Below, piece after piece: positions 1 to 32,000 of a DNA stretch of 32,000 nucleotides. A program made the position numbers and the translations under genes. The notes below the pieces were generated by a model. That model saw nothing but the letters and a program-made list of their open reading frames with translations, had not been told where the DNA came from and searched no databases. The DNA is from Nitrosopumilus sp. b3. Its GTDB lineage: Archaea; Thermoproteota; Nitrososphaeria; Nitrososphaerales; Nitrosopumilaceae. Within the stretch, counting starts at the first letter, position 1, and each line of letters starts with the position of its first letter. Location: the NCBI RefSeq assembly GCF_014078525.1, contig NZ_MU078694.1:327885-359884 (forward strand), given 5' to 3'.

Positions 1-1245
1 CATCCACAAGAATTTTCCCTAAATGAAGAAGGTGAGTACAGCATCCCAAATCAAAAATCACTAGATGAATTAGGAGCACTATTGGATGAAGTATCCAAAT
101 TGGACGCTAAACTAGTGAAATTATCAGAAGTGATTCCTAAAAATGTTAAAATTAATCAAAACCAAACATCTGAACAAATAGAAAGTATTGAGATAGATAT
201 TGACGAAGGAGTCATAGAAGAAGTAGCCATAAAGGAAGAAATAGACTCATGTAACTGTGTTGCATTTAGACTAGACGATGTGCAAGATTATTGGTTAAAT
301 GATATTCAAATAAACATCATGGAGACATTTATTGAAAATAAAACTCCATTGACAATTGGAATTATTGCAAATGCATTTGGCAATGATCAAAAAATTTCTG
401 GATTTATTGATAATGCCACTAAAAATAAAGAACAATATTTAGAAGTAGGAACTAGAGGAATTGGTTTAACATCATTTACAAATTATGATAAAACACAACA
501 AAGTGAAAATATTAAAGAATCCCTCGATATTATTGAATCAATTTTAGATATTAGGCCCCAAGTATTCCTACCACCAAATAATAAATTTAATGAAGATACA
601 CTCAACATTTTAAAAGAAAACAGTATCACACACATCAGTTCTAGTTTAACCAACGGGGATGAACCTCCATTTGAATTTAAAAATGAAGAATTTTACAGAT
701 TTCCACAAACTACATCAACTGGAAAGTATAATCCATCATCAAATATTTTTGAAAGAATTTCAAACGACATTATCATTGCAGAATCGGAACAAAGTATCAG
801 CAATTATGGATTTGCAGTAATTTCCATTCACCCACAAGAATTTTCAACAATAACAAATTCAACATATGTCAATTTAGTTAACCAAGTGGAAATTAATGAA
901 TTAGAAAAATTAATCATGGAATTCAAAGATAAGGGATACAAAATAGTAAAAATTGGAAATATAAATTCAAATTTGATAGTTCTTGTACCTGAATGGATAA
1001 AAAATAATGCCGGATGGTGGGCAGATGGAACTATAGATGATAAGACATTTGTTCAAGGAATTGAATATTTAGTAAAACAGGGAATCATCAAAGTTTCAGA
1101 AAAATCTCAATCACAGAAAGATACGAAAAATGTACCTGAATGGATAAAAAATAATGCCGGATGGTGGGCAGATGGAACTATAGATGATAAGACATTTGTT
1201 CAAGGAATTGAATATTTAGTAAAACAGGGAATCATCACATATTAA
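1..1245 (+). CDS. Extracellular polysaccharide-deacetylase-like protein, 5' end outside window, with a duplicated C-terminal NNAGWWADG module
   Basis: Frame 1 is open from base 1 (HPQEFSLNEEGEY...), so the TTG at 82 in the ORF track is probably internal. CVAFRLDDVQDYW ... SIHPQEFS resembles the Asp-Asp and His motifs of metal-dependent NodB/DUF2334-type deacetylases. The window starts with another HPQEFS, which suggests a preceding similar domain. Stop TAA at 1243-1245. Confidence 0.5.
   Translation, partial: HPQEFSLNEEGEYSIPNQKSLDELGALLDEVSKLDAKLVKLSEVIPKNVKINQNQTSEQIESIEIDIDEGVIEEVAIKEEIDSCNCVAFRLDDVQDYWLNDIQINIMETFIENKTPLTIGIIANAFGNDQKISGFIDNATKNKEQYLEVGTRGIGLTSFTNYDKTQQSENIKESLDIIESILDIRPQVFLPPNNKFNEDTLNILKENSITHISSSLTNGDEPPFEFKNEEFYRFPQTTSTGKYNPSSNIFERISNDIIIAESEQSISNYGFAVISIHPQEFSTITNSTYVNLVNQVEINELEKLIMEFKDKGYKIVKIGNINSNLIVLVPEWIKNNAGWWADGTIDDKTFVQGIEYLVKQGIIKVSEKSQSQKDTKNVPEWIKNNAGWWADGTIDDKTFVQGIEYLVKQGIITY
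984..1237 (+). repeat. Perfect 107-bp direct duplication (984-1090 and 1131-1237, period 147 bp) inside the CDS
   Basis: Both copies read identically base for base (tgtacctgaatggataaaaaataatgccggatggtgggcagatgg...cagggaatcatca). Each encodes VPEWIKNNAGWWADGTIDDKTFVQGIEYLVKQGII. A 40-bp linker separates them. Confidence 0.9.
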
Positions 1246-2191
1246 CAACTTTGTAGATTTTGCTTGTTTTCCATTTACATTTTTCAAGAGGAAATTTACT
1301 ATCACATTTTAGACAAACATATTCCATAGACAATTCTGAATGAAACTCATTACATTCATTACAAATGTAATGATTTTGCATTACTCTGTGATCAACTCCT
1401 AATGCTTTAATTTCTTTTTTACAACTGGGGCAAAGATCTTTTTCATAAGAATTTTCATCAGATATATTTCCACAATCATAATGTTCAATTAATTTCCCTA
1501 GTTTGAAGTCTGAGCTTTTACAAGAAGGGCAAAAAAATCTCTGTTCAGTATCTGTGGAATTACAGCTATTACATGCAATTTCTTTTATTTCATCTACAGG
1601 TATAATTTTTCCATCATTTTCTAATTTTTCAAGATGTTTTTTTACGGTAGAATCATTTCGATCCACCATATCTTCAATTTTACTCACACTTGCCTGTTTT
1701 ACCAAATTTAATGCGCGTTCAATTTTTTCTTCAAGTGTTAATGAAGATTCATCATCATTAGTTTTAGATTCAGCAGAAATTTCAGAATCGTTTGAGAAAA
1801 ATGAGTTTTCTTTTTCTATGGTAGCAATAACAGATTTTAAATTCTCAAACCTAATTGGTTTTTCAATATAATGACATACTCCAAGACGAATTAGATCTTT
1901 GATCCCTTCATCGCTTTTTTCAGTAGCCGTTTCTAAAATTACTCTAATGTCGGGCTGCTTTTCCAAAATTTGAGTAAGTAAGGAATGTGCATCCATATCA
2001 GGTAACATATAATCAAGTAATACTATAGGAGCTTGTTTTTGATTAATCAAATCACTAATTGTAGCCATGGCAACTGCACCAGTATCACAAGTATGAATAT
2101 GATGATAGCCTAATTTTTCAAGATAGTTTTTTAAAAGAAAGCCAATAGCTGGACTATCCTCTACAATTACAACATGACTTTTAGCTTGCAT
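1235..2191 (-). CDS. Orphan response regulator: CheY-like receiver + winged-helix segment + C-terminal four-CxxC zinc-ribbon output domain
   Basis: The N-terminus VVIVEDSP...VLLDYMLPDMD...ETATEKSD...KP matches the receiver acidic pocket, phospho-Asp, T/S and K layout. The middle segment VSKIEDMVDRNDSTVKKHLEKLENDGKI looks like a wHTH. The C-terminus has CNSC..CPSC, CPSC, CNEC and CLKC pairs. ATG start. It converges on and overlaps the upstream gene by 11 bp. Confidence 0.75.
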   Translation of the reverse strand: MQAKSHVVIVEDSPAIGFLLKNYLEKLGYHHIHTCDTGAVAMATISDLINQKQAPIVLLDYMLPDMDAHSLLTQILEKQPDIRVILETATEKSDEGIKDLIRLGVCHYIEKPIRFENLKSVIATIEKENSFFSNDSEISAESKTNDDESSLTLEEKIERALNLVKQASVSKIEDMVDRNDSTVKKHLEKLENDGKIIPVDEIKEIACNSCNSTDTEQRFFCPSCKSSDFKLGKLIEHYDCGNISDENSYEKDLCPSCKKEIKALGVDHRVMQNHYICNECNEFHSELSMEYVCLKCDSKFPLEKCKWKTSKIYKVVNM

Positions 2192-2258
2192 AATAAACTC
2201 CGATTAATAATAATGATAATAATTGTTTATAAAATAATGATCCTTTAGTTTTGGCATA

Positions 2259-2981
2259 ATGATCAATTTTTTTACAACATCTGTAATTCTAATGATTTTG
2301 ATAGGTGCTACAATTTCAATGAATTATGTCTACGCAGAAGTGGATCTTCTAAGTGACATCCTATTTTTACAGACAGGGGAGTTCAGTACTGATGAAAATC
2401 AATTTCAAATAAGCAGTGATGTGGAGATTAGAGAATTTTTTGGGGGAAACATAATCAGAGTATCTGGTCTAACGATTGAAGGATTCCCATACATCACATA
2501 CTCTAGAATAATAGATGAAGAGATAAACACTAAAGGGATTATTTTCATTAATGGTAAATTTGTGAGTCTAAGTTTCATAGAAAAAACCATGGAAACTCAA
2601 AACACTGTTGAAAAACAGGAGGATCTTGCAATTTTAGTTCAATATACTCAAAGGGTTTATTCAGAAAAATTTGTAAAGTTAGATATCAAAATTTACGATA
2701 AACAACAAAACAAATTAAATGATTTTTACCAGAATTATGGACATATTCTAAACACAAACATCGAAGTCACCATAGTAAATGAAGACAATCAGGAAATTTT
2801 CTCTTCCAACGGAATTACAAATGAAAACGGTCTGTTTCAAACAGAATATTTTATTCCAGAGAATTCAAAAAGAGAGACACTAACAGTAAGTATTACTGCA
2901 GAAAATGAAAATTCAAAATCATCTAAATTATTACAGGTATTTAGTTTAGGAGAACCATCAGATGATGGAAAATCATCATAG
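2259..2981 (+). CDS. Hypothetical secreted/membrane-anchored protein
   Basis: 240-aa ORF with an N-terminal hydrophobic signal-like segment (FFTTSVILMILIGATISMNYVYA). TTTATAAAA lies about 25-30 bp upstream of the ATG. No recognisable family. Confidence 0.6.
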   Translation: MINFFTTSVILMILIGATISMNYVYAEVDLLSDILFLQTGEFSTDENQFQISSDVEIREFFGGNIIRVSGLTIEGFPYITYSRIIDEEINTKGIIFINGKFVSLSFIEKTMETQNTVEKQEDLAILVQYTQRVYSEKFVKLDIKIYDKQQNKLNDFYQNYGHILNTNIEVTIVNEDNQEIFSSNGITNENGLFQTEYFIPENSKRETLTVSITAENENSKSSKLLQVFSLGEPSDDGKSS

Positions 2982-3028
2982 TTTAGATAGCACAAAAGAC
3001 TAAATGTGTCAGAGATTTTATTTTTTTA

Positions 3029-3739
3029 TTGATACATGGTCCATCACTTGGAATAGGTGCAGCAATCGCATCAGCAGTAATAATTGTTGTATTTTTAGGA
3101 TTTCAGGGAATTACTGATCAAACAGAATTAACAATAGAGTCAACTCCACAAATCCAAGAATCAGGTCCAGCAAAAATTACAATGAATACCTTTTTGTCAA
3201 ATGGATCACCAATTCTTGGCAATCCAAATGCTCCAGTAACACTAGTAGAATTTGGAGATTATCAATGTCATTTCTGTAATGTGTTTTTTCATACAACTGA
3301 GGATGATATTTTGAAAAATTATGTAGATACAGGCAAAGTACGAATGATTTTCAAAGATTACAACATTATTGGTCCAGATTCAGTTACAGCATCTCATGGT
3401 GCACATTGTGCCGATGATCAAAAATCATTTTGGGAATATCACGATATATTATATTCAAACTGGACTGGGGAGAATAATGGATGGGCATCATCAGACAATC
3501 TTGCAAAGTTTGCACAAGAAATAGGATTGGATATGAATGAATGGTCTGAATGTATGAATAGTCAAAAGCATTCACAAATAATTCTAGCAAGTAATGAAGA
3601 TGCAAGAGATCTGGAATTAACAGGGACTCCGGCATTTTTTGTGATTGGTCCTGATGGTAAAACCACCCGTATTTTCGGAGCTCAGCCTTTTGAAGTTTTT
3701 AAAAATATTTTTGAAACAGAACTAGAAAAATCAAAATAG
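3029..3739 (+). CDS. DsbA-family thiol:disulfide oxidoreductase, membrane-anchored
   Basis: N-terminal TM helix, then VTLVEFGDYQCHFCNVFF (CxxC thioredoxin-fold active site) and a C-terminal GTPAFFV cis-Pro loop typical of DsbA. The start is a TTG from the longest-ORF model and is uncertain. Confidence 0.75.
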   Translation: MIHGPSLGIGAAIASAVIIVVFLGFQGITDQTELTIESTPQIQESGPAKITMNTFLSNGSPILGNPNAPVTLVEFGDYQCHFCNVFFHTTEDDILKNYVDTGKVRMIFKDYNIIGPDSVTASHGAHCADDQKSFWEYHDILYSNWTGENNGWASSDNLAKFAQEIGLDMNEWSECMNSQKHSQIILASNEDARDLELTGTPAFFVIGPDGKTTRIFGAQPFEVFKNIFETELEKSK

Positions 3740-3843
3740 CGATCAAATTATTTATAAATAATTTATAATATTAGGAAAATTTCCTTCCTAGTAAGTTAGA
3801 ATTTACACAATAACCTTATTAATGAAATATCGGAGCGAAGCTT

Positions 3844-5238
3844 ATGGCAGCTGGTATTGACGACATTGCAATATACATCCCAAGATTGTATATTGATGCA
3901 GCAGATTTTGCAAAAGCTAGAGGTCTTGACCCGGTAAAATTACAAAAAGGTCTAGGGGTATCTCAAATGGCAATCGTAGATGCAAATCAAGACCCTGCAT
4001 GTTTGGCAGCAAATGCATGTTTGAGAATTATGCAAAAAAACAAACTATCTCCAGAGGACATTGGCAGATTATATGTTTCAACAGAATCAGCATTTGACGA
4101 ATCAAAAGCAATGAACTCATATGTTATCGGAATGCTTGAGCAAGTTTATGGTCAAGGTGCTTTTGAACACTGTGGAGGAGTTGAAACTAAATTTGCATGT
4201 GTTAGTGGGTCATATGCACTGTATGACAATACGAATTGGATTAGAGCAGGAGAATCTGAGGGAAAACATGCCCTAGTTGTAGTATCAGATATTGCAAAAT
4301 ACGATATGGGTTCTAGTGGAGAAATGACTCAGGGTGCAGGAGCAGTAGTAATGTTACTTAATGATAATCCGCGATTGTTAGCATTTGATCCTAAAGTTAC
4401 AGCAACATCGATTAAAGACGAATATGATTTTTACAGACCATTTGGAAAAGAAACACCAATTGTACACGGACAATATTCTAATTTGCTTTACATGATTCAA
4501 GTTAGAAAAGCATTAGAGGCATACAAGAAAAAAGTTATTTCTACAGGATTAATCAAAATAGAGCCAGGTGAAACAATTTTGGATCATATGGATTACATCC
4601 ATATGCATTTACCATATAGCAATATGGGAAAGAAAGCATTAGCATATTTAGTTAGACATGAATGGCGTCAACTTCCAAGATGGAAAAGAATCCTACAAGA
4701 GATTGGCGTAGAAGAACCCAGACCAAAAGATCCACGGGGCACAATCGAATCGGTCTTAGCTGATGAGGAGTTTATGGCAAAAGACCATGAATTTACCAAA
4801 CTATTTACAAAAACTCGTGAATATCAAGAAGTGTATGAATCAAAATTATCAAGTTCATTAATTGCATCAAGTATGATTGGGAATTTGTATACTGCGTCGT
4901 TGTATTTAGGATTTAGAAGTAGTTTAGAGTATGAATTCCAAAAAGGAATAGAGTTAGAATCAAAAAGAGTAGGATTTGGATCTTATGGAAGTGGAAGTAG
5001 TGCAATGGTATTCAGCGGAGTCATACAGCCAGAATACAAAGAGATTGTGAAAGATATGAATTTAGAAGCAGAGATTGGAGATAGAAGAAAATTGACATGG
5101 GAAGAATATGAAGAACTACATGAAAACAAACTGCTTCCCGAAGAATCAATGGTTCATTCAAAGAAAGAGTTCGTACTAGTTAATGTGAATACGGATAAAG
5201 AATCTAGAGGCGAAAGACGCTACATCTTTAATGAATAA
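3844..5238 (+). CDS. Hydroxymethylglutaryl-CoA synthase (mevalonate pathway), long form
   Basis: The N-terminus GIDDIAIYIPRLYID, the catalytic-Cys context (ETKFACVSGSYAL), the HxH-region HMHLPYSNMGKKA and the C-terminal GSYGSGS fit the HMG-CoA synthase condensing-enzyme fold. 464 aa. Confidence 0.85.
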   Translation: MAAGIDDIAIYIPRLYIDAADFAKARGLDPVKLQKGLGVSQMAIVDANQDPACLAANACLRIMQKNKLSPEDIGRLYVSTESAFDESKAMNSYVIGMLEQVYGQGAFEHCGGVETKFACVSGSYALYDNTNWIRAGESEGKHALVVVSDIAKYDMGSSGEMTQGAGAVVMLLNDNPRLLAFDPKVTATSIKDEYDFYRPFGKETPIVHGQYSNLLYMIQVRKALEAYKKKVISTGLIKIEPGETILDHMDYIHMHLPYSNMGKKALAYLVRHEWRQLPRWKRILQEIGVEEPRPKDPRGTIESVLADEEFMAKDHEFTKLFTKTREYQEVYESKLSSSLIASSMIGNLYTASLYLGFRSSLEYEFQKGIELESKRVGFGSYGSGSSAMVFSGVIQPEYKEIVKDMNLEAEIGDRRKLTWEEYEELHENKLLPEESMVHSKKEFVLVNVNTDKESRGERRYIFNE

Positions 5239-5608
5239 ATTTCATAAAAATAATTTTAAATTGTATATTGCTTGTTTTCAAAGAACAGTGTATTTTTGAA
5301 AAACAGAATAATCATAGAAAGAAAGGTGGCTCGGGTGGTTGTTACTTGAATAATTCTAACTCTTGGAGGATTTTATTCATAGAATGCTTCCATGCACGCA
5401 TAGCATCGATATCATGAGGGCGATTTTTTTCTAGATGCTCTTTTTGTTTTAAAAGTTCACGGTGCCTTTTACCCTCAATTTTGGTCAATAGTCAAGTATG
5501 TTCTGGGTCTAAAATTAAGGCTATCATTGATTTAAAAAATAATTTCAAAATGCTATTTGTTTTATTGTACACACACCTGCTTATTATAGCAAAAGTAGTA
5601 GTTTATTC

Positions 5609-5731
5609 ATGAATTCAGTTGCATGGAAATGTTACAGATGTGATTTAACTTTTAAAGAAAAACCAAGTGCCACAATCCACAATGATCTTTCAAAGCACCC
5701 TATAGGAAAAATAGAACTGATTTCAGGGTAA
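5609..5731 (+). CDS. 40-aa classical C2H2 zinc-finger micro-protein (not in the ORF track)
   Basis: Translated by hand as MNSVAWKCYRCDLTFKEKPSATIHNDLSKHPIGKIELISG. It fits W-x-C-x2-C-x3-F-x5-A-x2-H-x5-H exactly. TTATTATA at 5581-5588 sits about 25 bp before the ATG, the spacing expected for a leaderless archaeal mRNA. Confidence 0.55.
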   Translation: MNSVAWKCYRCDLTFKEKPSATIHNDLSKHPIGKIELISG

Positions 5732-5768
5732 ATCCAAATACAAGTGAATTATAAGTAAACCCATTACA

Positions 5769-6317
5769 ATGTCAGAGGAATCAAACCCAATTAAAGATCA
5801 CATATTTGAATACATACAAAAATCTGAATTAATTCCAAAGTTAATTTCTGAGAAAAAGTTTGATCTGATAATTGAAGATATTATCAACAATTGCTATGAT
5901 AAAGTAATTTCAATGGCAGAAAAAGATGAGGCAGTAGGGATTTTAGCAACAGGAATACTGCATTATTTATTAACAAATGCACTAATCACAAGTCAAAGAA
6001 AAATAAATTATCAAGGAATAGAGTTAGACATCGTAATACCTGATATCAAAACATTAGAAAAAGATCAAAAAAAATCACTAGTAATTTGCATACCGAAATC
6101 TTCAGACATTAATGTAATTAACAAAAAAATAGCACAGTTAGAGAAAATTCAGCAAGAAAAGGAAAACATCTGGGTAGTATTATCAGAAAATATTCCTGTG
6201 AAGAAAAAACTGTTTGTGTTATCTAAAGAAAACAACACATTTTCTAAAATAATTTTTGAGATTTCTCAATTTAGCAATGTTGGCGGCACAAATAAATTCA
6301 AAATTTTGCGAGTATAG
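5769..6317 (+). CDS. Hypothetical protein
   Basis: 182-aa ORF with an ATG start and no overlapping competitor. No family recognised. Confidence 0.6.
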   Translation: MSEESNPIKDHIFEYIQKSELIPKLISEKKFDLIIEDIINNCYDKVISMAEKDEAVGILATGILHYLLTNALITSQRKINYQGIELDIVIPDIKTLEKDQKKSLVICIPKSSDINVINKKIAQLEKIQQEKENIWVVLSENIPVKKKLFVLSKENNTFSKIIFEISQFSNVGGTNKFKILRV

Positions 6318-6325
6318 AATACAGT

Positions 6326-7609
6326 TTATTCAGACATTTTGTTTCGTGTAATTTTATCAAATACACAGCTTGCTGTAAGATCTCCTGTGACATTGACCAT
6401 AGTTCTAATCATATCCAAAATTCTATCTACAGAAAGTAACAACAAGATTCCAACTGGTGGAATTCCAACAGTGATTAGTATCGTAGACAACACAATCACA
6501 CCAGCTCCAGGTACAGCAGGGGTTCCAATAGAAGCCAAAAGTGAGGTTATGATAATTACTAGGATGGAGATCATACTCAATTCAATTGCAAAAAGCTGTG
6601 CCAAAAAGAAAACAGCTATTACCTGATACAATGCAGTTCCATCCATATTGATAGTAGTCCCTAGTGGAATTACAAATTTTGAGACACGGTTATCTATGTT
6701 CAGATCATCTTCAGCAGTCTTTAATGTAACTGGCATCGTAGCCATTGAACTGGCAGTTGAAAATGCCAAAGTTTGAGGATTACGGAATTTTGAAAATGTA
6801 GAAGATATTGATCTTTTTGCTACAAACTTTAAGAACAGTGTGTACACCAGCAGCATTATTCCAAGACCCAGAACAACAGTTCCCATGTATACTCCCAATC
6901 CAACCATTGTACCTATTCCGACTGTTGCAACCATTCCAACTATCAATCCAAAAACTGCAAACGGTACAATCTTCATAGAAATTAATAGAATGTGTAATGT
7001 TATCTTTTGAATTGCTTCTAGTATATCTAACAATGGTTTAACTGATTCTTTTGGAAGAACTGCCATTGATAGTCCTACAATAAGTGCCATTACCAAGATG
7101 CTAAACATCTGTCCTTCAAGATATGAAGAGATGGGATTTCTTGGGATTATGTTAGACACTGCATTTGGAATGTCATCTAATGAAAAGCCATCTTTGATTT
7201 GCAGATCATCATCTGAAAGATCATGAGATTCTTGGAGAGAAGTAAGATCAAGAATACTTCCCGGAGATATAACTGATGCAAGAAATACTGCCACAAGTAT
7301 TGCAATTGTTGTAGTAATCACAAAATAGGTTCCAACACCCAATCCCAGAGTTTTTAGTTTATCCTTTGCGCCCAAATTAGTAATAGCCACAACAATTGAG
7401 GCGAAAATTAACGGAACAATAATCATTTGAATTACACTCAAAAATATATTGGCTGGAATTTTCAAATAAGATATTAGAGAATCTAAAGTATCATCGTCCA
7501 TTGCCATGCCCAGATCTCCTCCCAAAATCAAGCCTACTCCTAGTCCAACGAGTAAAGAAAATACAACTTGTAGCCACAAATTTTTAAAAATATAATTTTT
7601 TAATTCCAT
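6326..7609 (-). CDS. Dicarboxylate/amino acid:cation symporter (DAACS, GltPh-like)
   Basis: Signature stretches are SSMATMPVT, IPLGTTINMDGTALYQ, PAVPGAGVIVL and ILDMIRTMVNVTGDL. The last is nearly identical to GltPh TM8 as I recall it, and it retains the Asp and Arg that bind an acidic substrate. The start lies 4 nt downstream of the bioD stop on the same strand. Confidence 0.85.
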   Translation of the reverse strand: MELKNYIFKNLWLQVVFSLLVGLGVGLILGGDLGMAMDDDTLDSLISYLKIPANIFLSVIQMIIVPLIFASIVVAITNLGAKDKLKTLGLGVGTYFVITTTIAILVAVFLASVISPGSILDLTSLQESHDLSDDDLQIKDGFSLDDIPNAVSNIIPRNPISSYLEGQMFSILVMALIVGLSMAVLPKESVKPLLDILEAIQKITLHILLISMKIVPFAVFGLIVGMVATVGIGTMVGLGVYMGTVVLGLGIMLLVYTLFLKFVAKRSISSTFSKFRNPQTLAFSTASSMATMPVTLKTAEDDLNIDNRVSKFVIPLGTTINMDGTALYQVIAVFFLAQLFAIELSMISILVIIITSLLASIGTPAVPGAGVIVLSTILITVGIPPVGILLLLSVDRILDMIRTMVNVTGDLTASCVFDKITRNKMSE

Positions 7610-7613
7610 TTCA

Positions 7614-8300
7614 TCACTTTAAAATTAATTTCATGTTAAGATTTTTCTTAAAAATTTTGTACATGGATGAATCACCCATGTCTTCGATAAAAGGAATTAT
7701 TCCTAAAATAGGCACGCCGGTAAGACTTTTCAAATCACGTATCAATTCTTTTGTTTTGTAACCATCAGAATCAAAATCATTAACAATGATTCCTTTGATA
7801 GGAATCCCATATTTTTCACACATCTTTACTGTCATTATTGTATGATTTACAGTTCCAACTTTAGTTCTAGTTACAAGGACAGATGAAATTTTCATCTCTT
7901 TTATCAAATCAGTAACAAAGTAATCTTTAAGAATAGGAGTCATTATACCTCCCATTCCTTCTACTAGCAGTATTTGATGAAGTTTTGATAATTTTTTGAA
8001 ACTAGAGATTACAGAGTCAATCTTTGGTTTGATCTTCATGGTTTTCCATGCAGTATAAGGAGATGCAGGCATTGGAAAGAATTGTGGATTTACCAAATTT
8101 TCAGGATCATTTACTTGTGCAGCTTTAGATAAAATCTCAACATCTTCAGATTTGAAACCCTTTTTTTGAGCAGAGCCTGCAGCAAAGGGTTTCATTATTC
8201 CAACATCAATGCCCATTTTTCGAAGAGTTACTGCTAATCCAGCAGTGATGTATGTTTTACCAACATCAGTGTCTGTTCCTGTGATAAATAATGACTTCAA
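7614..8300 (-). CDS. bioD: Dethiobiotin synthase
   Basis: MKSLFITGTDTDVGKT is the BioD P-loop, as in E. coli FVTGTDTEVGKT. The TTG start is forced: an in-frame TGA lies four codons upstream and there is no ATG. Confidence 0.9.
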   Translation of the reverse strand: MKSLFITGTDTDVGKTYITAGLAVTLRKMGIDVGIMKPFAAGSAQKKGFKSEDVEILSKAAQVNDPENLVNPQFFPMPASPYTAWKTMKIKPKIDSVISSFKKLSKLHQILLVEGMGGIMTPILKDYFVTDLIKEMKISSVLVTRTKVGTVNHTIMTVKMCEKYGIPIKGIIVNDFDSDGYKTKELIRDLKSLTGVPILGIIPFIEDMGDSSMYKIFKKNLNMKLILK

Positions 8301-8374
8301 TGGAAGACATCAGTAGATATGACTGATTAATCTTATCGTTTGATTATTAAGAACATCTGGATTAGAATATCTAA

Positions 8375-9694
8375 TTGAATACTAGTTTTGTTTGGCATCC
8401 AAATACCCAGATGAAAGAATGGGATTCATTTGAAGAGATTAAAAGTGCTAAAGGGGTTTGGCTAACTGATTCTAAAGGAAAGAAAATAATAGATGCAGTA
8501 GCATCAATGTGGTGCAATGTTTGGGGTCATTCAAACTCAGAATTAGTTAAAACCATCATAAATCAAAGTAAGAAACTACAGCATTCATCCATGTTTAATC
8601 TTACAAATGAGCCTGCAGAAAGCCTAGCAAAAAACGTGGTAAAAATATCACCTGGAATGCACAAGGTGTTTTATTCAGATAATGGATCATCTGCAATGGA
8701 GATTGCAATCAAAATTGCATTACAGTATTGGAAAAACATTGGAGACAAAAAGAAAACAAAGATTGCAACCGTAGAAAATGGATATCATGGAGATACATTC
8801 GGTGCAATGTCAGTAGGTTATGTTCCAGAATTTTTTGGTAAATTTAAAAAACAACTATTTACCACATTACAATTTCCTGTACCAAATAAATACAGAATTC
8901 CCAAAGGATTCTCAGTTTCAGATTATCAAAATCATTGTTTAGAAAAAATTGAAAAGAGATTCTCAAGAGATAATGACATTGCAGCATTCATCATGGAAAG
9001 TGGTGCACAAGTAGCTGGAGGCGTAATTATTTATCCCAAAGGATTTCAAAAAAAGATCAGTCAATTATGTAAAAAATATGATGTACTATTTGTGCTAGAT
9101 GAGATTGCAACAGGATTTGGCAGATTAGGTTCTATGCTGCAATATGAAGAACAAAAAAGTATTCCCAATATTGTTGCATATGGAAAGATGCTAACCGGAG
9201 GATACCTGACAATGGCTGCAACATTATCAAGTAAAAAAATCTATGATTCATTTTTAGGAGAATTTAATGATTGGAAGCATCTATTCCACGGACATACCTA
9301 TACGGGTAATCCAATTTCTGCAGCAGTTGCAGATCAAAATCTCAAAATGTATCAAAAGAAAAAACTAATTAAAAAAATTCAAAAAACATCAAAAGTATTT
9401 GAGAAATTTTATCAGGAAATATCAGAGATTGATATTGTTGGCGATATTAGACATAAGGGAATGCTCATGGGAATTGAACTAGTTACAGATAAGGAGAAAA
9501 AGACCCCAATTCATCCTAAAAAATCAATAAACAAGATATTCTTCGAAGAGGGAAGAAAGCAAGGAATCTACCTACGTACACTAGGAAATATTGTCATGCT
9601 TGTTCCACCCTTGGCAATCTCCGAAAAAGAGTTAGAATTACTACTTTGCAGGGCAATAAAGACAATTCAGGCTGCAAAGAAGCAAGTAATTTGA
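8375..9694 (+). CDS. bioA: Adenosylmethionine-8-amino-7-oxononanoate aminotransferase
   Basis: N-terminal WHPNTQM (BioA WHPYT motif), class-III aminotransferase core (DEIATGFGRLG) and a PLP-Lys region (AYGKMLTGG). The TTG start is forced, because TAA sits immediately upstream and the WHP motif follows 6 codons later. Confidence 0.9.
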   Translation: MNTSFVWHPNTQMKEWDSFEEIKSAKGVWLTDSKGKKIIDAVASMWCNVWGHSNSELVKTIINQSKKLQHSSMFNLTNEPAESLAKNVVKISPGMHKVFYSDNGSSAMEIAIKIALQYWKNIGDKKKTKIATVENGYHGDTFGAMSVGYVPEFFGKFKKQLFTTLQFPVPNKYRIPKGFSVSDYQNHCLEKIEKRFSRDNDIAAFIMESGAQVAGGVIIYPKGFQKKISQLCKKYDVLFVLDEIATGFGRLGSMLQYEEQKSIPNIVAYGKMLTGGYLTMAATLSSKKIYDSFLGEFNDWKHLFHGHTYTGNPISAAVADQNLKMYQKKKLIKKIQKTSKVFEKFYQEISEIDIVGDIRHKGMLMGIELVTDKEKKTPIHPKKSINKIFFEEGRKQGIYLRTLGNIVMLVPPLAISEKELELLLCRAIKTIQAAKKQVI

Positions 9695-9767
9695 CTGTTA
9701 ACCCCCTAACTTATGATAGGTTAACATTTCCATTATTGTTATAAATAGAATATTTGATAATGGTAGT

Positions 9768-10745
9768 ATGAGTACTCGGGAATTTATCAAAGAGTGTCAA
9801 GAGAAAGTATTTTCTGGAATAGGGATTTCACCTGATGACGCAGAAAAATTATTGAATACACCAGATGAAAATTTAAAAGAATTAGCAAGGTGTGCAAATG
9901 AAATTACCCGCGACTTTAATGGTAAGAAAGTTGATGTGGAGCAACTAAACAACATTAAAAAAAATGCATGTAGTGAAGATTGCACTTTTTGCGGACAGTC
10001 AGCATTTTTCGATACTGGAATAGAAACATATCAACTTCCATCACCAGAGGAGGTTGTAAGTAAAGCGCAAAAAGCAAAAAATGAAGGTGCAGAATCATAT
10101 TGTCTTGTAGCGGCATGGAGAGAGCCATCTGCAAAAGATTTTGAAAAAGTTTGCAATATCATATCTCAAATTAATAATAAAGTTGGAATCAGTGTAGAAT
10201 GCAGCCTAGGATTTCTTACACCAGAACAAGCACAAAAACTAAAAGAACTCAATGTGAAAAGATACAACCATAATCTAGAGACTGCCAAATCAAAATTTTC
10301 AGAAATCTGTACCACGCATACCTATGAAGACAGATTAAAGACATTGGGTATTGCTAGAGACGCAGGACTTGAATTATGTACTGGTGGAATTATTGGACTT
10401 GGAGAAACAAGAGAGCAAAGATTAGAGTTGGCAATAGAATTAGGAAGACTATATCCTGAAGAAGTAACAATTAACATTCTAGTCCCAATGCCAGGAACTC
10501 CACTTGAATTACAAACTGATCTTCCCAATTCAGAAATAGTGAGAATGTTTTCAGTGATTCGATTCCTATTACCAGAATCAGTAATCAAGATTTCAGGAGG
10601 AAGAGAATCGAAACTAGATGATTCAGGTGAAGAGCTTTTACAAAGTGGTGCAAATGGAATAATCACTGCAGGATATCTTACGATGGGTGGAAATGAGGCT
10701 AAAAAAGATAGAGAATTAATAGAAAAAATTGGCCTCCAAGCATAA
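9768..10745 (+). CDS. bioB: Biotin synthase (radical SAM)
   Basis: CSEDCTFC is the CxxxCxxC radical-SAM cluster motif. YNHNLET and the overall length fit BioB. ATG start. Confidence 0.9.
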   Translation: MSTREFIKECQEKVFSGIGISPDDAEKLLNTPDENLKELARCANEITRDFNGKKVDVEQLNNIKKNACSEDCTFCGQSAFFDTGIETYQLPSPEEVVSKAQKAKNEGAESYCLVAAWREPSAKDFEKVCNIISQINNKVGISVECSLGFLTPEQAQKLKELNVKRYNHNLETAKSKFSEICTTHTYEDRLKTLGIARDAGLELCTGGIIGLGETREQRLELAIELGRLYPEEVTINILVPMPGTPLELQTDLPNSEIVRMFSVIRFLLPESVIKISGGRESKLDDSGEELLQSGANGIITAGYLTMGGNEAKKDRELIEKIGLQA

Positions 10746-11859
10746 ACTAAATTTTATAGATTCAGAACTACAAAATCTAAAACAAGCCAACCTCTATAGA
10801 AAATTAAGATACAGTACAGCTACTGGTTCACAAATTGCCATTAATAATAAAAAATTACTAAATTTATGCTCTAATGATTACCTAGGAATTCCAAATACAA
10901 AAATCCAAATAAATCAATTACAATCAAGTTCCAGACTTGTTTCTGGAAACGATAAATCATTTAACAAATTAGAAAAAATTCTTGCAAATCACAAATCACA
11001 AGGAAGTAGTCTTGTTTACCCTACAGGATACATGGCAAATTTGGGTGCAATCACTGCAATTGCAAAAAAAGGAGATATAATTTTCAGTGATGAATTAAAT
11101 CATGCAAGCATAATCGAGTCATGCAAATTATCAGATGCCAAAATAGTGATTTACAAACACAATGATATGGAGGATTTAGAAAAGAAAATGAAAATCAAAG
11201 GAAAAAACAAGTTTGTAGTTACTGAAGGAGTGTTCAGCATGGATGGAGATTTTTCTTCGCTAAAACAAATTACAGAATTAGCTGAAAAACAAAAAGTAAT
11301 CACTATTGTAGATGATGCACACGGGGACTTTGTAATTGGAAAAGATGGAAAAGGCACACCAAATCATTTCAATGTTACAAAAAAAATTGATTTGTACATT
11401 AGTAGTTTAAGTAAAGGTTTAGGATCATTTGGAGGATATGTGGCATCACAGAATAATGTAATTGATTTATGTATCAATAAATCAAAATCATTTATCTATA
11501 CATCCGCACTTCCTTCATTTTTGATTGATTATTCAATTAAAAGATTTGAATCAAATAGAGAAAAACAAAAGAAAAAACTTGAAGAGAATACAAAACATCT
11601 AATCAAAGGACTAAAACAGATTGGATTTGAAATTAATTCAAAAACTCACATAATCCCAATAATTATTGGAAATGAAAAGAATGCAATGAAATTTGGCAAA
11701 TTCTTGTTTGATAATGGCGTATTTGCTCAGCCAATCAGATATCCAACGGTTCCAAAAGATCAGGCTAGATTAAGAATCTCAGTCACAGCATGGCTATCAT
11801 ATACGGATATTAAAAAAGCACTTGAAATTTTTGAAAAGGCCCATAAAAAATTCAGATGA
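10729..11859 (+). CDS. bioF: 8-amino-7-oxononanoate synthase
   Basis: SNDYLGI, DELNHASII, SMDGD, DDAHG and the PLP-Lys motif SSLSKGLGSFGG fit the alpha-oxoamine synthase family. TTG is the only usable start, since TAG lies 3 codons upstream. Overlaps bioB by 17 nt. Confidence 0.85.
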   Translation: MASKHKLNFIDSELQNLKQANLYRKLRYSTATGSQIAINNKKLLNLCSNDYLGIPNTKIQINQLQSSSRLVSGNDKSFNKLEKILANHKSQGSSLVYPTGYMANLGAITAIAKKGDIIFSDELNHASIIESCKLSDAKIVIYKHNDMEDLEKKMKIKGKNKFVVTEGVFSMDGDFSSLKQITELAEKQKVITIVDDAHGDFVIGKDGKGTPNHFNVTKKIDLYISSLSKGLGSFGGYVASQNNVIDLCINKSKSFIYTSALPSFLIDYSIKRFESNREKQKKKLEENTKHLIKGLKQIGFEINSKTHIIPIIIGNEKNAMKFGKFLFDNGVFAQPIRYPTVPKDQARLRISVTAWLSYTDIKKALEIFEKAHKKFR

Positions 11860-11964
11860 CTAGCGCACAGCATCAAATCCACCAAGTGCAGGAGATCCTA
11901 CAATCACGGCAATGGTGATAACTATTCCTAATGCAATTCCCACTATAATGAATCGCTTATTCAT
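11860..11964 (-). CDS. Possible 34-aa single-TM micro-protein
   Basis: Hand translation gives MNKRFIIVGIALGIVITIAVIVGSPALGGFDAVR. ATG start, TAG stop abutting the bioF stop. No SD or promoter evidence. Confidence 0.3.
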   Translation of the reverse strand: MNKRFIIVGIALGIVITIAVIVGSPALGGFDAVR

Positions 11965-12058
11965 ACTAAAACTAACAGAATCCCAGATAAAAACGGATTG
12001 TAAACTTTTGGAAAAGATGTGGAAGAATGCTTTAAAGGAAAAATTACTAAATTAATTC

Positions 12059-12793
12059 ATGACTGAAATCACACTTGCAGTGGCAGCACTTGCAGGATTA
12101 GGTTCATTTGTAGCTCCATGTATTTTACCAATGATCCCAGCATTTCTAGCATATATTTCTGGAACCACACTAACTGAATTAAATCAAAAGGGGAATTCCA
12201 AAACAATCGCAGTAAACAGAACCAACATTGTATTAAATTCAATATTTTTTGTTCTAGGGTTTTCTGCAGTATTTTCAATATTAGGAGTAATAATTAACAG
12301 CGTTCTAGGCTCTGCAGTTGGAGAATTTGTAGACATTTTAAATCAGGTTGGAGGAATTATCATCGTAGGTTTTGGAGTTTTCCTACTCTTATCTACAAAG
12401 ATCAACAAGCTAAACATGGAAAAGAAGTTCTTTCCTAAAATGAATAAGGCCAGTTATCCAATGTCATTTGTTTTTGGACTTGCATTTGCAGTTGGATGGA
12501 CACCATGTGTTGGACCAATATTGGGAACAATTCTTACTCTTGCATCTACTACTCCGTCTGTTGCTTTTAATTTACTACTTGTATACTCACTAGGTTTAGG
12601 GATTCCATTCATTGTTATTGGCATATTTTATTCTAGAGTAAATAGAGTTATCCGCTCAATGAGTAAGCATCTAAAATATTACAACATGGTATTAGGTGGA
12701 TTTATTGTAATTTTAGGAATTCTAGTATTCACAAATCAATTGGCATATATTGCAAATTTTCCACTTCTTAACGAATTAATTTTTTTAGGGTGA
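12059..12793 (+). CDS. ccdA: CcdA/DsbD-family transmembrane thiol:disulfide electron transporter
   Basis: Polytopic membrane protein with the two conserved Cys motifs of the family, SFVAPCILPMIPAF and GWTPCVGPILG. Confidence 0.85.
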   Translation: MTEITLAVAALAGLGSFVAPCILPMIPAFLAYISGTTLTELNQKGNSKTIAVNRTNIVLNSIFFVLGFSAVFSILGVIINSVLGSAVGEFVDILNQVGGIIIVGFGVFLLLSTKINKLNMEKKFFPKMNKASYPMSFVFGLAFAVGWTPCVGPILGTILTLASTTPSVAFNLLLVYSLGLGIPFIVIGIFYSRVNRVIRSMSKHLKYYNMVLGGFIVILGILVFTNQLAYIANFPLLNELIFLG

Positions 12794-12797
12794 ATAA

Positions 12798-13904
12798 ATG
12801 AAAACTGAAATAAAAACTGCATTAATCTTAGGAATTGTAATTGCAATAGGTCTGGGCATTACAAGTATTACACTGTCTACTCTAGATAAAGAATCAAAAA
12901 CAATTACCATTCAAGATGTAAACTCAAAAACAACAATTGATAAATCAGGATTTAAAATTGCGCCAGATCTAGTAGGAATTTCGTATTATCTCAACACTTC
13001 ACCTGGAGAACTTAAAGAACAAATCAAAGACAAGGTGGTACTTTATGATATTTGGACATACAGTTGTATCAATTGTGTAAGAACACTACCATACATTACA
13101 GCATGGGATGACAAATATGAAGAGCAGGGATTGTTAATAATCGGAGTTCATTCTCCTGAATTCGAATTTGAAAAAGATCTAGATAATGTCAAAATGGCTG
13201 TAGACAAACATGGTATAGACTATCCTGTTGTAATGGATAACGAAATGGAAACATGGAAGGCTTTTGAAAATAGATACTGGCCTAGAAAATACATTGCAGA
13301 TCATGAAGGATATATCAGATATGATCATATTGGTGAAGGCGGTTATCAGGAAACAGAGAAAATTATTCAACAACTATTACAAGAAAGAGCTTCATCGCTT
13401 GGAATTGAAGTATCAGAAGAGAAATCCCTTGTTGAGATAGAAGAATTCGAGCATACAACTTTTAGAACACCCGAATTGTATTTTGGATACTATTTTGCTC
13501 AAAATAGAAACCAGTTAGGAAGTAGCGAGGGATTCCAACCTGAGAAAATAGTAAAGTACTCAGAACCTGGCAAAATTGATTTGCACAAGTTTTACCCAAT
13601 AGGAGAATGGGAAAACCTTGAAGACAGTATGAAACTAGAATCAGAAAATGGATCTATCAAACTATTGTATAATGCAAAAGAAGTAAACATTGTTACAGAA
13701 AATTATGCAGAATTGGAAATATTTCTAGATGATGAACCACTTCCAAATGAATATGCAGGAAAAGAAATCAATGAAGATAACATACTGAGAGTATCTGAGG
13801 CAGGATTATACAATGTCATAAGTAGTGAAAATAGTGCTTCACATATCCTTGAAATCAAGGTAAAGGGAAAGGGTTTTCAGATATTTACATTCACATTCGG
13901 ATAA
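12798..13904 (+). CDS. Membrane-anchored extracytoplasmic thioredoxin-like reductase with a C-terminal beta-rich domain (DipZ C-terminal-half-like)
   Basis: N-terminal TM helix. WTYSCINCVRTLP is a CxxC redoxin site, followed by GVHSPEFEFEKD...YPVVMDN...WPRKYIADHEGYIRYDHIGEG, the pattern I associate with DipZ-type thioredoxin domains. Starts 5 nt after ccdA. Confidence 0.7.
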   Translation: MKTEIKTALILGIVIAIGLGITSITLSTLDKESKTITIQDVNSKTTIDKSGFKIAPDLVGISYYLNTSPGELKEQIKDKVVLYDIWTYSCINCVRTLPYITAWDDKYEEQGLLIIGVHSPEFEFEKDLDNVKMAVDKHGIDYPVVMDNEMETWKAFENRYWPRKYIADHEGYIRYDHIGEGGYQETEKIIQQLLQERASSLGIEVSEEKSLVEIEEFEHTTFRTPELYFGYYFAQNRNQLGSSEGFQPEKIVKYSEPGKIDLHKFYPIGEWENLEDSMKLESENGSIKLLYNAKEVNIVTENYAELEIFLDDEPLPNEYAGKEINEDNILRVSEAGLYNVISSENSASHILEIKVKGKGFQIFTFTFG

Positions 13905-13997
13905 TGTAACCAAAGTATGGTGTCACTCCAGTTACTCTGGCTACGGTGACAAATCTCTTTAAAAGAAATATTTTCACCCAGATTAGGAAATTAAGAT

Positions 13998-14648
13998 TTG
14001 ATAAGTAATTCTTGGAATAAAGCAGAAGGAGAAAGTATCTCTCAAAAAGTTATGGGAAGGGTAAAACCTGATGAGCCATTAAAGAACAAAATTGATTTTG
14101 CACAAAAAAAATTACAATTTCAAATTTCAAAATTAGAATCAATAAATGAAAAATTACAGAAAAAACATGATGTCATATTTGAAAAGATCGTAAATGCACA
14201 AAGAAACAACAAGCCAAGTTATGCCCAAGCATATGCCGGGGAATTAACTCAAGTAAGAAAAATGAAAAATATGGTAAGCGGGGCAAAACTCTCAATGGAA
14301 CAAGTTAAGCTTAGACTAGATACTGTTTCAGAATTAGGAGATGTTGTAGTAACTCTTAGTCCATGCATGTCAATCATCAAAGGTCTTAGTCCATCACTTA
14401 GTGGAATCATGCCAGAAGCAAATGCCTCTATGCAAGATTTATCTCAGATACTCGGAGATGTAATGTCGGGATCTTCAGTGAGTATGGGAGATACAATGAG
14501 TGCAGGAGTTGAGACAAATGCAGACACACTTGCAATTCTTGAAGAAGCTCACAATGTAATTGCAGGACAGACAAAATCATCCATTCCAGATGTTCCTGAA
14601 AATCTCAAAAAACAAATTGTTGAGAGAAAATCAGATATTTTCATTTAG
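13998..14648 (+). CDS. cdvB: ESCRT-III (Snf7/CdvB-family) protein, short paralogue without a C-terminal winged helix
   Basis: Aligns by eye with Sulfolobus CdvB: VIFEKIVNAQ / LFEKVIRAQ, AQAYAGELTQVRKM / ATIYAQEISDIRKM, EQVKLRLDTVSEL / EKVRLKLETVQEL, GIMPEA / GIAPEV. The TTG at 13998 is the longest-ORF start. An in-frame ATG at 14052 is an alternative. Confidence 0.8.
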   Translation: MISNSWNKAEGESISQKVMGRVKPDEPLKNKIDFAQKKLQFQISKLESINEKLQKKHDVIFEKIVNAQRNNKPSYAQAYAGELTQVRKMKNMVSGAKLSMEQVKLRLDTVSELGDVVVTLSPCMSIIKGLSPSLSGIMPEANASMQDLSQILGDVMSGSSVSMGDTMSAGVETNADTLAILEEAHNVIAGQTKSSIPDVPENLKKQIVERKSDIFI

Positions 14649-14653
14649 AATTT

Positions 14654-14995
14654 TTATTTTGATTTCTTTTTACTTTTCTGAACTAAAATTTTCTTTATTC
14701 TAGAAATTGTAGGATAACTGTATCCTCTTCTACGATAATTAGCTATCATCATCTTCCAGTTTTTTAATCTCCATTGGGCTTGCTCCGTAGTTACTGAATG
14801 AACTTCTTTTTGGATAATGCTTTTTCTGCCTACCTTTAGAGTCCCTGCATCTTTTGCAGACCACCTATTTTTTGCAAATTTTAATCCAGTAAGAATCTCA
14901 CTTACGGGCATTTCTTTGAAATATTCTTTTAATTTTTTTAATTCTATATCAGATGGTTTTTTAGAAATCGGTAACTCAATAGTCGTTTTAATCAT
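14654..14995 (-). CDS. Hypothetical basic protein
   Basis: 113-aa ORF with an ATG start and a Lys/Arg-rich C-terminus (KSKKKSK). No family recognised. Confidence 0.55.
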   Translation of the reverse strand: MIKTTIELPISKKPSDIELKKLKEYFKEMPVSEILTGLKFAKNRWSAKDAGTLKVGRKSIIQKEVHSVTTEQAQWRLKNWKMMIANYRRRGYSYPTISRIKKILVQKSKKKSK

Positions 14996-15242
14996 ACATA
15001 ATCTGTTATCTAATGCTTTAAGAGAATCATGCTAAATCAGAATTAACTAAAATGGGGAATATTAGAATTCTTTTGACATTATCTTAACAATTCAGAGGGA
15101 TATTGGCATTTTTACATAATGTGTTGTATATTCCGAATCCAAAAATAATTGCAGCGACAGCAGCCAAAGGAATCAAAATGAAAATTTTAGTTTTAAGACC
15201 CACACCAATAATCAAACAAATGGCTATAAAATTGTGACAGTT

Positions 15243-15665
15243 TTAATCAACACTGATAGTAAATGTTCCTTTTGTTTTTGGATCTTGTAACAATGTCACC
15301 ATATCCCTAGGCAACAAGTCAGATGCCTTATCACATTTTATTGCCAAAGTTCTAGGACAAATAAAATCACTTTTTCGAATTACAATATCTTCTGTATGAG
15401 AAAGAATTAATTCAGGATGGCCTTTTCCTTCAAAAACAAATTCTTTATCCGCAACACGAATAGAAAATTTAATTTTTAAATCAGGATCTTTTAACTGAGT
15501 TTTTAACTCCAAAGGTAGATCCGCACAACTACAAGTTGCATTAACACCAATAATACAGTCACCCTGAGGTGTTAAATGAGATTCTTTAGTAATCTCTATT
15601 GTTTTTTGATGATTTGATCTAATATTCTCATGTCCTGAAAATTCTATTTCAAATTTCACAGTCAT
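15243..15665 (-). CDS. DUF371-like conserved archaeal protein
   Basis: GHENIRSNHQKTIEITKESHLTPQGDCIIGV matches my recollection of the DUF371 N-terminal signature (GHxNIxxxHxTTxEITKExxLTxxGDCIIGV). Confidence 0.6.
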   Translation of the reverse strand: MTVKFEIEFSGHENIRSNHQKTIEITKESHLTPQGDCIIGVNATCSCADLPLELKTQLKDPDLKIKFSIRVADKEFVFEGKGHPELILSHTEDIVIRKSDFICPRTLAIKCDKASDLLPRDMVTLLQDPKTKGTFTISVD

Positions 15666-15715
15666 TATTAATTAAAAACGCAAATTAAACTTTACAAGTA
15701 TTGAGATAGATTAAT

Positions 15716-16087
15716 TCATTGTTTCCATTTTTGTGCTTCGATAATGCATTTGTCATAAAAATCATCAGACACATAATTGCAAACTCTATCTTCAAATTTT
15801 CTAAAGAAATTACTTAGACATTCATATTGATTTTCTTCATCGTCAATATACGATATACATGTCTGAGGGCTTCTTTTCATGTAAGCAAAATTACTAATGC
15901 ATTCTTGAGGATTATCAAATTTCATACACATGTCAGGCTCATCCATTCGCAATGCAGAATTCACTTCTTTAACTAAAGATTTTTCAGAAGATACAGAAGT
16001 AAATGAACCAATTATAGAAAATGCTATAACCATAATTACTGCTATCATCATCAAACCGCCAATAGTAAAACCAAACATTGGATTCAT
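15716..16087 (-). CDS. Membrane-anchored Cys-rich hypothetical protein
   Basis: N-terminal TM helix (IGGLMMIAVIMVIAFSIIGSF), then six Cys in a thrice-repeated context (PQECISNF / PQTCISYI / YECLSNF). Confidence 0.55.
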   Translation of the reverse strand: MNPMFGFTIGGLMMIAVIMVIAFSIIGSFTSVSSEKSLVKEVNSALRMDEPDMCMKFDNPQECISNFAYMKRSPQTCISYIDDEENQYECLSNFFRKFEDRVCNYVSDDFYDKCIIEAQKWKQ

Positions 16088-16283
16088 TTTCTAGATCTAT
16101 AATATCACAATAATTCTAATAAAATACAGGATATTCTATTTTGATAAACAGGACATTATATGTAAAAGTAAATTTTACAAAAATTTAACATTCGATCGGT
16201 ATTTTGTTGAGCCTATGCAACATGATAAAATCTTTCTCAGAGAGAGTACGGTTTAAATTGTACATTTAAAGCACTGAAATCAA

Positions 16284-17021
16284 ATGCTTCCTGCACAACA
16301 AGGTTACGATAGAGCAATTACAGTATTTTCTCCGGATGGCAGACTATACCAAGTAGAATACGCAATAGAGACAGTAAGAAGAGGAACAATAGCTGTTGGC
16401 GTAAAATGCAAAGACGGAATCATTATTGCAGTTGAAGAAAAACCAAGAAAATTACAAATTTCAAATACCGCTCAAAAGATTTTTCAAATAGATGATCATG
16501 TTGGAGTTGCAGCAGCAGGGTATATCCCAGATGCAAGAAGCCAAGTAGACAATGCACGATTCTTTTCTCAAAGTAACAAAATGATTTACGATGAAGCAGT
16601 AGAAGTTGAAACTATTGCAAAACACTTAGCAGATCAATGTCAACAATATACCCAATATGCAGGTGTAAGACCATATGGTGTTGCATTGATTCTTGGAGGA
16701 GTAGTAAATAACACACCACAGTTGTATCTAACAGATCCTAGTGGAACATACATTTCTTATGATGCAATTGCAATTGGTTCAGGTTCTGATCAAGTGACAG
16801 ACTTTTTGGAAAAAACATACAAGGATGATCTTTCATTAGATGATGCTGCCATATTAGCTGCTGCTGGAATTTATCTGTCAAGTGAAGATAAAGAAAGCAC
16901 AAGCCACATCAGAATGGCACATATAAAAACAGAAACCGGTTTATACGAATTAGTTTCAGATGAGCAGATTGCAAATTACGCAACAACTGCCAAAGAAAAA
17001 TACCCACACGACCAAAAATAA
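16284..17021 (+). CDS. psmA: Proteasome subunit alpha
   Basis: GYDRAITVFSPDGRLYQVEYA is the canonical alpha-subunit N-terminal motif. 245 aa. Confidence 0.95.
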   Translation: MLPAQQGYDRAITVFSPDGRLYQVEYAIETVRRGTIAVGVKCKDGIIIAVEEKPRKLQISNTAQKIFQIDDHVGVAAAGYIPDARSQVDNARFFSQSNKMIYDEAVEVETIAKHLADQCQQYTQYAGVRPYGVALILGGVVNNTPQLYLTDPSGTYISYDAIAIGSGSDQVTDFLEKTYKDDLSLDDAAILAAAGIYLSSEDKESTSHIRMAHIKTETGLYELVSDEQIANYATTAKEKYPHDQK

Positions 17022-17052
17022 TCATACACGTGGTCCTAGGAGAACAAATTAA

Positions 17053-17865
17053 ATGAAATTATCGGTTGCCATTCCAGAGTCTGCGTTATCTGATGAATCA
17101 CTCAAGATAGACAAAACAAGAAAAATTTCAGTTCTAGCAAGAGCATGTGCAATTTTTAAAATTGATACGATATTTGTCTACCAAGAAGGAAACAATAGAA
17201 ATGATGGAAGTCTATTGGTAATGATTTTAAAATATTTAGAGACACCTCAATTTTTGAGAAGAAGGTTATTTCCAAAGATGAATGATTTAAAATTTGCAGG
17301 AGTGTTGCAGCCACTTAAAATCCCGAGTCATATTACTCCAGTTAATTCTAAAAAAATAAGTCCCGGTGATATCAGAGAAGGTATTGTAATCAGTGTGAAA
17401 GGTAAACGATTTGTTGATGTTGGGATTAATCAATTAATACCATTTTTTGGAAAAACATCCATAGGTAAAAGAGTAACAGTGCAATTCAAAGAAGGTTATC
17501 CAAAATTATCAGTAAAAGAGATAGACAAAAGAGAGGTTCCATTCTATTGGGGATATTCTGTAAAAGAGAGAGCAAACTTATTTTCAATTTTGTCAGAATG
17601 GAAAGGAAACATAATCATTACATCAAGAAAAGGTAAAACTGCAACTAAAGAGCAAATTTCCAAATATGTAAAATCAGATCAACCTACACTCGTAGTTTTT
17701 GGATCTCCCGAAAAAGGCATTCATGAAATACTTGGCGGAAAAATGAAAAATGTTCAAAATGCAAAATCATTGAATTTTTTTCCCAATCAAGCTACAGAAA
17801 CTGTGCGTCTAGAGGAGGCGTTACTTGGAACATTGGCAATAATTAATGCACAGAGTACCTCATAA
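17053..17865 (+). CDS. Putative SPOUT-superfamily RNA methyltransferase (COG2106/DUF171-like)
   Basis: LSVAIPESALSDES...KISVLARACAIFKIDTIFVY and the C-terminal VVFGSPEKG...NQATETVRLEEAL resemble the DUF171 family commonly found next to proteasome/exosome genes in archaea. Confidence 0.65.
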   Translation: MKLSVAIPESALSDESLKIDKTRKISVLARACAIFKIDTIFVYQEGNNRNDGSLLVMILKYLETPQFLRRRLFPKMNDLKFAGVLQPLKIPSHITPVNSKKISPGDIREGIVISVKGKRFVDVGINQLIPFFGKTSIGKRVTVQFKEGYPKLSVKEIDKREVPFYWGYSVKERANLFSILSEWKGNIIITSRKGKTATKEQISKYVKSDQPTLVVFGSPEKGIHEILGGKMKNVQNAKSLNFFPNQATETVRLEEALLGTLAIINAQSTS

Positions 17866-17866
17866 A

Positions 17867-17977
17867 ATGCCAGAAAGAAAAAATTTTCTATTATTTGCCA
17901 TTACAGTGGGAGTTGCAGGTATTATTATTGGTGGAATAACAATTTGGAACATGGCATTAGATTTGTTAAATCCATAA
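17867..17977 (+). CDS. Possible 36-aa single-TM micro-protein
   Basis: Hand translation gives MPERKNFLLFAITVGVAGIIIGGITIWNMALDLLNP. The ATG lies 1 nt after the preceding stop codon. Confidence 0.35.
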   Translation: MPERKNFLLFAITVGVAGIIIGGITIWNMALDLLNP

Positions 17978-18069
17978 AAATTTAGGCACTTATCGTTAAC
18001 TCGAATTTTTTTTATGGTTAACGACATCTCACATGGTTTAATAGAGGGATTTCAAGATGCGATTTATCC

Positions 18070-19062
18070 ATGGGCGCTAGAAAAAACCATCAACCACGTA
18101 GAGGAAGTCTTGCGTATTCACCAAGAGCACGTGCAAAAAGTATGGAGGCACGTATTAGAGCATGGCCAAAATTAAATTCAGAAGAGCCAAAAATATTAGC
18201 TCACTGTGGATTCAAAGCTGGATGTGTCCAGATAGTAAGTATAGACGATAGGGAAAAAGTTCCAAATGCAGGAAAACAACTCGTCAGTCTTGGAACAGTT
18301 CTAGTAACACCACCAGTACTAATTTTAGGAATTAGAGGATATTCAAAAGATCATGATGGAATGCATGCAGAATTTGACGTATATGCAGATGACATTCCAA
18401 AATACATATCAAAAGAAATTACAGTAAAAAACAAAGAAGGGGCACTAGACAATGCAGAAAAATCTCTTCGAAAAATTAAAGAAATTTTTGCAATAGTAGC
18501 AGTATCACCTAGAGCAGCAGGACTAGAACAAAAGAAGCCTTACATTTTTGAAGCATCAGTAAGTGGCGGAGACATACAAAAGCAGTTTACACATGTAAAA
18601 GAGTTACTTGGAAAAGAAATTAAGATTGATCAAATATTTGAGACGGGTGCAACTGTAGATGTTGCAGCAATTACTAAAGGTAAAGGATGGCAAGGTGTAA
18701 TTCAAAGATGGGGTGTAAAAAAGAAACAACACAAATCAAGAAAGACAGTTAGAGAAGTTGGTTCACTTGGCCCAATTTCTCCACAAAGTGTCATGTATAC
18801 AGTACCAAGAGCAGGACAGATGGGATTCCATCAACGAATAGAATACGATAAACGAATAATGATTATGGGTAATGCCAATGACGAACAAATTAAAATCAAT
18901 CCAGACGGAGGATTCAAGCACTTTGGACTTGTTAAAGGGGATTTCATTATTCTAAAAGGATCAGTTCCAGGAACATATAGAAGATTAATCAAACTGAGAA
19001 GTCAAATCAGAAATGTACCAGCTAAAGTCACAAAGCCAAATATTTTGGAGGTAGTCATCTAA
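18070..19062 (+). CDS. rpl3: 50S ribosomal protein uL3
   Basis: MGARKNHQPRRGSLAYSPR..., GKGWQGV and the operon position. Confidence 0.95.
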   Translation: MGARKNHQPRRGSLAYSPRARAKSMEARIRAWPKLNSEEPKILAHCGFKAGCVQIVSIDDREKVPNAGKQLVSLGTVLVTPPVLILGIRGYSKDHDGMHAEFDVYADDIPKYISKEITVKNKEGALDNAEKSLRKIKEIFAIVAVSPRAAGLEQKKPYIFEASVSGGDIQKQFTHVKELLGKEIKIDQIFETGATVDVAAITKGKGWQGVIQRWGVKKKQHKSRKTVREVGSLGPISPQSVMYTVPRAGQMGFHQRIEYDKRIMIMGNANDEQIKINPDGGFKHFGLVKGDFIILKGSVPGTYRRLIKLRSQIRNVPAKVTKPNILEVVI

Positions 19063-19874
19063 TGAAAACAGCCATCCACACTACAACTGGAACAAAAGAT
19101 GGAGAAGTAGAATTACCACTTGTATTTTCCACACCATTTAGAAGAGAATTAATTCACAAAGCTTTCACTAATTTAACATCCCACAAATTCCAACCACAGG
19201 GAAGACATCCATCTGCAGGTCAAGATGTAGTTGCAGATTCCAATGATCCACCAACAGGTCAAGGGGTTTCTCGTGTTGCAAGAAGTACAGGTGGTGGCGG
19301 TGGTCGACAAGGTCAAGGTGCAGAAGTAGCATCCACTAGAGGAGGAAGACAAGCACATCCGCCAATTGTAGCCAAAGTAATTTACAAAAAATTAAACAAA
19401 AAAGAAAACAAATTGGCATTATGTTCTGCAATTGCTGCTACAGCATCAAAAGAACTTGTAGGTCAACGAGGCCACAAAATAGAAGGCATTGAATCATTTC
19501 CAATTATCGTATCAGATGATATTGAAGCAATTTCAAAAACTAATGAGATGACCAAAGTATTGGATGCATTAAAACTCACACAGGATGTAGAAAGATTAGA
19601 ATCAAGAAAATCACGTTCTGGTCAATCAAGACTCAGAGGAAGAAGTAAAAAAGTTGGAAAGAGTGTTTTGTTTGTTACCAAAGACGATTCAAATATCAAA
19701 AAAGCAATTGGAGCATTACCAGGAGTAGAAGCAAGAAGTGTCAAAGACTTAAGTGTATTAGATTTAGCACCAGGTTCTGATCCAATTAGGCTAACTGTAT
19801 ATTCCAAATCTGCAATTGAGGAAATTGGAAAGATAAAATCAACACATCTAGAGGTTATGGTGAAAACACAATGA
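19062..19874 (+). CDS. rpl4: 50S ribosomal protein uL4
   Basis: GQGVSRVAR...GGRQAHPP motif. GGAGGT SD upstream. TAATG overlap with rpl3. Confidence 0.95.
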   Translation: MKTAIHTTTGTKDGEVELPLVFSTPFRRELIHKAFTNLTSHKFQPQGRHPSAGQDVVADSNDPPTGQGVSRVARSTGGGGGRQGQGAEVASTRGGRQAHPPIVAKVIYKKLNKKENKLALCSAIAATASKELVGQRGHKIEGIESFPIIVSDDIEAISKTNEMTKVLDALKLTQDVERLESRKSRSGQSRLRGRSKKVGKSVLFVTKDDSNIKKAIGALPGVEARSVKDLSVLDLAPGSDPIRLTVYSKSAIEEIGKIKSTHLEVMVKTQ

Positions 19875-20137
19875 ATGTAGATCAAGCAAATAAAATTATT
19901 TTAAAACCATACATAACTGAAAAAACATTTGCCATGGTAGAAAATGAAAGTAAAATTTGTTTCATTGTAGAAAGATCTGCAAGCAAGCCAGAAATTGCCG
20001 AAGCTGTAAAATCACTTTACAATCAAAATGTCACTAATGTCAATACTGCAAGAACAATTTATGGCAAAAAAGCATTTGTTCAATTTGAAAATACCGAAAA
20101 AGCCAGAGATTTGGCAACCAAGATAGGAATGCTATAA
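19871..20137 (+). CDS. rpl23: 50S ribosomal protein uL23
   Basis: ILKPYITEKTFAMVENESKICFIV... ATGA overlap with rpl4. Confidence 0.9.
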   Translation: MNVDQANKIILKPYITEKTFAMVENESKICFIVERSASKPEIAEAVKSLYNQNVTNVNTARTIYGKKAFVQFENTEKARDLATKIGML

Positions 20138-20181
20138 TATGGACCACAAAACTCGAAGTACATTAACAGAGGAGAAGAAGG

Positions 20182-20577
20182 TTGGTTAAAGAATTTCTAT
20201 ACAGAGGCATTCCAAAAGAGGAGCTTGATAGTTTGTCCTTAGAAAAATTATTCTTACTATTCAATTCCAGACAAAGAAGATCTCTTACAAGAGGAATCAC
20301 CGATGGAAAAAGAAAATTGATTGAAGAAATTAAATCTGCAAAAGCAGGCAAAGTAAAAAACCCTATCAAAACCCATGTCAGAGATTTGATTATTTTACCA
20401 TACATGGTAGGCGTCACAGTAAATGTATTTTCAGGAAAAGAATTCCGTCCAGTTAACATCACAACAGAGATGATCGGGCATTATTTAGGAGAATATGTAA
20501 TAACAAACAAGAGAGTTTCACACGGAGCACCAGGTGTAGGTGCATCAAGATCCAGTCTCTACGTACCACTAAAGTGA
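20182..20577 (+). CDS. rps19: 30S ribosomal protein uS19
   Basis: KEFLYRGIPKEEL...GKEFRPVNITTEMIGHYLGEYV..GAPGVGA. TTG start 44 bp after rpl23. Confidence 0.9.
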   Translation: MVKEFLYRGIPKEELDSLSLEKLFLLFNSRQRRSLTRGITDGKRKLIEEIKSAKAGKVKNPIKTHVRDLIILPYMVGVTVNVFSGKEFRPVNITTEMIGHYLGEYVITNKRVSHGAPGVGASRSSLYVPLK

Positions 20578-20582
20578 TTATT

Positions 20583-21041
20583 ATGGGTAGATTCGATTAC
20601 GCTTTCCAAAATTATGATGCAACAAGACATGTGCGTTCATCATTAAGAGAAAAAGACATCTCACACAAACATGCACGTGAAGTAGCAGTTTCTATCAAAG
20701 GGCTATCAATTGAAAAAGCAAGAGACTACCTTATTGCAGTAATTAACAAAAAAAGAGCAGTTGCATTTAGAAGATATAAAAATCAAGTTGGCCACAAAGC
20801 AGATCCTGGTATGATGTCAGGACGATATCCACAAAAAACTGCAAAAGAATTCATCAAAGTTTTAGATAATTTAGAATCAAATGCAGAATACAAAGGAATG
20901 GATTTAGATAGATTAAGAATCGTGAATGCTACCGTTCACAAAGGAGTTATTGTTAAAAGATTTATTCCAAGAGCTATGGGAAGGGCAACTCCCAAAAACA
21001 ATGTATTGACCCACGTAGAATTGGTGGCACAGGAGATTTAG
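20583..21041 (+). CDS. rpl22: 50S ribosomal protein uL22
   Basis: MGRFDYAF...HARVSIKG-type uL22 core. The ATG at 20583 is preferred over the GTG at 20574 given by the ORF track. Confidence 0.9.
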
Positions 21042-21043
21042 AT

Positions 21044-21799
21044 ATGTCAGCAGTCAAAAATGTAATCAAAGATAACTACAACATGATGCTTCTCAAAGAT
21101 TATCTTAGAGAGGCAATTAAAGATGCAGGATTTTCACATGCAGAGATATCAAAAACACCAGTTGGTACAAGGGTTGCATTACATGTTACTAGACCAGGAA
21201 TCGTCATTGGAAGAAAAGGTTCTGGAATCAGAGCACTAACAGACAAACTAGCATCAGATTTTGGATTAAAAAATCCACAAATTTCAGTAGTAGAAATTGA
21301 AAAACCAGAATTAGCACCTAGTGTAATGTGTAATAGAATGGCAGCACATCTTGAAAGAGGTACTGCCTTTAGAAGAGCAACCATGTGGACTTTAAAACAA
21401 ATCATGGAAAATGGTGCAATGGGAGTTCAAATTACAATTTCAGGTAAACTTAGAGGGGATCGTTCTGCGTTTGAGAAACATACAGCAGGAATATTGCCAA
21501 GAGCAGGTCATCACGCAGAGGTTATTGTTGCAGAAGACATTGCTCATGTTAAAACAGCCATGGGGTTAATTGGCATAAGAATCAGAATTGCAAATAAAGC
21601 TAAACTCGTTCCAGAATTTGAAATGAAAACTGAAAAAGCAATGAAAACAAAACAAGTCAAAGACGAGGGAACAGGAAAAATGCGAGATGAAACCGCAGCT
21701 GAAGCAAAAGCTAGAACAGAGTCAGAACAAATTGCACTAGAGGAAGAAAAAATGAAGGAGCTTGAAACATTAGAAGAAGAGGAGGCACAATTGAAATGA
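21044..21799 (+). CDS. rps3: 30S ribosomal protein uS3 with a Lys/Glu-rich C-terminal tail
   Basis: KH-domain segment ([15 protein letters not shown]), the uS3 C-domain and an AGGAG SD. Confidence 0.95.
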
Positions 21800-22002
21800 C
21801 CAGAATAAGTATGAAAACAATAAAGCAATTAAATGAGAAAGATCTTAAGAGTAAGATTCAAGAAACACGCAGTGAACTTGCAAAACTTAGAGTTGATGCC
21901 TCTAAAGGTACGCTAAGAAAAGAGAGTGGCAAACTAAAACCACTACGACATGATATTGCAAGAATGCTAACAAGAATAAACGAGATGAAGAGAGAAAAAT
22001 GA
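21796..22002 (+). CDS. rpl29: 50S ribosomal protein uL29
   Basis: 68 aa with the pattern [34 protein letters not shown] overlap. Confidence 0.9.
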
Positions 22003-22265
22003 TCACTGCAGAAAATATTTCATCACATGAATTCATTGGATTAAGTACAGAGATTGTAAAATCCACCAATCCACAAATAATAGGATTAAATGGAACAATC
22101 ATAAATGAAACAAAATCAATGTTTACAATAAATACAGAAAACGGATCTAAATCAATTGCAAAGTCAACAAACAGTTGGAAATTTTCAATTGATAGTAACG
22201 AAATAGTTATTGACGGATCCAAAATCACAAAAAGACCATTTGACAGATTAGGAGCTAAAATATGA
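21999..22265 (+). CDS. rnp1: RNase P protein component 1 (Rpp29/Pop4)
   Basis: HEFIGLSTEIVKSTNPQIIGLNGTIINETKSMFTI...KRPFDRL matches the Rpp29 Sm-like barrel pattern and its canonical slot between L29 and S17. Confidence 0.85.
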   Translation: MITAENISSHEFIGLSTEIVKSTNPQIIGLNGTIINETKSMFTINTENGSKSIAKSTNSWKFSIDSNEIVIDGSKITKRPFDRLGAKI

Positions 22266-22585
22266 CACGAGATATAGGATTAAAAGTAAAAGAACCAAAA
22301 GAACAATGTACAGACAAGCATTGTCCATTCCACGGTAATCTATCAATCAGAGGAAAGCTTTTTGATGGCAAAGTTACTGGAAGTAAAGCAAAACAAACTA
22401 TCACATTACAAAAAGATGCACCAATTTACTTTAGCAAGTTCAAGAGATATGCACGAGGAACAAGCACAATTCATGCACATGTTCCAGAATGTATTGATGT
22501 TGAAACAGGAAATCATGTTTTGACTGCAGAATGTAGACCTATCTCAAAATCAGTATCATATGTTGTCGTGGAGGTTAAAGTATAA
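22262..22585 (+). CDS. rps17: 30S ribosomal protein uS17
   Basis: CTDKHCPFHGNLSIRGKLFDGKVTGSKAKQTITL. Confidence 0.95.
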   Translation: MTRDIGLKVKEPKEQCTDKHCPFHGNLSIRGKLFDGKVTGSKAKQTITLQKDAPIYFSKFKRYARGTSTIHAHVPECIDVETGNHVLTAECRPISKSVSYVVVEVKV

Positions 22586-23007
22586 TGGCAAAACAAGCAG
22601 GTAAAGGAGTAGAGGAATTCCGCCCATATGTCACTCGTTCAATTCCAGTAGGTGCAAACATTGTATGTGCTGATAATTCCGGTGCTAAAATTTTAGAGAT
22701 TATCAATGTTCCAAGACATAAAACAAGAGTGTCAAGACTTCCATCTGCAGCAGTTGGAGATTTTTGCAATGTTGTGGTTAAGAAAGGTCCAGCAGAATTA
22801 AGAAAGCAAGTTTATGGAGCAGTTATTGTTAGACAAAAATATGCAGTACGTAGATTAAATGGAGTAAGGGTTTGTTTTGAGGACAATGCAGCAGTGCTAA
22901 TTACACCTGAAGGCGAAACAAAAGGAACTGACATCAAAGGACCAGTAGCAGCAGAAGCTTCAGAAAAATGGCCAAGAGTAGCTAACTTGGCATCAATGGT
23001 GGTATAA
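22585..23007 (+). CDS. rpl14: 50S ribosomal protein uL14
   Basis: VCADNSGAKILEII...FEDNAAVLI. GGAGGT SD. Confidence 0.95.
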   Translation: MAKQAGKGVEEFRPYVTRSIPVGANIVCADNSGAKILEIINVPRHKTRVSRLPSAAVGDFCNVVVKKGPAELRKQVYGAVIVRQKYAVRRLNGVRVCFEDNAAVLITPEGETKGTDIKGPVAAEASEKWPRVANLASMVV

Positions 23008-23011
23008 CAAA

Positions 23012-23452
23012 ATGAAACCAACAAAAATGCGCAACAATATGATTTTTCGTGCAACATTCCAAACTAAAAGTAAACAACTTGGAAGCACATTATCAAAAGA
23101 TCTTCGTAAAAAATACGGTAAGAGAAGTGTTCGTGCAATTGAAGGCGACAATGTGACTATACTCAGAGGAGAGTTCAAAGGTGTGGAAGGAAAAATAGCC
23201 AAAGTATCTACTCAAAAAAGTAGTGTTGCAATTGAAGGTGTAAAGAAAGAAAAAACAAAAGGGGATAAATTTGATGTTTACATTCACACATCTAATCTGT
23301 TAGTAACTTCACTTAGTACAGATGACAAGTGGAGAATTTCAAAACTTGAGGGCAAGAATCCAAGTAAACAACCTAAAGTAGCACCAACCAAAGAAGATCC
23401 TAAAGAAACAAAAGTAGAAGAAAAAATTGAAAAAAAGGAAGATGAGAGTTAA
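23012..23452 (+). CDS. rpl24: 50S ribosomal protein uL24 with a Lys/Glu-rich C-terminal tail
   Basis: LSKDLRKKYGKRSVRAIEGDNVTILRGEFKGVEGKIAKV (KOW motif). Confidence 0.9.
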   Translation: MKPTKMRNNMIFRATFQTKSKQLGSTLSKDLRKKYGKRSVRAIEGDNVTILRGEFKGVEGKIAKVSTQKSSVAIEGVKKEKTKGDKFDVYIHTSNLLVTSLSTDDKWRISKLEGKNPSKQPKVAPTKEDPKETKVEEKIEKKEDES

Positions 23453-24168
23453 TGGTAAGTATAGCAGGTAGTAAAAAACTCAAACGACAAATGGCCCCAC
23501 AATTCTGGGGAATTAACAGAAAAAATAAGCGATTTGTAATTACTGTCAAACCAGGTGCGCATAAAAAAAGTCATTCTGTACCATCAGCAGTATTTCTAAG
23601 AGATATGCTAAATATTGTCACTAGTCTTAGAGAAGCAAAAAGTTCAATTTATTCTGGAAAGATCAAAGTAGACGGAGTTGTTAGAAAATCACTTCATCAT
23701 GCAATAGGATTAATGGATGTAGTAGAATTAGAAAATGTTTCAGAGATTTATCGTCTGGTTCCAACCGAAGAACGATTGTTACAACCAATAAAAATTAATG
23801 AATCTGAGAAATCAAAAAAACTAGTAAGAGTAACAAGTAAAACTACAATCAATAAAGGAAAAACACAGATAGGATTCCATGACGGACGTTCAATTATTTC
23901 AGATAGTAAAGTGAACATTGGAGATACATGTTTAATTCAAATTCCAGAAGTAAAAATTCTTGAAATTATAAAATTAGAAGTAGGAAGTCATGGATTAGTA
24001 ACACGTGGAAATAACACAGGTAAAGTAGGAAAAATTGAAACAATAGAAGAAGGAACATTCATCCTTCCAAAAAGAGTCATCCTATCACTAGAAAACAGAA
24101 AAATCGAGATTCCTGCAGACATTATTATGTCAATTGGTAAAGGAGAGCCAGTTATTCAAATAAAGTGA
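23452..24168 (+). CDS. rps4e: 30S ribosomal protein eS4
   Basis: KKLKRQMAPQFWGINRK...KPGAHKKSHSVP. TAATG overlap. Confidence 0.95.
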   Translation: MVSIAGSKKLKRQMAPQFWGINRKNKRFVITVKPGAHKKSHSVPSAVFLRDMLNIVTSLREAKSSIYSGKIKVDGVVRKSLHHAIGLMDVVELENVSEIYRLVPTEERLLQPIKINESEKSKKLVRVTSKTTINKGKTQIGFHDGRSIISDSKVNIGDTCLIQIPEVKILEIIKLEVGSHGLVTRGNNTGKVGKIETIEEGTFILPKRVILSLENRKIEIPADIIMSIGKGEPVIQIK

Positions 24169-24172
24169 TCAC

Positions 24173-24694
24173 ATGTCTCAAACAACAGAGCCAGTAATGA
24201 AAAAAATCTCTTTGGAGAAAGTAGTCCTTAACATGGGAGTTGGAAAATCAGGAGATGCAATCAATATTGCTAAAAAAGCACTTGATCAAATATCAGGAAA
24301 AAAATCATCATCAAGAGCTGCAAAAGAAACTCAAAGAGATTGGGGAGTTAGAAAGGGAGAACCAATAGGGGTAGCAGTAACAATTCGAGGTAATGATGCA
24401 AAAGAATTACTAAAAAGATTGTTAGAAGCAAAAGGCAATGTTGTTAATGGAAAGTCATTTGATAATTTCGGAAATTATTCATTTGGAATTAAAGAGCACA
24501 TCGACATTCCAGGTGTAAAGTATGATCCACAAATAGGAATTTTAGGATTAGGAATTTCAATCACACTAACAAGACCAGGATACGGAATTAGAAACAGAAG
24601 TAAACACAAAGCAAGTGTAGGAAAAAAACACATTATCAGTAATCAAGAAGCAAAGGATTATCTAGTAAAAGAATTTGGAGTGTCAGTAGCATAA
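24173..24694 (+). CDS. rpl5: 50S ribosomal protein uL5
   Basis: KVVLNMGVGKSGD...FGIKEHIDIPGVKYDPQIGILGL. Confidence 0.95.
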   Translation: MSQTTEPVMKKISLEKVVLNMGVGKSGDAINIAKKALDQISGKKSSSRAAKETQRDWGVRKGEPIGVAVTIRGNDAKELLKRLLEAKGNVVNGKSFDNFGNYSFGIKEHIDIPGVKYDPQIGILGLGISITLTRPGYGIRNRSKHKASVGKKHIISNQEAKDYLVKEFGVSVA

Positions 24695-24873
24695 TGGCAA
24701 AAGATAGATCATACGAAGCAACTGGAAGAAAAAAACACGATTTTGGAAGAGGTTCACGTTGGTGTAAAAGATGTGGAGATTATACAGCTGTTATTCAAAA
24801 ATATGATTTAATGTTATGCAGACGATGCTTCAGAGAAGTCGCAACATCTTTAGGGTTCAGGAAAAATAAGTGA
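24694..24873 (+). CDS. rps14: 30S ribosomal protein uS14 (zinc-binding type), missing from the ORF track
   Basis: Hand translation gives MAKDRSYEATGRKKHDFGRGSRWCKRCGDYTAVIQKYDLMLCRRCFREVATSLGFRKNK (59 aa) with CxxC...CxxC. TAATG overlap with rpl5. It sits in the expected slot between L5 and S8. Confidence 0.9.
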   Translation: MAKDRSYEATGRKKHDFGRGSRWCKRCGDYTAVIQKYDLMLCRRCFREVATSLGFRKNK

Positions 24874-24879
24874 TATAAT

Positions 24880-25272
24880 ATGCCAGCAACTAACATTTTA
24901 GCAAATCTATTCGTTACACTTTACAACAATGAAACAAGAAGAAAAGGAGACTGTGTGATCCTCCCAACATCAAAATTGGGAATTGAGGTCCTCAAAACAC
25001 TCCAAAAAGATGGATATATTGGAGAATTTGAGCACATTGACGATAAAAGAGGAGGTAAATTCAAAATTAAATTATTAGCAAAAATTACAAAATGTGGTGC
25101 AATCTCGCCAAGATTCAAAGTGAAAAATGACGAATATAATAATTGGGAGCAGCAATATTTACCAGCATATGATAGGGGAATGTTGTTAGTTACAACAAAC
25201 CAAGGAGTAATGTCACATCATGATGCATCAGAGAAAGGAATTGGAGGATTTTTGATAGGATATGTCTACTAA
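24880..25272 (+). CDS. rps8: 30S ribosomal protein uS8
   Basis: ANLFVTLYNNETRRK...GYIGEFE...GGFLIGYVY. Confidence 0.95.
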   Translation: MPATNILANLFVTLYNNETRRKGDCVILPTSKLGIEVLKTLQKDGYIGEFEHIDDKRGGKFKIKLLAKITKCGAISPRFKVKNDEYNNWEQQYLPAYDRGMLLVTTNQGVMSHHDASEKGIGGFLIGYVY

Positions 25273-25819
25273 GCAAATAGAGAAATTACAGGATGAGGTT
25301 ATCATCCCAGAAGGAGTCAAACTTTCACTAAACAAACACATGCTATCCTTTGTTGGACCACTAGGTAAAACCCACAAGAGTTTCAGAACAATTCCAATAA
25401 ACATAGAGATTGCCGAGAATAAAGTTATTCTAAATGCTATAGGAAATAGAAAAAAAGATTATGCAATTTTACACACAGCAAGATCTATCATTAGAAATAT
25501 TTGCGAAGGTTTGGTAGAAGGATACACCATCAAAATGAAAATTGTTTATTCACACTTTCCAATTACAGTAAAAGTAGAAGGGAAAAAAATCTTAATTGAG
25601 AATTTTCAAGGAGAAAGAGCACCAAGAGTTACAAAAAGTGTTGGAAACACCAAAGTAATTCCTAAAGGCGAAGATGTAATTTTAACAGGAGAAGTGTGGA
25701 CTGACATTACTCAAACAGCAGCAAATATTGAGCTTAAAAGTAAAGTAAAAAATAAAGACCACAGAGTTTTTCTAGATGGCATATACGCATTTGAGAAAAA
25801 GAAAGGCATAGAAAAATAA
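25262..25819 (+). CDS. rpl6: 50S ribosomal protein uL6
   Basis: Two-domain uL6 pattern (VYSHFPITVKVEGKKILIENFQGER). GGAGGA SD. Overlaps rps8 by 11 nt. Confidence 0.9.
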   Translation: MSTKQIEKLQDEVIIPEGVKLSLNKHMLSFVGPLGKTHKSFRTIPINIEIAENKVILNAIGNRKKDYAILHTARSIIRNICEGLVEGYTIKMKIVYSHFPITVKVEGKKILIENFQGERAPRVTKSVGNTKVIPKGEDVILTGEVWTDITQTAANIELKSKVKNKDHRVFLDGIYAFEKKKGIEK

Positions 25820-25836
25820 AATCCTAAGTTTTTCTA

Positions 25837-26124
25837 ATGACCCTTGATCCAGAATTTCTTAAGCAAACAACTGATTTGATAACCCAGACTCTTGAATTAT
25901 ACAAAGCTGCAGGTGCATCTCCCAGAGTTGGAGAGACATGGGATTGTGAAAATATAGGTGATTTTTTGTGTGGGTTTTTTGTAGGTGAGATGGTAGGTTC
26001 TGCACTCAGTGCATTTCAAATTGTCCATCAAAGAGAACCAACACCAGATGAGCATCTAGAAATTATTGAATTAGTTGAAAGTCACGCAAAAGAAATCAAA
26101 GAATTTTTTTCCAAATTCAATTAA
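25837..26124 (+). CDS. Hypothetical 95-aa protein occupying the slot where L32e/L19e normally follow L6
   Basis: ATG-started ORF 17 bp after rpl6. No r-protein motifs. Weak resemblance to the 101-aa ORF at 31523-31828. Confidence 0.55.
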   Translation: MTLDPEFLKQTTDLITQTLELYKAAGASPRVGETWDCENIGDFLCGFFVGEMVGSALSAFQIVHQREPTPDEHLEIIELVESHAKEIKEFFSKFN

Positions 26125-26197
26125 GTTTTCTAACAGTTTTTACTCCAATATTCATAGTCGGAAAGATTAAATCACTTTTGCCAAGGTCTAAACTTGT

Positions 26198-26271
26198 GCC
26201 TCCCTAGCTCAGCGTGGTAGAGCAACCGGCTGTTAACCGGTTGGTCACCAGTTCAAGTCTGGTGGGAGGCG
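26198..26271 (+). tRNA. tRNA-Asn (anticodon GTT)
   Basis: Folded by hand. Acceptor gcctccc/gggaggc, D arm gctc-agcgtggta-gagc, anticodon arm accgg-ctGTTaa-ccggt, variable loop tggtc, T arm accag-ttcaagt-ctggt, discriminator G. No encoded CCA and no intron. Confidence 0.92.
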
Positions 26272-26276
26272 CTTCA

Positions 26277-26304
26277 TTATTTCTAAACTCGAGTTTTGAA
26301 ACAT
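26277..26304. repeat. 28-bp palindrome copy A (ttatttctaaa-CTCGAG-ttttgaaacat), 3 arm mismatches
   Basis: Read directly from the sequence. Begins 5 bp after the tRNA-Asn 3' end. Confidence 0.85.
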
Positions 26305-26336
26305 CATTATTCATACCCCTAAAAATTAAAATAGGC

Positions 26337-26364
26337 ATATTTCTAAATTCGAATTTAGAAATAT
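26337..26364. repeat. 28-bp palindrome copy B (atatttctaaa-TTCGAA-tttagaaatat), perfect, extendable to 30 bp (26336-26365)
   Basis: Read directly from the sequence. The reverse complement equals the forward sequence. Confidence 0.95.
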
Positions 26365-26452
26365 GGATCGGTTGATAGTAATTGGTTTAGACAATTAGAC
26401 AACATAGATCTAATAGATGATCGCATATCTAGAATAATGCAGGGGGTTTACA

Positions 26453-26701
26453 TTGGTCAGAACTAGAAGGGCCAACAGATATTGTGTTGATTGTGGCGCT
26501 AGACTAGTGTATTATCCAAGACTATCTAATCCAAAAGCGCCAAATGAACACAGAGTTCTAGTTTATGCATGTCCTGATTGTACTGATGATTTTGAAAAGC
26601 CCAAAATGTTTTCAATCAGACGTAATCAGGTAGAAGATCCCCTAGAAACAGTCGAGATAGAGATCACACAGATACAGAAAAAATCAATAGTGTCAAAATA
26701 A
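26453..26701 (+). CDS. Small zinc-ribbon protein
   Basis: CVDC...(24 aa)...CPDC four-Cys ribbon. TTG start preceded by an SD-like aGGGGGt 6 nt upstream. Confidence 0.55.
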   Translation: MVRTRRANRYCVDCGARLVYYPRLSNPKAPNEHRVLVYACPDCTDDFEKPKMFSIRRNQVEDPLETVEIEITQIQKKSIVSK

Positions 26702-26712
26702 TTTGAAAAAAT

Positions 26713-26940
26713 ATGGAGCATACAGAAAAACCCAGAAGTAATGCTTGGTTTTTGTTACCCGTATTTTTGGGGATAATTGGTGGAATAATTGCATTCTTTA
26801 TTTTACGGCAAGATGATCCTCGTAAAGCAAGAAACTGTTTGTATCTAGGTGTTGTTTTAATGATTATTGGAATTATATTCAATATTTTGGTGGCATCGTC
26901 AATTCCAGGCTTAGATTCAGGCTTTAATGTAAATGTCTAG
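26713..26940 (+). CDS. Small two-TM membrane protein
   Basis: Two hydrophobic helices, AWFLLPVFLGIIGGIIAFFIL and LYLGVVLMIIGIIFNILVA. ATG start 12 bp after the zinc-ribbon ORF. Confidence 0.6.
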   Translation: MEHTEKPRSNAWFLLPVFLGIIGGIIAFFILRQDDPRKARNCLYLGVVLMIIGIIFNILVASSIPGLDSGFNVNV

Positions 26941-26976
26941 TCTGAATTTTTCTTGTTTTACAAGTACAAGTTTTTA

Positions 26977-27004
26977 ATATTTCAAAACTCGAATTTAGAA
27001 ATAT
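26977..27004. repeat. 28-bp palindrome copy C (atatttcaaaa-CTCGAA-tttagaaatat), 1 arm mismatch
   Basis: Read directly from the sequence. Lies 36 bp after the stop of the 26713-26940 ORF and 65 bp before the 27070 ATG. Confidence 0.9.
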
Positions 27005-27069
27005 CAATAATTTAGAGACGTGATCAACAGGATTTAGAATCATATAGAACTAGTCCTGATTGTTTTTAC

Positions 27070-27519
27070 ATGAGTGCATCAAGACTAAGAGATAGTGTTG
27101 AAAGATGGTTAATACATGAAGGGCTTTCCTTTGAAGATGTAAAAAATCCAGAAAATACTTTTCAGATTTTAGTAAAGCATGCAGGTCAGACGGGCATTCC
27201 AATAGAGATATTTGAACCAAAAGGGCAACCAGGCATTCTAGTAATAGGGGCCAAAGTTGTAATGAAAAATAATCAAATTGTAAGGTATTTGGGATTTAAT
27301 CAACAAGAAAAAGAAAATTTTGAAAAAAAAGTTTCAGACTATTGCTACTCAATTCAAGCAATAAACAAAAACATTACAGAAGATGGAAAACAGAAGATTG
27401 GAGTATATGTTGTACTTGACGATAAAGAAAATATCAACCAACAAACAGTTTTTGATGCAATAGAAAGCGTATCGGAAAAACATGAAAAAACATCCAGATT
27501 TTTGTTAAAAACATTCTAA
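27070..27519 (+). CDS. Hypothetical cytoplasmic protein (possibly YbjN/DUF2299-like; weak recollection)
   Basis: 149-aa ATG ORF with a TATA-like TCATATAGA about 25-30 bp upstream. The family call rests on general pattern only. Confidence 0.55.
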   Translation: MSASRLRDSVERWLIHEGLSFEDVKNPENTFQILVKHAGQTGIPIEIFEPKGQPGILVIGAKVVMKNNQIVRYLGFNQQEKENFEKKVSDYCYSIQAINKNITEDGKQKIGVYVVLDDKENINQQTVFDAIESVSEKHEKTSRFLLKTF

Positions 27520-27521
27520 AA

Positions 27522-27731
27522 ATGGACGATTTATCAATTCTACGAGTACCTTATAACAAAAAATCAATATTCTATAATATGAAAAGTAAAACTTCAAAAT
27601 CAAAACCAAGAGAAGTAACACTATCTGCTGCTGAGCTGTCAAGATTTGGCATGGGGGTAATGAGTAAAGCACTCAAAGTTGTCAATACTGCCAAAAAAGG
27701 AAAAATCACAATCAGAGTAGAAAGAGTGTAA
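27522..27731 (+). CDS. Hypothetical small basic protein
   Basis: 69-aa ORF starting 2 bp after the preceding stop, with an internal Met at codon 20. Followed by a hairpin plus T7. Confidence 0.45.
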   Translation: MDDLSILRVPYNKKSIFYNMKSKTSKSKPREVTLSAAELSRFGMGVMSKALKVVNTAKKGKITIRVERV

Positions 27732-27753
27732 ATTCCAGGTTTTTGTCTTATGT

Positions 27754-27778
27754 AGGGGTAAAACATCCCCCTTTTTTT
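27754..27778 (+). terminator. Candidate terminator: AGGGG-8 nt loop-CCCCT hairpin running into T7
   Basis: aggggtaaaacatccccctttttt lies 23 bp after the 27731 stop. Archaeal termination typically uses oligo-T. Confidence 0.4.
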
Positions 27779-28236
27779 ACAAAAAATGTGTGTTCAAAAG
27801 TGCATCCATAGAGAATAAAATTAGAATTATTGAATATAGTATGTGAAAGAAATTGTTTTGCAGATTGGGGAAGATACAATAAAAGATTCATTTGATTCCA
27901 CAAATAATATTTTTGAAGAGTTTAGAATATTCTCATCAAGTTTATTTTTTCAAATAATGGATATTGTGACTCCGATGTTTCAAAATTTTGTAAAATAGGC
28001 AAATTAATGAAAATATGCCTAAATGTTAAACCCCCCCAAAAAAATTGTGTATTTACTCACAAGATGATTTTTCCAAAAACAGGCATTTAGAAGGGGGGTG
28101 TAACACTTGTGCCTAAATACAAAATGCAACCATAAAACCACCAAGCTCTCCCAGCTAAACATATCCAAACTATTGATGTTGTGCGTAAAAGCTAAACCCC
28201 CTAAAATTTATGAAAAAATAAAGAAAAAATGAGGAA

Positions 28237-28902
28237 TTAATTTCCTACATTTATCAAACAGAGATTTTCTAATGTACTGCCAGAAGCAACTGGTACGATT
28301 TCAAATGATACAATTGTTGGCACAATTGTTCCATCGCCCAATACATCAGTAGGTACATTTCCAACACGAATTTTCTTACCAGATTCTTTTACTGGATAAT
28401 CTGGAGAAACACCAGGTACACCACCATTAGTGGCAACTGAGCTTGCAACATCTACTTCCAATCCTTCAGTTAAACCGGTTGCAGTTTTACATGCATCAGT
28501 GTATGGCATTAAATCAAGAATATGTGCATGGAATTTTTTACCATCATTATCCCTTGTGAACTCTTCATCAAGTAATCCAACTGGATTTGGACATTTTTTG
28601 TCAGAAGCATCACCTTGGAAAGGACTATCTGAAGCACAAATGTGTGTAGTTAATGCTAACACATTGTTGACTCCGTCAGTCAAAAATCCATATCCATATG
28701 CCCCTTTTTCTTTAATTTTTCCTTCAGTTTTAATTTCTGCTTTAAGGAATGTACCATCATCATCAGTGTGGTAAGTTACTTTTGTTTCATCAATTTTGAG
28801 ATAATCAGGTTTGTCTTCATCAGCAGTAACATTTTGTGCAAATATCAAAGATATTGCAAAAATAGTTGCTATAGAGACTCCCAACAGGGTTGTTTTTGTC
28901 AT
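28237..28902 (-). CDS. Secreted hypothetical protein (four Cys)
   Basis: The ATG at 28902 gives the signal-peptide-like MTKTTLLGVSIATIFAISLIFAQNVTA, preceded by GGGGT 9 nt upstream. The 30 extra N-terminal codons in the ORF track are unlikely to be real. Confidence 0.65.
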   Translation of the reverse strand: MTKTTLLGVSIATIFAISLIFAQNVTADEDKPDYLKIDETKVTYHTDDDGTFLKAEIKTEGKIKEKGAYGYGFLTDGVNNVLALTTHICASDSPFQGDASDKKCPNPVGLLDEEFTRDNDGKKFHAHILDLMPYTDACKTATGLTEGLEVDVASSVATNGGVPGVSPDYPVKESGKKIRVGNVPTDVLGDGTIVPTIVSFEIVPVASGSTLENLCLINVGN

Positions 28903-29031
28903 TGGTACAAACCCCAAACAAGATAAATAAAAAATTAACTGAGAATAGTATGAAATTATGCTCTTTTTGTGAAAAATCCAAAACAAAATCACAAAGTTTT
29001 ACTCAAAACCCCTAGGTTTTCCGATCAAATC

Positions 29032-29568
29032 ATGCCAAAAAATAGGCGTTTCAACTATATACCAAAAAAAATCAGCAAATTCATGGCAGGATTGGGTGTA
29101 GTGATCGTTATTGGAGCCATCATAGCTTCAATGGTTGTTGCAAATTACATGTATGCGCAATATACCACAAACTACATCGAGGCAGTATCAGGAAAGCCAA
29201 TCATCGTTGGACCAGTAGAATATACCATAACATTTGAGGGAACACATGAGGGAAGTAAAGAAGTTGCACCAGAAAACACTTTTGTAACAATAGGAATCAC
29301 TGCAAAAAATATCAGTAATGAAAAAACAATCATTTCAGGTGGACAATTTTACATTGTTGATGAAAAAGAACAAAAACATGAAGCAGTGTTTGGAGAATTT
29401 TCATCAAAAGATTTGTTTCTAGAAACACTAGAGCCAAACAAACCAATAGAGAGAACAACACAGTTTGACATTCCATATGATGAAGAAAAAAAATATAAGA
29501 TAATTATTCGACCACAAAAAGATCAATCAACAGTTGATACAGCTGTTGTTTGCATAACAAATTGTTGA
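29032..29568 (+). CDS. Membrane-anchored extracytoplasmic beta-sandwich-like protein (DUF4352-like)
   Basis: The ATG at 29032 is preferred over the GTG at 28969. A TM helix (GLGVVIVIGAIIASMVVA) is followed by the pattern VTIGITAKNISNEKTIISGGQFYIVDEKEQKHE...LEPNKPIERTTQFDIP, typical of DUF4352 as I recall it. Confidence 0.55.
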   Translation: MPKNRRFNYIPKKISKFMAGLGVVIVIGAIIASMVVANYMYAQYTTNYIEAVSGKPIIVGPVEYTITFEGTHEGSKEVAPENTFVTIGITAKNISNEKTIISGGQFYIVDEKEQKHEAVFGEFSSKDLFLETLEPNKPIERTTQFDIPYDEEKKYKIIIRPQKDQSTVDTAVVCITNC

Positions 29569-29660
29569 TCGGAGAGCAAGAATTGTGTCAAATTTTTCTA
29601 TAGTCAGGGTAGTAATGTATGACTTTTACCATATAACACATATGATTTTTGCAAAAAGTT

Positions 29661-30053
29661 ATGGCAGTATCCAAAGCCAAAAGAGCCGAAGCAGCTAAAA
29701 AAGCAGCAAGAACTCGAAAGAGGAATGCAGCTAAAAAAGCAGCAGAGGCACTAAAAGCAGCAGCAGCTCGTAAGAGAAAGGCAGCAGCAACTCGAAGGAA
29801 GAACGCTGGCAAAGCAGCTCCTAAAAGAAAGGCAGCAAAACGCAGAGCAGCTCCAAAGAGAAAAACTGCAGCTAAAAAAGCAGCTCCAAAGAGAAAGGCA
29901 GCAAAACGCAGAGCAGCTCCAAAGAGAAAAACTGCAGCTAAAAAAGCAGCTCCAAAGAGAAAGGCAGCAAAGAGGAAAGCAGCACCAAAAAGAAAAGCTG
30001 CACCTAAACGCAGAGCCGCTCCAAAGAGAAAGGCAGCTAAACGTCGACGTTAA
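29661..30053 (+). CDS. Histone-H1-like Lys/Ala/Arg/Pro-rich low-complexity basic protein
   Basis: MAVSKAKRAEAAKKAARTRKR...(AAPKRKAAKRR / AAPKRKTAAKK)n...RRR. 130 aa from the ATG at 29661. Locally GC-rich because of Ala/Arg/Pro codons. Confidence 0.7.
   Translation: MAVSKAKRAEAAKKAARTRKRNAAKKAAEALKAAAARKRKAAATRRKNAGKAAPKRKAAKRRAAPKRKTAAKKAAPKRKAAKRRAAPKRKTAAKKAAPKRKAAKRKAAPKRKAAPKRRAAPKRKAAKRRR
29827..29971 (+). repeat. Perfect 66-bp (22-codon) tandem repeat, 2.2 copies
   Basis: 29827-29892 and 29893-29958 are identical base for base. A third copy matches for 13 nt and then diverges. Confidence 0.9.
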
Positions 30054-30098
30054 GCTGTCTATACTATCTTTTTTCTTATTTTACATGTTTAATTAATA

Positions 30099-30126
30099 AT
30101 ATTTCTAAACTCGAATTTAGAAATAT
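30099..30126. repeat. 28-bp palindrome copy D (atatttctaaa-CTCGAA-tttagaaatat), perfect arms
   Basis: Read directly from the sequence. Lies between two convergent stop codons, 45 bp after 30053 and 9 bp before 30136. Confidence 0.95.
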
Positions 30127-30135
30127 TTGAAATTG

Positions 30136-30543
30136 CTACTCATTCATCTTTAATTCAGGCAAAACAAAAACTTTGTTTGGTTTAATTTTGAGGATGACTC
30201 TTTTTTCATCATCACGTTTGAATGGATAGCGGTCCCGCCCCATGTATTGTTTGGTAAGTTTGTCTGCATGTTTGTATTCATAGTCTGGAATTAATTCCTC
30301 AACTGTTCCACGAATTGTTGTCATGTCTAGTGGGTTATCTTTTGATACAACAGAGACTGCAACTCGCGGATCACGTAATACATTTTTGTGTTTTATTCTG
30401 CCCTCTGCAGTATTTACAAGGACATACCCATTTTCAAAATTTGCCCACACAGGAGAGACTTGAGGAGAACCGTCCTTCATTACAGTTGCAATGAAAACAA
30501 GATTTTTCTCAGAAAACAACTGTACAACTTTTTCATCAATCAT
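30136..30543 (-). CDS. Pyridoxamine 5'-phosphate oxidase-family (split-barrel flavin/F420-binding) protein
   Basis: VFIATVMKDGSPQVSPVW...VLVNTAEGRIKHKNVLRDPRVAVSV is the characteristic PPOX-class N-terminal barrel pattern. Confidence 0.7.
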   Translation of the reverse strand: MIDEKVVQLFSEKNLVFIATVMKDGSPQVSPVWANFENGYVLVNTAEGRIKHKNVLRDPRVAVSVVSKDNPLDMTTIRGTVEELIPDYEYKHADKLTKQYMGRDRYPFKRDDEKRVILKIKPNKVFVLPELKMNE

Positions 30544-30692
30544 TTTTTCATTTCACCATAAATCCAAAGTAGTTTTTGTAACAGCCACAATTTGTTGTGT
30601 TTTTTATTGATTTTTCATGAAATTTATCAAAATCAGCAAATACATTTTTGATCGTATTTGGGGATTCAGGTAGATGAAAAATCAATTGCACA

Positions 30693-31193
30693 TTATTTTT
30701 TGTTGGATTTTTCAAGTACATTTGTCATCGCTCTATTCATAATTTCCATTACAAGATACTGTGAATAGTCTTCAGATTTTTTTCCTTTTGATTTTGTTTT
30801 TGGAGTTAGACTTTTGAGAATTTTTTCAATTTTTGTCGATGTGTTGTCAATGACTTTTGAGTATGTAGAGTCAAAATCATCAGGCGTTTGAAAATCCAAC
30901 AGTTTAGTTGACGTGCTGTAGTATTTTGTTATTGCACCACGAGATTCCTCAATTCGTGCAATTTCAATTAATCCAGATTCTTTTAGAATTTCCAAATGAT
31001 GACGCACGGTGGTCAAGGCTTTTTTGTATCCTGTCTTTTTCAGAGCAGTTGAAATTTGGTCTGCAGATAGTGCTTGATGATACAAAATTTCTACAATTTT
31101 TGCTCGTGCAGGGTCTTCAATTGCACGTGCGTGTCCAATACTTGTCGTAACAATACGATTAACTTTGATTTGCTTTTCTAGTAACGTTGACAT
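30693..31193 (-). CDS. ArsR-family winged-helix transcriptional regulator with a C-terminal extension
   Basis: AIEDPARAKIVEILYHQALSADQISTALK...TVRHHLEILKESGLIE is the ArsR/SmtB HTH_20 pattern. Confidence 0.75.
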   Translation of the reverse strand: MSTLLEKQIKVNRIVTTSIGHARAIEDPARAKIVEILYHQALSADQISTALKKTGYKKALTTVRHHLEILKESGLIEIARIEESRGAITKYYSTSTKLLDFQTPDDFDSTYSKVIDNTSTKIEKILKSLTPKTKSKGKKSEDYSQYLVMEIMNRAMTNVLEKSNKK

Positions 31194-31207
31194 ACAAAAT
31201 TACCTTC

Positions 31208-31240
31208 AAATCTGATCTAAAAGATCCTTGTATCAGATTT
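31208..31240. promoter_or_regulatory. 9-bp inverted repeat (aaatctgat-N15-atcagattt), candidate operator in the ArsR gene leader
   Basis: Read directly from the sequence. Lies 15-47 bp upstream of the ArsR ATG (31193), between an AT-rich TATA-like block and a GAAGGT SD-like element. Confidence 0.35.
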
Positions 31241-31522
31241 TTTTGTCTAATAGCATTAATTTTTGTTTACTTTAATCAATATTGTAATGCTATCAAAAAT
31301 AGCACTACCACTACAATATTTTATATAATGCAGTATAAAATAATGGTATCATTACTACCATTATAGTGTCGGTCGAATGATTATTGTAATGGTTTTAAAA
31401 TTTTAAAAAAATATTAAAAAAATAAAAATCTGGAAAACAATGTAGGAAAATAGCCATCAAGACATAATTTTGTGAATTACTAAAAATGCAATTCGAGTTG
31501 AAGGAAAGATATTATGCGTAGA

Positions 31523-31828
31523 TTAAGAGTTCAGTGAAGATACAATCTCTTGTTTAATATCTGGCAATCGTTCATTGAATACTTCAGAAATCAAACTCAT
31601 CATTTTAAAAGTTGATTCAGCATTATTTTCTTGCTCAGTATCAGTACGTTTGTTATTGAGATAATCAGTTGCTTTTGCAACAAAAGAGTGATACACCATT
31701 CCAAAAATACAATCATCCAGATCGACATCCCAATGTTCAGAGTTTACCATGTTGGTGTAAGAAGGGATTTGATTAATTACAATGTTCAGCAATGTTTCAA
31801 TTTCTTTTTTATCTTCTATCCCATCCAT
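31523..31828 (-). CDS. Hypothetical 101-aa acidic protein
   Basis: ATG ORF beginning 21 bp after the PurC stop on the same strand. No family recognised. Confidence 0.5.
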   Translation of the reverse strand: MDGIEDKKEIETLLNIVINQIPSYTNMVNSEHWDVDLDDCIFGMVYHSFVAKATDYLNNKRTDTEQENNAESTFKMMSLISEVFNERLPDIKQEIVSSLNS

Positions 31829-31849
31829 AGTCTATCAATTCATCAAGGG

Positions 31850-32000
31850 TTAAAGAGTATTTCCTGTTAGTTTTTTAAATGCTATCACATAGCGCTCAGT
31901 CATTTTCTTAATTATCTCATTTGGGATTTCAGGGGCAACAGGCTCCCGTCCTGCATCACGTTCATCATCAAATTGTTTTTGATATCCTTTATCCGTTAAC
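31850..32000 (-). CDS. purC: SAICAR synthetase C-terminus (partial; continues beyond the window)
   Basis: Hand translation gives ...LTDKGYQKQFDDERDAGREPVAPEIPNEIIKKMTERYVIAFKKLTGNTL*. It parallels the long-type PurC/Ade1 C-terminus (DKQF...P.DIV.RT..KYIEAYE.LTG). Confidence 0.55.
   Translation of the reverse strand, partial: LTDKGYQKQFDDERDAGREPVAPEIPNEIIKKMTERYVIAFKKLTGNTL

Follow-up and report, generated by a model that had tools for sequence, protein, structure and literature searches.

A 28-bp palindrome beside tRNA-Asn in Nitrosopumilus sp. b3, a candidate protein-binding site shared by Nitrososphaerota and their viruses

The locus and its palindromes

The window (the whole stretch of Nitrosopumilus sp. 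b3 DNA that was analysed, 32,000 nucleotides) carries four copies, A to D, of the palindrome ATRTTTCTAAA-YTCGAR-TTTAGAAAYAT among the genes listed in Table 1. A sequence-only reading had counted four copies and no further full one. Both counts hold, as exactly four matches are found at up to three mismatches (expected 0 from 100 dinucleotide-preserving shuffles) and a search of the 32 kb at up to six mismatches gave none elsewhere. The placement of copies A, C and D relative to their neighbouring genes, the central hexamers (CTCGAG in A, TTCGAA in B, CTCGAA in C and D) and the extension of copy B to a perfect 30-bp palindrome with its flanks (26336-26365) are also as that reading gave them. 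Its description of the arms as almost invariant is slightly generous for copy A. The palindrome is a special, non-random 28-bp dyad site, presumably one recognised by a protein.

Table 1. Features of the window at and around the four palindrome copies.
Feature	Position	Strand	Description and evidence
tRNA-Asn (GTT)	26198..26272	+	ARAGORN; Rfam tRNA, 66 bits; copy A after its 3' end
Copy A	26277..26304	.	TTATTTCTAAACTCGAGTTTTGAAACAT; begins 5 bp past tRNA-Asn; degenerate, 3 mismatches to consensus; variable-number duplicate of copy B
Copy B	26337..26364	.	Perfect palindrome; 30 bp counting flanks
Conserved leader, copy B to zinc-ribbon gene	26365..26452	+	Ends in GGAGG and a TTG start codon
82-aa zinc-ribbon protein (CxxC...CxxC)	26453..26701	+	TTG start; public contigs annotate it as a gene
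75-aa membrane protein, family F11	26713..26940	+	Followed by copy C
Copy C	26977..27004	.	1 mismatch; 36 nt past the stop at 26940
Promoter-like element of the DUF2299 gene	27031..27047	+	GATTTAGAATCATATAG; conserved in alignments, ~35 loci
DUF2299 protein, family F1	27070..27519	+	Pfam PF10061, 5.8e-23; 42 loci
DUF4352 membrane-anchored protein, family F9	29032..29568	+	Pfam PF11611, 1.6e-12; synteny; belongs to the conserved C-D core
Lys/Ala-rich, histone-H1-like basic protein, family F23	29661..30053	+	Belongs to the conserved C-D core; copy D after its stop
Copy D	30099..30126	.	Perfect; flanked by the convergent stops at 30053 and 30136
PNPOx-like protein, family F7	30136..30543	-	Pfam PF01243, 1.7e-19
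ArsR/HTH_20-type winged-helix regulator, family F10	30693..31193	-	Pfam PF12840 and PF01022

tRNA-Asn is the only tRNA ever found to adjoin the motif (~45 loci, median gap 5 nt), and 0 to 4 tandem copies follow it per genome; a 71-bp unit is repeated there in L081, and Nitrosopelagicus has 0 copies at this position. Copy B is followed by the conserved sequence TGATCGGTTG in nearly all Nitrosopumilaceae, and the leader of the zinc-ribbon gene shows 75-84% nucleotide identity across genera, starting at the first base past the palindrome. The zinc-ribbon protein itself, for which a Pfam search gave no match, has 80-98% amino-acid identity over 55 loci. The motif lies a median of 35 nt past the F11 stop codon, and copy C precedes the start codon of DUF2299 by a median of 64 nt (38 loci). 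Set against the other promoter-like boxes of the window, the GATTTAGAATCATATAG element ahead of DUF2299 is similar to a single arm of the palindrome. At the far end, the motif stands a median of 44 nt past the F23 stop codon, and copy D is 9 nt past the stop of the PNPOx-like gene (30 loci) and syntenic with the F10 regulator (29 loci), which is a candidate for the motif-binding protein.

Distribution and conservation

The palindrome is phylum-wide in ammonia-oxidising archaea (Nitrososphaerota) and is common also to two kinds of their viruses. In a scan of 185,579 species genomes that needed 18 exact bases, so that weaker sites elsewhere would escape it, 114 of 120 exact matches fell in Nitrososphaerota, with both major orders (Nitrosopumilales and Nitrososphaerales) represented. 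Within the consensus, positions 4-11, 13-16 and 18-25 do not vary. Across genera the motif occupies the same intergenic positions, i.e. after tRNA-Asn, before the zinc-ribbon gene, before the DUF2299 gene and after the PNPOx-like gene; in Nitrososphaerales it is found on both sides of bioB-bioF. Each chromosome has two to six near-perfect copies, all in one neighbourhood whatever genes adjoin them, and this neighbourhood contains a ribosomal-protein operon, tRNA-Asn, bio genes and a CdvB/Snf7 paralogue. Of the Nitrosopumilaceae stretches with the motif, at least 95% come from one locus.

Most sites (84%) are within ~45 nt downstream of a 3' end, and 42 of 153 lie between convergent 3' ends as copy D does. 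The spacing to the start codon is fixed at 61 nt for bioB (14 loci) and 34 nt for the gene of family F14 (17 loci), and extra copies are often just 43-140 bp apart. In ~55 genomes, drawn from several genera, the A/B-C block has one and the same orientation; the B-C and C-D blocks are never inverted among them, and the site positions hold steady from genus to genus. Mismatches within the arms are one-sided and uncompensated (22 T/T and 16 A/A at pair 8-21 versus 4 compensated changes), and the motif is therefore a double-stranded DNA site rather than a hairpin, one that would be read by a dimeric protein.

Viruses and circular elements

Two virus groups, unrelated to each other, carry the motif in a divergent control region. 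In ~47 marine circular 4.2-kb virus-like elements it is present once, centred in the sole large, AT-rich intergenic region from which the genes diverge, and is 27-28 nt from the start codons of both divergent genes. These elements reach very high read coverage (cov 3123). No recognisable replication or recombination gene was found in them, and a search for an integrated copy found none. In the Nitrosopumilaceae spindle-shaped virus NMJ1, which encodes its own primase-helicase-like protein, the motif is 61 nt from the start codon of ORF12. Comparison of the viral proteins with those of the host gave no detectable host homologue.

Candidate functions

The reading that we tentatively prefer, at a probability of about 0.4, is that the motif is the operator, or transcription-unit boundary site, of a conserved dimeric host protein of Nitrososphaerota and has been co-opted by viruses. 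One dimer or a pair of dimers would contact the two 14-bp half-sites ATRTTTCTAAAYTC, the invariant TCGA centre included. Placed 2-45 nt past 3' ends or at a fixed distance upstream of start codons, the chromosomal sites could control initiation, block read-through, or both. The two virus groups may have acquired this site for the intergenic region where their gene blocks diverge, and viral expression would thereby be placed under the host protein. This reading is favoured by the taxonomic restriction of the motif, its non-hairpin character, its fixed spacing to DUF2299, bioB, F14, NMJ1 ORF12 and the divergent genes of the 4.2-kb elements, the onset of leader conservation directly at the edge of copy B, its confinement to a single neighbourhood and its place in the divergent control regions of both virus groups. 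The lasting positions, free of inversion, are also more in keeping with a binding site than with active crossover. Nevertheless, no binding protein for the motif was found, the sites between convergent 3' ends have no promoter to regulate, and the adjoining genes differ by order (tRNA-Asn, zinc-ribbon and DUF2299 versus bioBF and F14), which is unusual for a conserved regulon. The 22 invariant positions, centre included, exceed those of most operators, and the 14-bp distance between the half-site blocks does not amount to a whole helical turn. Any cis-acting site in a 4.2-kb genome must occupy its one large intergenic region, so the position there is weak evidence, and the taxonomic restriction comes from a scan with an 18-base requirement.

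It is rather unlikely that the motif is a crossover site, either res/hix-like (13-2-13, with cleavage at the central CG by a small chromosomal serine recombinase) or dif-like for a XerA-type tyrosine recombinase. The role of such a site would be to resolve dimers or bring about inversion, and recombinase-less small circles would rely on it in trans, in the way of ColE1 with cer. The 28-bp length, two half-sites and invariant centre suit this, and in 19 Nitrososphaerales loci a copy has, 200-400 bp away, a conserved gene for a 198-aa serine recombinase (Pfam Resolvase, 1.7e-34, and HTH_7), whose 120 closest relatives show 82-90% identity. In one lineage bioB-bioF is inverted with breakpoints exactly at both palindromes (L034, L102/L085), and in L038 the B-C module stands in a foreign context with homology stopping at the outer motif edges. 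The variable copy number after tRNA-Asn, the single motif on 4.2-kb circles that have no recognisable recombinase and the terminus-like look of copy D, where long gene blocks converge, are likewise in its favour. However, chromosomes carry several copies whose order and orientation are kept in ~55 genomes, the core has no conserved polarity, and in the archaeal dif sites that are known the spacer varies and the arms face the other way (PMC4640148, Table 2). Neither the window nor any Nitrosopumilaceae locus has a recombinase gene close to the motif, the Nitrososphaera recombinase seems to have few close orthologues beyond its order, and the repeats conserved upstream of its own gene (GTTCAAAAAGGG) differ from the motif. 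The failure to find an integrated 4.2-kb element also counts against a crossover site, and one inversion between 28-bp inverted repeats needs no dedicated enzyme.

A chromosome-maintenance landmark, i.e. a centromere-like (parS/segS-type) or terminus-type (Ter/matS-like) site bound by a conserved host protein, is improbable. Extrachromosomal elements would carry one copy and hitch-hike on the host system, and the motif does occur on replicons without maintenance genes of their own. The clustering of near-perfect copies irrespective of adjoining genes, the phylum-wide conservation of the whole palindrome with its centre (as in bacterial parS), the nearby CdvB/Snf7 paralogue and the convergence of gene orientation at copy D agree with this; but a ParB-, SegB- or Tus-like partner was not found, start-codon distances that recur at fixed values are not what such sites would show, and at such high coverage a partition system seems unnecessary for the 4.2-kb elements.

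An ORB-like replication origin element read by the host initiator is very improbable. It would explain the motif on Rep-less circles, where it centres the only large AT-rich divergent intergenic region, but genes separate the chromosomal copies, orc1/cdc6 is absent from the window and the loci, NMJ1 has its own primase-helicase-like protein, and the flanking genes, the ribosomal-protein operon among them, point towards the cluster and would be head-on to forks leaving it.

Equally doubtful is the proposal of the sequence-only reading that XerA-type sites bound integrase-less mobile cassettes (IMEX or pdif-module-like), which is largely refuted by synteny. The motif parses as 11-6-11, C-D content differs among genomes, and runs of copies with small unknown ORFs between them occur in some large, IS-rich MAGs (L035/L133, L087). 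However, the intervals are syntenic with conserved genes (the zinc-ribbon protein in A/B-C; a core of DUF2299, DUF4352 and Lys/Ala-rich proteins in C-D), the motif does not delimit the variable C-D content, the junctions of an indel that separates relatives of 97-98% identity lack it, and the short gaps between extra copies are too small for a cassette. The shared asymmetric core of C and D, earlier read as a hybrid of A and B, is conserved at no orthologous site; A, B, C and D each show all four Y/R combinations, at random, and the core is simply a matter of two degenerate positions. What survives is that the motif coincides with a few rearrangement breakpoints and is present on integrase-less circular elements. 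The four copies are real but appear to be fixed, strongly conserved candidate protein-binding sites, not cassette ends.

A hairpin of RNA or DNA at transcript ends that serves as terminator or stabiliser in both directions (REP-like), also raised earlier, is scarcely credible: it would act on both strands and suit the frequent position past 3' ends, but the arm changes are uncompensated, a T-run is absent, sequence and not structure alone is invariant across the phylum, ~30 other gene ends in the window have no motif, and the motif stands away from 3' ends in divergent contexts and viruses.

Comparison with known systems

Archaeal XerA/dif (Thermococcales TTTAGATATAA-N6-TTATATCTAAA) is similar in its 28 bp, 11-6-11 layout, near-perfect inverted arms and AT-rich intergenic setting, and the arm strings are nearly equal (TTTAGAAATAT in the motif, TTTAGATATAA in dif). 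The earlier likeness to Xer/dif nevertheless does not fit, as dif is single-copy with an asymmetric spacer that varies (PMC4640148, Table 2), whereas the motif has two to six copies and an invariant TCGA centre that is often fully symmetric. Its arms are also inside-out, with the TTTAGA end facing the centre rather than outwards, and no XerA linked to the motif was found.

Serine recombinase sites (Tn3/gamma-delta res site I, 28 bp; Hin/Gin hix/gix, 26 bp) share 12-14-bp half-sites, a conserved central dinucleotide, an adjoining small Resolvase and HTH_7 gene (in Nitrososphaerales) and inversion of a segment bounded by two sites. In contrast, the Nitrosopumilaceae motif has no nearby recombinase, no accessory-site or enhancer architecture was seen with it, there is just one evolutionary inversion, and the recombinase's own promoter region has different repeats. 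ColE1 cer, the IMEX attP of CTX-phi and R6K Ter resemble the 4.2-kb elements as tiny circles without recombinase or maintenance genes that carry an exact host chromosomal site, although no integration or multimer-resolution product is seen here.

Bacterial parS (TGTTTCACGTGAAACA) is likewise a palindrome fully conserved over a phylum-level group, with few copies clustered in one region, and the G-variant of the motif has the same outer hexamers, TGTTTC/GAAACA. However, the motif is 12 bp longer, has A at position 3 in 59% of copies and lies in a region that looks terminus-like rather than origin-like; we know of no ParB partner in Nitrososphaerota.

The aCcr1-type cell-cycle repressor of Sulfolobales provides a palindromic operator of an archaeal regulator that is shared with viruses. 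Although viruses there encode a homologue of the regulator, whereas here the viral proteins have no detectable host counterpart, both cases present a short dyad site near host-gene promoters, those of cell-division genes included, that viruses use too.

A Conserved Palindrome in One Chromosomal Neighbourhood

The 28-bp palindrome is a phylum-wide, position-conserved, double-stranded dyad site that occupies one chromosomal neighbourhood and is common to two virus groups. The pattern ATATTTCTAAAYTCGARTTTAGAAATAT has four matches at up to three mismatches in the window, against a chance expectation of 0 (100 dinucleotide-preserving shuffles). Pattern search together with tRNA and ORF calls bears out the positions and contexts given for these copies by the sequence-only reading: tRNA-Asn(GTT) ends at 26272, copy C lies 36 nt past a stop at 26940 and copy D lies between convergent stops at 30053 and 30136. 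Its statement that the window holds no further full copy is also correct, as a fifth is absent from the 32 kb even with six mismatches allowed. Its description of the arms as almost invariant is right overall but does not extend to copy A, which is clearly degenerate. The coordinates of the main features are collected in the table.

When 185,579 species, each represented by one genome, were scanned for exact occurrences of TTCTAAANTCGANTTTAGAA, at least 120 stretches matched. Among the matches listed, 114 of 120 belong to Nitrososphaerota, in the genera Nitrosopumilus, Nitrosarchaeum, Nitrosopelagicus, Nitrosotenuis, Nitrosotalea, Nitrososphaera and Nitrosopolaris; the other six, bacterial or Asgard, depart from the pattern beyond the scanned bases. 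The consensus is ATRTTTCTAAAYTCGARTTTAGAAAYAT, with positions 4-11, 13-16 and 18-25 essentially invariant and the TCGA centre conserved at 100%. Each locus carries 1-6 copies in more than 100 genomes. Since at least 95% of the motif-bearing stretches fall in one neighbourhood, near-perfect copies are not scattered genome-wide. The motif sequence was found in no paper in a literature search.

Arm deviations among 142 distinct copies are one-sided. Pair 8-21 has 22 T/T and 16 A/A combinations versus 4 compensated ones, and pair 12-17 alone has a mild excess of symmetric combinations. There is no T-run at the motif, and Rfam gave nothing beyond tRNA in the window locus and four related loci. One-sided arm changes and the lack of a T-run or an Rfam family point to a motif that a symmetric protein probably recognises as double-stranded DNA, and not to an RNA or DNA hairpin. 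The bidirectional hairpin offered earlier as an alternative is not supported on these grounds, and an intrinsic terminator or REP-like hairpin does not fit, as compensatory changes are missing and the copies are restricted to one neighbourhood.

Coordinates of the palindrome copies and associated features
Feature	Location	Remarks
Copy A	window 26277	3 mismatches to ATATTTCTAAAYTCGARTTTAGAAATAT
Copy B	window 26337	0 mismatches; 30-bp perfect palindrome
Copy C	window 26977	1 mismatch
Copy D	window 30099	0 mismatches
Zinc-ribbon protein (82 aa) with ~90-nt conserved leader	window 26365-26701	TTG start kept; no Pfam family
Snf7/CdvB paralogue (198 aa) with convergent 113-aa basic protein F14	window 14052-14995	pair with palindrome in Nitrososphaerales and Nitrosotalea, without it in the window
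Small serine recombinase	e.g. L104 406-1002 (-); L034 4995-5585; L041 1804-2391	Resolvase + HTH_7
Inverted bioB-bioF segment	L034 2375-4608	two Nitrososphaera species genomes
~4.2-kb circular marine virus-like elements	L152-L199 except L178; also L200-L204	GC 38-42%; about ten small proteins
Palindrome of spindle-shaped virus NMJ1	L205/L206 (BK067785.1) 10325-10352; L178 6327-6354	one copy

Arrangement of the Locus in Relatives

ORFs and tRNAs were called in all loci and the proteins were clustered. The order in Nitrosopumilaceae is fixed and runs from ribosomal protein L6 through a 95-aa protein and tRNA-Asn to 1-4 tandem motif copies (43-55 nt apart), the zinc-ribbon gene and a 75-aa membrane protein (F11). 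It continues with a motif copy, DUF2299 (64 nt further on), a variable stretch, DUF4352, a Lys/Ala-rich protein and another motif copy, followed after 9 nt by a PNPOx-like gene and then an ArsR-like gene, both on the reverse strand. In all loci, tRNA-Asn is the only tRNA found adjoining the motif. Nitrosopelagicus lacks the tRNA-adjacent copies and retains C and D. The B-C interval, which holds the zinc-ribbon and F11 genes, points the same way with respect to the tRNA in 55 of 55 loci, at 72-84% nucleotide identity. Across Nitrosopumilaceae the zinc-ribbon protein has 80-98% identity, and the leader of its gene is conserved from the first base past the motif. Because the ORF is conserved at the protein level, a reading of the B-C interval as a non-coding RNA was rejected. 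Its position directly after a ribosomal-protein operon and a tRNA suggests that the protein may be an unrecognised component of translation or of the ribosome.

Several local features accompany the copies. A 130-aa Lys/Ala/Arg-rich protein (window 29661-30053), whose AAPKRKAAKRR repeats resemble histone H1 tails, is kept beside copy D in many Nitrosopumilaceae. In L081 (4527-4696), a 71-bp unit of palindrome and 43-nt spacer is triplicated in tandem beside tRNA-Asn, a superficially CRISPR-like arrangement in which the “spacers” are near-identical to each other. In Nitrosarchaeum sp. LAS73 (L141 1165-6503), an insertion of ~5.3 kb separates tRNA-Asn and a degenerate first copy from copy B. The insertion has a gene for a stand-alone Cas1 (Pfam 8.7e-48) and no visible polymerase, and may be a decayed or minimal casposon.

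The motif has other neighbours outside Nitrosopumilaceae. In Nitrososphaerales, bioB-bioF has a copy on either side, one 61 nt ahead of bioB and one 2 nt past bioF, and this segment sits between the pair of F13 (the Snf7/CdvB paralogue) and F14 and a group of serine recombinase, bioA and bioD genes. Nitrosotalea has one motif flanked by a thioredoxin-like gene and F13, and a second beside F14. Both gene sets are present in the window, 12 kb apart. The bio end of the window has no motif, and no remnant copies were found near the bio, F37, F13 and F14 genes there. A single-sequence AlphaFold model of F14 (no alignment) was uninformative at pLDDT 43.

Copies in Viruses and Small Circular Elements

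A viral scan with a free core gave 25 matches; none has the YTCGAR core, and all were therefore taken as chance. IMG/VR was scanned for TTCTAAAYTCGARTTTAGAA, which gave 48 stretches. In 47 cases the stretch is an entire contig, 4.08-4.75 kb long, that has a single copy. In six of these ~4.2-kb contigs the copy stands at both ends, a sign that the genomes are circular. The elements have one common gene order, with the motif central in the sole large intergenic region and the start codons of two divergent gene blocks 27-28 nt from each motif end. None of their ten protein families has a Pfam or PHROGs match, so no Rep or integrase is recognisable. Marine assemblies, those of Tara Oceans included, contain relatives on contigs that are nearly all at most 5 kb long, one of them with a coverage of 3123. 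Longer contigs are concatemers of element variants with junctions elsewhere than the motif, and no integrated copy was found. Homologues of the element proteins are absent from 120 host loci, and the palindrome is the sole detectable host link.

The remaining IMG/VR match (L178) is the same virus as BK067785, the Nitrosopumilaceae spindle-shaped virus NMJ1. In this virus, divergent gene blocks are separated by 600 bp of AT-rich DNA that contains direct repeats of 19 bp and 30 bp as well as the motif, the latter 61 nt upstream of ORF12. NMJ1 ORF41 resembles a D5/SF3 primase-helicase. This virus group has been independently assigned to Nitrosopumilaceae hosts, in a description that does not mention the palindrome (PMC10866085).

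Possible Roles of the Site

The most likely role, with a probability of roughly 0.4, is that of an operator or boundary site for a putative conserved host protein, co-opted by the viruses. A transcription-linked role is ranked first mainly because of the recurring motif-to-start spacing. The median distance before the start codon is 64 nt for DUF2299, 61 nt for bioB and 34 nt for F14. Measured from the motif centre, the start codon is ~76 nt away for DUF2299, bioB and NMJ1 ORF12, which are unrelated contexts, and ~42 nt away in the 4.2-kb elements. Spacing is fixed in five independent contexts, yet of the 153 sites, 42 are flanked by convergent 3' ends, 87 by co-oriented genes and 24 by divergent ones. 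Median distances past a 3' end are 5 nt for tRNA-Asn, 2 nt for bioF, 9 nt for the PNPOx-like gene, 10 nt for the thioredoxin-like gene, 35 nt for F11 and 44 nt for the Lys/Ala-rich protein. Promoter-like boxes in the window lie ~30 nt before start codons and resemble GGTTTAAAT, and the DUF2299 box, GATTTAGAATCATATAG, resembles one motif arm. The arms are not a generic TATA box, as just 2 of 148 upstream regions contain TTTAGAA and the usual box is closer to GGTTTAAAT. A biotin (BirA-type) operator was rejected because the window bio genes have no motif and in Nitrosotalea the motif lies downstream of the bio genes. The ArsR-like protein F10 and the small basic protein F14 are no more than candidates for a cognate regulator.

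Tentatively, the palindrome could instead be a chromosome-maintenance site of ammonia-oxidising archaea, of a dimer-resolution or partition type without a described archaeal example, on which a domesticated small serine recombinase would act in Nitrososphaerales and on which the marine 4.2-kb circular viruses and the spindle-shaped virus would be parasitic in trans. Serious rivals to an operator or boundary site are a recombination site, which is rather doubtful, and a partition- or terminus-type landmark, which is unlikely. What speaks for both is that some sites stand between convergent genes, that the neighbouring genes differ from one order to the other, that a serine recombinase adjoins some copies and that circles lacking a recombinase carry the site. 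Genes are oriented towards copy D from both sides, and GC skew in the 32 kb is confounded by coding strand.

The bioB-bioF segment is forward and both its flanks are reverse in L034 and L102/L085 compared with L041, L089 and L052. The breakpoints of this inversion are the first and last base of two palindromes, resolved to the 28-bp repeat and not to the central dinucleotide. Inside the loci, 10.8% of alignment ends fall within the motif in both partners, while the motif makes up 1.1% of the sequence; since more than half of these alignments continue in synteny past the motif, much of the excess reflects the conserved island and not breakpoints. The serine recombinase, a 198-aa Resolvase+HTH_7 protein, is held at the same place beside bioA across Nitrososphaerales at 70-90% identity, 200-400 bp from a motif copy. 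Such positional conservation is unusual for small serine recombinases. The best 120 database relatives are 82-90% identical, and representatives of the 50%-identity clusters carry no taxonomy. About 200 bp upstream of the gene are conserved and hold inverted GTTCAAAAAGGG repeats ~110 bp apart, which are unlike the motif. Distant relatives are few. One of them, the AT-rich-looking P0125, represents a rare lineage, and its locus (L146), the one examined, has no motif.

Mobile cassettes bounded by XerA sites had been proposed by the sequence-only reading and did not survive the synteny comparison that it had itself named as a check. The B-C and C-D intervals are syntenic, carry conserved genes and are not variably present as motif-bounded modules, and neither is inverted in ~55 genomes. 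A recent indel is not bounded by the motif. In contig L149, which matches the window at 97-98% identity, the gene for a 221-aa secreted protein (28237-28902) is missing; 109 bp of unrelated sequence stand in place of 780 bp (window 28219-28998), and neither junction resembles the motif. This stretch is a small spot of hypervariability, flanked by DUF2299 and DUF4352. The distance between additional copies is often a mere 43-140 bp, too little for them to bound a gene. The hybrid asymmetric core in direct orientation, to which meaning had been attached at C and D, is incidental, because all four combinations of the two variable core positions occur at every orthologous site (at site A, TTCGAA 11, CTCGAA 12, TTCGAG 10 and CTCGAG 11). 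There is one case of a relocated B-C module, in an IS-rich MAG (OZ250170, L038), where homology to the window spans 26337-27006 only, copy B through copy C, in a foreign context.

A CRISPR repeat does not fit, with at most four tandem copies, duplicated or conserved “spacers” (L081) and single copies elsewhere, and neither does an archaeal oriC (ORB cluster), as genes separate the copies and converge on the cluster and no orc1/cdc6 was seen.

Significance

Ammonia-oxidising archaea count among Earth's most abundant microbes, and to our knowledge almost nothing is known of their cis-regulatory and chromosome-maintenance DNA elements. The 28-bp site is invariant across orders of very old divergence and is common to two virus groups that are unrelated. 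The motif can serve as a direct handle for recovering its putative binding protein, and as a sequence signature by which abundant, otherwise unannotatable 4.2-kb marine circular elements can be assigned to a host. Should its role be in recombination or partition, the site would supply the dif or centromere that is missing in this phylum.

Comparison with Known Recombination Sites

The palindrome shares with Xer/dif sites a length of 28 bp, two 11-bp inverted arms and a 6-bp centre. A dif site is single per chromosome, whereas the motif has four copies in the window and 1-6 per locus. The centre of dif is unconstrained and asymmetric, giving polarity, whereas the TCGA centre of the motif is invariant and most cores are symmetric. 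The cores have no conserved polarity at any orthologous site, and Xer-type polarity is not supported. The dif of Thermococcales is TTTAGATATAA-spacer-TTATATCTAAA, a single-copy site with a spacer that varies between species (PMC4640148 Table 2; PMC2958812). Its arm string is similar to that of the motif but has the opposite polarity relative to the centre. No tyrosine recombinase was found in the window or the loci examined, and the literature searched gave no description of a thaumarchaeal XerA/dif.

The second comparison is with res site I and hix. An adjoining small serine recombinase is present in 19-20 Nitrososphaerales loci, whereas tblastn found no homologue in the Nitrosopumilaceae loci or the window. 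What the motif shares with res site I and hix is a pair of dyad half-sites around a conserved central dinucleotide, here in a 13-2-13 arrangement with an invariant CG.
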